A stretch of 64,000 bases of DNA from Mobula hypostoma (Eukaryota): assembly GCF_963921235.1 (NCBI RefSeq), contig NC_086097.1, forward strand, positions 5,394,001 to 5,458,000, in the 5' to 3' direction. The notes beneath the pieces were generated by a model. That model saw only the letters and a list, made by a program, of their open reading frames with translations. It was not told where the DNA came from and made no database searches. This document shows positions 1 through 64,000 of this stretch, one piece after another. Both the position numbers and the translations under genes were made by a program. Each line of letters starts with the position of its first letter. Within the stretch, counting starts at the first letter, position 1.

Positions 1-107
1 GTTTGTTGATTCTGTTGGTGTCTGCTACCCTCAGCCTGCTGCCCCAGCACACAACAGCAAACATGATAGCACTGGCCACCACAGACTCGTAGAACATCCT
101 CAGCATA
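1..107 (-). mobile_element. Rex1/Babar-like LINE ORF2 C-terminal fragment (runs off window start)
   Basis: Reverse complement matches the + strand copy at about 11352-11461 (MLRMFYESVVASA..CWGSRLRVADTNRINK). Confidence 0.75.
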
Positions 108-520
108 GGAAGCAAAGGCGGGTTACTGGCACCTTACAGCTGGTTGCACTGAGCAGCTGGGGCTTGTCAGCTGTGGTTGGCAGCTCCTGCGGGAGAAGGA
201 AAACACTAATCTCAAATCTCTGCTGCCTTGCAGCTATACCAAATCATAGGGAAGGCTTCGGGAGCCAAGGAAAAATCTGGAGCCGGAATTTCTAAGGCCA
301 TCCTGCGTTGTGTTCAATGGTGACTGGCATCTCCTGTAATGCTGATAGTGCCAAATTGTCAGTCTTTGCCAGTTCTTTGGATTCATCAGCTGTGTGGAGA
401 GGAGGAGCCCGCTACATGGACAACAGCTTGTTTGCCACGTTGTGCTGCCCTGGCTTGCGTATCACATAGATAGCTGGCTCACAACATCCATGGCTGACCC
501 TGACCAACAGAGGACTCAAA
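108..520 (+). mobile_element. 5'-truncated non-autonomous RTE-like element, family 1
   Basis: Homologous to 5277-5580 and to the minus-strand copy at 15195-15590 (gcaaaggcgggttactggc..gagaaggaaaac..ctcaaa.ctctgctgcctt). The RTE assignment is inference. Confidence 0.55.
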
Positions 521-904
521 TCACTGTAATGTCATGGAGCAGATTGCACACCTGTCCAATGAATAAGAACATATTTAACAAATTTTCCAAATAGTGATAC
601 GTGAAACTAGATAAGAATAAATGATGATAATAAAGTATAGTTCATCTGGAATTTGAAGTGCAACCATTTGCTAGACGTTTTTGTTCAAGCATAGGTTCCA
701 GGTACACTGTTTTAAACATTTCTTTTTTCTTCTCAGCTGTTTCTCATACATTCCTTTTGGTTCCTCTTTGCTTATTCAGTGAATATTACTCAAGTTTTCC
801 ATCCTTGTGGTTTTATTTCTCTCCTGATTCTGTTCTGGCTTTAGAATTTTGCATGTTCTGCAAAATGTGGTTGTGATTTTAGTAGTATATACATATAGGT
901 GACA

Positions 905-1350
905 CAAAAGGGCCAGAAACATCATGAAGGATCCCTCTCATCCTGCTCAAGGGCTGTTTGTCGCACTCCCATCAGGGAAGAAGCTCCATAGCATCCATAC
1001 CAGGATTACCTGACTCAAAAAACAATTTCTTTCCCCAGGCAGTGAGGCTGATCAACACCTCCACCCACTAACACACCCATCCACACTCCCAACCACCACT
1101 ACTTTATCATTTCCTGTCTGTCACCTTAGGCACAGATGCTCCTGTACCTACCATCACTTCATGGACATTAAATCAATCAATGTATAGAAGCTATCTTATG
1201 TATTTATATTTATTGTGTTTTTATTAATAATATGTTCTTTATCTCACCGTGTTTCTTTTTGTACTGCTATGGATCTGGAGTAACTATTACTTCATTTTCC
1301 TTTAAACTTGTGTACTGAAAATGACATTTCACAATTTTGAATCATGAATA
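905..1350 (+). mobile_element. Degraded L2/Rex-type LINE 3' end
   Basis: Shares the ctcccatcaggga..ggctgatcaacacctccaccca..AT-rich tail with 22110-22490. Confidence 0.55.
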
Positions 1351-1359
1351 TTGAAACAA

Positions 1360-2065
1360 AGATTGGAAGAGACACCACTTGACTTGGAAGATAGAGGGGA
1401 TAATTGAGGGAGGGCGATGGAGAATTTGACTAAGAAAATTGGGGGGATTACTGAGGGAGGGAAGATTTGACAGAGGAAGATTGGGGGGATTAGTGGGGGA
1501 AGTGGATGGTGCTTTGGCTAGGAAGATGGGGGATTATTGAGAGGAGAAAGAGGACTTGTTTAGGAAGATTGAGAGGATTATTGGTGGAGGGGAATGGAGG
1601 ATTTGACAAAGATTGGGAAGATTATTGAAGGAGAGAGATGGAGGATTTAACTAGGAAATTTGGGGGATTATTGAGGGAGGTTGATGGTGATTTGACTAGA
1701 AAGATTGGTAGGATTATTAATGTGGGGATGGACAATTTGATGAGAAATATTGAGAAGATTATTGAGGGGAGGGGATGAAGGATTTGACTGGAACATTGGG
1801 GGAATTATTGAGGAAGGGGGATAGAGGATTTGACTAGGAAGATTGGGGGAGTTATTGAGGGAGGGGATGGAGAATTTGTCTTGGAAGATTGGGAGGATTA
1901 TTGGGAAGGGGAATGGATAATTTGGCTGGCAAGTTTAGGAAGTTTAATGACAGAGGGAGATCTAAGATTTAACGAGGACAATTGGGGGGATTCTTGAGGG
2001 AAGAAGTTAGGGATTTGATGAGGAAGGTTGGGGTTACTAAGGGACAGGGATGGGATTTGACTAGA
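1360..2065 (+). repeat. G-rich minisatellite, ~46-bp unit, about 15 diverged copies
   Basis: Recurring unit similar to gattggggggattattgagggaggggatggaggatttgactaggaa. Confidence 0.85.
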
Positions 2066-2066
2066 T

Positions 2067-3085
2067 GTCTGCATTTGTACCCAATCATTGGCTTGTCCTT
2101 CCTTACATTCATGTTACATCCATCATCTACTTGTAAACCTGCTGGCTCATCCTCAGCTCTATCATACTGGTTCCCATCCCCCTGACATATTCGTTTAAAC
2201 CACTCTGAACGGCTCTAGTAAACCTGTCCATAAGAATATTGGTCCCCCTTGGAATCAAGTGCAACCCTTCCCATTTGTCCAGGTCCCACCTACCCCAGAA
2301 GAGGTTCCAATTATCCAGAAATCTGAATCCCTACACCCTGTTCCAATTCTTTAGCCATGCAATTACCCACCACCTCATTCTATTCCTGTACTCACTGTCG
2401 CATGGCACAGGTTGCATTACCAAGTATGCTACCTTTGAGGTCCTTCTTCTCAGCTTCCTTCCTAATTCCCTCTATTCTTTTTTCAGGACCCCCTCCCTTT
2501 TTCTACCTATGTCATTGGTACCAGTATGTACCACAACTTCTGGCTGCTCACCTTCCCCTTTCAGGAAATTGTGGAAGCATCCAGAAACGTCGCAGACCCC
2601 GGCACCCGGGAGGCAAACTGCCATCCATGTTTCCTTTACACGTCCACAGAATCACCTATCTACCCTGACTATACAGTCACCTATTAGTGCTGCCATCCTC
2701 TTCGGTTCCCTACCCTTCCAAGCCACAGGGCCAGACTCAGTGCCAGAAGCATGGCCACTGTTACTTCCCCTAGGTAGGTCATTCTCCCCCCCCAGTAATA
2801 CTCAAAATAGAGTACTTATTGTTGCGGGGGACAGCCATGGGGTGCTTTCCACTGTCTGACGTTCTCCCTTCCCTCTCTCGAGAATCACCCATTTATCTGT
2901 CTCCTGTAGCTTCTAGCCTTGATTTGGTCTTGGTTGACTACCTCCCTGTCTATCACTGCTTCATTTTCCCTAACAAGCCGAAGGTCATCGAGCTGCAGCT
3001 CCAGTTCCCTAACATGGTCTCTAAGGAGCTGCATCTCGATGCATCTGGTGCAGACATGGCCATCGGGAAGGCTGGAAGTCTCACA
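2067..3085 (-). mobile_element. CR1 LINE ORF1 (SGNH/GDSL esterase-like) remnant
   Basis: Minus-strand translation contains GDCIVR..CLPGA..VVVHTGTND..GLHLIPRGTNIL, with stops. Homologous to 27000-27415. Confidence 0.75.
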
Positions 3086-3950
3086 AAAGTTGGGGGTGTT
3101 GTGGATAGTCTGGAGGGTTGTTTGAGGTTACAGCGGGACATTGATAGGATGCAAAACTGGGCTGAGAAATAGCAGATGGTGTTCAACCCAGTTAAGTGTG
3201 AAGTGATTCAGTTTGATAGGTCAATTTGAAGACCGAATCTAATATTAATGATAAGACTCTTGACAGTGTGGAGAATCAGAGATCTTGAGGTCCGAGTCCT
3301 AGGACACTCAAAGCTGCTGCACAGGTTGACAGTGTTAAGAAGGTGTATGGTGTGTTGGCATTCATCCACTGTGGGACTGAGTTCAAGAGCCGCGAGGTAA
3401 TGTTACAGCTGTATGAGGCCTTGGTCAGGCCCCACTTGGAGTACTGTGCTCAGTTCTGGTCACCTCACTACAGGAAGGATGTGGAAACCATAGAAAGGGT
3501 GCAGATGAAATTTACAAGGATACTGGCTGGATTGGAGAGTATGCCTTATGAGAATAGATTGAGTGAATTTAGCTTTTTCTCCTTGGAGCGACGGAGGATG
3601 AGAGGTGACCTGATAGAGGTGTACAAGATGATGAAAGGCATTGATCGTGTGGATAGTCAGAGGCTTTTTCCCAGGGCTGAAATGGCTAACACAAGTGGGA
3701 AATAGGTACCAGGGGGTGTCGGGGTAAGTTTTCACACAGAGAGTGGTGGGTGTGTGGAATGCACTGCCAGTGGTGATGGCTGAAGTGGATACAATAGGGT
3801 CTTTTAAGAGACTCTTAGATAGATACATGGAGCTTTGAAAAATAGAGGGTTATGTGGTAGGGAGTTTCTAGGCAGTTTCTAGAGCAGGTTACATGGTCGG
3901 CACAACATTGTGGGCCGCAGGGTCTGTAATGTGATGTAGATTTCTATGTA
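3086..3950 (+). mobile_element. CR1 LINE 3' fragment inserted into the minus-strand CR1
   Basis: KVGGVVDS..RLQRDIDRM, LVRPHLEYCAQFWSP, LERRRMRGDLIEVYK; ends in a ttctatg-type tail. Confidence 0.9.
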
Positions 3951-4047
3951 CTCTGCCTCAGACTGCTTCCACAACTGCTCTGACAATGACTGGTCTGCTC
4001 GGTGCTACCCCTATTTTATAGAGACCTGGTTTTTATAGATCTTCACA

Positions 4048-4280
4048 GGACCTGTGTGGGAACACTTCTGTAGCGGCTGCACAGTGCTCCAACCACCGAC
4101 TCTCGTTGAAAAACATACTGCTTTTTAAACCTCTTCCTGGACCTGTGCAGGAATGCTTCTGTTGTGTCTGTGTAGCTCTGCAATCACTGACTCTCGTTGA
4201 AAAACTTACCGCTTTTTAAACCTCTTCGCTGGACCTATGCAGGAATGCTTCTGTTGTAGCTGCGCGGTTCTCCAATCAAT
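4048..4280 (-). repeat. Tandem 91-92-bp repeat (~2.5 copies), probably CR1 5' UTR monomers
   Basis: Units start at 4048, 4139 and 4231 (ggacctg..gactctcgttgaaaaac..gctttttaaacctctt) and lie upstream of the minus-strand CR1 ORF1. Confidence 0.7.
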
Positions 4281-4469
4281 AACCTTGTCATGTCTGTGTG
4301 GAGTCTACACCTTCCAAATACTGCTTCATGTGCTTCCCCTGGAAGCCACACTTCCTTCCTACATCCCAAGTGTAATTGTCGGTCAGTTATCTAGCCAGTG
4401 TTAGAATCTGGGAAGCGTTAATGAAAATGCGGGGTGAGTTGGGAGCATCAGGTTTCTGAGAGAGTACAT

Positions 4470-5060
4470 AATGGATAATCTCACCTCAGCACCACCTCAT
4501 TTGCCACAGCAGCATTTTCACTTCCTGAGGAGGTTGAAGTGGGTGAGGTTGCTCTCCCAAGTCTCCACCATTCTAACAAACTCTACAGCAGAACCACTGA
4601 CGGTGTCCTAACCAGCTGCATCACCATCTGGTATAGGAATTCCAAGGTATCTGTCTGCAAGGCCCTACGAAGGATTGCGAGCATTACAGACAAGATCACC
4701 GGGTCTCTTGTCCACCCACCAGAGATATTTATCGGGAGTGCTGCATATGCAGGGCCCTTGTCAATGATCCTTTCCATCTGTTTCAAAATCTCTATGATCA
4801 TCCCCAGCACCCCCCTGCCCCCCGACCATCAGGCAGGAAGCCACATAACATTAGGACAAGGGCTTTTAGGATGGGAAACAACTACTCCCCTAGACCGTGA
4901 GATTACTGAACTCACTTTCACCACTCAGATCTCATCACATGTGAAGATCCAGTAGCATTATATTGTTTACTTTTTGACCTGTGTTGTAAATGTCCTTATG
5001 CTAAATGTCAATCTTCTGTAATATATTTTATTATTTGTTAATTTATTTGTGATAATATTA
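4470..5060 (+). mobile_element. Degraded Rex/L2-type LINE ORF2 C-terminus and tail
   Basis: HFHFLRRLK..YSRTTDGVLTSCITIWYRN motif shared with 18155-18790 and 31830-32330. Confidence 0.6.
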
Positions 5061-5066
5061 CTTTAG

Positions 5067-5580
5067 GGTTCCTTATGGTTGCTCTAGCCGGGGAGGTGGG
5101 GTGCAGTATGGGAGGCATGGTAATGGGGATAAGCTCCCACTACCTATTAAATGCTCCCAATGATATGCATTTTAAATAACACAGATCAAAGTTGCTGGTG
5201 AACGCAGCAGGCCAGGCAGCATCTCTAGGAAGTGGTACAGTCGACGTTTCAGGCCGAAACCCTTCGTCAGGACCTGTGCTTTAAAACCAATCACTTCAGG
5301 CAGATGGGCTGAGCAGCAATGTTCGGCAGTTCATCAGAAAAAGGAAAACTCTTGTCTCAAACCTCTTCAGCCTTGAGGCTTTACTCACACATGGGGAAGG
5401 CTTCAGGTGTAAACCCAGAGGGAAAATCCAGAACTGGATTTCAATGCTGATTGGTATCTCCTGCGATGCTGCTGTTGCCGAACTGTATAGTTCTTTGCTG
5501 TTTCTTTGAGTTCATCTGATGCTTGAGGAGGGAGAGCCTGGTACATGGGCAACAGCTTGTGCACCTTAGTCCAGAGGAAT
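5067..5580 (+). mobile_element. RTE-like non-autonomous element family 1, core replaced by a Penelope-like terminal fragment (~5178-5275)
   Basis: Starts ggttcctta..tggtaatggggataagctcccactacc like the 15762 copy, and resumes at ttaaaacca after the insert. Confidence 0.55.
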
Positions 5581-5764
5581 GTTTTTTTGATAGACAGTAT
5601 ACATGTATGTGGTTGAATGAAAATAAACTTGACCTTGAACTTGAGAATTTAAAAGATGTTATTAATGTAAGTTTTGTGTAAATAGGTGGTTGATGGTCAT
5701 CACAGACTTGCCAATTCGGTATCTTCCTATGACATTTGCATTCTCTGTGCGTGTCACTCCACAT

Positions 5765-7149
5765 CAAGAAGGGAGAGAGAAACTATAGGCCAGTTGGTTT
5801 GTCCTCAGTCGTTAGGAAGATGTTGGAGTCGATTATTAAGGACGAGGTTTCAGGGAGCTTAGAGGCACACAATAAAATAAGTAATCGTCAGCACGGTTTG
5901 CTCAAGGGAAAATCTTGCCTGACAAATCTGTTGGAATTCTTTGACAAAATACCGAGCAGGATAGACAAAGGAGAATTGGTTGATGTTGTGCACTTGGATT
6001 TTCAGAAGGCCTTTGACAAGGTGCCACACATAAAGATGCTTAACAAGCTACGAGCCCTATAAGAAAGATTCTAGCATAGATAAAGCAGTGGCTGATTGGC
6101 AAGAGGCAAAGATTGGGATTAAAAGGAGCCTTTTCTGACTGGTTGTCGGTGGCTAGTAGTGTGCAACAGGGTTCTGTGTTTGGACTGATTCTTTTTACAT
6201 TAAATGTCAATGATTTGGATGATGGAATTGATGGCTTTGTTGCAAAATTTGCAGACAATATGAACATAGATGGGGGGGAGGTAGTTGTGAGGAAGTAGAG
6301 AGGCTGCAGAAGGACTTAGACAGATTAGGATAATGGGTAAAGAACTGGCAGATGGAATACAGTGTCACAAATGGAATGGCAGAAGAAATGAAAGGGTTGA
6401 CTATTTTCTAAGTGGAGAGAAAGTACAAAAATCTGAGGTGCAAAGGGACTTTGGAATCCCTGTGCAGGATTGCTTAAAGGTTCATTTGCAGATTCAGTCA
6501 GTGGTGAGGAAAGTAATTGCAATGTTAGCATTCATTTCAAGAGGACTAGAATATAAAAGCAAGGATGTAATGGTGAAACTTTGTTAAGAACTGGTGAGGC
6601 CTCACTTGGAGGATTGTAAGCAGGTTTGGGCACCTTATCTTAGAAAGGACATGCCAGAACTGGAGAGGGTTCAAAGGAGGTTCACAGAAATGATTCCAGG
6701 ATTGAATGGCTTGTCAGATGAAGAGCGTTTGATGGCTCTGGGCCTGTATTCACTAGAATTCAGAAGATTGAGGGGTGACCACATTAAAACCTATTGAATG
6801 AGTGGATGTGCAGAGGATGTTTCCTGTGGTTGGAGAGTCTAAGACCAGAGGACACGGCCTCAAAATTGTGGGGCGTCCTTTCAGAATGGAGATGAGGAGA
6901 ATGTTCTTTAGTCAGATAGTGGTGAACCCGTGGAATTTTTTGCCACATGCAGCTGCAGAGGTCAAGTCATTATGTATATTTAAGGCAGAGGCTGATAGAT
7001 TCATGATTGGTCAGGGCATGAAAGGATATGGGGAGAAGGCAGGAAACTGGAGTGGAGAGAAATATTGAATCAGCAATGGTAAAATAGCAGAGCAGACTCG
7101 ATGGGACGAATGGCCTAAATCTGCTCCAATATCTTATGGCCTTATGGAC
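5765..7149 (+). mobile_element. CR1 LINE ORF2 (RT) fragment, degraded
   Basis: NYRPVGL, KGKSCLTNLLEFF, DFQKAFDKVPH, FADN and RPHLEDC across frameshifted ORFs; tcttatgg tail. Confidence 0.9.
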
Positions 7150-8366
7150 TTTTGCTTCAAGTATTTTCGTTTTTCCTCCACTATTTCTAAATAAATTCAG
7201 GTTGTTATAAGTCTTTCCCTTTCCTGGTGTATGATTGGTGACGCACATGTAGTTTGCTAAGTTAATGTAGACATAGCAGTTTTTAAAGAATGTGTACTAT
7301 TTCTAATTATTCTGAAACTTAGTACTTACCGCAGTTGTAGCAAATTTTGCCATATGCGAAACACTGAATTGGGTTGTTCCTGCGCACAGCAATCACATGA
7401 CGTTTTTCTTTAAAATGCTGTCTTGCTCTCTTGTCAGTTTTGTCAGCGTATTATTATATTTCTTGATATATTCACACTTTTTTACAGCGTTTACATTGCA
7501 GTTTTCAACAAAAAGCTCTTCAGCCTGTGACATTACGGTCTCAGAAGCTTTACTGAGCACGAAAACTTTTTCAAAATTTAAATCTTGCTCTCTCAGCAGC
7601 CTTTCTCTCAGTGCATTATCTCGAATGCCACAAACTATTCTATCTTTAATGAGAGAGTCCGTGAGCAATCCAAACTTGCACATTCTACTACGCTTTCTTA
7701 ACTCAGTCACATACTGATCAATTGTTTTAGTAGCTCTCTGCGCACATATGAAGAACTTAAATCGTTCATACGTTAAATTACGCTTAGGTATACAAAATAC
7801 TTCAAATCGGTCCATTATCGACTTTAAATTGAATATCTCCATCTTCAAAGACAAAATTATTATATACCTCTTACTGCGTCATTCCCGATTACATGGAGCA
7901 GGATTGCAGCTTTAATTTTGTCTGCTTTTCTATCAGCTCTGATCGCCGATAAATATATTTCAAACTGTTGCATGAATATCCTCCAATTCTCAGCTACATT
8001 GCCAGTCAGCTGCAATTTTGGTGGGTGTTGTAAACCTTCCATTTCACCGCTTACAGTTAGAACCTTTTTCTTTTTTTTCCTGATTATCTTCAATTCTCAA
8101 TTCTCCCGTATTATTCTTCTAGAACCATTTCTGACACCATGTTATGTTACTTCCGTTTAAACGTACTGTGGTTAACAGTAAAGAATTATATTCCGGAAGA
8201 ATTAGAGAACTTTTATTCACAGTAATGAACAAACTCGTCTTAACCCAGCCACGTGCTGGAACTTTCTAGCAATCCTGTGCATGCTCAGTGCTTTGTGCAA
8301 TTATGTACTGGCACATCATTGCACGTGATATCACGACAAACATAGAACATAAGAGATGTCGTAACA
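7150..8366 (-). mobile_element. Ty3/Gypsy LTR retrotransposon 5' part: LTR 8140-8366, PBS 8125-8139, frameshifted gag, protease remnant
   Basis: LTR reads TGTTA..TAACA with AATAAA at 8217-8212. PBS is TGGTGTCAGAAATGG (tRNA-Leu-like). gag starts at ATG 8042: GNVAENWRIF, ERFKFF..Q..TIDQYVTELR, IKDRIVCGIRD..RERLLRE, knuckle CFAYGKICYNCGK. Confidence 0.85.
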
Positions 8367-8392
8367 TATACACTCTCAAGCGTGCATTTTTT

Positions 8393-9012
8393 TTAGATTA
8401 TGAAGACACGCAGTCCTCTTTGATTGTCATTTAGTAATGCATGCATTAAGAAATGATACAATATTTCCTCCGGTGTGATATCACAAAACACAGGACAGAC
8501 CAAGACTGAAAAAACTAACAAAACCACATAATTATAACATATAGTTACAACAGTGCAACAATACCATAACTTGATGAAGAAGTCCATGAGCACAGTAAAA
8601 AGTTCAAAGTCTCTCATATGTCCCACATCTCACACAGACGAGAGAAGGAAGAAAACTCTCCCTGCCATACCTGACCACAATCCGACTCTGAGTCATCCGA
8701 AAACTTTGAGCCTCCGATCAGCTCTCCGACACCGAGTACTGAGCGCCATCTCTATCTAAACGATTCGACCTCCATCTCGTTGGCCAACAGCAGACAAAGC
8801 CGGCGATTTTGTGGCCTTCCCTCCGAAAGATTCCCGACCATGGAGTAACAACAGCAGCAAACTGGTGTTTCAGAAATTTCTCCAGATGTTCCTCTGTGGT
8901 TTCACGTCCCTCTCCATCATATCAGAATTGTCCACGGCCCCTATTTAACAGATACAATATAATTTTTCACCGGAGGGTTGCGCACGCGTGGCGTGCTGTT
9001 CTCTCTCCTCCC
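8393..9012 (-). mobile_element. ~620-bp non-autonomous retroposon with (AATCT)n-type tail
   Basis: Reverse complement is highly similar to 10150-10768; the same tail recurs at 19983-20045. Confidence 0.7.
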
Positions 9013-9019
9013 GCCGTAA

Positions 9020-10145
9020 TAAATAGAGAATTTCAAGTTCCTTGGTGTCAGCATCTCTGAGGATCTATCTTGGGCCAAACACATTGATGCAATTACAAAG
9101 AAGGCACAACAGCAGCTGTATTTCATTTGGATTCTGAGGTATGTCACCAAAGATTCTGGCAAATTTCTGCATAATTCTGCAGGACGTGAAGGCATTCTCA
9201 CTGGTTGTATCACCACCTGGTATACGGGGAGGGGCTACTGCACAGGATCAAAAAAAGCTGCAGAAAGTTGTGAACCCAATTAGCTCCATCATGGTCACCA
9301 GCATCCAGGACATCTTCAAGGGGTGATGCCTCAGAAAGTTGGTATCCATCATTATTGACCCCCATCACTCATGACATGCCCTCTTCTCATTGTTACCAGC
9401 AAGGAGAAGGCATAGGAGCCTGAAGACAAACACTCAACATTTCAGGAATAGTTTCTTCCCCTCTGCCACCATATTTCTGAATGTGCATTGAACCCAGGAA
9501 CACTATCTCTCTGTTTTATTGGATCCTGAAGAAGTGTCTTGGTTGAAAACGTCGACTGTTTATTCATTTTCGTAGATGCTGCCTGACTTGCTGAGTTCCT
9601 CCAGCATTTTGTGTGTGTTGCTTTGGGTTTCCAGCATCTGCAGACTTCCTTTTTATCCCTCTTTTTGCACTGCTTATTTAATTTAACTAATAAAAAATAT
9701 TGTGGCAATCATTTGGTCCATAATGACAGATGAGGAAGCTCTTTAACCCAACAACTGTTTTATTGCGATAAACAGAAAACAGACCGTGCACCATGACCCG
9801 GAGAGTGAACCCAACCAGTCCCACACAGACAGGGAAGGTGATCATTTCACACCCTGGTTACAGTTTCAAATACACAAGCGAATAACTATATAACCCAAGC
9901 TAAAATGTAACAATAAATGAACTTGAACATCCCACCATAAACCCACAAAAGCATTTTAACACAAGAACAATAAACAGTACTGGTCATTAAAAACGTAGGA
10001 GTGGATTGTCGACCATGCTCCGGCACCAACCTCCGGAGTGTGAAATATATACACCGTATGCACTTACTGTCATTTACAGTTTTTATTATTGCTATTACAA
10101 TGTACTGCTGCAGCAAAACAAAACATTTCAGAACATTTACCAGTA
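9020..10145 (+). mobile_element. Degraded Rex/L2-type LINE 3' part, interrupted by a PLE terminal fragment (~9520-9655) and an unidentified ~340-bp insert (~9701-10040)
   Basis: FKFLGVSISEDLSW..KKAQQQLYF motif; the tail continues after the inserts. Confidence 0.55.
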
Positions 10146-10149
10146 AGGT

Positions 10150-10768
10150 GGAGGAGAAGATGGTGGCGCGCCTGCATTGCGCAGCCCTCCGGTGAAAAAT
10201 GATATCGTATCTGTTAAATAGGGGCTGTGAACAATTCTGATTTGATGGAGAAGGACGTGAAAACACAGAGGAACATCTGGAGAAATTTCTGAAACGCCCG
10301 TTGGCTGCTGTCGTTACTGTGCAGTCTGGAATCTTTTAGAGGGTAGGCCTCAAAATCCCCGGCCTTGCCTGCTTTTGGCGACTGAGAAGGAGGTCGAATC
10401 TTTCGGACAGAGATGGCGCTCAGTACTCGGTGTCAGAGAGCTGATCAGGGCTCGTAGTTTTCGGAAGACTCAGAGTCAGATTGTGGTCGGCATGGCAGGG
10501 AGAGTTTTTCTTCCTTCTCTCGTCTGCGTGAGATGTGGGACATTTGAGAAACTTTGAACTTTACTGTGCTCGTGGACTTCTTCATCAAGTTATGGTATTG
10601 TTGCGCTGTTGTAACTATATGTTATATTTATGTGGTTTTGTTAGTTTTTTTCAGTCTTGGTCTGTCCTGTGTTTTGTGATATCACACCGGAGGAAATAAT
10701 GTATCATTTCTTAATGCATGCATTACTAAATGACAATAAAAGAGGACTGCGTGTCTTCATAATCTAAT
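10150..10768 (+). mobile_element. ~620-bp non-autonomous retroposon (second copy)
   Basis: Starts ggaggagaagatggtggcg and ends aataaaagaggactgcgtgtcttcataatctaat; inverted homolog at 8393-9012. Confidence 0.7.
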
Positions 10769-10924
10769 ATGAAATCTGATTGTGAGACTCTGTGGTGATT
10801 TGCTTTCAACTCACTATTCAACATGATCATGGCTGATCTATACTGACCTCAACTCCTCGTGTGTAGCCTTTGTTCTATTTTGTGAAAGGCAAAATATTGC
10901 TTTAAATATTGACAATGGAAACAG

Positions 10925-12128
10925 TATAGGGGGTGACCAGGGAGGGTGGCACCTCTGGTAAAGGGCTTGTCCTGTCCATACTGGACAGCTCACTCACCTT
11001 TGGACCCCACCGGAAGCTCAGCACTCACCTCTGGCTCTAAGTAGTTGTTTGGTTGTGACAGTGACCACACTCCAGTACACTGCTTCCACTGCCAGGCCAA
11101 ACCAGGTGAGGGTGGCGGCAGGTCTCATACTCCAATGAGATGCCTGTCCTAGGACGTGAAGCAGCTTTGGCAGGTTGACCCTTGTTTCCATCCAGGGGGT
11201 CAGTGTGAACATGGTGGAGGATTACGAATACCTGAGGATACGAATTGACAATATACTGGACTGGTCAAAGAACACTGAGGCTGTCTAAAAGAAGGTTCAG
11301 AGCCGTCTCTATTTCCTGAGGAGACTGACGTCCTTTAACATCTGCCGGACGATGCTGAGGATGTTCTACGAGTCTGTGGTGGCCAGTGCGATCATGTTTG
11401 CTGTTGTGTGCTGTTGTGGGGCAGCAGGCTGAGGGTAGCAGACACCAACAGAATCAACAAACTCATTCGTAAGGCCAGTGATGTTGTGGGGATGGAACTG
11501 GACTCTCTCACGGTGGTGTCTGAAAAGAGGATGCTGTCCAAGTTGCATGCCATCTTGGACAATGTCTCCCATCCACTACATAATGTACTGGTTGGGCACA
11601 GGAGTACATTCAGCCAGAGACTCATTCCACCGAGATGCAACACAGAGCGTCATAGGAAGTCATTCCTGCCTGTGACCATCAAACTCTACAACTCCTCCCT
11701 TGGAGGGTCAGACACCCTGAGCTGATAGGCTGGTCCTGGACTTATTTCCTGGCATAATTTACATATTACTTTTTAACTATTTATGGTTTTATTACTATTT
11801 AATTATTTATGGTGCAACTGTAACGAAAGCCAATTTCCCCCGGGATCAATAAAGTATGACTATGACTATGTGCAGTTGAGATCTAACAGCCAGGAAGACA
11901 GTACTGCAATGCTCTGTGGAGAGCGAAGGGAAAGACAAGGCACAGAAGAAGTCATGGTCATCCACTGCAACCAAGGAAGACTCCAGTTTGTGATGCTTGT
12001 TCGAAAACTGGATCCAGACTTCTGATTTCAGGACAGTGGAACTGCCCCAGTGCAACGACTTTTGCACATTGAAAACTCTCCCACACAAGTTTCCTGTCAT
12101 CATCGGGCACGATGGGCAACCATCATTA
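10925..12128 (+). mobile_element. RTE-like non-autonomous element family 2, split by a Rex1-like insertion
   Basis: 10925-11150 and 11880-12128 are homologous to the reverse complement of 50847-51420; ends cacgatgggcaaccatcat. Confidence 0.6.
11175..11870 (+). mobile_element. Rex1/Babar-like LINE 3' fragment with (GACTAT)n tail
   Basis: YLRIRIDN.LDWSKNTEAV..QSRLYFLRRL, HPLHNVL..RCNTERHRKSFLP; near-identical to 42466-42820. Confidence 0.8.
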
Positions 12129-12562
12129 TAAACAGTCGTAAATTAATTCAATCCGTAAAGGAGATGGTTCAATGTGAGTCACGCTGAATACAGATAATAA
12201 TATCTGTTAATTTTAAAAATTATTTAATTGGAACTAAGATTCTCCATTAAGATTGATACGTTAATTAGGTGAATCAGTAACTCAATAGTTCACATCAGAT
12301 TTTCTTTCTTAATTTGAAAATGATATATAGCCACAGTCTCAGGTGATTGTCTCTTCGTACATTAGTTAAAAAGAGAGAATCTCTCCTGACTGCGAGTGCT
12401 GTCCAGCTCTTTGACCACATTCTCACTCAGACTCATCAGCACAACAGATGTCAGCCCTCCCCTCCTGGCCAGCTCTCAGTCCACTCCTCTCAGTATATTG
12501 GTCATCTCCACTTGTTCAGTACAGACAAAAGGTCTTAATGCAAAACACTAACTATCCATTTC

Positions 12563-13150
12563 CATAAGACCATAAGACATAGGAGCAGACTTAGGCCATT
12601 TGGGCCATTGATTCTGTCTGCCTTTCCATCATAGTCATCTTATTATCCCCCTCAACCCCATTCTCCTGGCCTCTCTCCATAACCTTTGATGCTCTTACTA
12701 ATCAAGAAACTATCAACCTCTGTTTTAAATATATCCAGTGACTTGGCCTCCATAGCTGCCTCTGGCACTGAATTCCACAGATTTACCACTGTCTGGCTAA
12801 AGAAATTCTTCCTCGCCTCTATTCTAAATGGACATCTCTCTTTTCTGAGGTTGTTCCTACTGGTCTTAGACTCCTATACTATGGGAAACATCCTCTCCAC
12901 ATCTACTCTATCTAGGCCTTTTAACATTTGATAGGTTTCAATGAGGTTGCCCCCATTCTTCCAAGCTCTAGGGGTACAGGCCAAGAGCCATCAAACACTC
13001 CTCCTATGTTAAATCTTTCATGTCTGGAATCATTCTCCTCAACCTTCTCTGGACCCTTTCCAATGCCAGCACAGCTTTTCTTTGATAAGGGGCTTAAAAT
13101 TTCTCACAATACTCCTGGAACAGTCTGCCCAATGTTTTACAAAGCCTCAA
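12563..13150 (-). mobile_element. CR1 LINE 3' fragment
   Basis: ccataaga tail repeats at 12563-12580; antisense to the CR1 C-terminal coding region. Confidence 0.8.
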
Positions 13151-13616
13151 CATTACATCCAAGAGAAAATCTGCAGATGCCGGAAATCTAAGGCTCTCAG
13201 CCTGAAATGTCAACTTTACTCTTTCCATTGATGCTGCATGGCCTGCTGAGCGCCTGCAGCATTTTGTGTCTGTTGCTCAACAATACATCCTTGCTTTTGT
13301 ATTCATTATCAAATTTATTGTCAAAGTACATATGTGTCGCCGAATACAACCCCAAGATTCATTTTCTTGTGGGCACACTCAATAAAAGTTCAAGTTTCAA
13401 AGTTTCAAAGGGCAAGTTTAATGTCAGAGAAATGTATACAATATACATCCTGAAATGCTTTTTCTTCACAATAAATCCATAAAAAATAACCATAACAGAA
13501 TCAGTGACAGACCACACCAACTTGGGCATTCAGGCAGTGTGCAAATGACAACAACCTGTGAAAAACCAAAAAGAAAGAAATCACAATAAATAAACACACA
13601 ATAAATATTGAGAACA

Positions 13617-14722
13617 TGAGGCATGGGATCCAAGGGGGCCATTGCTTTGTGGATCCAGAACTGGCTTGCCCACAGAAGGCAAAGAGTGTTTGTAGGCGGG
13701 TCATATTCTGCATGGAGGTCGGTGACCAGTGGTGTGCCTCAGGAATCTGTTCAGGGACCCTTACTCATCGTGATTTTTGTAAATGACCTGGATGAGGAAG
13801 TGGAGGGATGGGTTAGTAAATTTGCTGATGACACAAATGTTGGAGGTGTTGTGGATAGTGTGGAGGGCTGTCAGAGGTTACAGCAGGACATCGATAGGAT
13901 GCAAAACTGAGCTGTGAAGTGGCCGATGGAGTTCAAACCAGATAAGTGTGAAATTGTTCATTTTGGTAGGTCAAATATGATGGCAGAATATAGTATTAAT
14001 GGTAAGACTCCTGGCAGTGTGGAGGATCAGAGGGATCCTGAGGTCTGAGTCCATAGGACACTCAAAGCAGCTGCGCAGGTCGACTCTGTGGTTAAGAAGG
14101 CATACGGTGTATTGGCCTTCATCAATCGTGGAATTAAATTTAGGAGCCGAGAGGTAATGTTGCAGCTATATAGGACCCTGGTCAGACCCCACTTGGAGTA
14201 CTGTGCTCAGTTCTGTTTCACCTCACTATAGGAAGGATGTGGAAACCATAGAAAGGGTGCAGAGGAGATTTACAAGGATGTTGCCTGGATTGGGGAGCAT
14301 GTCTTATGAGAATAAGTTGAGTGAACTTGGCCTTTTCTCCTTGGAGAGACGAAAGTGACCTGATAGAGGTGTATAAGATGATGACAGTCATTGATCGTGT
14401 GGATAGTCAGAGGCTCTTTCCCAGGGTTGAAATGGCTGCTACAAGAGGGCACAGGTTTAAGGTGCTTGGGAGTAGGTACAGAGGAGATGTCCGGGGTAAG
14501 TTTATTTACAGATAGAGTGCTGAGAGCGTGGAATGGGTTGTCGGCAACGGTGGTGGAGGCAGAAACGATAGGGTCTTTTAAGAGACTTTTGGATAGGTAC
14601 ATAGAGTTTAGTAAAATAGAGGGCTATGGGTAACCCTAGTAATTTCTAAGGTAGGGACATGTTCAGCACAACTTTGTGGGCTGAAGGGCCTGTATTGTGC
14701 TGTAGGTTTTCTACATTTTCTA
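13617..14722 (+). mobile_element. CR1 LINE RT/3' fragment inserted in a minus-strand LINE tail
   Basis: WIQNWLAHRRQRV..SGVPQES..FADDT..LVRPHLEYC; ttttcta tail. Confidence 0.9.
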
Positions 14723-15194
14723 TAAAGAGTCCTTGAAAGTGAGTCCATAGGTTGTGGGAGCAGTTCAGTGATGGGGCAAGTAAATTTGAGTGAACTTATC
14801 CCCTTTGGTTCAAGTGTCTGATGGTTGAGGGTAATAACTGTTCTTCAACCTGGCAGCATGAGTCCTGAGGCTCCTGTACCTTCTTCCTGATTGCAGCAAT
14901 GAGAGCATGGACTGGGTGCTAAGTGAAACTGATAATAGATGTTGCTTTCCTGCGACAATGTTTGATGTGGATGAGTTCAATGGTGGGGAGAGATTTACCC
15001 ATGATGGACTGGGACATGTCCACTACTTTTTGTAGGATGTTTTAGTACATATATCACACTCAGCACATAAAACACAATGTTACCAGAAGTAAGTTAATAA
15101 ATACATTTAGTGCACAGTACGGGTAAGCAGTAACCAGTAAACAGTACACAGCTCACTATCCTAGTGATGCCAAGACGATTGTGTATAAAATAGC

Positions 15195-15762
15195 CCTGTG
15201 TTCTTGGCAATTGTTTCCACCATTACCGTTGCCTTGAAATACTATGCAAGCCAAGGCAGTACGAGGCGGAGAGCAAGCTGTTCCCCATGTAGCAGGCTCC
15301 TCCTTTCCACGGAGTTGATGAACCCAAAGTCATGGCAGAGACCAATACAGTTTGGGACCAGCAGCATTCTAGGAGTTGCCAGTCCACATTCAACTCAACA
15401 TAGGACTACCGTAAGGACTTGCTTGCGGATTACTCCCGAAGCTCTCCCAATGAGTGGGTATAGACATAAGGCAGCAGAGGTTTGAGATCAAAGTTTTCCT
15501 TCTCCTTGATGAGCTGCCAGCTATGGCTGACAGGCTCTACCTGCCTGGAGCAACTGGTTTTAAGGCGCCCTTAACCCGCCTTTGCCCCTTCTCTTGTTAG
15601 TAGAAACGGTTCCACCAAACTTAGTAGCTGAGCCACATGTGAAGGCCAGAAGCTAGACTTGGCTGTCAGAGGCAATTTGAGATACACGGCATTGGGAGCA
15701 CTTAAGTGGAAGTGGAAGTTTATCCCCATTACCAGCCTCGGCTATGACAGCCTTAAGTAACC
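15195..15762 (-). mobile_element. Apparently full-length non-autonomous RTE-like element family 1
   Basis: Homologous to 108-520 and 5067-5580; no ORF; structured 5' end. Confidence 0.6.
15591..15762 (-). ncRNA. Candidate HDV/CPEB3-like ribozyme (no P4, hairpin in L3), degraded copy
   Basis: P1 GGUUAC (GGUUCC in the 5067 copy)/GGAACC, P2 CUUCUG/CAAGAG, P3 GCC/GGU, L3 starting UUCAC, G after P1', J4/2 CUAA. Folded by eye. Confidence 0.5.
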
Positions 15763-16235
15763 AACCTCAATGGAAAAAGGCTGCTTGCATTTACTCTGTC
15801 AATACCCCTCATCACTTTCCATAGCTCTATCAAGTCTCCCCTCAGTCTCCTACGCTCTAGGGATTAAAGTCCTAAAGTACTCCAATGTAGTTTAATTACT
15901 GATTTCTCTCTTGAAATGTTGCAGAAATCCTCAGATCTTTGGATGCTTTTTGTAATTCACAGCAGACCTAGAGCAGATGTACTTTCTGGTTGATTTAAAG
16001 TCTAGAGGACAGAGCAGTTTCTCCCAGACATAGAGGGAACACTAGTCCTGTTCTGAACTTTGAGCATGAGTGCAAGAATGAAAAGATGAAAAGAGAGCTC
16101 AAGGGCAGTAGGAGATGCTTGTAGAGAGAGGATAAGGAAAGGGAGGGGAGCTCAGCAAGTGGCCATTGGAGCAACAGGCCCCCAGGTGGTTAGATTGCTT
16201 TGGATGCTCTTTACACATTAAGGTGAGAGACAGAA

Positions 16236-17800
16236 TCAAAGTTCAAAGTAAAACTTATTTATATATATATAAATATATATATAAAAGCATGTGCAATCCC
16301 GAGATTCATTTCTTACAGGCATATACAGTAATCTAAGAACCATAATAGAATCAATGAAAGATTGAAAGGGTGGACAAACAACTAATGTGTAAAAGATAGC
16401 AAACTTAAAATACAAATGAGGAAAAATAAATATATGACCAATAAGTATCAAGAACATGAGATAAAGAGTCTTTGAAAGTGCGTCCATAGGTTGTGGGAAC
16501 AGTTCAGTGTTGTGGTGAGTAAAGTTAACCCCTCTGGTTCAAGAGCCTGATAGTTGAGGTGCAATAACTGTTCCGTAACCTGTTGGTGTGAGTCCTGAGT
16601 CTCCTGTACCTTCTTCCTCATGGTGACAGTGAGACGAGAGCATGACCTGCGTGATGTGTGTCCTTGATGATGGATGCTGCTTTTCTGCATTGTGTAGATG
16701 TGCTCAATGGGCTTCACCCGTGATGGACTGGGCCTCCTCTGCTACCTGTTGTCAGATTTTCTGTTCAACAGCGTTGGTGTTTCCATACCAGGCTGTGATG
16801 CAACCAGTCAATATACTCTCCACCACATACCTTTAGAAGTTTGTCAAGGTGTTAGATGTCATGCTGAGTCTGGCAAACTTCTAAGGAAGTAGACATGCTG
16901 TCGTGCTTTCTTCTTAATTGCACTTACGTGCCGAGCCCAAGACCAGCAGCTGAAATGATAACACCAAGAAATTTAAAGTTGATCCCTGATGACGACTGGC
17001 TAGTGAACATTGGTTTTCTCCTCCTGAAGTCAATAATCATCTCCTTGGTCTTGCAGACATTATTGTTGTTGAGGTACCACTCAGCCAGATTTCCAGTCTC
17101 CCTCCTATATGCTGATTTGTTACCACATTTGATCTGGCCAATGATACTGGTGTCGTCAGCAAACTGAAATATGGCATTGGAGCTGTCATAAGTATAAAGC
17201 GAGAAGAGCACGGGGGATAAGCACACATCCTTATAGTGCAACTGCGTTGATGGAGGTTTGGAGGAGATGTTGTTAACAATCTGAACAGATTCTGGTCTGC
17301 AAGTGAAGTAATCGAGGATACAATTGCACAAGAAGGTATTGAGGCCAAAGTTTTGAAGCTTATTGATTAGTTTTGAGAGAATGATGGTACTGAATGTTGA
17401 GCTGTAGTTGATAAAGTGCATCCTAATGTATGCATCATTATTGTCCAGATGTTCCAGGGTTAAATGACGAGCCAATGAAATGGCATCTGCTCCGGACCTG
17501 CTGTGATGGAGTGGATACAATTCGCCTCTCTGGCGGGAGTTGATACGTTTCATCACCGGCCACCAAGACCACTTCATCACTGTGGATGTAAGTGCTACTG
17601 GACGATAGTCATTGAGACATGTTCTTCTTGGGCACCAGTGTGATTGAATCCAGCCTGAAGCAGGTGGGTACTTCAGACTGCTGAAGTGAGAGGTGAACAC
17701 TCCAGCCAGTTGATCAGCACAGGTCTTTATTACTCGGCCAGGAACACCATCTGGACCAGACAGTTTCCATGGGTTCACCCTCCTGAAGGATGCTTACACA
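16236..17800 (-). mobile_element. Rex1/Babar- or L2-like LINE ORF2 RT fragment with 3' tail
   Basis: ORF 16924..17778: GPDGVPGRV.K.CA.QL, NDYRPVALTSTVMK, FADDT, KTKEMIIDFRR, FKFLGV. Confidence 0.85.
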
Positions 17801-18154
17801 TCAGAGTTGGTATGTCACCTGTAATGTGACTCAATCAATCCCTTTATCTTACTGCCATTGAGTGTAAGGTTGTTGCTGTGACACCACTCAACCAGCTGGT
17901 CTATTTCATTCCTGCACCACATGTAAAATCACTAATAATGTGGAAAACTTAATGCATGTGTGCAGTACATCAAGGATTATTGCCACAATTCTGATCAGTT
18001 CTATGCACCATATGCAAAGAACCCTGCAAGATTTAGTTTACGAGTTCTCGTTCTAATTCCTTCACTATTTTATGTCCTTGAGAAGAATTTCTAGGCCGTT
18101 ATCCTCAAACTATTATCTCTGAGTCATTCCCACATTAGTAGGTAAGATGCCAAA

Positions 18155-19065
18155 TTTCAAATTTTTTGTCATTCAACTCTATACATGTGTACCAACAAAT
18201 GAAGCAACGTTCCTCTGGACCAAGGTGCACAACACAGTACATATAACTCTCACACACAAAATATAAAGTAATGTTACCACAAATAAAATAAGGTGGATTT
18301 ACAACATGAGTAAAAAACACAAGTGACGAAATCTGGTTGGTGACAGGCAGTTCAGTAGTCTCACTGCCTGGGAGAAGAAGCTGTTTACAATCCTGACAAT
18401 TCTAGTTCTAATGCTATGGTACCTCCTGACTGATGATGGGGGAATCAAAGTGATTGTTGGACAGACGAGAGGTAACATTCGCAATGCTAAGAGCCCTGCA
18501 TATGCAACGGTCCTGATAAATATCTCTGATGGAAGGAAAAGAGACCGCAATGATTCTCTCAGCAGTCCTCACAATCCTTTGTAAGGACTTGGGGTCAGAT
18601 ACCTTGCAGTTCCTGTAACAGATTTTGTGTTGCAACTAGTCAGGACACTCTTGATAGTGCTCCTGTAAAAATTAATTGGAATGGGGATGGGGAACCTCAC
18701 TCATTTCAATCTCCTCAGGAAGTGGAAACGTTACTGCATTTTATTGACCAAAGAGATGGTGTTGATGGACCAGGTGAGATCATCCGTTATGTTGTAAACA
18801 AGATAAAATCTACAGATGTTGGAAATCAAAGTAATACACACAAAATGCTGGAGGAACTCAGTAGACCAGGCAGTATTTATGGAAAGGAGCAACCAGTTGG
18901 TGTTTCCGGCTGAGACCTTCCATCAGGACTGATGGCCTGCTGAGTTCCTCTAGCATTTTGTTTGCAATACTCATTCATTATGCGCACTCTCAGAAAATTG
19001 ACTCACCTAATTGTCTCCACAGAGAAGCCATTTATTTGCAGTGAGGAGTGGTCAGCCTGCAATGT
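18155..19065 (-). mobile_element. Degraded Rex/L2-type LINE 3' fragment with a fold-back PLE terminal insert (~18795-18970)
   Basis: CYRNCKVSD.K.LQRIVRTAERII, NSFFSQAVRLLN; the insert carries inverted caaaatgctggaggaactcag arms. Confidence 0.6.
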
Positions 19066-19474
19066 ATAGTGACCTTGAGAAAGCTTCTGTAAAATAAATA
19101 AATTGTTACAAAGGTTTTGTCACTCTAGCTTCAAAAAGATATGAGAAATGAGAAGTATCTGAGATTTTAACAAGGCAGAGTAGATTTTCAGTAAAGACTA
19201 ACTGAATCCTAATATTATATTTGATGTAATTACACTCTACAAGAGGACACAGTCAAGGTCAAAAAAATAAGTTGAATGCATGCTTACATTTAATTTACAT
19301 GGATGCTGATAAGTATTTGGAGAATAGATCTCAATAAACATGGACAAACTTTATCCAGAAATTCATGAGAATAGATTATTAGAAAACAGAATTGAAGAAA
19401 TGAAAAATAAATCACTGCATCATGAATTTAGGACAAATTGATGGTAAGCTGTCATAAGCACCAGTATTTTTTGG

Positions 19475-21257
19475 TGGAGCGGCAGGTAGTGTTGAGGAAA
19501 CAGGTAGGATGCAGAAGGACTTAGACAGATTAGGAGAATGGGCAAGGAAGTGGCAAATGAAATATAATGTTGGGAAATGCATGGTCATGCACTTTGGTAA
19601 TAGAGATAAATATGCAGAATATTTTCTAAATGGGGAGAAAATCCAAAAATCTGAGATGCAAAGGGACTTGGGAGTCCTTTTGCAGAACACCCTAAAGGTT
19701 AACTTGCAGGTAGAGTTGGTGGTGAGGACGGCAAATGCAATGTTAGCATTCATTTCAAGAGGTCTAGAATACGAGAGCAGGGATGTGATGCTGAGGCTTT
19801 ACGAGGCACTGGTGAAGCCTCACCTTGAGTATTGTAAACAGATTTGGGCCCCTCATCTTAGAAGAGATGTGCTGGCATTGGAGAGGGTCCAGAGGAGATT
19901 CACAAGGATGATTCCAGGAATGGCTCTGTGTCTGTACTCGCTGGAATTTTGAAGGATGAGGGGGAATCGTTGAAACCTTTCGAATGCATTACTAAATGAC
20001 AATAAAAGAGGACTGCATGTCCTCATAATCTAATCTAATCTAATGTTGAAAGGCCTAGACAGAGTAGTTTAGGAGGATTAATGGTGCCTAGCTGCGAGTC
20101 TGTTGCTTGCATCTTTGAAAACAGCTCTATTTCCATCTTTTTATATATATATTTTTTATTTTCAAAATACCTCTATTTTTCCTTTTCAGGTTTCTTTTGA
20201 AGACCTGACCTGGAGTTACATGCTGACTAGTGTTCTTTGCGGGAATGGGACCAGCTCGCGGGGTTTCATGACTGGCCGTTATTCGGTACGCCAAGGGCTC
20301 TGCCTAAGGTCTCAGCTCATCATCAGAGGGCTGAGATCTCGTGGCTCTGGAGATGGGTGGATCGAAGGTCGGTGTCTGAGCAGGAGATTGGTGTGTTGTG
20401 GGAGATGGAAGACCTAAGGCTGTGTGCCCAGAGACCTGAGATCTTTTTGGGCACAGAGCTCAGAAAAAGCGACGCAACTGATTTTTACCATCGTAAACCA
20501 GCGAGTTGTTTGTTATGTCTCCACTCTGGCTGTGAAATGGAGACACCTCTTTCTCCCTTATTAGAGAGAGAGAGCCTGTGGTATGTGGAATACCGGGTGA
20601 ACAAGTAGTCATTATGGTAACTGCAAGTCTGTGTCTTTGCTGTTGGTTTGCTCACTCTTGAGTGCTCAGCGGCAGGTGCTGATGCTTTTTTTACTGCTGG
20701 GGGGAGGGGGGATCGTTGCTTGCTGCCTCTTATGCGCAGGAAGGAGGGGAGCTCCGGGGACTTTGGGGTTCTAACGTTTAATTGTCGTTCATTCTTTGGG
20801 GGCACTGTTCTGTTTTCGTGGATGGTTGTGAAGAGAAAGCATTTCAGGATGTATATCGTATACATTTCTCTGACATTAAATGTACCTTTGAAACCTTTGA
20901 CTAGATGTGAAAAGGATATTTCCCATGGTGGGAATGTTTAGGACAAGAGGCCACAGCCTCAGGATAGAGGGGCATCCATTCAAAACAGAGATGTGGAAAC
21001 ATACCTTTAGCCAAAGGGTGGTGGATTTGTGGAAATTTATTACCACAGGCAGCTGTGGAAGCCAGGTTGTTGGGTGTTTTTAAGGCAGAGATTGATAGGT
21101 TCTTGATTGGACATGGCATCAAAATTTACGGGAAGAGGGCGGGGAAATGGGATTGAGGAGGAGAAAAAAAAGGATCAGCCTTGATTAAAAGGCAGAACAG
21201 ACTCAATGGACCAAATGGCCTAATTCTGCTCCTCTGTCTTATGGTTTTATGGTCTTA
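19475..21257 (+). mobile_element. CR1 LINE 3' fragment interrupted by two retroposon insertions (19983-20045, ~20068-20900)
   Basis: MQKDLDRLGEWA..LVKPHLEYC; resumes at 20900 (tagatgtgaaaaggatatttccc); tcttatgg tail. Confidence 0.85.
20068..20900 (+). mobile_element. ~830-bp non-autonomous retroposon
   Basis: Homologous to minus-strand 41570-42075; its tail (tgacattaaa..cctttgaaac) recurs inverted at 13385-13470. Confidence 0.6.
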
Positions 21258-22504
21258 TTTGTTAATTATTCTCTTATCTAGAGTCGCTGTGCTTTCTGCT
21301 TAATCTGGTCAAGTTTATTTTGACTGGAACTATTCACACTGATCACAGGGTTCCTATGTTTTGAGAATGATTCGTCTCAAGGCATCACTCACTCAAGTCA
21401 CCAACGTTCTGTTGGAATCCCTGTGTATAAACATTTGTTTCCGTCTCTACATGGGAGTCTGTCAGTCCTCTGCATCCGGTTCAGTCATTGCCAGCGCACA
21501 CCGTGACATTCAGCCTTTTGCAGTCCTCTATGTTTTTGTCCGTAACTGCATGGAGATCCGAGGTAATTCTTTAATCTTCCTTTAGCAGTTGAAGCTGAGT
21601 TTTATTTACTCATTCCCAGGAGATGGTCATGGTTGGCAAGTGCAGCATCTATTATCCATTATCCACTCCTAATTGACTTCATCTGCACGGGAAGCTGACC
21701 AGCAACTTCAAAGGGTAGTTACTTGAAACTGGAGTTTGACTTAAATCAGGCCGGGGATGGCAGCCCTCTGTCCTCCAAAGATAATGGTGAACCTGTACAG
21801 TTTTCTGATAGTCCTGTACTTTCCTTGTTCCAATTACTGATACCACTTTGAATTTCAAAATTTATTTATTTGCTCGAATTTCCAATACCAACTCTTATGA
21901 TGGGATTTGAACGTTGTTTGCGGATCAGACCATGGACAGTAGTCCATTCACTTAATTCCTGTGAAACACCGGAGAATGGGCAGATGCTGAGACTCCTGAG
22001 CAACTCATACAAACTGCTGAAGGATCTCAGGGTCCCGAGGAAAGGCCTCAGCCCGAACCGTTGACTAGCACCAGCCCACCTGCCGTCAGTATATACAGTG
22101 TAGAGAAAGGTGCTGGAAAAGGGCCAGTAACATCATGAAGGGTCACGGACTCTTTCTCCCTCCCATCAGGGAGGAAGCTACATAACCTCCAGGCCAGGAA
22201 CTCCAGACTCAAAAACAGAGACTTTCCCCAAACAGTAAGGCTGATCAACACCTCCACCCACTGACCCACCACTACTTAATCATTTCCTGTCAGTCACCTT
22301 GTGTACAGATGCTCCTGTACCTAGTGTTACTATGTGCACATGCTGTCAATCTATATATATGCAAGCTTATGTATTGATAGTTGTTGTACTTTTTATCTTG
22401 TTGTGTTTTTTTGTGCTGCACCAGATCCGGAGTAGGAACTAGCTTGCTCTTTACACTTGTGACAAGGAAATTACATTAAACAACCTTGAGTCCAACCACA
22501 CCCC

Positions 22505-22885
22505 CCCGCCCTTTCCTTGTCCCTGGGCCTCCTGTCCCATGATCCTCTCATATCCCTTTTGCCAATCACCTGTCCAGCTCTTGGCTCCATCCCTCCCCCT
22601 CCTGTCTTCTCCTATCATTTTGGATCTCCCCCTCCCCCTCCAACTTTCAAATCCCTTACTCACTCTTCCTTCAGTTAGTCCTGATGAAGGGTCTCGGTCC
22701 AAAACGTCGACTGTACCTCTTCCTAGAGATGCTGCCTGGCCTGCTGTGTTCATCAGCAACTTTGATGTGTGTTGCTTGAATTTCCAGCATCTGCAGAATT
22801 CCTCGTGTTTATGTTTTCAAACAATCTTGAGCCTTGATTTCCACAGATGCTGCCTGACCTGCCGAGTTCCTCCAGCATTTTGTGT
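22505..22885 (+). mobile_element. Penelope-like element 3' UTR/terminal repeat
   Basis: Near-identical to the reverse complement of 62680-62925; contains a mutated hammerhead core (ctgatga..aaaacgtc). Confidence 0.75.
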
Positions 22886-23355
22886 AAGTGGACATGTAGC
22901 CTGTTCCAAAATGCTGGCTTCCAGAAAAGTCTGTTAAATACTATTCCTCAAATCTACTTTCCTAAACACACCCATTAACACTCATCGCTCGCCGTCCCCA
23001 ACCCCCATTCCCCCGTGTCTGATTACTCATTTACACTGAGGGCAATAGTCAGCAATTAACCAAATAACCAGAAAATCTCTGGGGTGTGGGGTTTGGGGAC
23101 ATGAGTGAAAAGGGAGGGCATGCAGCTTCCATAGTGCGAGCATCAGAGTTCAACGACAGGCCTGTGCTCTCCATTCAAACTTCCATATTCAAGATTTAAG
23201 ACTGATTAATTTCATTTCCTGTACTTAAGTGTAAAAAACAAAATAATTGTTTCTCCGGGTCCGGTGTAGCACAAACAAGGCCTCAAAAGATAAGGAACAT
23301 AATAATAAAAAAAGCAGAATCAATACAAATACATATGATGGCTTATATACACTGG

Positions 23356-24910
23356 GGTCACTTCCCCACTTTTCCTACGCTGCATCGATGATTGCATTGG
23401 TGTAGCTTCCTGCACCCATGTGGAACTCATCGTCTTCACCCACTATGCATCCAACTTCCACCCTGTCCTCAAATTAACCTGGTTTATTTCTGACACGACC
23501 TTCCCCCTTCTCAGTCTCTCTGTCTCTCTCTCTCTCTCTCTCTGGAGACAGTTTATCTACTGATGTCTATTATAAACCCACGGACTCTCAGAGCTACCTT
23601 GACTATACCTCTTCCCACTCTGTTACTTGTAAAAATGACATCCCTTTCTCTCAATTCCTCTGTCTCCACTGCATCTGCTCTCAGGATTAGGCTTTCCATT
23701 CCAGAATGAAGGAGATGTCCTCTTTCTTCAAAGAAAGGGGCTTTCCTTCCTCCACCATCAATGCTGCCTTCAAACGTATCTCTTCATGTTTGCCCTCATC
23801 CCATTCTCCTGCCACCCCACCAAGGATAGTATTCCTCTTATCCTCACCTCCTAGCCCACCAGGGATAGTATTCCTCTTATCCTCACCTCCTACCCCACCA
23901 GAGATAGTGTTCCTCTTATCCTCACCTCCCACCCCACCAGCACCTGCATCCAGCACATAATTCTCCGCAACTTCCACTACCTCCAACGGGATTCCACCAC
24001 GAAACACATCTTTCTCTCCTCCCCACTTTCTGCTTTCCACTGGGATCACTCCCTAAGTGTTTCTCTTGATCATTCATCCCTCTCACTGATCTCCCTCCTG
24101 GCACCTACCCTTGCAAGTTGTACAAATGCTACACCTGCCTCTGCACTTCCTCCCTCACCGCCATTCAGGGCCCCAAACAGTCCTTCCAGGTGAGGCAACA
24201 CTTCACCTGTGAGTCCGTTGGGGTCATATACAGTGTCTGGTGCTCCCAGTGTGGCCTCCTATATTTCGGTGAGATGCAACGTGGATTGGGAGACTGCTTC
24301 GCTGAGCACCTATGCCCTGTCTGCCAGAAAAAGTGGGATCTCCCAGTGGTCACCCATTTTAATTCCACTTCTCATTCCCCATTCTGATATGTCAATCCAC
24401 GGCCTCCTCTACTGTTGTGATGAGGCCACGCTCAGGTTGGAGGAGCAACACCTTATATTCCGTCTGGGTAGCCTCCAAGCTGGTGGCATGACCGTGATTT
24501 CTTGAACGTTTGGTGATGCCCCTCCCACCCCACTTCATCATTCCCCATTTGCATTTCAGTCTCTCACCCTACGTCCTTGCCTGCACTCTAGTGCTCCTCC
24601 ACCTTTCCTTTTTCCATGGCCTTCTGCCCTCCCCTATTACATCTCCCCATTCTCCAGCCCTCTATCTCTTTCACCACTCAACGTCCCCCCCCCCACGATT
24701 TCACCAATCACCTTGTATTTCTTCCTCCTCTGCCCCCACCTTTACTCCTGACTCCTCATCTTTTCGTTCTCCACCCTTGCTGAAGGATCTCAGCCAAAAG
24801 TGTCGACTCCACTCTTTTCCATCCTCCCTGGCCTCCTCAGTTCCTTGCTCCTTCATTTTGTGTGTGTTACTTGGATTTCCAGCATCCGCAGATTTTCTCT
24901 CGCTTGTTAT
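23356..24910 (+). mobile_element. Penelope-like element 3' half (RT thumb + GIY-YIG endonuclease), degraded
   Basis: VYYKPTDS..YLDYTSSH, EMSSFFKERGFP, KCYTC, FTCESVGVIYSVWCSQCGLLYFGE..EHL, RLEEQHLIFRLGSL. Confidence 0.85.
23814..23940 (+). repeat. 39-bp tandem repeat, 3.25 copies, inside the PLE ORF
   Basis: Units at 23814, 23853, 23892 and partial 23931 (accccaccarggatagtattcctcttatcctcacctcct). Confidence 0.9.
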
Positions 24911-25562
24911 ATACATTGATAGCCAGTTGCTGGGGTATGAGGCATCTGTATTAACTGCTGCCACCATGTGGATGTGTCAGATTTATAGGTTGGTTGGAAA
25001 CAACGTCGGGTAAATTACAAAAAGAAACCCACCAAAGCTAAAATCTGTCCCCGACCTGTAATTGATATGTTTAGCAAGACATTTCGTTTTCCCATTCAGA
25101 ACTGAGTTAAGATAATCGCTCTTCCACTTTATAGTTTCTGGGCCAGAAATGTGGCAGAGATTTTACAGACCAGAAAATCAATATTTAACAGAAGCCAAGT
25201 CTTTGGTGCAGGTTTCCAGCTTTGTGAAATGATTGTTAGAAATGCTGACTTCTTCACACTCTGTAAAGGGAGAACGATTTTTCCAGACTAACGTTTTATT
25301 GAGGTCAGCGTTCTTTCTACACTTGCTGTGTGCAAAGTAACACAAGATTTAAAATGCTCTTCTTTGTTTCCTGAACTTATCATTGACACCAAATAATACA
25401 GCAGCAGCAAGGTAAACAAACTTTGCTTTATAAAGTTCTTTCAGTAGGCTAAATTTTAAACACTATTCTTTTACCTTAGACTTGCTGCTATCAGGAAGAA
25501 GGTACGGCAGCCTTAGGACCCACACCACCAGAGTCAGGACCAGTTATTACCCCTCAATCATC

Positions 25563-27415
25563 TAGACTATAAGACATAGGAGCAAAATTAGGCCATTCAG
25601 CCCATTGAGTCTTGTCCGCAATTCCATCATGGCTGATCCCAGATCCCACTCAACTCCATACACCTGCCTTCTTGCCATACGCGCAGACTTGACGTCCACC
25701 GCAGTCTGTGGCAGAGCATTCTACAGACTTACTATTCTCTGGCTAAAATATTCCTCCTTACCTCTGTTCTAAAGTGTCATAACTTAATTTGAGGCTGTTC
25801 CATCTAGTTCTGGACAAACCCACTAAAGGAAACATTCTTTCCACATCCATCCTATCTAGTCCTTTCAACATTCGGTAGGTTTCAATGAGATCGCCATGCA
25901 TTTTTCTAAATTCCAGTGAGTACAGGCCCAAAGCTGTCAAAATCTCCTCATATGTAAACCCTTTCATTCCTGGAATCATCCTCATGAACCTCCCCTGGAC
26001 TCTTTCCAATGCCGAAACATCATTTTTAGATATGGTGCCCAGAACTGTTGAAAATACTAATCCAGCTGGGCAACCTCCTCTCTCATGCCTCTGTAATTCC
26101 CTTTATTCCATTGTGATACTGATACATGTGATTAAAACTTCTCCCTCTCAAATTGCAGTATGAATTCAATCATATTATGATCACTATCTCCTAAGCGTTC
26201 CTTTATATTAAGCTCCCTAATAAGATCTGGGTTATTACACAACACCCAATCTAAGGTAGCCTTTCCCCGAGGAGGGTCAAGCACAAGCTGCTATAGAAAG
26301 CCATCTCGTAGGCTTTCAACAAATTCCCTCTCTTGTGATCCAACATCGACCTAATTTTCCCATCCCTTTGCATATTGAAGTCTCCAATTACAATTGTGTC
26401 ATTACCCTTATTACATGTCCTTTCCAGCTCCCTTTGCAATCTCAACCCCCAACTTAGTTACTATTTGGAGGCCTAAATATGATTCCTATAATGGAATTTT
26501 TACCCTTGCAAATTCTTAACTCCACTCAACATTCTCTGACCCTATGTCATCTCTTTCTGAAAATGTAATTCTATCTCTTACCAACAGGGCCACATCACCA
26601 CCTGTGCCTTCCTGCCTGTCTGTTTGATGCAAAGTATATCCTTTGATGTTAAAGCAACACTCACAACACGCTGGAGGAACTCAGCAGGTCGGGCAGCATA
26701 GAATAGGGGAAAGCACAATGGGTAGTAGAAAGAGGCGGAACCATGAGGGAGGTGGTAGGCAGCTGGGGGGGTGGCAGGGTGACATAGGGATAGAGGAAGG
26801 GAGGGGGAGGGAATTACTGGAAGTTGGAGAATTCTTTGATGTTAAGCGCCCAACTATGTCCTTCTTTCAGCCACGACTCAGTGATGCCCACAACATCCCT
26901 CGAACCGATCTCTAATTTCACCACCAGTTCATCCAACTTATTCTGAATGCTATGGACATTTAAATACAGTATAGCACCTTCAGTCCTGCATTCTTCACCC
27001 TTTTGAATTTTGCCTGTGTGGTACAAATTAACTCTTTGCTCTGTTTGGATTTGTATCCAGTCATTGGCTTGTCCTTCCTTACATTCATGTTACAAATCAT
27101 CTACTTGCAAATCATCTGGCTCACCTTTAGCTATATCATCCTGGTTCTCATCCACCTGCCGTATTAGTTCGAATCACTCCCAACAACTCTAGTAAACCTG
27201 CCTGCAAGGATATTTGTCCCCCTGGGATTCAGGAGCAACCCATCCCTTTGGTACGGTTCCCACCTGCCCCAGAGAGGCCCCAATAATCCAGAAATCAGAA
27301 TCCCTGCTCCCGGCTCCAATTCTTCAGCCACATATTCAAGACAATGCCACCTCATTCTATTCCTATCCTCACTATTGCATGGCACAGGCAGCAATCCTAT
27401 GATTACTACCCTTAA
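25563..27415 (-). mobile_element. Internally deleted CR1 (ORF1 end, endonuclease, 3' end) with PLE fragment at ~26653-26836
   Basis: GLLLNPRGTNILAGRF (ORF1); LYLNVHSIQNK, VVGITESWL and IVIGDFN (APE endonuclease); MERVQGRFMRMIPG (3' end). Confidence 0.8.
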
Positions 27416-27634
27416 ACCAGAAGGGATAGCTTCACTCAGCTTCTCTCACCCAACATGGAACTCTTCCCACAACCTACGGACTCACTCACACAGACTCTTC
27501 ACCTCATGCTCTCAATATTTATTACTATTATTATGATTATTATTAATTTTTCTTTCTTTCTGCATTTGCACAGATGCATGTCTTTTGTACTCTGGTTGTC
27601 CGTCCCCTTGGTGTCGTCTTTCATTGATTCTATT

Positions 27635-28280
27635 ATAGAACATAGAACATAGAATAGTACAGCACATTACAGGCCCTTCGGCCCACAATGTTGTGCCAAC
27701 CCTTAAACCCTGCCTCCCATATAAGCCCCCACCTTAAATTCCTCCATATACCTGTCTAGTAGTCTCTTAGACTTCACTAGTGTATCTGCCTCCACCACTG
27801 ACTCAGGCAGTGCATTCCACGCACCAACCACTCTCTGAGTAAAAAACCTTCCTCTAATACACCTCATGAACTTCCCACCCCTTACCTTAAAGCCATGTCC
27901 TCTTGTATTGAGCAGTGGTGCCCTGGGGAAGAGGTGCTGGCTATCCACTCTATCTATTCCTCTTATTATCTTGTACACCTCTGTCATGTCTCATCTCATC
28001 CTCCTTCTCTCCAAAGAGTAAAGCCCTAGCTCCCTTAATGTCTTATCATAATGCATACTCTCTAAACCAGGCAGCATCCTGGTAAATCTCCTCTGTACCC
28101 TTTCCAATGCTTCCACATCCTTCCTATAGTGAGGCGACCAGAACTGGACACAGTACTCCAAGTGCGGCCTAACCAGAGTTTTATAGAGCTGCATCATTAC
28201 ATCGCGACTCTTAAACTCTATCCCTCGACTTATGAAAGCTAACACCCCATAAGCTTTCTTAACTACCCTATCCACCTGTG
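27635..28280 (-). mobile_element. Young CR1 3' fragment
   Basis: Nearly identical to 59725-60367; (catagaa)n tail at 27635-27655. Confidence 0.9.
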
Positions 28281-28521
28281 AAGGTAATTGTACCCTCACA
28301 GTTATTGTTATAGTTATAGTTACAGTTATAGTTATTGTATTTACTGTGTATGCCCACAAGAAAATGAATCTCGAAGTTGTATGTAGTGACATGTACGTCC
28401 TTTGATAATAAATTTATTTTGAACTTTGAGCTTTAAATATAATATAAACTAGACACTAAATACACAAAAGGATGCAATCACATAGAAACAAAATATTTAG
28501 GTAAACCAAATTAATCCAAAA

Positions 28522-29120
28522 ATAGAGTTCAAGAGCCAAGAGATAATGTTACAGCTATATAGGACCCTGGTCAGACCCCAGTTGGAGTACTGCACTCAGT
28601 TCTCGTCACCTCAGTACAGGAACGTTGTAGAAACTACAGAAAGGGTGCCGAGGAGATTCACAAGGATGTTACCTGGATTGGGGAGCATGCCTTATGAGAA
28701 TAGGTTGAGTAAACTCGGCCTTTTCTTCTTGGAGTGATGGAGGATGAGAGGTGACCTGACAGAGGTGTATAAGATGATGAGAGGCATTGATCGTGTGGAT
28801 AGTCAGAGGCTTTTTCCTAGGGCTGAACTGGTTGCCACAAGAGGGCACAGTTTTAAGGTGTTTGGGAGAAGGTACAGAGGAGATGTCAGTGGTAAGTTTT
28901 TTACAGAGAGAGTGGTGAGTGCGTAGAATGGGCTGCTGGCAATGGTGGTGGAGGCGGATACGATAGGGTCTTTTAAGAGACTTTTGGATAGGTATTTGGA
29001 GCTTAGAAAAATAGAGGGCTATAAGTAAGCCTAGTAATTTCTAAGGTAGCGACATGTTCAGCACAACTTTGTGGGCTGAAGGGCCTGTATTGTGCTGTAG
29101 GTTTTCTATGTTTCTATGTT
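28522..29120 (+). mobile_element. CR1 3' fragment
   Basis: LQLYRTLVRPQLEYC, MRGDLTEVYK; (tttctatg)n tail. Confidence 0.9.
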
Positions 29121-30540
29121 TTTAAAATTTTGGATGACCTAATAAATAGTAGATCTATGTGTTGTTTAGGAACAGTTATTAACTTTCAACCATCAGTCTC
29201 TTGAAGCAATGCAGATAACTTCTCTCACCTCTACACTGAGCTGATTCCACAACCTATGGGCTCACTTTCAAGAACTCTACAACTCCTTTTCTCAAAATCA
29301 TTTACTTATTTATTTGCACAGTTTGTTTTTTATGCACTTTAATTGTTTGTCAGACCTTGCGTGTTGCTTTTCATTGATTCTACTGTATTTTTGGTTCTAC
29401 TGTGAATACCTGCAAGAAAATGAATCTCAGGGTTGTGTATGATGACATACAGTACTGTGCAAAGTATTAGGCACCCTAGAAATGTGCAGTATACTGTATG
29501 TACATAAGACGTTTGCACTTTTGCATCTGTTAATGTAGAGCGGAGATCAGGTTTGGTAATCTGGTGGGAGCAAATGATGTTGGGAATGGTGAAGGTGGAG
29601 CACCATGGGAGGGGTGTGGGACAGGTGGCAGAGAAGGAGTGCCAGGTCCTTTCATGGGAGAAAAGAGCATCACATCACTTAATCAAACTTCAAACTGCAT
29701 ATTGCAGGCTCCAACAGTCTCTGGAATCCAATCAAAACAAAAAGAACAAGCAGAATGTATAGAAAAAGTGAAATAATTGAAATGATTGGCTATCTAGAAG
29801 ATATTGCCCATGGAATTGTTGTTCACTGGTGTCATATTGACCAGAAGTCAGATCCAGAGTATCAATTTTTTCATTCTCCTTTATACTTGTGCACAAGAAA
29901 TAACATTAAATCATCTTGATTTGACAAAATCCAGGTATAGTCTTCTACTCTTCCCAATATTATGCATCCATCAGCCGTTCTAGGTCTCAACTATGTCTGT
30001 CAAGGTAAATTTATACTAATAAATTTTAGAACTGGCAAGGTCTTTGCCCAAGATTGATCAATGTCTATTTTGTTCAGTGTATTTGTTAACTATGACTCTA
30101 CATTAAAATTGGTATAACCAAATAATCATAACAGATACCTGAGATTATTAATAGCTCTACATTTATCAGTGCTAATGCTGTACCTCAGTGGATCGACACA
30201 AAAATAATGAGCTCATTACTGTTCTCTTTGCAGATCTAAATGTAAGATTTGATTTAAATGAGTTTAAAATGAACAATAATATATGACCTAATTCTATTCA
30301 CTCCAAGTTAGGTGAAAAATGATCAGTACTGAGACTCACATTATCAAATTTATAAAAGCACCTTAAGTAACATTTGTTATTGAACTTGCGCTGCCAAATA
30401 CTTCAATGTTTTTTTTCATTACTAATGTTGCATTTTATTAATGCAAGAAAAGTAAAAGGAAAATGAACAATGATGTCCTTGCACAACTTTAAGTCATCAT
30501 TATAATAACAAGTTATTTTACAGCTTAAACCTCCAAGAGG

Positions 30541-30922
30541 ACTACAACCTTACAGTAGTTTTTGGAGGCTTGCGTGCCTCGATGACCCGAAGAGCCTTAT
30601 TGGCTCTAGTCAGGTCACCCATCCCAAACAGATGAAAGGACAGAGACCATTTGAAGTGTAGCTCACCAGTCCCATTTTTGTGTTCAGCTCAGGACTAACA
30701 TCCTTGAGTGGAAAAATAAAACTGCTGCAGAAACAACAATGAAGAATCCTTCTACATCAGAGTGCGACGGTATTCCTGAGTCTCCATCTGGATCTTGCAT
30801 AACTGACAGCAGTGAAAACTGAGAGGAGGCTTCTGACATGATGAAGGAAGCCCTGAACACCACTGGAGATGGAGAATCTTCAATATGGCCCTAAACGCCA
30901 ACAGCGTAACAGGCAGTAAGTA
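30541..30922 (+). mobile_element. Short non-autonomous element with RTE (Rex3/Expander-like) ends, family 3
   Basis: 5' end ggaggcttgcgtgcctc.atgaccc..ggtcaccc..caaacag; 3' end ggccctaaacgcc..gtaagta. Family assignment is from recalled consensus only. Confidence 0.45.
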
Positions 30923-31104
30923 TGCATCTTAATAACATAGAGTTCCTTCCCATGCTGGGTGCAATAACTTAAAGTAAGGACATTTGTTTGTTTATCCAAG
31001 TGTTTTTGATCCAAATGTTTCCAAAACCTTGTCAATTTTTGCACTTTGGATTCTACAGCCCTCCATTTCTGGTATTTGAACATTAAGATACCCTTTTGGA
31101 ATTC

Positions 31105-31630
31105 CCTCATGGAGTATTATGTGCACTTTTGGTTACCTACCTACAGGAAAATGTAAATAAGGTTGAAAGAGTATAGAGAAAATTTACAAGGATGGTAGAG
31201 AACCTAAGCTGTAAGGAAAGATTGAATAGGTTAGGACTTTATTCCTTGGAATGTACAGACAGAGGGGAGATTTGATAGAGGTATACAAAATTACCAAGTG
31301 TATAGATAGAGTAAATGAAAGCAGACTTTTTCAACTGAATATGGGTGGCACTACAACTGGAGGTCATGGGTTAAGCGTGAAAGGTTGGAAGTTTTAGGGG
31401 AACATGCGGGAAAACGTCTTCAATCAGTGGGTGGTGAGAGTGTAGAATGAGCTGCCAGAGCAAGTGGTACATGTGAGTTTGATTTCCATGTTTAAGAGCA
31501 GTTTGGAAGGGGTATGCAGGGCTATGGTCCCAGTGCATGTCAACGGAACTATGCAGTTTAAATGCTTCGCCATAGACTAGATGCACCAAAGGGCCTGTTT
31601 CTGTGCAGTATTTTTCTAAATCTCTGTGGC
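31105..31630 (+). mobile_element. Old CR1 3' fragment
   Basis: ggagtattatgtgcacttttgg..aggggagatttgatagaggtatacaaaat; homologous to 49135-49500. Confidence 0.7.
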
Positions 31631-31829
31631 TGTATAACTCCAACCTTAAACTATCTCCTTCTCCACAAATATCTAATGTCTCTAGACTAAAACTACAGAT
31701 GTTGAAACTCAGAACTAAAAAACAAACAGAAGCATCCATAAATATTCAGCCAACACATCTGATTGAGTATCTGTCCGCTACTTACAACTCCATAATGGTT
31801 GAAGGATAGTCCGAGGATAGAAGTTGGTC

Positions 31830-32330
31830 ACTTCTTAAAAAGAATTCAAACAGAATGAAATGCCATTTGGGGCAACAGAAATGCCAATAGGGAAGATTGT
31901 GGGCTTCAGGATGGCACAGATTGACCACTCTCCATTGCATCTCAATGGCTCTGCTGAGGAGAGAGTGAAGGGCACAAAGTTCCTTGGTGTGCACATAACG
32001 GATGTTCTAACCTCAACCCTCAACATCTCCTCACTGGTCAAGAAGGCAAAGCAGCGTATACACTTTCTGAGGAGGTTAACGCGTGCAGAGTGCCCTGCCC
32101 CCATTCTAAAAACTTTTTACAGGAGCACTGTTGAGGATGCCCTGACTGGCTGCATCTTGATGTGCTACAGAAACTGCAAGGCATCAGACTGCAAGACCCT
32201 ATAGAGGTAGTAAAAACTGATGAACAGATTACGGGGTCTCCCTCTGCCCCTATCTATGTCATTTACTGGGAACCTGGTACAGAAAGGTGCTGAAGTATTG
32301 TTGAGAATTCCTAACACACATCCCATAGGA
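31830..32330 (+). mobile_element. Rex/L2-type LINE ORF2 C-terminal fragment
   Basis: ERVKGTKFLGVHIT..KKAKQRIHFLRRL..FYRSTVEDALTGCI. Confidence 0.75.
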
Positions 32331-32669
32331 GGAGTTTAGGTGGAGACCATTTCGCCTCACAGCAACTCCCTTGTTTGCATCTTCGGATACAGCTCCCAAA
32401 TAATTGGCCTAATTCTGCTCCTACATCTTATGATCTTGTGCATTCCACTAGATTTAAAGGATTGTTTTATTTTTGCCCCTGGAGGAGGTTAATATTACCT
32501 TAATAATTCTCTTAAACTCCTTTTATCTAAACAGAAAAAGTGTGAGCTTTCTCTGTCAAAACACAAGAGATTCTGCAGGTGCTGGAAATCCAGAAAAACA
32601 CAGAAAGTACTGGAAGAACTCAGCGGATTATGCAGCTTCTAAAGAGGGGAATAAATATTTGACATTTCT

Positions 32670-33415
32670 ATAAGACAACCATAGGAGCAGAATGAGGCCA
32701 TTCGGCCCCTCGACTCTGTTCCATCATTCCATCACGGCTGATTCATTTCCATGTCCACCCCATTCTAATATCTTCTCCCCGTAACATTTCACGTCCTAAT
32801 TAATCAAGAATACATCAACCTCTGCCTTAAATACACCCAATGACTTGGCCTCCACAACCACTGCGACAAGAAATTCCATAGAGTCACCACCTCTATCTAA
32901 AGAAATTCTTCCTCATCTATGTTCTAAAAGGACATCCCTCTGTTCTGAAACTGTGCCCTCTGGTCCTTGACTCCCCCAGCTATAGGAAACATCCTGTCCA
33001 TATCCACTCTATCCAGGAATTTCACGCTTCGATAAGTTTCAGTGAGATCGCTCTCATTCTTCTAAATTGCACACAGAGAGTGGTGGGTGTGTGGAATGCA
33101 CTGCCAGTGACGGTGGTGGAGGTGGATACAATGGGGTCTTTATGAGACTCTTAGATAGGTTCATGGAGCTCAGAAAAATAGAGGGCTATACGGTGGGGAA
33201 TTCTAGGCAGTTTCTAGAGTAGGCTACATGGTCGGCACAACATCGTGGGTCGAAGGGCCTGTAATGTGCTGTCGATTTTGATGTTCTATGTTCCAGCAAG
33301 TGCTGGCCCAGAGCCATCAAACGCTTCTCATACAATAAGCCTTTCATTCCTGGAATCATTTTCGTGAACCTGCTCTGAATCGTCTGCAAAGTCAGAACAT
33401 CCTTCCTTAGATGAA
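32670..33415 (-). mobile_element. CR1 3' fragment containing an opposite-strand CR1 tail (~33070-33290)
   Basis: Antisense CR1 C-terminus (IQSRFTKMIPGMKGL); the insert matches 3733-3950. Confidence 0.75.
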
Positions 33416-33699
33416 TTCATCTGCCAAATTATTCTCTTATCCTCACTGGCACGTGGTTTTGGGATGAGACCCATCATCATGCCAGTTCTATCTAACCCTA
33501 CAAGTGAAAATTCTCATCTACAGAACCATTTCATTAATCTCCTGAAAGAGATAATAAATCAGCCATGATGGAATGGTGGAACAGACTCAATGAGCCAAAT
33601 TCTGACCTAATTCTGCTGAATGTCTTATTGACTAGTGGTCTGAAACAATAATTCCTAATAAGAGCTGTACCACACGTCCCCCCCCCCGCCCCATGCGCG

Positions 33700-35468
33700 G
33701 TTATGAAGATGAAAGAAGCATTTGAAAAGCATTGCACATTCAAGTCACTTGCCAAGAAAGCTAAAAATGACCTTGATGGAGGTCTCATTGCTTCTTATAA
33801 CATTTTCACAATGATAGCAAAGTGTGGAAAATCTCATACAATTGTCAAAAGATTATTAATACCTGCTGTATCAGAAGTGCTCACCACTGTTCTCAAAATA
33901 GAAACCAGTATTTTAAAATCAATTCCTCTGAGTAATAACTCTGTAGCTCATTATATTGATGAAATGAGTGAAGACATTGAGTATCTACTATGCACAGAGC
34001 TACAAAAAACAAAATTTGGGATACAACTGGATGAGTCAATTGTGCAAGACAACGAGGCGTTGCTAATGGCATAAGTATGGTTTATCAAAAATGGAAAAGT
34101 TTATGAAGAGGCTCTCTTTTGTAAAAAGTTAAAAACAAATATCAACAGAGAATCAAGATACAACAAGCTCAAAATGTGTATTGAGGATAAAAGTATTCTG
34201 ACCATGATTAGGAACATGATTTCTTGTGCAACAGATGTGATGTGTATATCACAAACAAAAGAAAATCTGTAGATGCTGGAAATCTAAGCAACACACATAA
34301 AATGCCGAAAGAACTTAGCAGGCCAGGCAGCATCTATAGAGGAGTACAGTGCAGCCAAAACCCTCAGCCAGCAACTTTTTTCAATCATGACTTCTGTAAT
34401 GTCTGCTATCATCCATTAAATAGCAGAATATTTCACCTGTTATGTCAAGATAATGATGAAGAGCTTGAATGCTTGCTTCTTCACACTGAAAAAGGCTGCT
34501 GCTTAAAACATTTCTTTGATCTTTTTGACACTGTGGTTGAATTTTTATTCAAAGTCGACAAGAGCTTGGGAAAAAAGCTTGAAATTCTCGGTGGAGCTGA
34601 TCTGAATGAAAAAATGAACATTCTAAATATGAAACTGCAGGGTGAGAATGTCAATTTAATCCAGGCAAAAAGTGTAGTGTCCACTTATATTGGAAAATTG
34701 GAAATTGTTAAGCAGAACATTGGGAGAACAATGTTCTCACAGTTTCCCTGCACTGAAAATATGACTCTCACTTTCACAGGCAGTGATCTGCAAGAGTACT
34801 GCTTACACATGCAGTCACTGGTGAAGGAATTTTAGAATCGATTCAAGGATTTGAGCAATCTGGAAATTCCAGACTGGTAAATTAACCCATTTCTTTGCAA
34901 GATGGAAGAGCAGGAAGAGAACTTTCAGGATAAAATTATCAAAATTCAGTATGATGACAATGCAAAAATGTTTTTCAAAAATGTGGATTTTGTGGTATAT
35001 GGCTACATTGTCATCCAAAGTTTCCTGGTCTTTGGAGAAGAGCCAAACTGCTCTTCATTGCATTTCTATCCTTCTGCCTTATTGAAAGAAGCTTCAGTGC
35101 AGTGAACCACATATTCACAATGAAACAGAAACCGCTTGGATGTTGTTACGTGTGGGGTCTTAAGGCTTCTGCTGTCACAAGATATTTCAACTCTTGCTAA
35201 AAACCATCGAACTCAAGGATCACATTGATATGAAGTTGCTGTACAGCACCCAGGTACTGTGTAAGCTATATTAAAAACAAATAGAAATTTAGAGCACAAT
35301 CGTTTTTCTCATGTTAGCATTCGGAAGACATGTTTTTACACTGTGGGGGTGCTGGAAAGTATACAGTATTTTGCCTAATAGGGGCATTGGCAAGTATGAA
35401 GGTGCTTTAGGGGAGTGTTGGCAAGTATGAAAGTGCTTTAAGGGGACTAAAAAGGTTGGTAAACACTG
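33700..35468 (+). mobile_element. hAT Buster/Charlie-type DNA transposon, transposase pseudogene, 5' end not found
   Basis: ASY..IAKCGKSHTI..LLIPA, IPLSNNSV..IDEMSEDIE, FGIQLDES, LLLHTE..KG.CL..F, LN..LQG, EASVQ region. 3' TIR aaaggttggtaaacactg ends at 35468, followed by atcTAaaa (Buster NNNTANNN target). Confidence 0.85.
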
Positions 35469-35624
35469 ATCTAAAATGTACTACAAAAGTTCCAGGTAAC
35501 AGAAATTTCAGCTCTTAAGTTAGCTGGGGGTTGGAGGGGGATTTGATAGACCATCAAGATATGAAATCATGCAGATTTAAGTGAAGCAGACACAAATTGT
35601 TGCCACTTGGAAATGGGTAAAGGG

Positions 35625-35890
35625 TAAAGTGCAGTGGATTGCTCAACACTTAACAGCAGAGGCAACGCGAGTTCAATTCCGCAACTCACTCTAATGGGTT
35701 TGTACATTCTTCCCGTGACTGTGTGGATTTCCTCTGGGTGCTCCAGTTTCCTCCCACAGTCCAAAGACCTGCTGGTTAGTAGGTTAATTTGTCATTATAA
35801 ATTGTCCCGTGATTAGGCCAGGGGACTGATGGGCGGTGCAGCTCGAAGGGTGAGAAGGGTTTATTCCGCATTGTATCTCAATAAAGAAGT
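35625..35890 (+). mobile_element. V-SINE/HE1-like tRNA-derived SINE
   Basis: B-box-like gagttcaattcc and core ggatttcctctgggtgctccagtttcctcccacagtccaaagac. Other copies at ~36985-37250, 39455-39745, 49500-49640, 56250-56525 (-) and 56795-57240. Confidence 0.75.
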
Positions 35891-36419
35891 AAATGTGAAT
35901 CTGAATCAGGTTTAATATCATCGATGTACATCATGACATTAGTTGCTTTGTGGCAGCAGTACATTGCAATTCATAATAATAAAAAAAACTATAAATTGCA
36001 GGACAAATATATGTTAAAAATTAAATGAAATCAGTAGTGCAAAAAGAACAATCAAACAATAGTGATAGCGTACGTGGGTTCCTTGTCTGTTCAGAAATCT
36101 GTTCTTTTACACAAGAATACTTCTAAGCTGGAACACATTGTCTTTAAGGGTGGTTGTTGGATTTTCAAAGGGCAATTAGAGGGCTTGGTCAAAAATATTT
36201 AGGAGGACTATGATGAAAGAGGGAGTGGATTACTTTACAAAGTGCCAGCAAGTACTTGATAAATTATAATTCTTGAATTCTATTTATGATCGTGAACTGT
36301 TGCACAATCTAAGAAAAAGTATTGACACACTTTCACATAGATGTACCTCTCGACCTTGGTGGAGTTTTCTGTCCAAAATAGAATGCAGTTCTAAACGTTC
36401 AGGTTCACTAACAACAATA

Positions 36420-36762
36420 ATCTTGCGTAAAACCACACAATGAACAATGCAAACCTTAATGTACCCAGAAATGTTTGATCTGCAAGATGTTCTGACTTCA
36501 TGGTTTTGGGGAGATCAGTGGATAAAAGTGGAAATATATCCTAACATGTCTCGATGCAAAATCCAATACCTGAAACTGATATTACAAGATTCTTCCTAGA
36601 ATATTTGCTGAGACACAGTGATGTAGTCAAATCCATACTTGCAAATCCAATTGAATTGTTTAAACAAAGATATCTACGGATCAAAAGTCACTTCATTGAT
36701 TAAAGTCTGAATCATGTTTGCAATTGCTATGGTATAAATTGACATTAGAGACTAAGGACTAT
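36420..36762 (+). promoter_or_regulatory. Putative serpin proximal promoter (TATA box plus liver-type motifs)
   Basis: TATAAA 36733-36738; C/EBP-like TTGCGTAA 36423-36430 and TTGCAAT ~36718; forkhead-like TGTTTAAACA 36657-36666; HNF4-like CAAAAGTCA 36682-36690; partial HNF1-like TTCATTGATTAA 36692-36703. Motif matches only. Confidence 0.5.
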
Positions 36763-36810
36763 ACTTCAGCAAGTTGGACTGCCAAAGACGAACGGGCTTC
36801 TTCAGTTCAG
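36763..36810 (+). other. Putative non-coding exon 1 of the serpin (start approximate)
   Basis: Begins ~25-30 nt after the TATA box and ends at donor CAG|GTAGGA (36810/36811). The acceptor tttactttgcag at 37282, 7 nt before the ATG, implies an upstream exon. Confidence 0.5.
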
Positions 36811-37289
36811 GTAGGACTCTTAAAATTATAAATAGGCTACAGATATGAATCTGTAAGTGAACTTGTGTTAGAACCTAAGGAGCAATATCCGATCTTGTTA
36901 ACTTGTGAAATGTAATAGAGTTTCAATGTAAGCTTTGTCGAGAATCTAAAAGGAAGGTTTTGAGCAAACTCAGAACCCAGTAATATAGTAGGTAGTGTGT
37001 TGCTATTACTGCTCAGGGGGGTCTGGAGTTCTGAGTTCAATTCTTTGTATTTCCTGCCCATGAGCGCATGGCTTTTCCCCAGCTGTTCGAGTTTCTTCCC
37101 ACGGTCCAAACATGTACAGGTTAGTCGGCTAATTGGTCATTGTCAATTGTGCTGTGATTTGACTAGGGTTAATAGGTGAGTTTCTGGGTATTGTGGCTCG
37201 ATAGACTGGAAGAACCTGTTCTGCGCTGTATCTCTAAATAGTGCACAATAAATACATTGTAGGTTTGTGTTTTACTTTGCAGGTTCAAC

Positions 37290-37908
37290 ATGGAGAAGTT
37301 GCTTGCTTTTGCTTTCCTGATGGTCACTTTACCTTCCAGTGGCATGGTCAGTGGATATCCCTCTGCTGCCAATGAATCTACCCCACACCCTTCCCTCCTC
37401 AGCCTCTCAGCAGCAAATTCAGAATTTGCATTGCGTCTGTACAGAAAGATTGCCGCTCAACCAGACACAGCTTCCCAAAATATTTTCCTTTCTCCACTGA
37501 GCATCTCTGCCTCCCTGAGCATGTTGTCATTGGGTGCCATAGAAAGTACTCGGGCTCAGCTCCTGCAGGTTCTTGGATACAGCAACATGACAAACAATGG
37601 TACTGTCGCCGTGAGGGAGACATTCCGCCAGCTTCTGGAGCATTTGAACAATGTGAGTGATGGAATCCACATGAGAATCTCTCTGTACGTTCAAAAGGGA
37701 AAAGAAATTCATGAAAAGTTCCTCAGAGAAGCCGAGGAATATTATAATGCCACGATAGAGAGGGTTGATTTTCGTGTACAACAAAGTACAAAAGACAAAA
37801 TAAATGCTATTGTGAATGACCTAACCAAGGGCAGAATCCCAAACATCCTTAAGGAGCCCCTCTCACCGGATACTCTAATGTTTCTTCTCAACCATTTCTT
37901 GTTTAAAG
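37290..37908 (+). CDS. Serpin coding exon 1 (signal peptide to strand s3A)
   Basis: MEKLLAFAFLMVTLPSSGMVSG, NSEFALRLYRKI, NIFLSPLSISASLSMLSLGA, KIN..V...TKGRI, LLNHFLFK|G; donor G|GTAAGA at 37908/37909. Confidence 0.95.
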
Positions 37909-40900
37909 GTAAGAGATCATTTGGATGTTAAACACACATCATTTAATGACTGGATCAGTTGATGCTTCAACTTCTGTTTCTTGAGCAGGACAATTTCTCA
38001 ACATCTTTATATGCTCTGTGAGGGTAGGGGTGTTTTGCAATTGTTTGTTTTTTATGCGCTGTGTTGTATGACATGAGCGATCATTGTCTTTCCATGACCA
38101 TAATTTTTCTTGGCAATTTTTTTGACAGAAGTGATTTGCCATTGCTTTCTTCTGGGCAGTGTCTTTACAAGATGGGTGAGCCCAGTCATTATCAATACTC
38201 TTCAGAGATTATCCGCCTAGTGCAGTGGTTGCATATCCAGGACTTGTGATATGCACCAGCTGCTCATATGACCACCCACTACCTGCTCCCATGGCTTCAC
38301 GTGACCCTGATGGGATGGGGTGGGGGGGTGGAGTCTAAGTAGGTGCTGCACCTTGCCTAGGGTAGCTGCAAGCTCGTGAAAGGAAGGAGGGCCTTAAACT
38401 TCCTTTGGTAGAGATGTCTCTCCACCCCACCACCCATGTTATGCAATGCAATAATTTAAAAATTTAATCATTTAAAAGTTTATACATCAGTGCATGAATT
38501 CCCATTTTTTACACTGCTGTCCCCAAATTGATGATGTCAGAATTACCTGTAATCCAAACATTTCTGAATGCATTGTTAATTTGTGTGGCTCTATGCAAGA
38601 TTGTTGTTAGTTAACCAGAAAACTTAGAACTGTATTCTATTTATAAAAAAAAATTTCTCAGGGAACTTAAAGTGAATTGAACAGTAATCAATTTTCAAGG
38701 CAGTATATTTATTTCATTTTAGGTATTTGAAATATGATCCAAAGAATGCAATATTTGTTTGGTTATATTTTATTTTTAATAATTATGAGATACTGCAGAT
38801 GCTGGAAAACCAGAGCAACACATACAAAATACTGGAGGAACTCAGCAGGTCAGGCAGCATCTATGGAAATGAATAAACAGTCAACACTTTGGGCTGAGAG
38901 CTTCTTCGCGACTGGAAAGGAAAGGGGAAGATGCTTGTATAAAAAATGGGGAAGGAAGATAGCTAGAAGGTGATAGGTGACGTCAGGTGAATCGGAAAGG
39001 TAAAGGGCTGGAGAAGAAGGAATCTGATATGAGAGGACAGTGGACCATGAGAGAAACGGAATGAAGAGGTGACACATGGTGGGGGGGTGACAGTCAGGTG
39101 AGAAGAGGTAAGAGGACAGGGAGGGGAAGAGTAAAGGGGAGGAGGAGGGAATTTTTTTTTTTAGTTGGAAAGAGAAATCAAAATTCCTACCATCAGGTTG
39201 GAGGCCACCCAGATGGAATACAAGGTGTTAGCCTCCACACTGAGGATGGCCTTATCATGGCACAAGAGGAAGCCATGGACCAACATGTTGGAAGAGGAAA
39301 GGAGAAATTAAAAAGTTTGACCACCAGGAAGTTCCACATTTTTTTAAAGTTATTTTTAAAGTTATGCACTGGAGTTGGTGATCTCTCTCTGTTCTCCATC
39401 TTGTACACTTCTCCTTGATCCTTGATCCTTGATCCTGTGCACCTCTCACACACAGGGGTACCACAGTAGGGTAGCGGTTAGTGTGACATTCCAGAGTTTG
39501 GAATTCTGTTCTGTAAGGAGCCTCTGTACATCATCCCTAAGGAACGCATGGGTTTCCTCTGGGTGCTCCAGTTTCCAAAGACGACCCGGATAGGTTAATT
39601 GTAATAGGTGATTGTAAATTGGCTGGTGATTAGGTTAGGATTAATTGGGTTTGTGGGTGGTGGGGGTTGATGGGATGGTGTGGCTCGAAGGGCCCGAAGG
39701 GCCAGAAGGGCCCACTCTGCCCTGTATCGCCAAACAAATAAAGTCAAACATGAACATCTCTGCCCATCTCTCCTCCGATATGCCTTTTACTTTGATGTGC
39801 TCTAAACTTTGTTATATCAAACTATCTTTGGGGCGTATTTCAAACTATGTCATGAGGTATATTTAAGGCAGAGATTGATAGACTCTTGATTGGTTCTGGC
39901 ATAAAGGGTTACAGGAGGGAAGGCAGGAGATTGGGGCTGAGAGGGAAATAGATCAAACATGATGAAATGGCAGAATAGACTCAATGGGCCAAATAGCCTT
40001 CTTCTGCTCCTATATCTTATGGTCTGTTTCTCTTGTCTGTTTTCCTTTTCCTTTTTGGCGTTTGTTCATTCAAATTATAGTTTCATTGTAAGTAGACTCA
40101 TGATCAGACATGGGGCACTGATTGAGTCATTGGTAGAGACGGGAGTATTCAAGGAAAGAAAGAACTTGCACTACCTACAAGTTCTCAATATGACCCAAAA
40201 ATCATCAAACCCAATGAATTACTTTGAGATGTGTGTCTAACTAGCAATTGAATCAATAAGGGCGACTAACAACAAAATAAGTTATTGGCTCCATTTCCTT
40301 TTATAATTTCTGCAAAAAGCAAATCCAATTTTTGGTGGATGTTAGCAGTATTTGTAATTCAGAAGAGGTAGAGAAACTGTTCTGTACCTGTGGTTTACGT
40401 TCTGTACCCACACTGATCACTTTTAGCATTCTAGTTAGCACGTTGCTTATTTCCCACTGGCAGCATCAATATCATTATAAGTGTGTTGCTCTGCGTACTG
40501 AACATAGAGAAAAGACAAGTTTAATCTGAACATCAACCTCAAGTTCCAGTCATTTCTCCCACCTCCCTCTTCTCTCTTCTTCTATTCGCCATTTTGTCTC
40601 ACTTCTTACCCATTTTCTTCTCCATCACCTCACTCTGTTTCCCCTTTCTCCCATGGTACACTCTCCTCTACTTTCCGACTCCTTCTTCTTAACCCTTTAC
40701 CTCTTCCACCCATCACCTCCCAGCTTCTCACCTCATCTCCCATGTCCCACTTAACCACCTTCATCTTCACATGGTTTCACCTATCATCTGCCAGCTCAAT
40801 CTTCTTTCTCCAACCCCCTCTCCTTCCTTTATCAGCCTGAAGAAGGGGCTTGGCCCAAAATGTCAACTGGTCATTCTCCTCCACAGATGCTGCCTGACTT

Positions 40901-43900
40901 GCTGAGTTCCTCAAGCATTTTTTTGTGTGTTGCTCTGGATTTCCAGCAACTGCAGAACCTCTTGTGTTTCCGATTACAGTCTGTTGGTTAACACCAAGAA
41001 AGGAATAAAATCATGGCCAGGAAATTGGTTTGAACATAAAACGTTACAGCACAGAAAAGGCCATTTGGCAATGATGTTGTGTCCAGCTACAGTACTGTGT
41101 AACGGTCTCAGGCACATACATATAGCTCGTGTACCTAAGACCTTTGTACAGTTCTGTATTTGTTAACGTGCAGTGGAGAACGAGTTTGTAAATCTGGCGG
41201 GAGGAAAGGATGTTGGGAATGGGGAGGGTGGAGGGCAGCAGAAGGTGTGTGGGACCGATGGCACAGAAGGAGTGTCATGGGTGGGGGTGGGCTTGGTACA
41301 GGGGCAGACACACCCAGCCTTGAGACAGTAGGCAAGGTATAAGAAGCCATAGAAAAGCACAGCAGAGATAAGCCATTTGTCTCATCTGACTCATCTGATC
41401 TGAGCCTAACCATGTAAACCACCTCCTTCCATCGAGCTGCACATGACCAGAGCCCTCTGTACCCCTCCCATCCAAGTACCTTGCATGTAGCACTTGCACT
41501 GGCAGCTACTTCCACACCCTCACCACCCTCTGAGTGAAGGAGTTTCCCTTCACATTCCCCTTAATCGGTGGCGCCCCACTCAAGCATGCAGCAAAGCATC
41601 AGTAAAGACACAGACTTGCCCAAAGACTACTCGGTCACCCGGTATTCGACATACCACAGGCTCTCTCTCTCTCGAATGAGGGAAAAAGAGGTGTCCCCGT
41701 TTCACAGCGAGAGGGGAGACGTAGCAGAACAACTCGTTGATTTATGGTGTTAAAAGTCTGTTGCATCGCTTTTTCCAAGCTCTGTGCCTCTGGGCACACA
41801 GCCAGCAGCCAGCCTGCTGCTTCCGATCTTCCTTGTTCTCCCGTGACACATCAGTCGTCATCGGTGGCAGCACCGGCCTTGAATCAGCCCGTCTCCAGAG
41901 CCACAAAGATCCGGCACCCTGGAGGCACGTTAGTCTTCCAGGCCATGTCCTTGGCATATCGAAAAGCGGACAGTTATGAGGCCGCATGAGCAGGTCCCAT
42001 TCCTGCAAAGACCCGGAGTCAGAGTGTAACTCCAGGTCAGGGTCTTCAAAAAGAACCTTGAAAGGGAAAAAAGAGATATCACAGTCCACCACCATGATGT
42101 CCATTTCAACAGATCTAACATATCTTTAGCAAGCACATAGATATTGAGAATACTTTCCTAAATAAGGAATGCCTGAAAACAGTAGGTTTTTCTGGTGATT
42201 TCGGATATGACAATGTCCAGAAATAGTGCATCAGAGACAGATATGATCCAGTGTCTCGATCCGAAAGGATTCAGTAAACCGGACTCTCGAGAATGCAGTA
42301 CAGCTATGGCGGCCATTGCTGAAGCAGACTTGGGGCTCAATCGAAGCATCAGGGTCTGAGCCCGAGAGCAAGAAATGAACCGATGTTTGGCCATTGCTGG
42401 GGTGTACCTGAGAGGAGATTGAAACGGTAGGTCCCAGCCTGAGAGCTAAAACAAATGGATGCTTGGTGGATGCTGTCCAAGTTGCATGCCATCTTGGACA
42501 ATGTCTCCAATCCACTACATAATGTACTGGTTGGGCACAGGAGTACATTCAGCCAGAGACTCATTCCACCGAGATGCAACACAGAGCGTCATAGGAAGTC
42601 ATTCCTGCCTGTGGCCACCAAACTTTACAACTCCTCCCTTGGAGGGTCAGACACCCTGAGCCAATAGGCTGGTCCTGGACTTATTTCCTGGCACAATTTA
42701 AATAATATTATTTAACTATTTATGGTTCTATTACTATTTATTATTTATGGTGCAACTGTAACGAAAACCAATTTCCCCCGGGATCAATAAAGTATGACTA
42801 TGACTATGACTATGACTATGGATTTAAGCACCGAGCCAGATTTACAAGATCAAAGCATCAAAGTCGAGGGTAAAGGATGAACTCACTACTCTGCATGGTT
42901 TACTTGTCTTAGCACTAAACTGTGGCGTGCAGTGATTGGCACTCATCTCTGTGCTGAACTGCCTCCAGGGCTGTGGCCTGCAGTCATCGGGCTCCTGGAC
43001 TGGTATCACTTGCCTCTGTGCTGAAATGTCTCCGGGGCTGTGAACTCACTCTCAGGGTCTCTGCAGTTCACGTTCTGTGTGGTATTTGTTTACTTGTTTA
43101 TTGTTTGGATAATTTGTTCTTTTCTCACACATTGGGGGTTTGACGGTTTGTTCTGTGTGGGGGCAGGGTTTTTCAGGGATTCTATTGCGTTTCTTTGTTT
43201 TGTGGCTGCCTGCAAGAAGACAAACCTCAAGGATGCATATAGTGTGCGTAGTATGATAATAAATGTACTTTGAACTTGAACATACAGTATGTTGCATGCA
43301 CATACATGTTGATAAAATTACCTGAGTGCGCTTATCTCTTTGATTTCTCCAGGTGAATGGTTGCAGCCTTTCGACGCTAAGCGCACTTATGAAGCTGACT
43401 TTCATGTCGATGACAGAACGACAGAGAGAGTTCGCATGATGAGAAGGACAGGAACGTATTACAGAACGTATGCCGAGGACCTCTCCAGTGAAGTGCTTCT
43501 GATGGAATATGCAGGAAATACCTCCCTATTGATTTTGCTACCGAAATCTGGAAAATTGGCAGAGTTGGAGCGGAACTTGACCGTTCAAAAATTTGATCAT
43601 CTCTTGTTGTCAATGCGAAAGCAGTAAGTTCAATTAAATCAAATTTAATGTTATTATTATTTTCTAGCTGTACAAGTGAACTAAAATAATTACCATGATG
43701 GAAAGACCATAAGACATAGGAGCAAAATTAGGCCATTCAGCCCATCAAATCTGCCCCACCAATCCATTATGGCTGATTTATTATGCCTCTCAACCCCATT
43801 CTCTTGCTTTCACCCTGTATCCTTTGATGTCCTGACTAATCAAGAACCTATCAACCTCCACTTTAAATATACTCAATGACTTGACCCACATAGTCATCCC

Positions 43901-46900
43901 CGGCAGTGATTCACCACACTCTTACTCACAAAGTTCCTCCTTATCTCTACTCCAAAGGGGCAACATAGAAAATAGGACATTCAACAGTACAGCACAGGAA
44001 CAGGACATTCGTCGCTATCATATCTCATCTCAGCCTTCACTGCTCCACAGAAAAGAAAACCAAGTACATCAAACGTCTCTTTATAGCACATGTTCTCTAA
44101 TCCTGGCAGCATCCTGGTAAATTTCTGCCACACTCTCTCCAAAGCCTCAACATCCTTCCTATAATGAGGTGACCAGCACTGTATGCAATACTCCAGATGT
44201 GGCCTAACCAGATTTTTATAAAGTTGCAACATAACCTCCTAACTTTTGAACTCAAGGACCAGTGAAGACAAACAAGCCAAGTGCCTTCTTCAGAGTCAGA
44301 TTTATTACCAGTGACACAAGTCATGATGGAGCATAGACAACACAGGAAGAGGCCATTCGGCACACAGTGTTGTGCCAAACCAGCTAAAATGCAAATCAAA
44401 AACAACCAGACACTAATCCCTCCTACCCACACTCATTTCCTTGACGAATAAAAGCAAATATTCCTTCTTAATCACCTTATTGACCTGTGTAGCCACTTTC
44501 AAGGAGCTATGAACTTGGATCCCAAGATCTCTCTGCTCAGCAACACAGTTAAGGACCTTGCCCTCAACAGTGTACTGTCTCCTTGCATTTCTCCTGCCAA
44601 CCTGCAACACCTCATATTTATCTGGATTAAACTCCATTTGCTATTTCTCTGCCTATATCTGCAAATGATCTATATCAGCTGTACGCTTTGCCAGTCTTCT
44701 ACACCATCGATAACTCCACCAATCTTGGTATCATCTGAAAACTTACTAAACCACCCACCAACAGTTTCATCCAGGTCATTTATATACATCACAACAGCAG
44801 AGATCCCAGCACAGATCCCTGTGGAACACCACCAATTACAGACCTCCAGCTCGAATCTCTGCTCCTGTGTCTTATGGTCTCATGGTCTTTTGGAACTTGT
44901 CCCTTCAACCATTACCTCTTGTCTTCTATGAGCAAGCTAATTCTGAATCTAAACAGCCAAATCACCATGCATTTTAATCTCACAAACAACAGGAATTCTG
45001 CAGATGCTGGAAATTCAAGCAACACACATCAAAGTTGCTGGTGAACGCAGCAGGCCAGGCAGCATCTCTAGGAAGAAGTACTGTCGACGTTTCAGGCCGA
45101 GACCCTTCGTCAGGACTAACTGCTAACTGAGAGTTAGTCCTGACGAAGGGTCTCGGCCTGAAACGTCGACTGTACCTCTTCCTAGAGATGCTGCCTGGCC
45201 TGCTGCGTTCACCAGCAACTTTGATGTGTGTTGCATGCATCTTAATCTTCTGGATTAGCCTTATATGAGTGACTTTGTCAACTGTCTTCCTAAGATCCAT
45301 GTGAACACTGCCCTACCCTCAACAATCTCTCTCGTCACCTTGTCAAAAAACTCAATCAAGTTGGTAAGGCACGACCTGCCCCATACAAAGCCATTTTACT
45401 CTCCCTAATTAGCCCAAATGCTCATATATCCTATCCCTAAGAAGTTTCTCCAGCAATTTCCTGGCAACTGACATGAGACTCACTGGTCTGTAGTTTCTAG
45501 GATTTTCACTTGCCCATCCTTAATTAAGGGTACAACATGAGCCACTCGCCAGTCCTCTGGGACCTTGCCTGTGGCCAGAGAGGACATGAAGATACCAGTC
45601 AAGGGCCTAGCAATCTCGTCTCTTGCATCCTTCAATCCCATCATGTCCTGGGGACTTATCCACCTTAATTCTCATCAGAAGGCCCAACACTTCCTTCTCC
45701 TTGAACTCTGAACACCCTAATGTAAATATACATGCAGCACTGACCTCCTGGTCTTCCAAATCCTTTTTCCTTGATAAATATTGAAGCAAAGTACTCACTA
45801 AGTACCTCAGTCACATTCTCTGCGTCCAAACAAATGTTCACCTCTTTATCGTTGAGCGATCCCACTCTCTCCCTCATTTGGATTTTCAAAAGGCTTTTGA
45901 CAAGGTCCCACACAGGAGATTAGTGTGCAAACTTAAAGCACACGGTACTGGGGGTAAGGTATTGGTGTGGGTGGAGAATTGGTTAGCAGACAGGAAGCAA
46001 AGAGTGGGAATAAACGGGACCTTTTCAGAATGGCAGGCGGTGACTAGTGGGGTACTGCAAGGCTCAGTGCTGGAACCCCAGTTGTTTACAATATATATTA
46101 ATGACTTGGATGAGGGAATTAAATGCAGCATCTCCAAGTTTGCGGATGACACGAAGCTGGGTGGCAGTGTTAGCTGTGAGGAGGATGCTAAGAGGATGCA
46201 GGGTGACTTGGATAGGTTGGGTGAGTGGGCAAATTCATGGCAGATGCAATTTATTGTGGATAAATGTGAAGTTATCCACTTTGGTGGCAAAAATAGGAAA
46301 ACAGATTATTATCTGAATGGTGGCCGATTAGGAAAAGGGGAGGTGCAACGAGACCTGGATGTCATTATACACCAGTCATTGAAAGTGGGCATGCAGGTAC
46401 AGCAGGCGGTGAAAAAGGCGAATGGTATGCTGGCAATTACAGCAAGAGGATTCGAGTACAGGAGCAGGGAGGTACTACTGCAGTTGTACAAGGCCTTGGT
46501 GAGACCACACCTGGAGTATTGTGTGCAGTTTTGGTCCCCTAATCTGAGGAAAGACATCCTTGCCATAGAGGGAGTACAAGGAAGGTTCACCAGATTGATT
46601 CCTGGTATGGCAGGATTTTCATATGAAGAAAGACTGGATGAACTGGGCTTGTACTCGTTGGAATTCAGAAGATTGAGGGGGGATCTGATTGAAACGTATA
46701 AAATCCTAAAGGGATTGGACAGGCTAGATGCAGGAAGATTGTTCCCGATGTTGGGGAAGTCCAGAACGAGGGGCCACAGTTTGAGGATATAGGGGAAGCC
46801 TTTTAGGACCGAGATTAGGAAAAACTTCTTCACACAGAGAGTGGTGAATCTGTGGAATTCTCTGCCACAGGAAACAGTTGAGGTCAGTTCATTGGCTATA

Positions 46901-49900
46901 TTTAAGAGGGAGTTAGATATGGCCCTTGTGGCTACGGGGGTCAGGGGGTATGCAGGGAAGGCTGGGGCGGGGTTCTGAGTTGGATGATCAGTCATGATCA
47001 TAATAAATAGCGGTGCAGGCTCGAAGGGCCGAATGGCCTACTCCTGCACCTATTTTCTATGTTTCTATTATCCTTTTGCTCTTGATGTAAGTGCAGAATT
47101 CCTTTGGATTCACCTTAATCCTACTTGCCAAGGACTTTTCATGACCTCTCCTGGCTTTCCTAATTCCCATCTCAAGTTCTTTTTTGGCTTCTTTGTACTC
47201 CTCATGTGTTTCATTTCATCTTAACTTTTGAAGCTTTACATACCTTTTCTTTTCTTCTCGACTAAATTCATCACAGCTCTTGACATCCAAGGTTCTCTTA
47301 TCTTTCCAACCTCTCCTTCCTTCTAACAGGAACGTATCTTTCCTGCACTCTGCACAATTCATCTTTAAACACACTCCACACGTCTGCTGTGGACTTTCCA
47401 GAGAAAAGGTGTTCCCAAATAACGCTTCTTAGTTCCTGCTTAACATCTTCTTAATTTGTCCTGCTCCAATTTAAAACTCTCCCACAAAGACCATACATAT
47501 CCTTATCTATCGTTGTCCTGAAATTCAAGGAGTTGAAGTCACTGTTCCCTAACTGCTCACCCACTGAAAGGTCAGTCACCTCTGGCCAGGCCCATTTCCC
47601 AACACCAGGTCAAGTACGGCCCCTCCTCTTGTTAGACTGTCCACATATTGATTTCAGAAACCTTCCTGGATACACTTAACAAATTCTGCCCTATCTAAAA
47701 CCCCTTACACTAAGAAGCTCCCATTTTATATTAGGGAGGTTGAAATCCCCCATGACAACGACCCTAATATTTTTACACATTTCCTTAATCTGTCTGCATA
47801 TCTGTTCCTCAATGTCCCGTTGGCTATTAGGGGTCAGTGGTACAATCCCATCAGTGTGATTGCACCCTTCCTATTCCTGAGTTCTATTCAAATAACTCAG
47901 CATCTGACATCTGACCCCTCCATTGTCTATCCTGAGTACAGCTGTGATATTGTCCCTGATTAGTAGTGCTGCTCCCCACATCCCCCACCCCACCCCCTTT
48001 TACCTCCTCTATCTTTTCCATTTATTGTGTTTGTCTTAATATGTTCTTTTGCTGCTGCATCAGACCCAGAGTTTCAATTATTTTATTCTCCTTTGGACCT
48101 GTGTACTGGAATTTATATAAAACAATCTTGAACCTTGAATCCATAGATGCTGCCTGATCTGTTGTTTTCCTCCCGCAGTTTCGGGTGCGTTGTATTAATT
48201 CTTAGATTTCCTTTGTGTTAGTTTAATTTATTTATCAGTAAAAGTTTAAAAATCTAAGATGTGAGAAAATTTGAGGTGATACAGTACCTTTCTGGTGTTA
48301 TGTTCATGACAGATCTGTAGATGTGCATTTCCCAAAGATGACGCTGAGGAAAACTTACAAACTCAAACCCCTACTGAGGTCCATGGGTATCGAAGATGCA
48401 TCTACTAACTATGCAAACTTTTCTGGAATATCTGATGACCTGCTAAAATTATCAGAGGTAAACCATTGGAAAATTGATTACATTGAATACAGTTTATGTT
48501 AACAAACAAAAGATCACAAAAGTACTGCTTGGTTTATTGGGTTAATTTAAATGTTTAAGTTTGTATGCACTCATTGAATATGAATGCACGAACTACCCTA
48601 CACAATCCATATGTATCCTATACATATCTACCCACCGACCCAACCCTCCACATTCCCTATGTACAGTATACTATACATATCCACCCAATTATATTAAATT
48701 GGGTTTAACATCATTGGCATATGTTGTGAAATTTGCTTTTGTTAATAATGATAAACTGTACATTACAATAGGAAATATATTTTTAAAAATTAAATTAAAT
48801 AATTAGTGCAAAGAGAGAGCAAAAAATATAGTGAGGTTGTATACAAGGGTTCATTGTCAGTTCAGAAATCTTATGGTGGAGGGGAAGAAGCTTTTCCTAA
48901 ACATTGAGTGCATGTCTTCAGGCACCTGTACCTCTTCCTTGATGGTAGCAATGAGAAGAGGGCACGTCCTGCCTGGAATATACAAACATAGTACTCTCAC
49001 AAACAACAGGAATTCTGCAGATGCTGGAAATTCAAACAACACACATCAAAGTTGCTGGTGAACGCAGCAGGCCAGGCAGCATCTCTAGGAAGAGGTACAG
49101 TCGACGTTTCAAGCCGAGACCCTTCGTCAGGACTGTCCAGTTTTGGTCAGCTACCTACAGGAAAGATGTAAATAAGGTTGAAAGAGTATTGTGAAAATTT
49201 ACAAGGATGTTGCCTGGTCTGGAGGACCTGAGTTATAAGGAAAGATTAAATTGGTAGAACTTTATTCCTTGGAATGTAGGAGACTTATAAAGTAATACAA
49301 AATTATGAGAGGTGTAAATGTGCTAAATGCAAGCAGGATTTTTCCACTGTTGGGTGGGACAACAAATAGTGGTCATAGGTTAAGGGTGAAAGGGGAAAAG
49401 TTCAAGGGGAATGAGGGAAAACGTCTTCACTCAGAGGGTGGAATGAGCTGCCAGTGCAACTGGTGCATGTGAGCTCAATTTCAATGCTTACGAGAAGTTC
49501 AGAGTTCCGATTTCAAGGCCAATGCTGTCTGGAAGGAGTTTGCACTTCCTAGTCGTGAACACATGGGTTGACTTCGGGTTACCTGAGTTTCCCTCCAAAG
49601 CCCAAAGTTGTACTGGTTATTAGGCTAATTGCTGATGGCAAATCAAAGTTGAAAGTAAACTTGTTATCACAGTACATATATTGTATGTCACCACATACAA
49701 CCCTGAGATTCAGTTTCTTGTGGGCATACTCTATAAATCCAAGTAACACAATAGAATCAATGAAAGACTGCACTGAATAGGATGAACAAACAACCAATGT
49801 GCAAAGGACCACAAAATCTGTTTAGGATGGTGGCGAATCCTAGTCGCTCGGGTTCAGGTGTCTGATGTTCTGGTGTTTGCCGAGCTTGCAGATGTTTCAT

Positions 49901-52900
49901 CTCCAGTCGCGGTGACATCCTCAGTGCGTAGTCGTTGGTGTTTCTCTCTGGGGGTGCTTGTGTTCATGGAGACCCCTGTTCACTTGCTTTGATCCTGATT
50001 GGCGAGCCCTTCAGTTGACCTTTGAATTCTATTGCCTCACATGTCTTAAGAGCCTCGACTGGTGAGGAAACATCTGCAAGCTAATTGGCAGGCTCGGCAA
50101 ACGTGGCAACATCAAAAAATAAACTGTGCAGGTACAAAAGAGAAAATAATAATCATTATGCATACAGTGGCATGCAAAAGTTTGGCCACCCCGGTCAAAA
50201 TTTCTGTTACTGTGAATAGTTAAGTGAGTAAAGATGAACTGATCTCCAAAAGTCATAAAGTTAAAGATGAAACATTCTTTTCAACATTTAAGCAAGATTA
50301 GTGTATTATTTTTGTTTTGTACAATTTTAGAGTAGAAAAAAAGGAAAGGAGCACCATGCAAAAGTTTGGGCACCCCAAGAGATTTGAGCTCTCAGACAAC
50401 TTTTACCAAGGTCTCAGACCTTAATTAGCTTGTTAGGGCTATGGCTTGTTCACAGTCATCGTTAGGAAAGGCCAGGTGATGCAAATTTCAAAGCTTTATA
50501 AATACCCTGACTCCTCAAATCTTGTCCCAACAATCAGCAGCCATGGGCTCCTCTAAGCAGCTGCCTAGCACTCTGACAATTAAAATAAATAATGCCCACA
50601 AAGCAGGAGAAGGCTATAAGAAGATAGCAAAGGGTTTTCAGGTCGCCGTTTCCTCAGCTCGTAATGTAATTAAGAAATGACAGTTAACAGGAACGGTGGA
50701 GGTCAATTTGAGGTCTGAAAGACCAAGGAAACTTTCTGAGAGAACTGCTCGTAGGATTGCCAGAAAGGCAAATCAAAACCCCTGTTTGACTACAAAAGAC
50801 CTTCAGGAAGATTTAGCAGACTCTGGAGATGTGGTGCACTGTTCTAGTTGTTCGTCCATCGTCGTCCATGAAGATCTCAACACCATTATGATGATGATGG
50901 TGGTGTTGAGACTAGCGCTTGATTTGGATTTAAGTAAGGGAGAGTTGTGCAGTATGAGCTTCACTCTCTCTTCCCAATTCCCATCCGGATCCAGTGACAA
51001 GACAATAGTTGCGATGGCTGGGGATGGGACTAGGCGCAGTGGAATACCAGGACATCTTCTGTGTCTTGTCCTGCTCTACGCATTCCAGGATGCTTGCAGA
51101 GACCGCCTTCTTGACCGTTGGACCTTCCAGTGGTCTCGTCCACTCAGTCCATTGGAGTCTGTTTCATATGCTGCGATAGACAACTCTCTTTCTCACCAAG
51201 GGTTTGAGACCCGTCGGCTACCCTCACCTGGTTTAGCCGGCTTGTCAAAGCCGTTGCCTGGGGTGTGGCTGCTGTCACATGCAAACAGCTACGGAGACCC
51301 ACAGGTCAGAGCTGAGTGCCAGGTGGGGACCAAAGGTGGACAACCTGCCTGAAAAGGACACGATATGTTCCCCCACCAGAGGTGCTAGCCTCCCTGACAC
51401 CCCATACATCCCACCCCATACACTGTTCTACTGTGGAGCGACACCTGCACAGATATGACCATCATGGAAGAGTCATCAGAAAAAAACCTTTCCTGCATCC
51501 TCACCACAAGATTCAGCATCAGATGTTTGCAAAGGTACATCTAAACAAGCCTGGTGCATTTTGGAAACTAGTCCTGTGGACTGATGAAGTTAAAATAGAA
51601 TTTTTTGGCCACAATGAGCAAAGGTACATTTGGAGAGAAAATGGTGCAGAAATTCATGAAAAGAACACCTCTTCAACTGTTAAGCATGGGGTTGGATCGA
51701 TCATGCTTTGGGCTTTTGTTGCAGCCAGTGGCGGAGAACATTTCACTGCTAGAGGGAAGAATAAATACATTTAAATACCAGAAAATTCCGTAAGCAAACA
51801 TCACACCGTCTGGAAAAAAGCTGAAGATGAAAAGAGGATAGCTTATACAACAGGATAATGAACCTAAACACACCTCAAAATCCACAATGGACTACCTCAA
51901 GAGGCGCAAGCTGAAGGTTTTGCCATGGCCGTCACAGTCCCCCGAATCGAAAATCTGTGGATAGACCTCAAAAGAGCAGTGCATGCAAGACGGCCCAAGA
52001 ATCTCACAGAACTAAAAGCCTTTTGCGAGGAATAATGGACGAGAATCACCCAAACAAGAATTGAAAGACTGAGCTGCCTACAGGAAGCGTTTACAAAATG
52101 TGATACTTGCCAAAGGAGGTGTTACTAAGTACTGAACATGCCCGGTGCCCAAAGATTTGCTTCAGGCCCTTTTCCTTTTTTGTTATTTTGAGACTGTAAA
52201 AGATGGAAATAAAAAAGTAATCTTGCTTAAAATATTAAAGAAATGAGACATCTTTAACTTTATGCTTTTGGAAATCAGGTCATCTTTTACTCACTTAGCT
52301 ATTCACAGTAACAGAAATTTTGACTGCGGTGCCCAAACATTTGCATGCCACTGCAAAGAAGCAATAATCATTGAGAACATTTGAAAGTAAGTCCATAGGT
52401 TGTGGGAACATTTAAAACTTAGGAGGAGTGAAGTTATCAAGAGCTTGATGGTTGAGGTGGAATAACTCTTTGTGAACCTGGTAGTGGGGGTCCTGAGGCT
52501 CCTCTACCTTCTTCCTCATGGCAGCAGCAAGAAGAGAGCATGTCCTGGATGGTGGGTGGGTGGAAATGTACTTAGGCTGGTGTTAAATCTGTGGGTTAGG
52601 GTTAGGGTTAGAGTTAATTATCTCAAAATAATTAAATAGGCAGTTTGAATAATTCAGTGCATGTTTATAGGCCTAAAACACAACAACACTGTTTTTGTAA
52701 GTTGTAGGGTATTAATCATATATAGTAATAAAGTATTTGGAAAATCTATGAAACTTATAAATTGGATGTTTTTGTTATAAATCAAGTTTGATGCCTTTTT
52801 TCTCCTCTGTAGGTGATATACAAGTCTGGGCTGGAAGTAAATGAGGAAGGAACAAAATCTGCTGCACTTAGAAATTACCAATTAATCAAAAGGTCTCTTC

Positions 52901-53001
52901 CTATTGAGTTTAAATGTAACAGACCTTTCTTGTTACTAATTGCTGATAAATACGTCCAGAATATCCTGTTTGCTGGGAGAGTGATGAACCCCAACATTTG
53001 A
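37290..53001 (+). CDS. Clade-A serpin (alpha-1-antitrypsin-like), 407 aa, join(37290..37908,43353..43623,48313..48457,52813..53001)
   Basis: Four exons of 619+271+145+189 = 1224 nt splice in frame with GT-AG introns of phase 1, 2, 0 at the group-V2 serpin positions. Signal peptide present; collinear with alpha-1-antitrypsin throughout. Exact ortholog not assignable by eye. Confidence 0.95.
38785..39330 (-). mobile_element. Degraded Penelope-like 3' end in serpin intron
   Basis: Homologous to 62680-63260 (ccatcaggttggagg, terminal repeat). Confidence 0.65.
41090..41156. mobile_element. 67-bp TA-flanked inverted repeat (Tc1/mariner-like MITE or end of a larger element)
   Basis: TA-cagtactgtgtaacggtctcaggcaca..tgtacctaagacctttgtacagttctg-TA; related copy at ~29450-29518. 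Confidence 0.6.
42466..42820 (+). mobile_element. Rex1/Babar-like LINE 3' end
   Basis: Near-identical to 11530-11870; (GACTAT)n tail. Confidence 0.8.
43353..43623 (+). CDS. Serpin coding exon 2
   Basis: Acceptor tttctccag|; GEWLQPFDAKRTYEADFHVDDRTTERVRMM..VLLMEYAGNTSLLILLP..GKL.ELE; donor CA|GTAAGT; 271 nt. Confidence 0.95.
44981..45234. mobile_element. Fold-back Penelope-like terminal repeat insertion with 15-bp TSD
   Basis: Arms 45019-45121 and 45132-45234 (103 bp, 2 mismatches); TSD catgcattttaatct 44966-44980 / catgcatcttaatct 45234-45248. Confidence 0.85.
45136..45172 (+). ncRNA. Minimal type-I hammerhead ribozyme motif (PLE-associated)
   Basis: AGUC-CUGACGA-AGG(gucucgg)CCU-GAAA-CG-UC-GACU. 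Intact core also on the minus strand at 5238-5273, 45083-45117, 49098-49134 and 62742-62778. Confidence 0.7.
45879..47067 (+). mobile_element. Young CR1 RT/3' fragment
   Basis: Uninterrupted 304-aa ORF (DFQKAFDKVPH..FADDTKL..LVRPHLEYC); near-identical to 61515-62680. Confidence 0.92.
48313..48457 (+). CDS. Serpin coding exon 3 (absent from the ORF track)
   Basis: Acceptor catgacag|; (Q)SVDVHFPKMTLRKTYKLKPLLRSMGIEDASTNYANFSGISDDLLKLSE; donor GAG|GTAAAC; phases fit both neighbours. Confidence 0.93.
49822..50115 (-). mobile_element. Second Penelope-like family terminal repeat with inverted partial copy and hammerhead motif (49888-49927)
   Basis: Minus strand reads gca-CTGAGGA-tgtcacc..ggagat-GAAAC-atc-tgc; inverted gaaacatctgcaagct..gctcggcaaac at ~50067-50102. 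Confidence 0.55.
50847..51420 (-). mobile_element. Complete non-autonomous RTE-like element family 2 with 10-bp TSD, inside the Tc1 ORF
   Basis: TSD cactgttcta at 50837-50846 and 51421-51430; removing the insert restores VVHCS-TVERHLH; homolog at 10925-12128. Confidence 0.8.
51223..51403 (-). ncRNA. Candidate HDV-like self-cleaving ribozyme with extra hairpin in L3
   Basis: P1 GGGGUGU/ACACCCC, P2 CUGACCUG/CAGGUGAG, P3 GGU/GCC, J1.1/4 AGGCAA, P4 CGGCUU-ugac-AAGCCG, J4/2 GCUAA. Folded by eye. Confidence 0.6.
52813..53001 (+). CDS. Serpin coding exon 4 (hinge, reactive centre loop, serpin signature)
   Basis: Polypyrimidine acceptor ctctgtag|; VIYKSGLEVNEEGTKSAALRNYQLIKRSLPIEFKCNRPFLLLI..ILFAGRVMNPNI*. 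Confidence 0.95.
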   Translation: MIYKSGLEVNEEGTKSAALRNYQLIKRSLPIEFKCNRPFLLLIADKYVQNILFAGRVMNPNI

Positions 53002-53277
53002 TCACAGAGTCCACACCATCACAAAACTTGTGCATCTCCGGATGGAAAACAATGCAGTTACTTCTAACACTTAAACTTGTAACATTTAAATATTGGGAGC
53101 TGGCTAACATAATTTAGGTTTGCTTTATACTAGGTTAACATGTCAGGCATTGATTGAAGAGATTTCAATTCAAAGTAAACCCTTCAAGAATATTCACATT
53201 AACAAAATATCTCAAATATAGACTTCTTGATTGTTATGATTTGCTTAATACATATTTGATTGAATGACATGATTTAT

Positions 53278-53283
53278 ATTAAA
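53278..53283 (+). terminator. Candidate polyadenylation signal of the serpin
   Basis: ATTAAA followed ~30 nt later by GT-rich gtttgttattggtttt; alternative AATAAA at 53450-53455. Confidence 0.45.
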
Positions 53284-54876
53284 GTAGAAATTGCACCTGA
53301 TCTTTACTAGTAGAGTTTGTTATTGGTTTTACTTCAAAGTTCTTCTTCAACTTTCTCTTGTAGACATGTATTTCAAGAAAAATAGTCATAGGAAGATTTC
53401 CAAACTGTATAAATGATCCATTTATCCTCAGGCACTCAGTAAAAAATGCAATAAACATGAGAGATTCTACAGATATTCGGAACCTTGAGCAACATGCACA
53501 AAACACACAAAATGCTGGAGAAACTTAGCAGGTCAGGCAGCGTCTATGAAATGAATAAACAAATGTATATCTCAGGCCCAGGCGAAGTCAAGTGGCTGGG
53601 AAAGGTAAAAAGGAATCTGACAGGAGAGAAGAATGGACCATGGGAGAAAGGGAAGGAGGAGGGTCACCAGGGAGAGATGAAGTCAGGTAAGAAGAATAAG
53701 GGGACAGATGGGAAAAGAAGAGAGAAGGGTTTTTTTTTACCGGAAAAAACAATGTTCATGCCGTCAGGTTGGGGGCTACACAAGTCAAGCTAAGTTTATT
53801 GTCATTTAATTATATATCTATATATGACGTATATTACCATGCAATATACAGTATATAACAATGAGACAGTTCTTCAAACCAGGTTAGTACACATAACAGG
53901 GTAACTTATGAATATAAGGATAAAATATACAGATGAATCACACATAAATAACGAATTGAAGTGCATTAATATTAAATATTGTAAGGTACGGAACAGATTA
54001 ACCAGTGACTCTGAATATGATGTGACAAGGAATTCAGAAGTCTAACAGCCTGGGAGAAGAAATTGATTCTCATTCAGACCCAGAGGAACATGAGGTATTG
54101 CTCCTCCATTCTGAGAGCGGCCTCATCACAAGGTGAAAGAAGAGGACATGGATCGACCTATCAGAGTGAGAATGGGGATCGTAATTAAAATGGTCTCACT
54201 ATTGCAGATGAGTCATGCAGTGGCTGATGAAAGGAGAAAGGTTATCACATTTTTGTTAAAAATGCAAGATGTGAATCTGGAAGAGCAGAATATCTGTTGG
54301 AGGAACTCACTGGGAAACTCTGGCAGATCTTTTGTATAATTTAGCCAAAGAGTGGTGAATCTGTGGAATTCTTTGCCACAGACAGCTGTGGAGACCAAGT
54401 CTTTATGTATATTAATAGATTCTTTATTGGTCAGAGCATGAAGATTTCTGAAGGTAAATGTATCAGCTCTGATCAAATGGCAGAGTAGACTCGATGGACC
54501 AAATGGCTCAACTCTTCTCCTATACCTTATGGTTTTATGGTTCCAAGGAAAAGCCCTAACATATTCAATCTTCCCTTATACCTCAGGTCCTCCAGTCCCA
54601 GCAACATCTTTGTAAACTTTCTCTGTACTCTTTCAACCTTTTTTTAACAAAGTTACAAAGCCACATCAAACCCTTTGCCTACCCGTATGTGATTTCGATA
54701 CAATGTGTATCCCTGGACATAAGCTCCCAGCTATAATCTTCTTTCAGCCACAATTCAGCAATGAATTGCTGAAACAATTCAGCCCACAACATCATATATG
54801 CCAATCTGTAACTGTGCTACAAGTTCATCTACCTTATTCCATATACTGTGCGCAAAGGTAACATCTTCTGTATTCA

Positions 54877-55000
54877 GGCCAAGCAGCATCTATAGGAAGA
54901 GGTGCAGTCGATGCTGCTTGGCCTGCTGCGTTCACCAGCAACTTTGATGTATGTTGCTTGAATTTCCAGCATCTGCAGAATTCCTGTTGTTTGCATTAAA
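54877..55000. mobile_element. Short fold-back PLE terminal fragment with 14-bp TSD
   Basis: TSD atcttctgtattca at 54863-54876 and 55001-55014; internal inverted ggccaagcagcatc/gatgctgcttggcc. Confidence 0.75.
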
Positions 55001-55029
55001 ATCTTCTGTATTCACCCATTTTGATTTTA

Positions 55030-55490
55030 TAGAACACAGAACATAGAATAGTACAGCACAGTACAGGCCCTTCAGCCCACAATGTTGTGCCGACCCTCAA
55101 ACCCTGCCTCCCATATAAGGCCTCACCTTAAATTCCTCCATATACCTGTCTAGTAGACTGTTAAACTTCACTAGTGTATCTGCCTCCACCACTGACTCAG
55201 GCAGTGCATTCCACGCACCAACTACTCTCTGAGTAAAAAACCTTCCTCTAATATCCCTCTTGAAATCTCCACCCCATACCTTAAAGCCATGTCCTCTTGT
55301 ATTGAGCAGTGATGCCCTGGGGAAGAGGCGCTGGCTATCCACTCTATCTATTCCTCTTATTATCTTGTACACCTCTATCATGTCTCCTCTCATCCTCCTT
55401 CTCTCCAAAGAGTAAAGCCCTAGCTCCCTTAATCTCTGATCATAATGCATACTCTCTAAACCAGGCAGCATCTTGGTAAATCTCCTCTGT
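55030..55490 (-). mobile_element. Young CR1 3' fragment
   Basis: Near-identical to 59915-60367. Confidence 0.9.
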
Positions 55491-56998
55491 CTGCACAATG
55501 CTAAACTCAAGTTTCTATGAATGATGGAACATGACAAATCAAAGAGTAATTTGAAACTTACAGCCTATGCCATTCTGACACAAAAGTGCTTGCATGTTCT
55601 CACCCTAAAATCATCTGTATCGGCATCATTTTCCGGACAAAATCTAGCTGATTGTGTTTATATCTAAAATGGTGAAGCCAACCATTTTTTGAGTGCGGTT
55701 AGAAACATATGCACACTGGGCTATGGAAAGAGAATTGAAATATACTTTTTCAATTGATGCTGGAAGAACTGATTATAGAATTTATGAGAAGGAAACCAAA
55801 GGTCCGTCAACCAGATCTCCTCGGAGGATCAGAGATGGAGAGGGTCAGCAACTTTACATTCCTCGTTGCTATAATTTTGAAGGACCTGTCCTGGCCCAGC
55901 ACGTACATGTAGTTACAAAGAAAACATGGCAACGCCTCTACTTCGTTAGGAGTTTTTTGCAGGTTGGCATGACATCTAAAACCCCTCGTTCACCTTCCTC
56001 CTTCTAGTTACCCATCTCTTTGTCTTCATTCTATAGTCCTCAGGTCTTTCTTACAAGATTCCTTCTTCATCAGCATTTTGCTTTTGCTGCGATACACCTC
56101 TCAGTTTCTCACATTCTTCCTTTTTGCCTCCTCACCCTCCTGCCTTCCTCTCACTTGGATTGATCTATCACATGCCAATTCCTGCTCCTCCTCCCAAACA
56201 CCACCTTTTGATTTATGTATCTATCTATCTATCTATTTATTTAGCAACACATTTTGGAACAGGCCCTTCTGGCCCAATGAACTGCACCACACAGCAACCC
56301 AGTGATTTAACGCAAGTCTAATCAGGGGACAATTTACAATGACCAATTAACCTGCTAACCAGCATGTCCTTAGCTTCTGGGAGGAAACCAGAGCATCTGG
56401 AGGAAACACATGCGGTTACAGGGAAGATGTAAAAACTCCTTACATACGGCGCTGGTGTGAACTCCAAACTCCAACAGCCCAAGCCGTAATAGCGTCACCC
56501 CAACCGCTGTGCTGCCATGGCCCCCCACTTTGGCTTCCATTCCTGTCCTGGTGGTTTCAGCTTCAAACATCAACAGCCCATTTCACTTTGTAGGTGTTGC
56601 CTGACTCGTTGAGTTCCTCCAACGTTTGATGTGTACTGAAATATTAAAATAAATAGAAGTACTTGCAGAGATTATTAAGTGCTTGATTTAACTGAAAACT
56701 AACAAAGGTTATTTTATTAAGGAAGAGACCATTCTTGGGTGTATTTGAAACTATTGGATAGTTTGTTAATAAAAGAGTACGTGCAATAGCAGCAAAATGT
56801 CTGTATGGAGTTTGTATGTTCTTGGCGTGTGTGCATGGGTTTCCTCCGGGTGATCCAGTTTCATCCCACGTTCCAAAGATGTGCCAGTTAGAAGGCTAAC
56901 TGGTCATTGTAAATTGTCCTGTGATTAGTCTCAGGCTGAATAGATGGGTTGCTGGGCAGTGCAGCTCATTGAGTTGACAGGGCTTGCTTTGCACTGTA

Positions 56999-57200
56999 CA
57001 AGAGGTGATTGATAAGTTCATTGCCTCGGGTAGAAGGAGTCAGTTTTAGAAAACCTAGCACATTTATTTTTCCGACATTTACACACTTAGTCCAGCGGTG
57101 TGTACATGTAGCAGGGGACTGTGTTGAAAAATAAATTTGCTAGGTTTTCTAAAATTGACTCCTTCTACCTTATGCCCACGAACTTATCAATGACCCCTCG
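56999..57200. mobile_element. Mariner-type MITE, ~80-bp TIRs, TA TSD, inserted in a SINE tail
   Basis: TA-caagaggtgattgataagttc..ggtagaaggagtcagttttagaaaacctagca / tgctaggttttctaaaattgactccttctacc..gaacttatcaatgacccctcg-TA. Confidence 0.85.
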
Positions 57201-57587
57201 TATCTCCAAATACGCAAATAAGAAAATAAATAGATAAATATATTTGTTTGTAAGTAAGTCATTTTAACGTATAAGCCAATCCAATTTTAGAAAGTAAGTA
57301 GACTCAGATCTGTCTCGGACCTGGAACAGTCAGATGAAGGTGGCATTATCTGGAGAGGAATGAGTGCCATCATGTCACTCTGTCTGAGGTTGACTTTGAT
57401 ACAAAGAACATTGAAACTTCAAAAGTGACCAAAGATTAAATTCCTCTGCACAGTACTTACCCTCTTTGACTCCAGGATTTGGTCTCGTCAGGTACTAAGA
57501 TGGATGTATGGGAATAATTGAAGGCGATTCTTTCATCCACAATATTGCAGAAGTTCCTTAGAGTCTTCAACCTAAGCAATACATATA

Positions 57588-60367
57588 TGGAATTATGAAG
57601 TAGTGGCCATTACAGAGACTTGGCTGGCACCAGGGCAGGAATAAATTCTCAATATTCCTGGATTTCAGTGCTTTAAAAGGGATAAAGAGGGTGGAAAAAG
57701 GGGAGGAGGGGTGGCATTACTGGTCAGGGATACTATTACATCTACAGAAAGAGTGGGTAATTTAGCAGGATCCTCTTTTGAGTCAGTATGGGTGGAAGTC
57801 AGGAACAGGAAGGGAGCAGTTACTCTATTGGGGGTATTCTATAGGCCCCCTGGTAGCAACAGAGATACAGAGGAGCAGATTGGGAGGCAGATTTTGGAAA
57901 GGTGCAAAAATACAGGGTTGTTATCATGGGTGACTTTAACTTCCCTAATATTGATTGGCACCTGATTAGTTCCAAGGGTTTAGATGGGGCAGAATTTGTT
58001 AAGTGTGTCCAGGATGGATTCCTGTCACAGTACGTGGACAGGCCGACCAGGGGGAATGTCATACTAGATCTAGTACTAGGTAATGAACCGGGTCAGGTCA
58101 CAGATCTCTCAGTGGGTGAGCATCTGGGGGACAGTGACCACCGCTCCCTGGCTTTTATAATTATCATGGAAAAGGATAGAATCAAAGAGGACAGGAAAAT
58201 TTTTAATTGAGGAAAGGCAAATTATGAGGCTATAAGGCTAGAACTTGCGGGAGTGAATTGGGATGATGTTTTTGCAGGGAAATGTACTATGAACATGTGG
58301 TCAATGTTTAGAGATCTCTTGCGGGATGTAAGGGATAAATTTGTCCCGGTGAGGAAGATAAAGAATGGTAGGGTGAAGGAACCATGGGTGACAAGTGAGG
58401 TGGAAAATCTAGTCAGGTGGAAGAAGGCAGCATACATGAGGTTTAGGAAGCAAGGATCAGATGGGTCTATTGAGGAATATAGGGAAGCAAGAAAGGAGCT
58501 TAAGAAGGGGCTGAGAAGAGCAAGAAGGGGGCATGAGAAGGCCTTGGTGAGTAGGGTAGAGGAAAACCCCAAGGCATTCTTCAATTATGTGAAGAAAAAA
58601 AGGATGACAGGAGTGAAGGTAGGACCGATTAGAGATAAAGGTGGGAAGATGTGCCTGGAGGCTGTGGAAGTGAGCGAGGTCCTCAATGAATGCTTCTCTT
58701 CAGTATTCACCAATGAGAGGGAACTTGATGATGGTGAGGACAATATGAGTGAGGTTGATGTTCTGGAGCATGTTGATATTAAGGGAGAGGAGGTGTTGGA
58801 GCTGTTAAAATACATTAGGACAGATAAGTCCCCGGGACCTGACGGAATATTCCCCAGGCTGCTCCACGAGGCGAGAGAAGAGATTGCTGAGCCTCTGGCT
58901 AGGATCTTTATGTCCTCGTTGTCCACGGGAATGGTACCAGAGGATTGGAGGGAGGCGAATGTTGTTCCCTTGTTCAAAAAAGGTAGTAGGGATAGTCCGG
59001 GTAATTATAGACCACTGAGCCTTACGTCTGTGGTGGGAAAGCTGTTGGAAAAGATTCTTAGAGATAGGGTCTATAGGCATTTAGAGAATCATGGTCTGAT
59101 CAGAGACAGTCAGTATGGCTTTGTGAAGGGCAGATCGTGTAAAGGCCTGATAGAGTTCTTTGAGGAGGTGACGAGGCATATAGATGAGGGTAGTGCAGTG
59201 GATGTGATCTATATGGATTTTAGTAAGGCATTTGACAAGGTTCCACATGGTAGGCTTATTCAGAAAGTTAGAAGGCATGGAATCCAGGGAAGTTTGGCCA
59301 GGTGGATTGAGAATTGGCTTGCCTGCATAAGGCAGAGGGTGGTGGTGGAGGGAGTACATTCAGATTGGAGGATTGTGACGAGTGGTGTCCCACAAGGATC
59401 TGTTCTGGGTCCTCTAGTTTTCGTGATTTTTATTAACGACCTGGATGTGGGGGTAGAAGGGTGGGTTGGCAAGTTTGCAGACGACACAAAGGTTGGTGGT
59501 GTTGTAGAGAGTGTAGAGGATTGTCGAAGATTGCAGAGAGACATTGATAGGATGCAGAAGTGGGCTGAGAAGTGGCAGATGGAGTTCAACCCGGAGAAGT
59601 GTGAGGTGGTACACTTTGGAAGGACAAACTCCAAGCCAGAGTACAAAGTAAATGGCAGGATATTTGGTAGTGTGGAGGAGCAGAGGGATCACGGGGTACA
59701 TGTCCACAGATCCCTGAAAGTTGCCTCACAGGTGGATAGGGTAGTTAAGAAAGCTTATGGGGTGTTAGTTTTCATAAGTCGAGGGATAGAGTTTAAGAGT
59801 CGCGATGTAATGATGCAGCTCTATAAAACTCTGCTTAGGCCACACTTGGAGTACTGTGTCCAGTTCTGGCCACCTCACTATAGGAAGGATGTGGAAGCAT
59901 TGGAAAGGGTGCAAAGGAGATTTACCAGGATGCTGCCTCGTTTAGAAAGTATGCATTATGATCAGAGATTAAGGGAGCTCGGGCTTTACTCTTTGGAAAG
60001 AAGGAGGATGAGAGGAGACATGATAGAGGTGTACAAGATAATAAGAGGAATAGATAGAGTGGATAGCCAGCGCCTCTTCCCCAGGGCACCACCGCTCAAT
60101 ACAAGAGGACATGGCTTTAAGGTAAGTGGTGGGAAGTTCAAGGGGGATATTAGAGGAAGGTTTTTTACTCAGAGAGTGGTTGGTGCGTGGAATGCACTGC
60201 CTGAGTCAGTGGTGGAGGCAGATACACTCGTGAAGTTTAAGAGACTACTAGACAGGTATATGGAGGAATCTAAGGTGGGGGCTTATATGGGAGGCAGGGT
60301 TTGAGGGTTGGCACAACATTGTGGGCCGAAGGGCCTGTACTGTGCTGTACTATTCTATGTTCTATGT
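57588..60367 (+). mobile_element. Near-complete CR1 ORF2 (APE endonuclease + RT), young
   Basis: VVAITETWL, GVFYRPP, MGDFNFP, LDLVL, GDSDH; open 683-aa RT region 58253-60304. One frameshift (~57905) and a stop (58208-58210) upstream; ttctatg tail. Confidence 0.95.
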
Positions 60368-60909
60368 ATTTTTACAAGTAACAGGATAAGAAGAGGTATA
60401 CTCCAAGTAGCTGTGAGAATCAGTGGTTTTATAATAGACATTAGCAGATATGCTGTTTCCAGGGATAGAGACAGAGATTGAGAAAGGGGAGGGAGGTATT
60501 AGAAATGGACCGGGTAAATTTGAGGGTAGGGTGGAAGTTAGAGACAAAGTTGTTGAGGCCTCATTTCTTTCTTCCATGGCCTTCTGTCCTCTCCTATCAG
60601 ATTCTCCCTTCTCAAGCCCTGTATCTCTTTCACCAATCAACTTCCCAGCTCTTTACTTCACTCCTCCTCCCCCTCCTCCTTGTCTGCTGGTTTCACCTAT
60701 CACTGTGTATTTCATCCTCCCCTCCCCCACCTTTTCACTCTGACTTCTCATTTTTTTCTCCAGTCCTGTTGAAGGGTCTTGGCCCAAAATGTCAACTCTA
60801 CTCTTTTCGATAGATGCTGCATGACCTGCTGAGTTCCTCCAGCATTTTATTGTATAAAGTACTAACACTTTACCAGTTTCTGGAATGGTTCCAGAAGGTT
60901 CCAGAAGGT

Positions 60910-62680
60910 TAAGACAAATGTAGGTCCCCTACAGACAGAAACAGGTGAATTGATTATGGGGAGCAAGGACATGGCAGACCAGTTGAATAATTACTTTGGT
61001 TCTGTCTTCACTAAGGAGGACATAAATAATCTTCCGGAAATAGTAGGAGACAGAGAGTCCAGTGAGATGGAGGAACTGAGGGAAATGCATGTTAGTAGGG
61101 AAGTGGTGTTAGGTAAATTGAAGGGATTAAAGGCAGATAAATCCCCAGGGCCAGATGGTCTGCATCCCAGAGTGCTTAAGGAAGTAGCCCAAGAAATAAT
61201 GGATGCATTAGTGATAATTTTTCAAAACTCTTTAGATTCTGGACTAGTTCCTGGCTAATGTAACCCCACTTTTTAAAAAATGAGGGAGAGAGAAACCAGG
61301 GAATTATAGACTGGTTAGCCTAACATCAGTGGTGTGGGAAATGCTAGAGTCAGTTACCAAAGATGTGTTAACAGCACATTTGGAAAGCGGTGAAATCATC
61401 GGACAAAGTCAGCATGGATCTGTGAGAGGAAAATCATGTCTGACGAATCTCATGGAATTTTTTAACGATGCAACTAGTCGAGTGGATAGGGGAGAACCAG
61501 TGGATGTGGTATAGTTGGATTTTCAAAAGGCTTTTGACAAGGTCCCACACAGGAGATTCGTGTGCAAACTTAAAGCACACGGTACTGGGGTAAGTTATTG
61601 ATGTGGATAGAGAATTGGTTGGCAGACAGGAAGCGAAGAGTGGGAGTAAATGGGACCTTTTCAGAATGGCAGGCAGTGACTAGTGGGGTACCGCAAGGCT
61701 CAGTGCTGGGACCCCAGTTGTTTACAATATATATTAATGACTTAGATGAGGGAATTAAATGCAACATCTCCAAGTTTGCGGATGACACGAAGCTGGGCGG
61801 CAGTGTTAGCTGTTAGGAGGATGCTAAGAGGATGCAGGGTGACTTGGATAGGTTAGGTGAGTGGGCAAATGCATGGCAGATACAATTTAATATGGATAAA
61901 TGTGAGGTTATCCACTTTGGTGGCAAAAATAGGAAAACAGATCATTATCTGAATGGTGGCCGATTAGGAAAAGGGGAGGTGCAACGAGACCTGGGTGTCA
62001 TTATACACCAGTCATTGAAAGTGGGCATGCAGCTACAGCAGGCGGTGAAAAAGGCGTATGGTATGCTGGCATTCATAGCAAGAGGATTCGAGTACTGGAG
62101 CAGGGATGTACTACTGAAGTTGTACAAGGCCTTGGTGAGACCACACCTGGAGTATTGTGTGCAGTTTTGGTCCCCTAATCTGAGGGAAGACATTCTTGCC
62201 ATAGAGAGAGTACAAAGAATGTTCACCAGATTGATTCCTGGGATGGCAGGACTTTCATATGATGAAAGACCGGATCGACTACGCTTATACTTGTTGGAAT
62301 TTAGAAGATTGAGGGGGGATCTTATTGAAACGTATAAAATCCTAATGGGATTGGACAGGCTAGATGCAGGAAGTTTGTTCCCGATGTTGGGGAAGTCCAG
62401 AACGAGGGGTCACAGTTTGAGGACAAAGGGGAAGCCTTTTAGGACCGAGATTTGGAAAAACTTCTTCACACAGAGTGGTGTATCTGTGGAATTCTCTGCC
62501 GGAGGAAACAGTTGAGGCCAGTTCATTGAATATATTTAAGAGGGAGTTATATATGGCCCTTGTGGCTAAAGGGATCAGGGGGTATGGAGGGAAGGCTGGT
62601 ACAGGGTTCTGAGTTGGATGATCAGCCATGATCATACAGAATGGCAGTGCAGGCTCGAAGGGCTGAATGGTCTTCTCCTG
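60910..62680 (+). mobile_element. CR1 ORF2 RT fragment with several stops
   Basis: [49 protein letters not shown]. Confidence 0.92.
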
Positions 62681-64000
62681 CAACACACATCAAAGTTGCT
62701 GGTGAATGCAGCAGGCCAGGCAGCATCTCTAGGAAGAGGTACAGTCGACGTTTCAGGCCGAGACCCTTCGTCAGGACTAATTGAAGGAAGCGTGAGTAAG
62801 AGATTTGAAAGTTGGAGGGGGAGGGGGAGATCCAAAATGATAGGAGAAGACAGGAGGGGGAGGGATGGAGCCAAGAGCTGGACAGTTGATTGGCAAAAGG
62901 GATATGAGAGGATCATGGGACAGGAGGTCCGGGAAGAAAGACAAGCTGCGGGGCGGAACCCAGAGGATGGGCAAGGGGTATATTCAGAGGGACAGAGGGA
63001 GAAAAAGGAGAGTGAGAGAAAGAATGTGTGTATAAAAATAAGTAACGGATGGGGTACGATGGGGAGGTGGGGCATTAGCGGAAGTTAGAGAAGTCGATGT
63101 TCATGCCATCAGGTTGGAGGCTACCCAGACGGAATATAAAGTGTTGTTCCTCCAACCTGAGTGTGGTTTCATCTTTACAGTAGAGGAGGCTGTGGATAGA
63201 CATATCAGAATGGGAATGGGATGTGGAATTAAAATGTGTGGCCACTGGGAGATCCTGCTTTCTCTGGCGGACAGAGAGTAGGTGTTCAGCAAAGCGGTCT
63301 TCCAGTCTGCGTCGGGTCTCGCCAATTTATAAAAGGCCACATCGGGAGCACCGGACGCAGTATATCACCCCAGCCGACTCACAGGTGAAGTGTCGCCTCA
63401 CCTGGAAGGACTGTTTGGGGCCCTGAATGGTGGTAAGGGAGGAAGTGTAAGGGCATGTGTAGCACTTGTTCCGCTTACACGGATAAGTGCCAGGAGGGAA
63501 ATCAGTGGGGAGGGATGGGTGGGACGAATGGACAAGGGAGTCGCGTAGGGAGCGATCCCTGCGGAATGCAGAGAGGGGTGCGAGGGAAAGATGTGCTTAG
63601 TGGTGGGATCCCGTTGGAGGTGGCGGAAGTTACAGAGAATAATATGTTGGACCTGGAGGCTGGTGGGGTGGTAGGTGAGGACCAGGGGAACCCTATTCCT
63701 ACTGGGGTGGTGGGAGGATGGAGTGAGAGCAAATGTACGTGAAATGGGGGAGATGCGTTTAAGAGCAGAGTTGATAGTGGAGGAAGGGAAGCCCCTTTGT
63801 TTAAAAAAGGAGGACATCTCCCTCGTCCTAGAATGAAAAGCCTCATCCTGAGAGCAGATGCGGCGGAGACGGAGGAATTGCGAGAAGGGGATGGCGTTTT
63901 TGCAAGAGACAGGGTGAGAAGAGGAATAGTCCAGATAGCTGTGAGAGTCAGTAGGCTTATAGTAGACATCAGTGGATAAGCTGTCTCCAGAGACAGAGAC
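62680..64000 (-). mobile_element. Penelope-like element 3' part (runs off window end): RT thumb, GIY-YIG endonuclease, 3' UTR, terminal repeat with hammerhead
   Basis: VYYKPTDSHSYLDY, SQFLRLRRICS, RGFP, KCYTC, VIYCVRCSRCGLL*IGET..RFAEH; stop at 63077-63075; one frameshift. Confidence 0.9.

What the first reader, a model, noticed from the sequence alone, without database searches (positions are those of the whole stretch)
15591..15762. Family-1 element starts with a CPEB3/HDV-like fold that lacks P4 but has a hairpin in L3
Seen on the minus strand: P1 GGUU(A/C)C at the element's first bases pairs with GGAACC (15613-15608). The long J1/2 is closed by GGCUGUCA/UGACAGCC. P2 is CUUCUG/CAAGAG and P3 is GCC/GGU. 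L3 begins UUCAC like CPEB3 and continues into the hairpin GGCUCAG-cua-CUAAGUU. A single G follows P1', then a short linker UUUCUA and J4/2 CUAA (candidate catalytic C at 15600). The family shows no obvious sequence similarity to family 2 yet has the same L3-hairpin topology, pointing to a shared structural subclass. HDV-like ribozymes at RTE/R2 5' ends are established; I do not know this L3 variant.
Basis: partly seen in the sequence, partly recalled or inferred. Interest (0 to 1): 0.7.

Follow-up and report, generated by a model that had tools for sequence, protein, structure and literature searches.

The report
HDV-like ribozyme heading a fish retroposon
The flagged 172 bases are a decayed copy of the first part of a short jumping element, present in over ten thousand copies, whose original sequence fits a hepatitis-delta-type self-cutting RNA of unusual build that would cut exactly at the element's first base.

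Summary
Confirmed and strengthened. Window 15762-15591 (minus) is the 5' end of one old, dead copy of a ~575-590-nt non-coding, TSD-flanked non-LTR retroposon (at least 10,637 candidate copies in this 3.5-Gb genome). The window copy has mismatches in P1, P2 and the L3 hairpin and has lost the L3 G. The 79-copy majority sequence repairs all of them: P1 6 bp from nt 1, structured J1/2 closed by 8 bp, P2 6 bp, P3 GCC/GGC, L3 starting with the 7-mer of CPEB3, GU after P1', 5-nt linker in place of P4, J4/2 CUGA. It meets every element of the published HDV-like descriptor except J1/2 length and a 20-nt insertion (7-bp hairpin) at the 3' side of L3. With only those two relaxations, 0 of 200,000 shuffles of the consensus and 0 of 3.84 Mb of shuffled window match. 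In 686 kb of real sequence only family copies match. Copies start sharply at G1, and target-site duplications abut G1. No covariation (expected for dead copies of one master), no Rfam hit, no RNA data, no cleavage assay. P4-less HDV-like ribozymes are known from phages. My searches found no L3 hairpin and no vertebrate retroposon setting in print.

The parts
15247..15762 (-). One decayed copy of the retroposon family. It is alignable to full-length copies from element position 1 to about 532. The last ~35-40 nt of the family's 3' end are missing or unrecognisable.
   Evidence: BLAST against five full-length copies. 76% identity over the whole copy. 144 of 172 positions equal the consensus in the ribozyme part.
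15757..15762 (-). P1 5' strand, GGTTAC (family: GGTTCC). The predicted cleavage site lies immediately 5' of G at 15762.
   Evidence: Consensus P1 is 6 of 6 Watson-Crick.
15653..15756 (-). J1/2 of 104 nt: a 4-nt linker, then a structured domain closed by an 8-bp stem (15752-15745 with 15668-15661), then an 8-nt linker. This is a P1.2-type peripheral domain.
   Evidence: the domain alone folds to -30.5 kcal/mol. The stem is paired in 92.5% of cells over 79 copies.
15647..15652 (-). P2 5' strand, CTTCTG (family CTCCTG).
15644..15646 (-). P3 5' strand, GCC.
15617..15643 (-). L3 of 27 nt. The first 7 nt are TTCACAT here (family TTCACGT). Then come GT, a 7-bp hairpin (15634-15628 / 15624-15618, loop CTA) and one more base.
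   Evidence: CPEB3 L3 is U20 U21 C22 A23 C24 G25 U26, from passages of preprint 10.1101/2022.09.22.508989.
15614..15616 (-). P3 3' strand, GGT (ancestral GGC; position 149 is C in 38 and T in 37 of 79 copies, at a CpG).
15608..15613 (-). P1 3' strand, GGAACC.
15597..15607 (-). GT (P1.1 partners of L3 C and T), a 5-nt linker TTCTA in place of P4, and J4/2 CTAA (family CTGA). The candidate catalytic C is at 15600.
15591..15596 (-). P2 3' strand, CAAGAG (family CAGGAG).

Best explanation
The region is the fossil of an HDV-like (delta-type) self-cleaving ribozyme. It formed the first ~172 nt of a short non-autonomous non-LTR retroposon. Inferred mechanism: the element has no recognisable promoter of its own and was transcribed as part of longer host transcripts. 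The 5' domain folded into the nested double pseudoknot (P1/P2, P3/P1.1), helped by a stably folded J1/2 domain that holds P1 and P2 together. The C of J4/2 (consensus position 163, window 15600), with a bound Mg2+, then cut the chain just 5' of G1. The released RNA, beginning at G1, was copied into new sites by a partner LINE's reverse transcriptase (target-primed reverse transcription). This explains the target-site duplications, the 5' truncations and the pile-up of 5' ends at G1. The build differs from textbook HDV-like ribozymes in two ways. The P4 helix is replaced by 5 nt, as in phage 'minimal' ribozymes. A 20-nt insert carrying a 7-bp hairpin sits between the canonical 7-nt L3 and the P3 3' strand. 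Shown here: the family, its ends, the TSDs, and the descriptor-level match with its improbability. Inferred: folding, cleavage, read-through transcription and the LINE partner. The window copy itself is dead.
For: (1) Family: at least 3,297, 10,637 and 2,905 first-look candidates for the 5' 172 nt, the whole element and the 3' 106 nt. Scored copies are 81-90% identical to the query. (2) Ends: of 29 copies picked by their 3' end only, 13 begin exactly GGTTC, 19 begin within 7 nt of G1, and 10 are 5'-truncated by 12-454 nt. Columns upstream of G1 are unconserved except a T/A bias at -1. (3) TSDs: exact repeats of 8 nt or more flank 16 of 66 full-length copies, against a mean of 1.5 (max 5) in 200 mismatched-flank permutations. 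In L058, L068, L086 and L090 the duplication abuts G1 exactly. (4) The 79-copy majority sequence gives P1 6/6, the J1/2 stem 8/8, P2 6/6, P3 3/3 and the hairpin 7/7, all standard pairs. (5) It meets these elements of the published descriptor: GNNNNN:NNNNNY, 6-bp P2, 3-bp WC P3, TYYHCGY, RN, a linker of 4 nt or more, and CNRA. Allowing only an L3 insert of 0-30 nt and J1/2 up to 160 nt, it hits at nt 1. No hit occurs in 200,000 dinucleotide shuffles of the consensus, nor in 30 shuffled windows, 3.84 Mb. In 342,818 bp x 2 of real sequence there are 3 hits, all inside family copies. There are 0 hits when the catalytic C is set to A, G or T. (6) The L3 7-mer and the GU after P1' are those of the CPEB3 ribozyme (passages). 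(7) No tRNA-like head in 10 of 10 loci. No tRNA, 5S, 7SL or any other Rfam family at E up to 10 on the window copy or on the best copy. (8) Precedents: P4-less HDV-like ribozymes cleave (PMC10879173). A structured J1/2 activates Agam-2 ribozymes (PMC4908430). The non-autonomous NARTc cleaves at its +1 (PMC3185411). (9) Non-CpG divergence is slightly lower in the core (7.8%) and the 3' end (8.8%) than in the middle (10.7%).
Against: There is no cleavage assay and no RNA 5'-end data. No run is on record as RNA, and only contigs could be laid, which cannot show ends. There is no covariation: 87.1% of cells are paired against 87.0% in shuffles. The copies are neutral decay products of one master, so this is uninformative rather than contrary. 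An insert in L3 sits at the active site and has no precedent that I found, so it might abolish catalysis. G1 pairs with C (C in 54, T in 18 of 79) and not with U. The G1.U wobble is described as highly conserved and important for rate, though the published descriptor allows G-Y. P2 is only 6 bp with 12 nt of single-stranded linkers around the J1/2 domain. In Agam-2 constructs that geometry was slow. A small subfamily (9 of 79 copies by my reading of the rows) carries C at P2 position 115 without a compensating change in 8 of the 9. Two descriptor limits were relaxed after seeing the sequence. Rfam's HDV-family models give nothing. Only 1 of 79 present copies (L002) still passes the descriptor.
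Confidence: 0.75

Rival explanations
1. HDV-like fold kept as a structural or protein-binding 5' module, with no self-cleavage. The double pseudoknot would descend from a ribozyme but was disabled by the L3 insert and the loss of P4. The 5' end at G1 would then be set by transcription initiation from an internal promoter.
For: The L3 insert lies at the catalytic core. G1-C replaces the wobble. L1Tc's first 77 nt are both promoter and ribozyme (abstract of PMC3383444), so a 5' module can serve more than one role.
Against: All descriptor positions that matter only for catalysis (the L3 motif with its G, RN, CNRA with C) are intact in the master sequence. The RNA's 5' end coincides to the base with the predicted cleavage site. 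No known Pol III head was found.
Confidence: 0.15
2. Chance resemblance: an ordinary structured 5' region of a retroposon that happens to allow HDV-like helices.
For: Helices alone are cheap: P1+P2+P3 anchored at nt 1 occur in 4,623 of 20,000 shuffles. Relaxed descriptors give hundreds of hits in the window.
Against: With the published sequence constraints added, there were 0 of 200,000 shuffles and 0 in 3.84 Mb of shuffled window, and 6 of 20,000 with my own looser version. All real hits lie in this family, and none remain with the catalytic C changed.
Confidence: 0.05
3. A Pol III SINE (tRNA-, 5S- or 7SL-derived head) whose 5' end is a transcription start.
For: Short, non-coding, highly repeated, with a sharp 5' end.
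Against: ARAGORN finds no tRNA in 10 of 10 loci. No Rfam family appears at E up to 10 in the element. There is no A-tail. The only A-box-like string lies about 128 nt inside the element (sequence).
Confidence: 0.05

Closest known systems
CPEB3 ribozyme (mammalian intronic HDV-like ribozyme)
   Same: 3-bp P3. The 7-nt L3 start U-U-C-A-C-G-U. G-U after P1' (P1.1 = one C-G plus U.U). The catalytic C is the first base of J4/2, three bases before P2' (passages of 10.1101/2022.09.22.508989).
   Different: CPEB3 has a P4 helix, a short J1/2 and a 7-nt L3 with no insert. It is a single conserved intronic locus, not a retroposon head. That its J4/2 reads CGAA is recalled, not from a call.
Minimal HDV-like ribozymes (drz-Mtgn) and theta ribozymes of gut phages
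   Same: No P4 domain. A short loop joins P1.1 to J4/2. They are active in vitro and killed by C-to-U (PMC10879173).
   Different: Nearly 99% are in Caudoviricetes phages. They have short J1/2 and canonical L3, and often lie next to tRNAs. None was reported from the eukaryote genomes those authors scanned.
drz-Agam-2 ribozymes (large HDV-like ribozymes with a P1.2 domain)
   Same: A long J1/2 folded into a stable helix-closed domain between P1 and P2 (PMC4908430).
   Different: Agam-2 has a 12-bp P2 and a P4. Here P2 is 6 bp, and the linkers are 4 + 8 nt.
L1Tc/NARTc Pr77 ribozyme and R2 SIDEs
   Same: Non-autonomous non-LTR elements whose first bases are an HDV-like ribozyme cutting at +1, freeing the element from co-transcripts (PMC3185411; abstract of PMC3414825).
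   Different: Those elements share the ribozyme with a known autonomous parent (L1Tc, R2). They occur in trypanosomatids or insect rDNA and have P4. Here the partner LINE is unknown and the host is a vertebrate.
Ribozyme-bearing retroposons with other motifs (metazoan retrozymes and Penelope hammerheads; Schistosoma twister variants)
   Same: A small self-cleaving RNA built into a non-autonomous or non-LTR retroelement (PMC7761336; abstracts of PMC7229834 and PMC8501958).
   Different: A different ribozyme class. Retrozymes circularise. Penelope hammerheads also occur in this genome according to earlier notes.

Membership tests
HDV-like ribozymes (published RNArobo descriptor, PMC4870747 Add. 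file 1 Figs S11-S13) | P1 of 6 bp starting with G paired to a pyrimidine, at the cleavage site | tested here: met
   Consensus GGUUCC/GGAACC with G1-C155. The window copy has one mismatch. The pair is G-C, not the G.U wobble called highly conserved.
HDV-like ribozymes (published descriptor) | J1/2 of at most 50 nt | tested here: not met
   104 nt.
HDV-like ribozymes (published descriptor) | P2 of 6 bp directly 5' of P3, with its 3' strand after J4/2 (first pseudoknot) | tested here: met
   CUCCUG/CAGGAG in the consensus. Paired in 88.7% of cells over 79 copies.
HDV-like ribozymes (published descriptor) | P3 of 3 Watson-Crick pairs whose 3' strand abuts P1' | tested here: met
   GCC/GGC after correcting CpG decay at position 149.
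HDV-like ribozymes (published descriptor) | L3 = TYYHCGY, exactly 7 nt | tested here: not met
   The 7-nt motif is present (TTCACGT) but is followed by 20 more nt, including a 7-bp hairpin, before P3'.
HDV-like ribozymes (published descriptor) | RN after P1' (P1.1 partners) and J4/2 = CNRA | tested here: met
   GU and CUGA in the consensus; CUAA in the window copy.
HDV-like ribozymes (published descriptor) | P4 helix (stem version) or a linker of at least 4 nt (loose version) | tested here: met
   The loose version is met with 5 nt. There is no P4 helix, so the stem version is not met.
HDV-like ribozymes | Match to Rfam covariance models of the HDV-type families | tested here: not met
   No hit at gathering score on the window. 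No HDV-type hit at E up to 10 on the window copy or on the best copy L002. This is expected if L3 is interrupted and P4 is absent.
HDV-like ribozymes | Mg2+-dependent self-cleavage 5' of G1, abolished by mutating the catalytic C | not testable with these tools
   Indirect support only: genomic 5' ends and TSDs place the RNA's start at G1.
HDV-like ribozymes | Covariation supporting the helices | tested here: inconclusive
   87.1% paired against 87.0% shuffled, and 10 against 8.7 pairs with double changes. The copies are independent decay products of one master.
Minimal / theta HDV-like ribozymes | No P4, short J1/2, canonical L3, phage setting | tested here: not met
   Only the lack of P4 is shared.
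Pol III SINEs | tRNA-, 5S- or 7SL-derived head with internal promoter boxes | tested here: not met
   ARAGORN finds 0 of 10 loci. No such Rfam family at E up to 10.
Non-LTR retroposons copied by target-primed reverse transcription | Target-site duplications, 5' truncations, defined 3' end | tested here: met
   TSDs of 8 nt or more in 16 of 66 copies against 1.5 expected. 10 of 29 copies are 5'-truncated. The 3' end ...GGAGGCC is followed by a short variable CTCA/CAGA-like tail.

The most novel reading that the evidence does not exclude
This is a working new structural subclass of HDV-like ribozymes: P4-less, with a helix inserted at the 3' side of L3. The GGC at consensus 129-131 can pair either with the P3 strand GCC 117-119 or, inside the hairpin, with GCC 143-145. 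The insert could therefore act as a built-in conformational switch or protein platform that times cleavage. Because its L3 and P1.1 bases equal those of CPEB3, this vertebrate retroposon lineage could be the kind of source from which the mammalian CPEB3 ribozyme (and, by the Szostak proposal, HDV's) was domesticated.
Probability: 0.12. Interest if true: 0.85.

Novelty: new variant of a known kind. Interest (0 to 1): 0.68.

Why it matters
HDV-like ribozymes are defined by a very tight core. Descriptor searches fix L3 at 7 nt (8 in genomic HDV), so anything with an interrupted L3 is invisible to them. If this one cuts, three things follow. The core tolerates a helix next to the metal-binding G.U of L3. 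P4-less 'minimal' ribozymes are not confined to phages. A vertebrate genome holds over ten thousand fossils of a retroposon that relied on self-cleavage instead of a Pol III promoter. The identity of its L3 and P1.1 bases with CPEB3 gives a concrete candidate lineage for the long-debated origin of that mammalian ribozyme. One natural copy (L002) still has every helix and core base, so the claim can be tested with a single transcription reaction.

Tried and rejected
1. Rfam at gathering score on the window, and at E up to 10 on the window copy and on L002: no ribozyme, tRNA, 5S or 7SL family.
2. RNA evidence: no RNA holder listed. Contigs of runs X1, X2, X3 and X10 were laid on L002. The family is present in thousands of contigs from four differently coded organisms, but contigs cannot show RNA ends, and no place where molecules begin or end was reported.
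3. Covariation and subfamily analysis: nothing beyond shuffles. Of the frequent non-CpG variants, three in stems keep pairing and one does not. This is not significant.
4. Partner LINE: three copies that break off near position 190 are interrupted by unrelated sequence, not a shared LINE body. No separate 3'-tail relative was found in the 343 kb held.
5. 'Family 2': my own strict scan gave 6 hits in the window. The one I followed up (22186, minus) is internal to another repeat, and I did not test the other five against repeat boundaries. Relaxed scans gave 109 + 52 and 638 hits, i.e. noise. Candidates at 22186(-) and 22050(-) lie inside other repeats. The pair at 8670(-)/10480(+) is an inverted repeat whose homology runs upstream of the motif.
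7. Two key papers were not held: the Webb and Luptak 2011 review, and Ruminski et al. 2011.
8. Literature searches for an L3 insertion, or for HDV-like ribozymes in cartilaginous fish or in SINE-like elements of vertebrates, found none. I saw listings and abstracts only, except for the papers whose passages are cited.

Full report
WHAT IS THERE. The window belongs to a 3.48-Gb, 200-contig eukaryotic assembly. Earlier notes of this scan call it a ray genome; I did not test that.

In this copy P1 has an A.G mismatch, P2 has a wobble and a C.A mismatch, and the L3 hairpin has one mismatch. The G of the L3 motif has become A.

THE ELEMENT. The 172 nt are the head of a dispersed repeat.
- A search of the genome with the 172 nt gave 3,297 first-look candidates, with 40 scored at 81-85% identity.
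- A whole copy as query gave 10,637 candidates.
- The last 106 nt gave 2,905 candidates. These counts are lower bounds.
- With 200 nt of the window's own upstream flank included, homology to 29 other loci began between -12 and +18, and between -1 and +7 in 27 of them. It ended near position 508-520. The flanks are unrelated.
- A majority sequence from 59, 79 or 66 copies is about 575-590 nt long. It has no A-tail and ends in ...GGAGGCC, followed by a short variable CTCA/CAGA-like tail.
- Copies differ from the majority sequence by about 9% at non-CpG sites, so the family is old.
- The window copy is alignable from 15762 to about 15247. It is more decayed than most: 144 of 172 positions equal the consensus, against 150-163 for typical copies.

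HOW IT MOVED.
- I drew an unbiased sample of 29 copies by their 3' end (L062-L090). Of these, 13 begin exactly GGTTC and 19 begin within 7 nt of G1. Four are truncated by 12-30 nt and six by 120-454 nt.
- Exact flanking repeats of 8 nt or more occur in 16 of 66 full-length copies. The control of 200 mismatched-flank permutations gave a mean of 1.5 and a maximum of 5.
- In L058, L068, L086 and L090 the duplication ends exactly at the base before G1. In others, 2-11 extra bases or a few bases of microhomology lie at the 5' junction.
- These are the marks of target-primed reverse transcription of an RNA whose 5' end is G1.
- No tRNA-like head was found (ARAGORN, 0 of 10 loci). No Rfam family of any kind appeared at E up to 10.
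- The element is too short to encode a reverse transcriptase. I found no partner LINE in the sequence I held.

THE FOLD IN THE MASTER SEQUENCE. The 79-copy alignment (A2), with CpG decay taken into account, gives the layout below.

| Part | Consensus positions | Sequence / note |
|---|---|---|
| P1 | G1-C6 with 150-155 | GGUUCC / GGAACC |
| Linker | 7-10 | 4 nt |
| J1/2 domain | 11-102 | closed by 8 bp; folds alone to -30.5 kcal/mol |
| Linker | 103-110 | 8 nt |
| P2 | 111-116 with 167-172 | CUCCUG / CAGGAG |
| P3 | 117-119 with 147-149 | GCC / GGC; position 149 is C in 38 and T in 37 copies, at a CpG |
| L3 | 120-146 | UUCACGU, then GU, a perfect 7-bp hairpin with a 3-nt loop, then C |
| After P1' | 156-157 | G156 U157 |
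| Linker | 158-162 | 5 nt, in place of P4 |
| J4/2 | 163-166 | C163 U164 G165 A166 |

So each imperfection of the window copy is a later mutation of a fully paired ancestor.

The nested minimum-free-energy fold (-63.3 kcal/mol) keeps P2 and the hairpin. The nested part of the proposed fold, without P2, reaches -55.9 kcal/mol when enforced. The pseudoknotted fold is therefore energetically plausible. I could not compute it with pseudoknot parameters.

COMPARISON WITH THE FAMILY DEFINITION. The Luptak-group descriptor is printed in Additional file 1 of PMC4870747. It asks for:
- P1 GNNNNN:NNNNNY
- J1/2 up to 50 nt
- a 6-bp P2
- a 3-bp Watson-Crick P3
- L3 TYYHCGY
- RN after P1'
- either a 5-bp P4 or a loose stretch of at least 4 nt
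- J4/2 CNRA

The master sequence meets all of these except two. J1/2 is 104 nt, and 20 nt are inserted between the seventh L3 base and P3'.

I coded this descriptor with only those two limits relaxed (insert 0-30 nt, J1/2 up to 160 nt). Results:
- The consensus hits once, anchored at nt 1, with a 20-nt insert.
- None of 200,000 dinucleotide shuffles of the 200-nt consensus hits at any position.
- None of 30 shuffled windows (3.84 Mb, counting both strands) hits.
- In the 342,818 bp x 2 strands of real sequence held (window plus 85 loci) there are three hits, all inside family copies. L002 gives the canonical parse at G1. L025 and L082 give a weak alternative parse that does not exist in the consensus.
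- There are no hits when the catalytic C is replaced by A, G or T, and none when no insert is allowed.

My earlier, looser descriptor hit 6 of 20,000 shuffles. Helices alone hit 4,623 of 20,000. The signal therefore lies in the combination of position, helices and core bases. The relaxations were chosen after seeing the sequence, which is a caveat, but the margin is very large.

RESEMBLANCES.
- The first seven L3 bases and the GU after P1' are those reported for the CPEB3 ribozyme. There L3 is U20 U21 C22 A23 C24 G25 U26, P1.1 is C22-G37 plus U21.U38, and the catalytic base is C57 (passages of preprint 10.1101/2022.09.22.508989).
- L3 is 7 nt in CPEB3 and antigenomic HDV and 8 nt in genomic HDV (same passages), so its length is not absolutely fixed.
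- Ribozymes without P4 exist and cleave, but nearly 99% of those known are in Caudoviricetes phages (PMC10879173, sections read).
[quoted passage not shown] However, a 7-bp P2 with 12 nt of linkers was slow (PMC4908430, Results). That is the geometry here.
- Non-autonomous elements headed by an HDV-like ribozyme are known: NARTc (PMC3185411), trypanosomatid SINE-like elements (abstracts) and R2 SIDEs (abstract).

AGAINST.
- There is no covariation: 87.1% of 2,329 cells are paired against 87.0% in shuffles. Slid registers give 31-46%, which only shows that the consensus is paired. For dead copies of one master, this neither supports nor refutes.
- G1 pairs with C, not U. The G1.U wobble is called highly conserved and important for rate, though the descriptor allows either pyrimidine.
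- By my reading of the rows, 9 of 79 copies share C at P2 position 115, and only one of them has the compensating change.
- Rfam's models see nothing.
- No RNA run was listed, and the contigs laid cannot show ends.
- Only one of 79 present copies, L002, still satisfies the descriptor, so today's copies are almost all inactive.

WEAK POSITIVE. Non-CpG divergence is 7.8% in the core, 8.7% over the ribozyme, 10.7-10.8% in the middle of the element and 8.8% at the 3' end. This would fit some constraint on the two functional ends of the source genes. The difference is small and could come from alignment quality.

NOT RESOLVED. Of the 6 strict hits elsewhere in the window, the one I followed up (22186, minus) is internal to another repeat. 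I did not test the other five against repeat boundaries. Relaxed scans produce only noise. The claim of a structural subclass shared by two families therefore stays open. The partner LINE and the promoter that drove transcription are unknown.

VERDICT. The window holds a dead copy of a retroposon whose master carried an HDV-like ribozyme of a build not found in print by my searches: a CPEB3-type core, no P4, a large folded J1/2 and a hairpin inserted in L3. Activity remains to be shown. I put it at about 0.75.

Noticed in passing
window 5093-5200 (+), and about 112-461 (+): Two more copies of the same family. One starts GGGTTCC near 5093 and is interrupted after about 95 nt by another common repeat. 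The other is cut by the window's start.
   Followed up: partly
position -1 of family copies (A2 alignment; e.g. window 15763): The base just upstream of G1 is T in 29 and A in 10 of 41 copies with an exact GGTTC start (G 1, C 1). In TSD-resolved cases this base belongs to the target duplication. It may be a target preference of the partner endonuclease or untemplated addition. This is unexplained.
   Followed up: partly
window 15763-15900 (-): The copy sits inside the 3' end of a LINE-like fragment. By eye, the upstream stretch on the minus strand reads as a LERRRLRGDLIE...-like peptide, which I recall as typical of CR1/L2-type elements of cartilaginous fish. No translation or family search was run on it. 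By eye, the same fragment seems to resume after the element's 3' end (sequence printed).
   Followed up: no
window 22186-22060 (-): A canonical-looking HDV-like arrangement, with G.U at the first P1 pair, a 9-nt L3, a 4-bp P4 and a 6-bp P2. However, J4/2 is CACC, and it lies inside a repeat that extends about 200 nt further upstream (at least 1,178 candidates). It is probably chance.
   Followed up: partly
window 8411-8790 (-) and 10372-10749 (+): A 92%-identical inverted pair of about 380 nt, roughly 1.6 kb apart. These may be the ends of a DNA transposon or a head-to-head retroelement pair.
   Followed up: no
consensus 117-119, 129-131, 143-145 (window 15646-15644, 15634-15632, 15620-15618): GGC at the foot of the L3 hairpin can pair either with the P3 strand GCC or with the hairpin's own GCC. 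These are two exclusive pairings that could act as a switch.
   Followed up: no
L002 (G000:C67:56148407-56148578, minus): The best-preserved ribozyme copy found: P1 6/6, J1/2 stem 8/8, P2 6/6, P3 3/3, hairpin 6/7, with the L3 motif, GU and CUGA intact. It is a natural test substrate.
   Followed up: partly
runs X1, X2, X3, X10 laid on L002:1000-1900: Thousands of contigs from four differently coded organisms match the family at 80-99%. The family is therefore shared by several species, or is very widespread in their data.
   Followed up: no

Follow-up and report, generated by a model that had tools for sequence, protein, structure and literature searches.

A candidate HDV-like ribozyme with a helical L3 insertion heading a non-autonomous retroposon family in Mobula hypostoma

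Does the structured 5' end of a short retroelement on the minus strand of this locus encode a self-cleaving RNA? The window analysed here, a stretch of 64,000 nucleotides from Mobula hypostoma, contains an element that carries the target-site duplication (TSD) tagaacagtg on both flanks (51430-51421 and 50846-50837), which gives the boundaries and the length of 574 bp that a sequence-only reading had assigned to it. That reading had proposed an HDV-like ribozyme with an additional hairpin in L3, and the pairings it listed do lie on the minus strand where it had placed them (GGGGTGT at 51403-51397, ACACCCC at 51266-51260; Table 1). Taken alone, the window copy is a weak, mutated match, and it is the family behind it (famW) that supplies the case. 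At a probability of roughly 70%, we favour the view that this copy is a dead member of a ~565-nt non-autonomous non-LTR retroposon family, whose source RNA would have carried a self-cleaving ribozyme of the HDV-like type within its first ~192 nt.

Table 1. Positions of the famW copy, its parts and the related family 1 head within the window.
Feature	Position	Strand	Remark
Whole retroposon copy (famW), 574 bp	51420-50847	-	nested in Tc1-like element
Extra partial third copy of 9-nt 5' unit (TATGGGGT)	51413-51420	-	
P1 5' strand and 5' terminus at family level	51406-51412	-	GGGATGT here, consensus GGGGTGT
Second GGGGTGT unit (P1 of the sequence-only reading)	51397-51403	-	probably within J1/2 closing stem
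J1/2 domain with internal hairpin	51310-51396	-	RNAalifold and pair counts
P2 5' strand	51302-51309	-	CTGACCTG here, consensus CTCACCTG; 95.1% of cells paired
P3 5' strand, family register	51298-51300	-	GGG here, consensus GGC
L3	51270-51297	-	U-C-(C>U here)-N-N-G-U-A, inserted hairpin 51289-51271, then 1 nt
P3 3' strand	51267-51269	-	GCC
P1 3' strand	51260-51266	-	ACACCCC
P1.1 3' strand	51258-51259	-	AG here, consensus GG
P4 hairpin, 6 bp and tetraloop	51238-51253	-	CGGCTT/AAGCCG, perfect in window copy
J4/2 GCTAAAC, candidate catalytic C at 51236	51231-51237	-	identical in both lineage consensuses
P2 3' strand	51223-51230	-	CAGGTGAG
3' module: 11-bp stem-loop (50911-50875) and tail ending in GATGGACGAACAAC	50847-50911	-	other copies then (AAC)n
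Ribozyme-like head of older family 1 (fam1) copy	10929-11110	+	single P1 unit; P1.1 and P4 decayed

A search of the 3.48-Gb genome returned at least 5172 first-look matches, 40 of which were scored: three copies (L001-L003; 100, 95 and 91% identical) share the same flank, and the remaining 37 are 88-90% identical. Exact intact core motifs numbered 1531 in the genome versus 0 in a reversed control, and copies reached 99-100% identity over a 78-nt tail query and 93-98% identity to the consensus over their own length. TSDs in the family extend up to 13 bp. Of the 30 loci selected by their tail, 9 show 5' truncation and have unrelated flanks, and one duplicated pair among these loci carries a 5' inversion. 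Together with the (AAC)n tail and the absence of a reverse transcriptase (RT) ORF, the TSDs and 5' truncations identify the family as a non-autonomous retroposon mobilised by a LINE. The term ORF-less, applied to the element from its letters, holds in that there is no recognisable coding capacity (no Pfam family was assigned to any of the three longest ORFs in a young copy) and fails in the literal sense. Long stop-free frames do exist in the element; an antisense frame of 187 codons was matched by 27 of 3000 dinucleotide shuffles. The inverted repeat of the 3' module came to light by chance in a spurious Rfam alignment.

A tail search for the autonomous partner gave 1143 candidates, and the 40 that were scored were all short elements or 5'-truncated copies. 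A LINE fragment inside the fam1 copy (11170-11870) was considered as the partner and rejected, as by eye it proved to be a nested insertion, unrelated and with a short duplication of its own. Being short, abundant, non-coding and LINE-dependent, the element would also suit an origin as a pol III SINE, with a head descended from a gene for a small RNA and a 5' end set by pol III initiation. We regard this origin as very improbable: ARAGORN detected no tRNA, Rfam gave no match to tRNA, 5S, 7SL or snRNA, and the famW consensus contains, ~70 nt in, a TTTT run that would terminate pol III.

The window copy itself departs from the HDV canon at several positions. In P2 (CTGACCTG/CAGGTGAG) the proposed 3' strand at 51230-51223 is in place, but the pairing is not clean and includes one internal G.G mismatch. 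P3 had been read as GGU (51299-51297); the family register is instead 51300-51298, where the third pair is broken because this copy has GGG and the consensus GGC. The hairpin inserted in L3 was correctly located (GCTGTT-tgcatgt-GACAGC, 51289-51271, minus strand), but the UCC proposed ahead of it reads UCU here in the family register (51297-51295), and P1.1 consists of a U-A and a C-G pair, with U-A in place of C-G. The AGGCAA at 51259-51254, previously attributed to CpG decay of GGGCAA, is indeed GGGCAA in the consensus, with G in 21 of 28 famW rows. The perfect 6-bp P4 and the J4/2 GCTAA with its candidate C (51253-51238 and 51236, respectively) are both present as described. With its core mutations, the window copy is probably dead; it fails a strict HDV descriptor, and neither strand of the window gave a descriptor match.

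Every one of these defects is repaired, towards the HDV canon, in the famW consensus of 28 copies. The consensus has a 7-bp P1 (GGGGUGU/ACACCCC) that starts at element base 1 and whose 3' strand adjoins GCC, a P2 of 8 perfect pairs, P3 GGC/GCC, a P4 of 6 pairs and J4/2 GCUAAA. L3 starts with UCC..G (UCCCCGU in famW, UCCAAGU in fam1) and GG follows directly after P1', so that P1.1 can form between CC and GG; the sequence-only reading had staked itself on the consensus retaining this GG and the P3 pairing, both of which it has. The parts thus follow in the order of the nested double pseudoknot, P1-J1/2-P2-P3-L3-P3'-P1'-P1.1-P4-J4/2-P2'. The HDV-constrained nested fold has a predicted energy of -67.6 kcal/mol plus -11.8 for the P1 duplex, and P1, the L3 hairpin and P4 are all present even in the unconstrained minimum free energy fold (-72.5 kcal/mol). 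Paired cells amounted to 90.4% versus 29-50% with the partners slid, and the J1/2 closing stem (alignment columns 27-37 with 109-118) was 88% paired, percentages that mostly mirror the source sequence because genomic copies decay neutrally. We rejected an alternative register that assigns P3 to the inserted hairpin and L3 to its 7-nt loop, since P2 and P3 would then be 12 nt apart, P3' and P1' would be separated by 4 nt and P1.1 would be limited to one pair.

The strict descriptor, composed only after the consensus had been seen, was passed by the consensus with P1 at base 1, by 14 of 28 famW heads, by 1 of 25 fam1 heads and by 10 of 21 young copies. It gave no match in 30.6 Mb of sequence simulated with a Markov-1 model, where only 5 candidates reached the P1+P2+CNRA stage. 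Standard models missed the fold, as had been anticipated: Rfam 15, searched with gathering scores, matched nothing in the window and, at E<=10, returned no HDV-type match for the window element or a consensus-like copy. These results bear on whether a loose HDV pattern, findable in any GC-rich repeat, has been read by chance into an element unrelated to ribozymes. The window copy, which taken by itself fails the descriptor and could be fitted only by allowing a mismatch in P2, a G.U pair within P3 and a displaced L3, would agree with such a coincidence, as would the silence of Rfam; the consensus, which corrects all deviations towards the canon, the empty simulations, the placement of P1 at base 1 and the covariation in P4 and J1/2 described below speak against it. 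Chance resemblance is already disfavoured, and we assign it only a very small probability. An HDV-like double pseudoknot with an L3 helix, heading a TSD-flanked non-autonomous retroposon, is credible.

The position of P1 relative to the element terminus required one revision. G51403 had been taken as G1, setting the 5' end, but the family 5' end lies 9 nt upstream, at the unit occupying 51412-51406. The window copy and copy L007 carry three 9-nt 5' units and the consensus two; the 5' end of the consensus is the first of its two tandem GGGGTGT units, corresponding to the middle one of the three in the window copy. Of 21 young full-length copies, 14 begin precisely with the first GGGG unit. In the modelled fold, the second, internal P1 unit is probably held in the J1/2 closing stem.

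A similar fold had also been noted in an older family of the window, and we found it there on the plus strand (fam1), allowing the two lineages to be compared. The alignment yielded a covariation score of 0.113 versus 0.081 for shuffles, a value reached in 0 of 500 shuffles. The second pair of P4 is G-C in famW and C-G in fam1, and J1/2 contains two compensatory pairs between the lineages (GC:28/AU:23 and AU:26/GC:24). Covariation, which had been suggested as a check, therefore supports P4 and J1/2, but not P1, P2, P3 and P1.1, which are invariant between the two lineages and so gain no support of this kind. Between CpG-corrected lineage consensuses, 0 of 46 core positions differed versus 28 of 147 elsewhere, a contrast that reaches only p = 4.5e-4 (Fisher) because much of J1/2 is conserved too. 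All canonical catalytic positions are kept in both lineages, namely the L3 U, CC and G, the GG after P1', and C-U-A-A in J4/2. Individual copies vary at the first P1.1 G, which is G:21, A:6, C:1 in famW and A:18, G:8 with only 1 TG in fam1; judging from these counts, A seems to replace this G in the main fam1 subfamily, which was amplified all the same. When the genome was searched by pattern for lineages in which P1 differs, none emerged: the 8 matches comprised 6 decayed copies and 2 random ones. Both lineages are also present in contigs of four other organisms. Among 40 listed differences (with 95 more rows besides), none lies in P2, P3, P1.1, J4/2 or P2', and the sole P1' row is a T peculiar to L024 that reverts to the consensus C.

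Two features set the head apart from known HDV-like ribozymes, in which L3 is typically compact, about 7-8 nt, and a G.U wobble at the cleavage site is important. Here, L3 is 28 nt long and contains a 6-bp hairpin, so that it is not compact, and G1 forms a G-C rather than a G.U pair. The hairpin is found in all copies (99.1% paired), its loop bears the palindrome GCAUGC, and it lies adjacent to the active site; among genomic copies, 0 had L3 shortened to <=8 nt beyond the G. For the R2 L3 motif, a length of 7 is implied by PMC5035012, and a reference title quoted in PMC13635239 indicates a role for the G.U wobble at the cleavage site. We found no precedent in the literature for a helix inside L3; Ruminski 2011 (PMC3308841), Webb & Luptak 2011 (PMC3256349) or their supplements may hold one.

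Such departures from the canon could indicate a head that is structured and conserved, as RNA or as DNA, yet has no cleavage activity, for example an internal promoter, a binding site for a partner protein, an IRES-like element or an HDV-like descendant inactivated by the L3 helix. The uniform 5' end would then reflect a transcription start. The conservation of much of J1/2 to the same degree as the core and the amplification of fam1 despite a weakened P1.1 would be in line with this, and there are precedents for additional functions: the same 77 nt of L1Tc are both promoter and ribozyme (PMC3383444), and the R2 protein binds the ribozyme pseudoknot (PMC6765202). Nevertheless, we consider a non-cleaving module unlikely, since all canonical catalytic positions are kept in two lineages, the 5' strand of P1 falls exactly on the 5' terminus, and by chance the full descriptor is matched less than once in 30 Mb.

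The self-cleaving reading is further placed by comparison with known systems. HDV-family ribozymes are built from P1-P1.1-P4 and P2-P3 stacks with a J4/2 C and a 2-bp P1.1, and non-Watson-Crick P1.1 pairs are tolerated in fast members (PMC13635239). Viral HDV, CPEB3 and drz-type ribozymes thus have the nested double pseudoknot, the J4/2 C and the 2-bp P1.1 in common with the famW consensus, which differs in its 28-nt L3, the G-C cleavage-site pair, a structured J1/2 of ~98 nt and the lack of Rfam detection. The R2 ribozymes (Drosophila, silkmoth, zebra finch; also Dong and R4) likewise head a non-LTR element and, as in famW, have P1' immediately after P3/L3 and a long J1/2. In R2, J1/2 is 23 to over 700 nt long, and where P1 units are duplicated at the 5' junction, the 5' end can be shifted or extended (PMC3774820). 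Their conserved L3, UCCUCGU within CCUCCUCGUGG, agrees with famW UCCCCGU at 6 of 7 positions (PMC5035012). In contrast, R2 targets 28S rDNA while the famW family is dispersed with variable TSDs, lacks an RT ORF, uses P3 GGC/GCC, encodes P1 wholly within the element and bears a 6-bp hairpin with a 7-nt loop in L3 before P3'.

Ribozyme-headed non-autonomous elements are themselves a known kind, documented for R2 SIDEs (PMC3414825) and Trypanosoma cruzi NARTc (PMC3185411, PMC3383444) and stated in general form in PMC6765202. They are also short and non-coding and keep a 5' HDV-like ribozyme and a 3' end for the partner's reverse transcriptase. They share both ends with their partners R2 and L1Tc, whereas the famW partner search yielded short elements only (40 of 1143 scored), and the famW family differs from them in its thousands of copies in a 3.48-Gb genome and in its L3 helix. 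The suggestion of an overlooked class was overstated, as such elements are already in print.

We propose the following course of events. The element would be transcribed within a longer transcript or from some promoter, and the putative ribozyme would probably trim the element RNA out of longer transcripts. The 5' unit GGGGUGU would pair with ACACCCC as P1 around a core comprising the 8-bp P2, P3 GGC/GCC, L3 with UCC-NN-G and its 6-bp hairpin, P1.1, P4 and J4/2 GCUAAA. The L3 CC would form P1.1 with the GG right after P1', and the J4/2 cytosine would catalyse cleavage 5' of G1 despite the helix in L3, releasing an RNA that begins exactly at the first base of the family. A LINE's reverse transcriptase may then use the 3' stem-loop and (AAC)n tail for target-primed reverse transcription. 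More tentatively, and at somewhat less than even odds, the head may represent a structurally new HDV-like subclass, with a P3.1 helix in L3 beside the active site (loop GCAUGC) and tandem P1 units, one of them masked in the J1/2 stem, that is invisible to Rfam and standard descriptors and drives 5' processing of a recently active family with thousands of copies in several species.

If the ribozyme is inactive, the structure would be an ordinary structured retroposon head. If it is active, the HDV fold can accommodate a helix in L3, which search descriptors treat as a compact loop, and genome-wide counts of HDV-like ribozymes would be underestimates; a very abundant, dispersed, non-autonomous family would also join the short list of ribozyme-processed retroposons. 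Should the new subclass prove true, similar ribozyme-headed SINE-like families would have been missed by standard searches. The more than 1500 intact cores offer a natural system for studying ribozyme-defined retroelement 5' ends, including the P1-duplication dynamics proposed for R2.

The sequence-only reading had placed an HDV-like ribozyme candidate, with an extra hairpin in L3, on the minus strand at 51223..51403. All sequence strings it listed are present on that strand at the coordinates it gave, and the observation is real. They belong to one copy of a retroposon family (famW) whose 574-bp insertion lies in a Tc1-like element. By itself, this window copy resembles an HDV-like ribozyme only poorly: P2 contains one G.G mismatch, P3 as first assigned depends on a G.U pair, and an A intervenes between P1' and GG. 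Because a consensus of 28 copies lacks these defects, they are private mutations of the window copy, which is degenerate. The family register also displaces the P3 and L3 assignments made from the single copy. In P1.1, an L3 C-to-U change and a G-to-A change at 51259 still yield a U-A pair; the suggestion that AGGCAA arose by CpG decay was borne out, with G in 21 of 28 famW rows and GGGCAA in the consensus. A single contig has at least three sites at which the Tc1-like element carries the same insertion and target-site duplication (TSD) (composite copies L001-L003; 100%, 95%, and 91% identity), so the composite was duplicated or transposed after the retroposon had landed. The far 5' flank of L003 is unlike that of the other composite copies.

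Positions of retroposon features and neighbouring elements in the window
Feature	Position	Strand	Remark
fam1 ribozyme-like head	10929-11110	plus	second, older lineage in the window
LINE fragment	11170-11870	plus	5'-truncated; interrupts the fam1 copy
fam1 tail	near 11917-12125	plus	window copy
Composite of Tc1-like element and famW insertion	50600-51700		
famW retroposon copy	51420-50847	minus	10-bp duplication tagaacagtg on both sides
Antisense stop-free frame	50888-51352	plus	window instance
L3 hairpin loop	51277-51283	minus	
L3 start, family register	51297-51295	minus	UCU in window copy
P3 5' strand, family register	51300-51298	minus	GGG in window copy, third pair broken
Three 9-nt 5' units	51397-51420		window copy

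Searching the genome of origin (3.48 Gb, 200 contigs) with the famW element gave 5172 first-look candidates. Among the best 40 of these, which were scored, two (95% and 91%) have the same Tc1 flank, being duplicates of the composite, and the remainder are independent copies of 88-90% identity. The older lineage, fam1, gave 1984 first-look candidates and 39 scored matches besides the query's own place (77-83% identical). The 3'-terminal 78 nt of a copy, used as query, returned 40 scored matches of 97-100% identity; of 30 loci fetched from this search, including two already in the set (L061 = L024, L064 = L021), 21 are full or near-full length, these two among them, and 9 are truncated at the 5' end and have unrelated sequence upstream. 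Copies end in an 11-bp stem-loop followed by ...GATGGACGAACAAC, often with extra AAC units, and TSDs reach 13 bp. Stem-loop, AAC tail, and TSDs together mark a non-autonomous element copied by LINE-type target-primed reverse transcription. No tRNA was detected in the element by ARAGORN and no Pfam family in the three longest ORFs of one young copy; a pol III SINE head retains a small remainder of probability. Two loci (L070 and L071), 99.4% identical across 1 kb of flank, both hold a 5'-truncated copy with element bases 180-217 inverted immediately upstream, a twin-priming-type 5' inversion within a segmental duplication. The LINE fragment interrupting the fam1 window copy comprises an RT C-terminal region with stops, an (ATGACT)n end, and a flanking duplication of ~8 bp. 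A stretch of 47 aa from it is similar to a protein cluster in which PF09004 occurs in 16% of members (score 0.91). The cluster resembled by one LINE fragment of the window is recorded as Eukaryota, with a single member assigned to Chordata, a weak hint of a chordate host.

The famW majority consensus was built from L001 and L004-L030, leaving out L002 and L003 as duplicates. From base 1 its head reads GGGGTGT (P1), AT, a second GGGGTGT, a J1/2 of ~98 nt, and a P2 of eight perfect pairs (CTCACCTG with CAGGTGAG) followed by T. P3 (GGC, with P3' GCC) encloses an L3 composed of TCCCCGTA, the hairpin GCTGTT-TGCATGC-GACAGC, and G; then come ACACCCC (P1'), GGGCAA, P4 (CGGCTT-CGAC-AAGCCG), and GCTAAAC before P2' (CAGGTGAG). 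L3 starts with UCCCCGU in famW and UCCAAGU in fam1, comparable to CCUCCUCGUGG, a core described as conserved in the R2 elements of Drosophila and zebra finch (PMC5035012). In the L3 hairpin loop of the famW consensus, U precedes the palindrome GCAUGC; the window copy and most fam1 copies have GCAUGU, one CpG decay away, in place of the palindrome. Such a self-complementary loop could permit kissing-loop dimerisation.

A descriptor was assembled from canonical HDV features, but after the consensus was known: G1, a 7-bp P1 (G.U permitted), J1/2 of ≤130 nt, P2 of ≥6 bp, a P2-P3 gap of 0-1 nt, a 3-bp Watson-Crick P3, L3 of UCCNNG... and ≤35 nt, GG immediately 3' of P1', P4 of ≥4 bp, and CNRA before P2'. 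Two placements of P1, at base 1 and at base 10, let the famW consensus pass, and 10 of the 21 young full-length copies pass as well. Among 53 heads extracted by anchors (not extracted: L001, L002, L031, L033, L040, L051, and L057), 14/28 famW and 1/25 fam1 heads pass. The window copy fails, and the majority fam1 consensus fails at GG. Chance resemblance, likewise a small remainder, was gauged in 30.6 Mb simulated by a first-order Markov model that reproduces the dinucleotide content of the window: P3/L3/GG occurred at 3269 places, 123 of which also had P1 and 5 also P2 and CNRA, with no full pass there or on either strand of the window. The exact core GGCTCCNNG..GCCACACCCCGG..GGCTAA had 777+754 = 1531 genome matches versus 0 for a reversed control. 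Requiring two changed P1' positions genome-wide returned only 8 places (six decayed copies, two random), indicating no sister lineage with a different P1 in this genome. An L3 shortened to ≤8 nt after the G was found nowhere in the genome; the L3 hairpin belongs to every copy. The Rfam comparison proposed earlier (Rfam 15) gave no match at gathering scores across the entire window and no HDV-type match at E≤10 in 50700-51600, where five weak matches were all to unrelated families.

An alignment of 54 heads (28 famW, 26 fam1; P1 assigned to the first unit) showed standard pairs in 90.4% of cells, compared with 29-50% when partners were slid by 1-3 columns. Its covariation score of 0.113 was reached by 0/500 shuffles (0.081 +/- 0.004). 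The informative changes separate the two lineages and lie in P4 and J1/2. P4 pair 2 is G-C in famW (GC:26) and C-G in fam1 (CG:8; CpG-decay products UA:6, UG:6), the lineages differ at P4 pair 5 (U-A versus U.G), and a J1/2 hairpin from RNAalifold has two compensatory pairs (GC:28/AU:23 and AU:26/GC:24). P1, P2, P3, P1.1, and the L3 stem are the same in both lineage consensuses and thus conserved without covariation. In CpG-corrected consensuses, the core (P1, P1.1, P2, P3, L3 U and G, and four J4/2 bases) differs at 0/46 positions versus 28/147 in the rest of the head (Fisher p = 4.5e-4), a modest contrast since parts of J1/2 are equally conserved.

The 5' ends relocate the proposed cleavage site. 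famW copies with a TSD of ≥8 bp start ≤2 nt from the first G of GGGGTGTATGGGGTGT, and 14/21 young full-length copies begin exactly at that G (GGGG, T/C, G/A, T); the other seven have 1-14 nt missing or replaced, and the second unit, which contains the formerly assigned G1, G51403, is the start of no copy among the 21. The template RNA therefore starts at the first unit. This precise end is compatible with ribozyme processing, and a fixed transcription start would fit it equally well. [quoted passage not shown] Tandem units are exactly the type that Eickbush and Eickbush proposed for R2 5' junctions, together with effects of P1 duplication on cleavage position and J1/2 growth (PMC3774820).

Folding the 192-nt ribozyme region of L064, a natural young copy, gave an unconstrained minimum of -72.5 kcal/mol in which P4, the L3 hairpin, and the first-unit P1 already form. 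With P2, P3, P4, and that hairpin imposed and the P1 and P1.1 bases unconstrained, the value was -67.6 kcal/mol, to which the P1 duplex adds -11.8 kcal/mol, so the pseudoknotted fold is competitive in sums that include no pseudoknot penalty. Under these constraints, the second GGGGUGU forms a stem with the J1/2 3' end that is 88% paired across the alignment; its pair at columns 32-113 is U.G in famW (UG:29) and U-A in fam1 (UA:20), and by eye the inserted C of fam1 can pair with the G replacing the famW U at column 111. One lead from this modelling is that the internal unit may be masked, which would free the terminal unit for P1.

Three features count against activity: a G-C instead of a G.U pair at the cleavage site; an L3 of 28 nt with a helix versus a compact loop in the canon; and an apparent A at the first P1.1 G in the major fam1 form (A:18, G:8, one TG), a skew that CpG decay alone does not predict given the single TG. 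A structured but non-catalytic head would accommodate them, and we consider it unlikely. The helix is inserted two bases past the L3 G and just before P3', presumably where HDV L3 bases face solvent, making the insertion plausible, though unproven. The P1.1 point is offset by non-Watson-Crick P1.1 pairs in fast HDV-family ribozymes of C. briggsae and Ackermannviridae (PMC13635239). HDV-like ribozymes are established at the 5' ends of R2, R4/Dong, RTE, Baggins, L1Tc, and some non-autonomous elements (PMC6765202, PMC8256844, PMC3774820, PMC3414825, PMC3185411, PMC3383444, and PMC4035085). Neither an HDV-type core with an L3 helix nor such a ribozyme-headed family in a vertebrate-type genome was found in the literature searched. 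Taken together, the famW consensus is a strong computational candidate for an HDV-like ribozyme with a non-canonical L3, and we predict, with a probability of about 0.7, that the family's source RNA self-cleaves at the first unit.

The element was absent from all runs recorded as RNA. Contigs at ≥80% likeness from four runs of four coded organisms, which are unable to show starts or expression, carry it with both lineage signatures (CC/AA in L3, A/G in P4). Among 40 printed differences with a share of ≥20% (of which there are 95 more), none lies in P2, P3, P1.1, J4/2, or P2', and the sole P1' row, place 1655, is L024's own T reverting to the consensus C; the first 30 nt are thinly covered. A few contigs (runs X1 and X9; L024:1537-1665) join element base ~40 to ~165, skipping 122-124 nt with most of J1/2, P2, P3, L3, and P1', a deletion variant that lacks the ribozyme core.

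An antisense stop-free frame spans nearly the whole element (187 codons in the consensus, a length reached by 27/3000 dinucleotide shuffles; for example L074:1545-2072, plus strand) and has no Pfam family; an antisense ATG ORF of exactly 172 aa is retained in 10/21 young copies. In sense orientation, an ORF at element bases 8-340 begins at the ATG between the P1 units (GGGGTGT-ATG-GGG) and has 110 codons in 8/21 young copies, and a second, with ~92 codons, begins near base 286 and extends to the 3' end; both lack a Pfam family. Given the reported role of R2 ribozymes in assisting translation initiation, these sense ORFs may merit attention.
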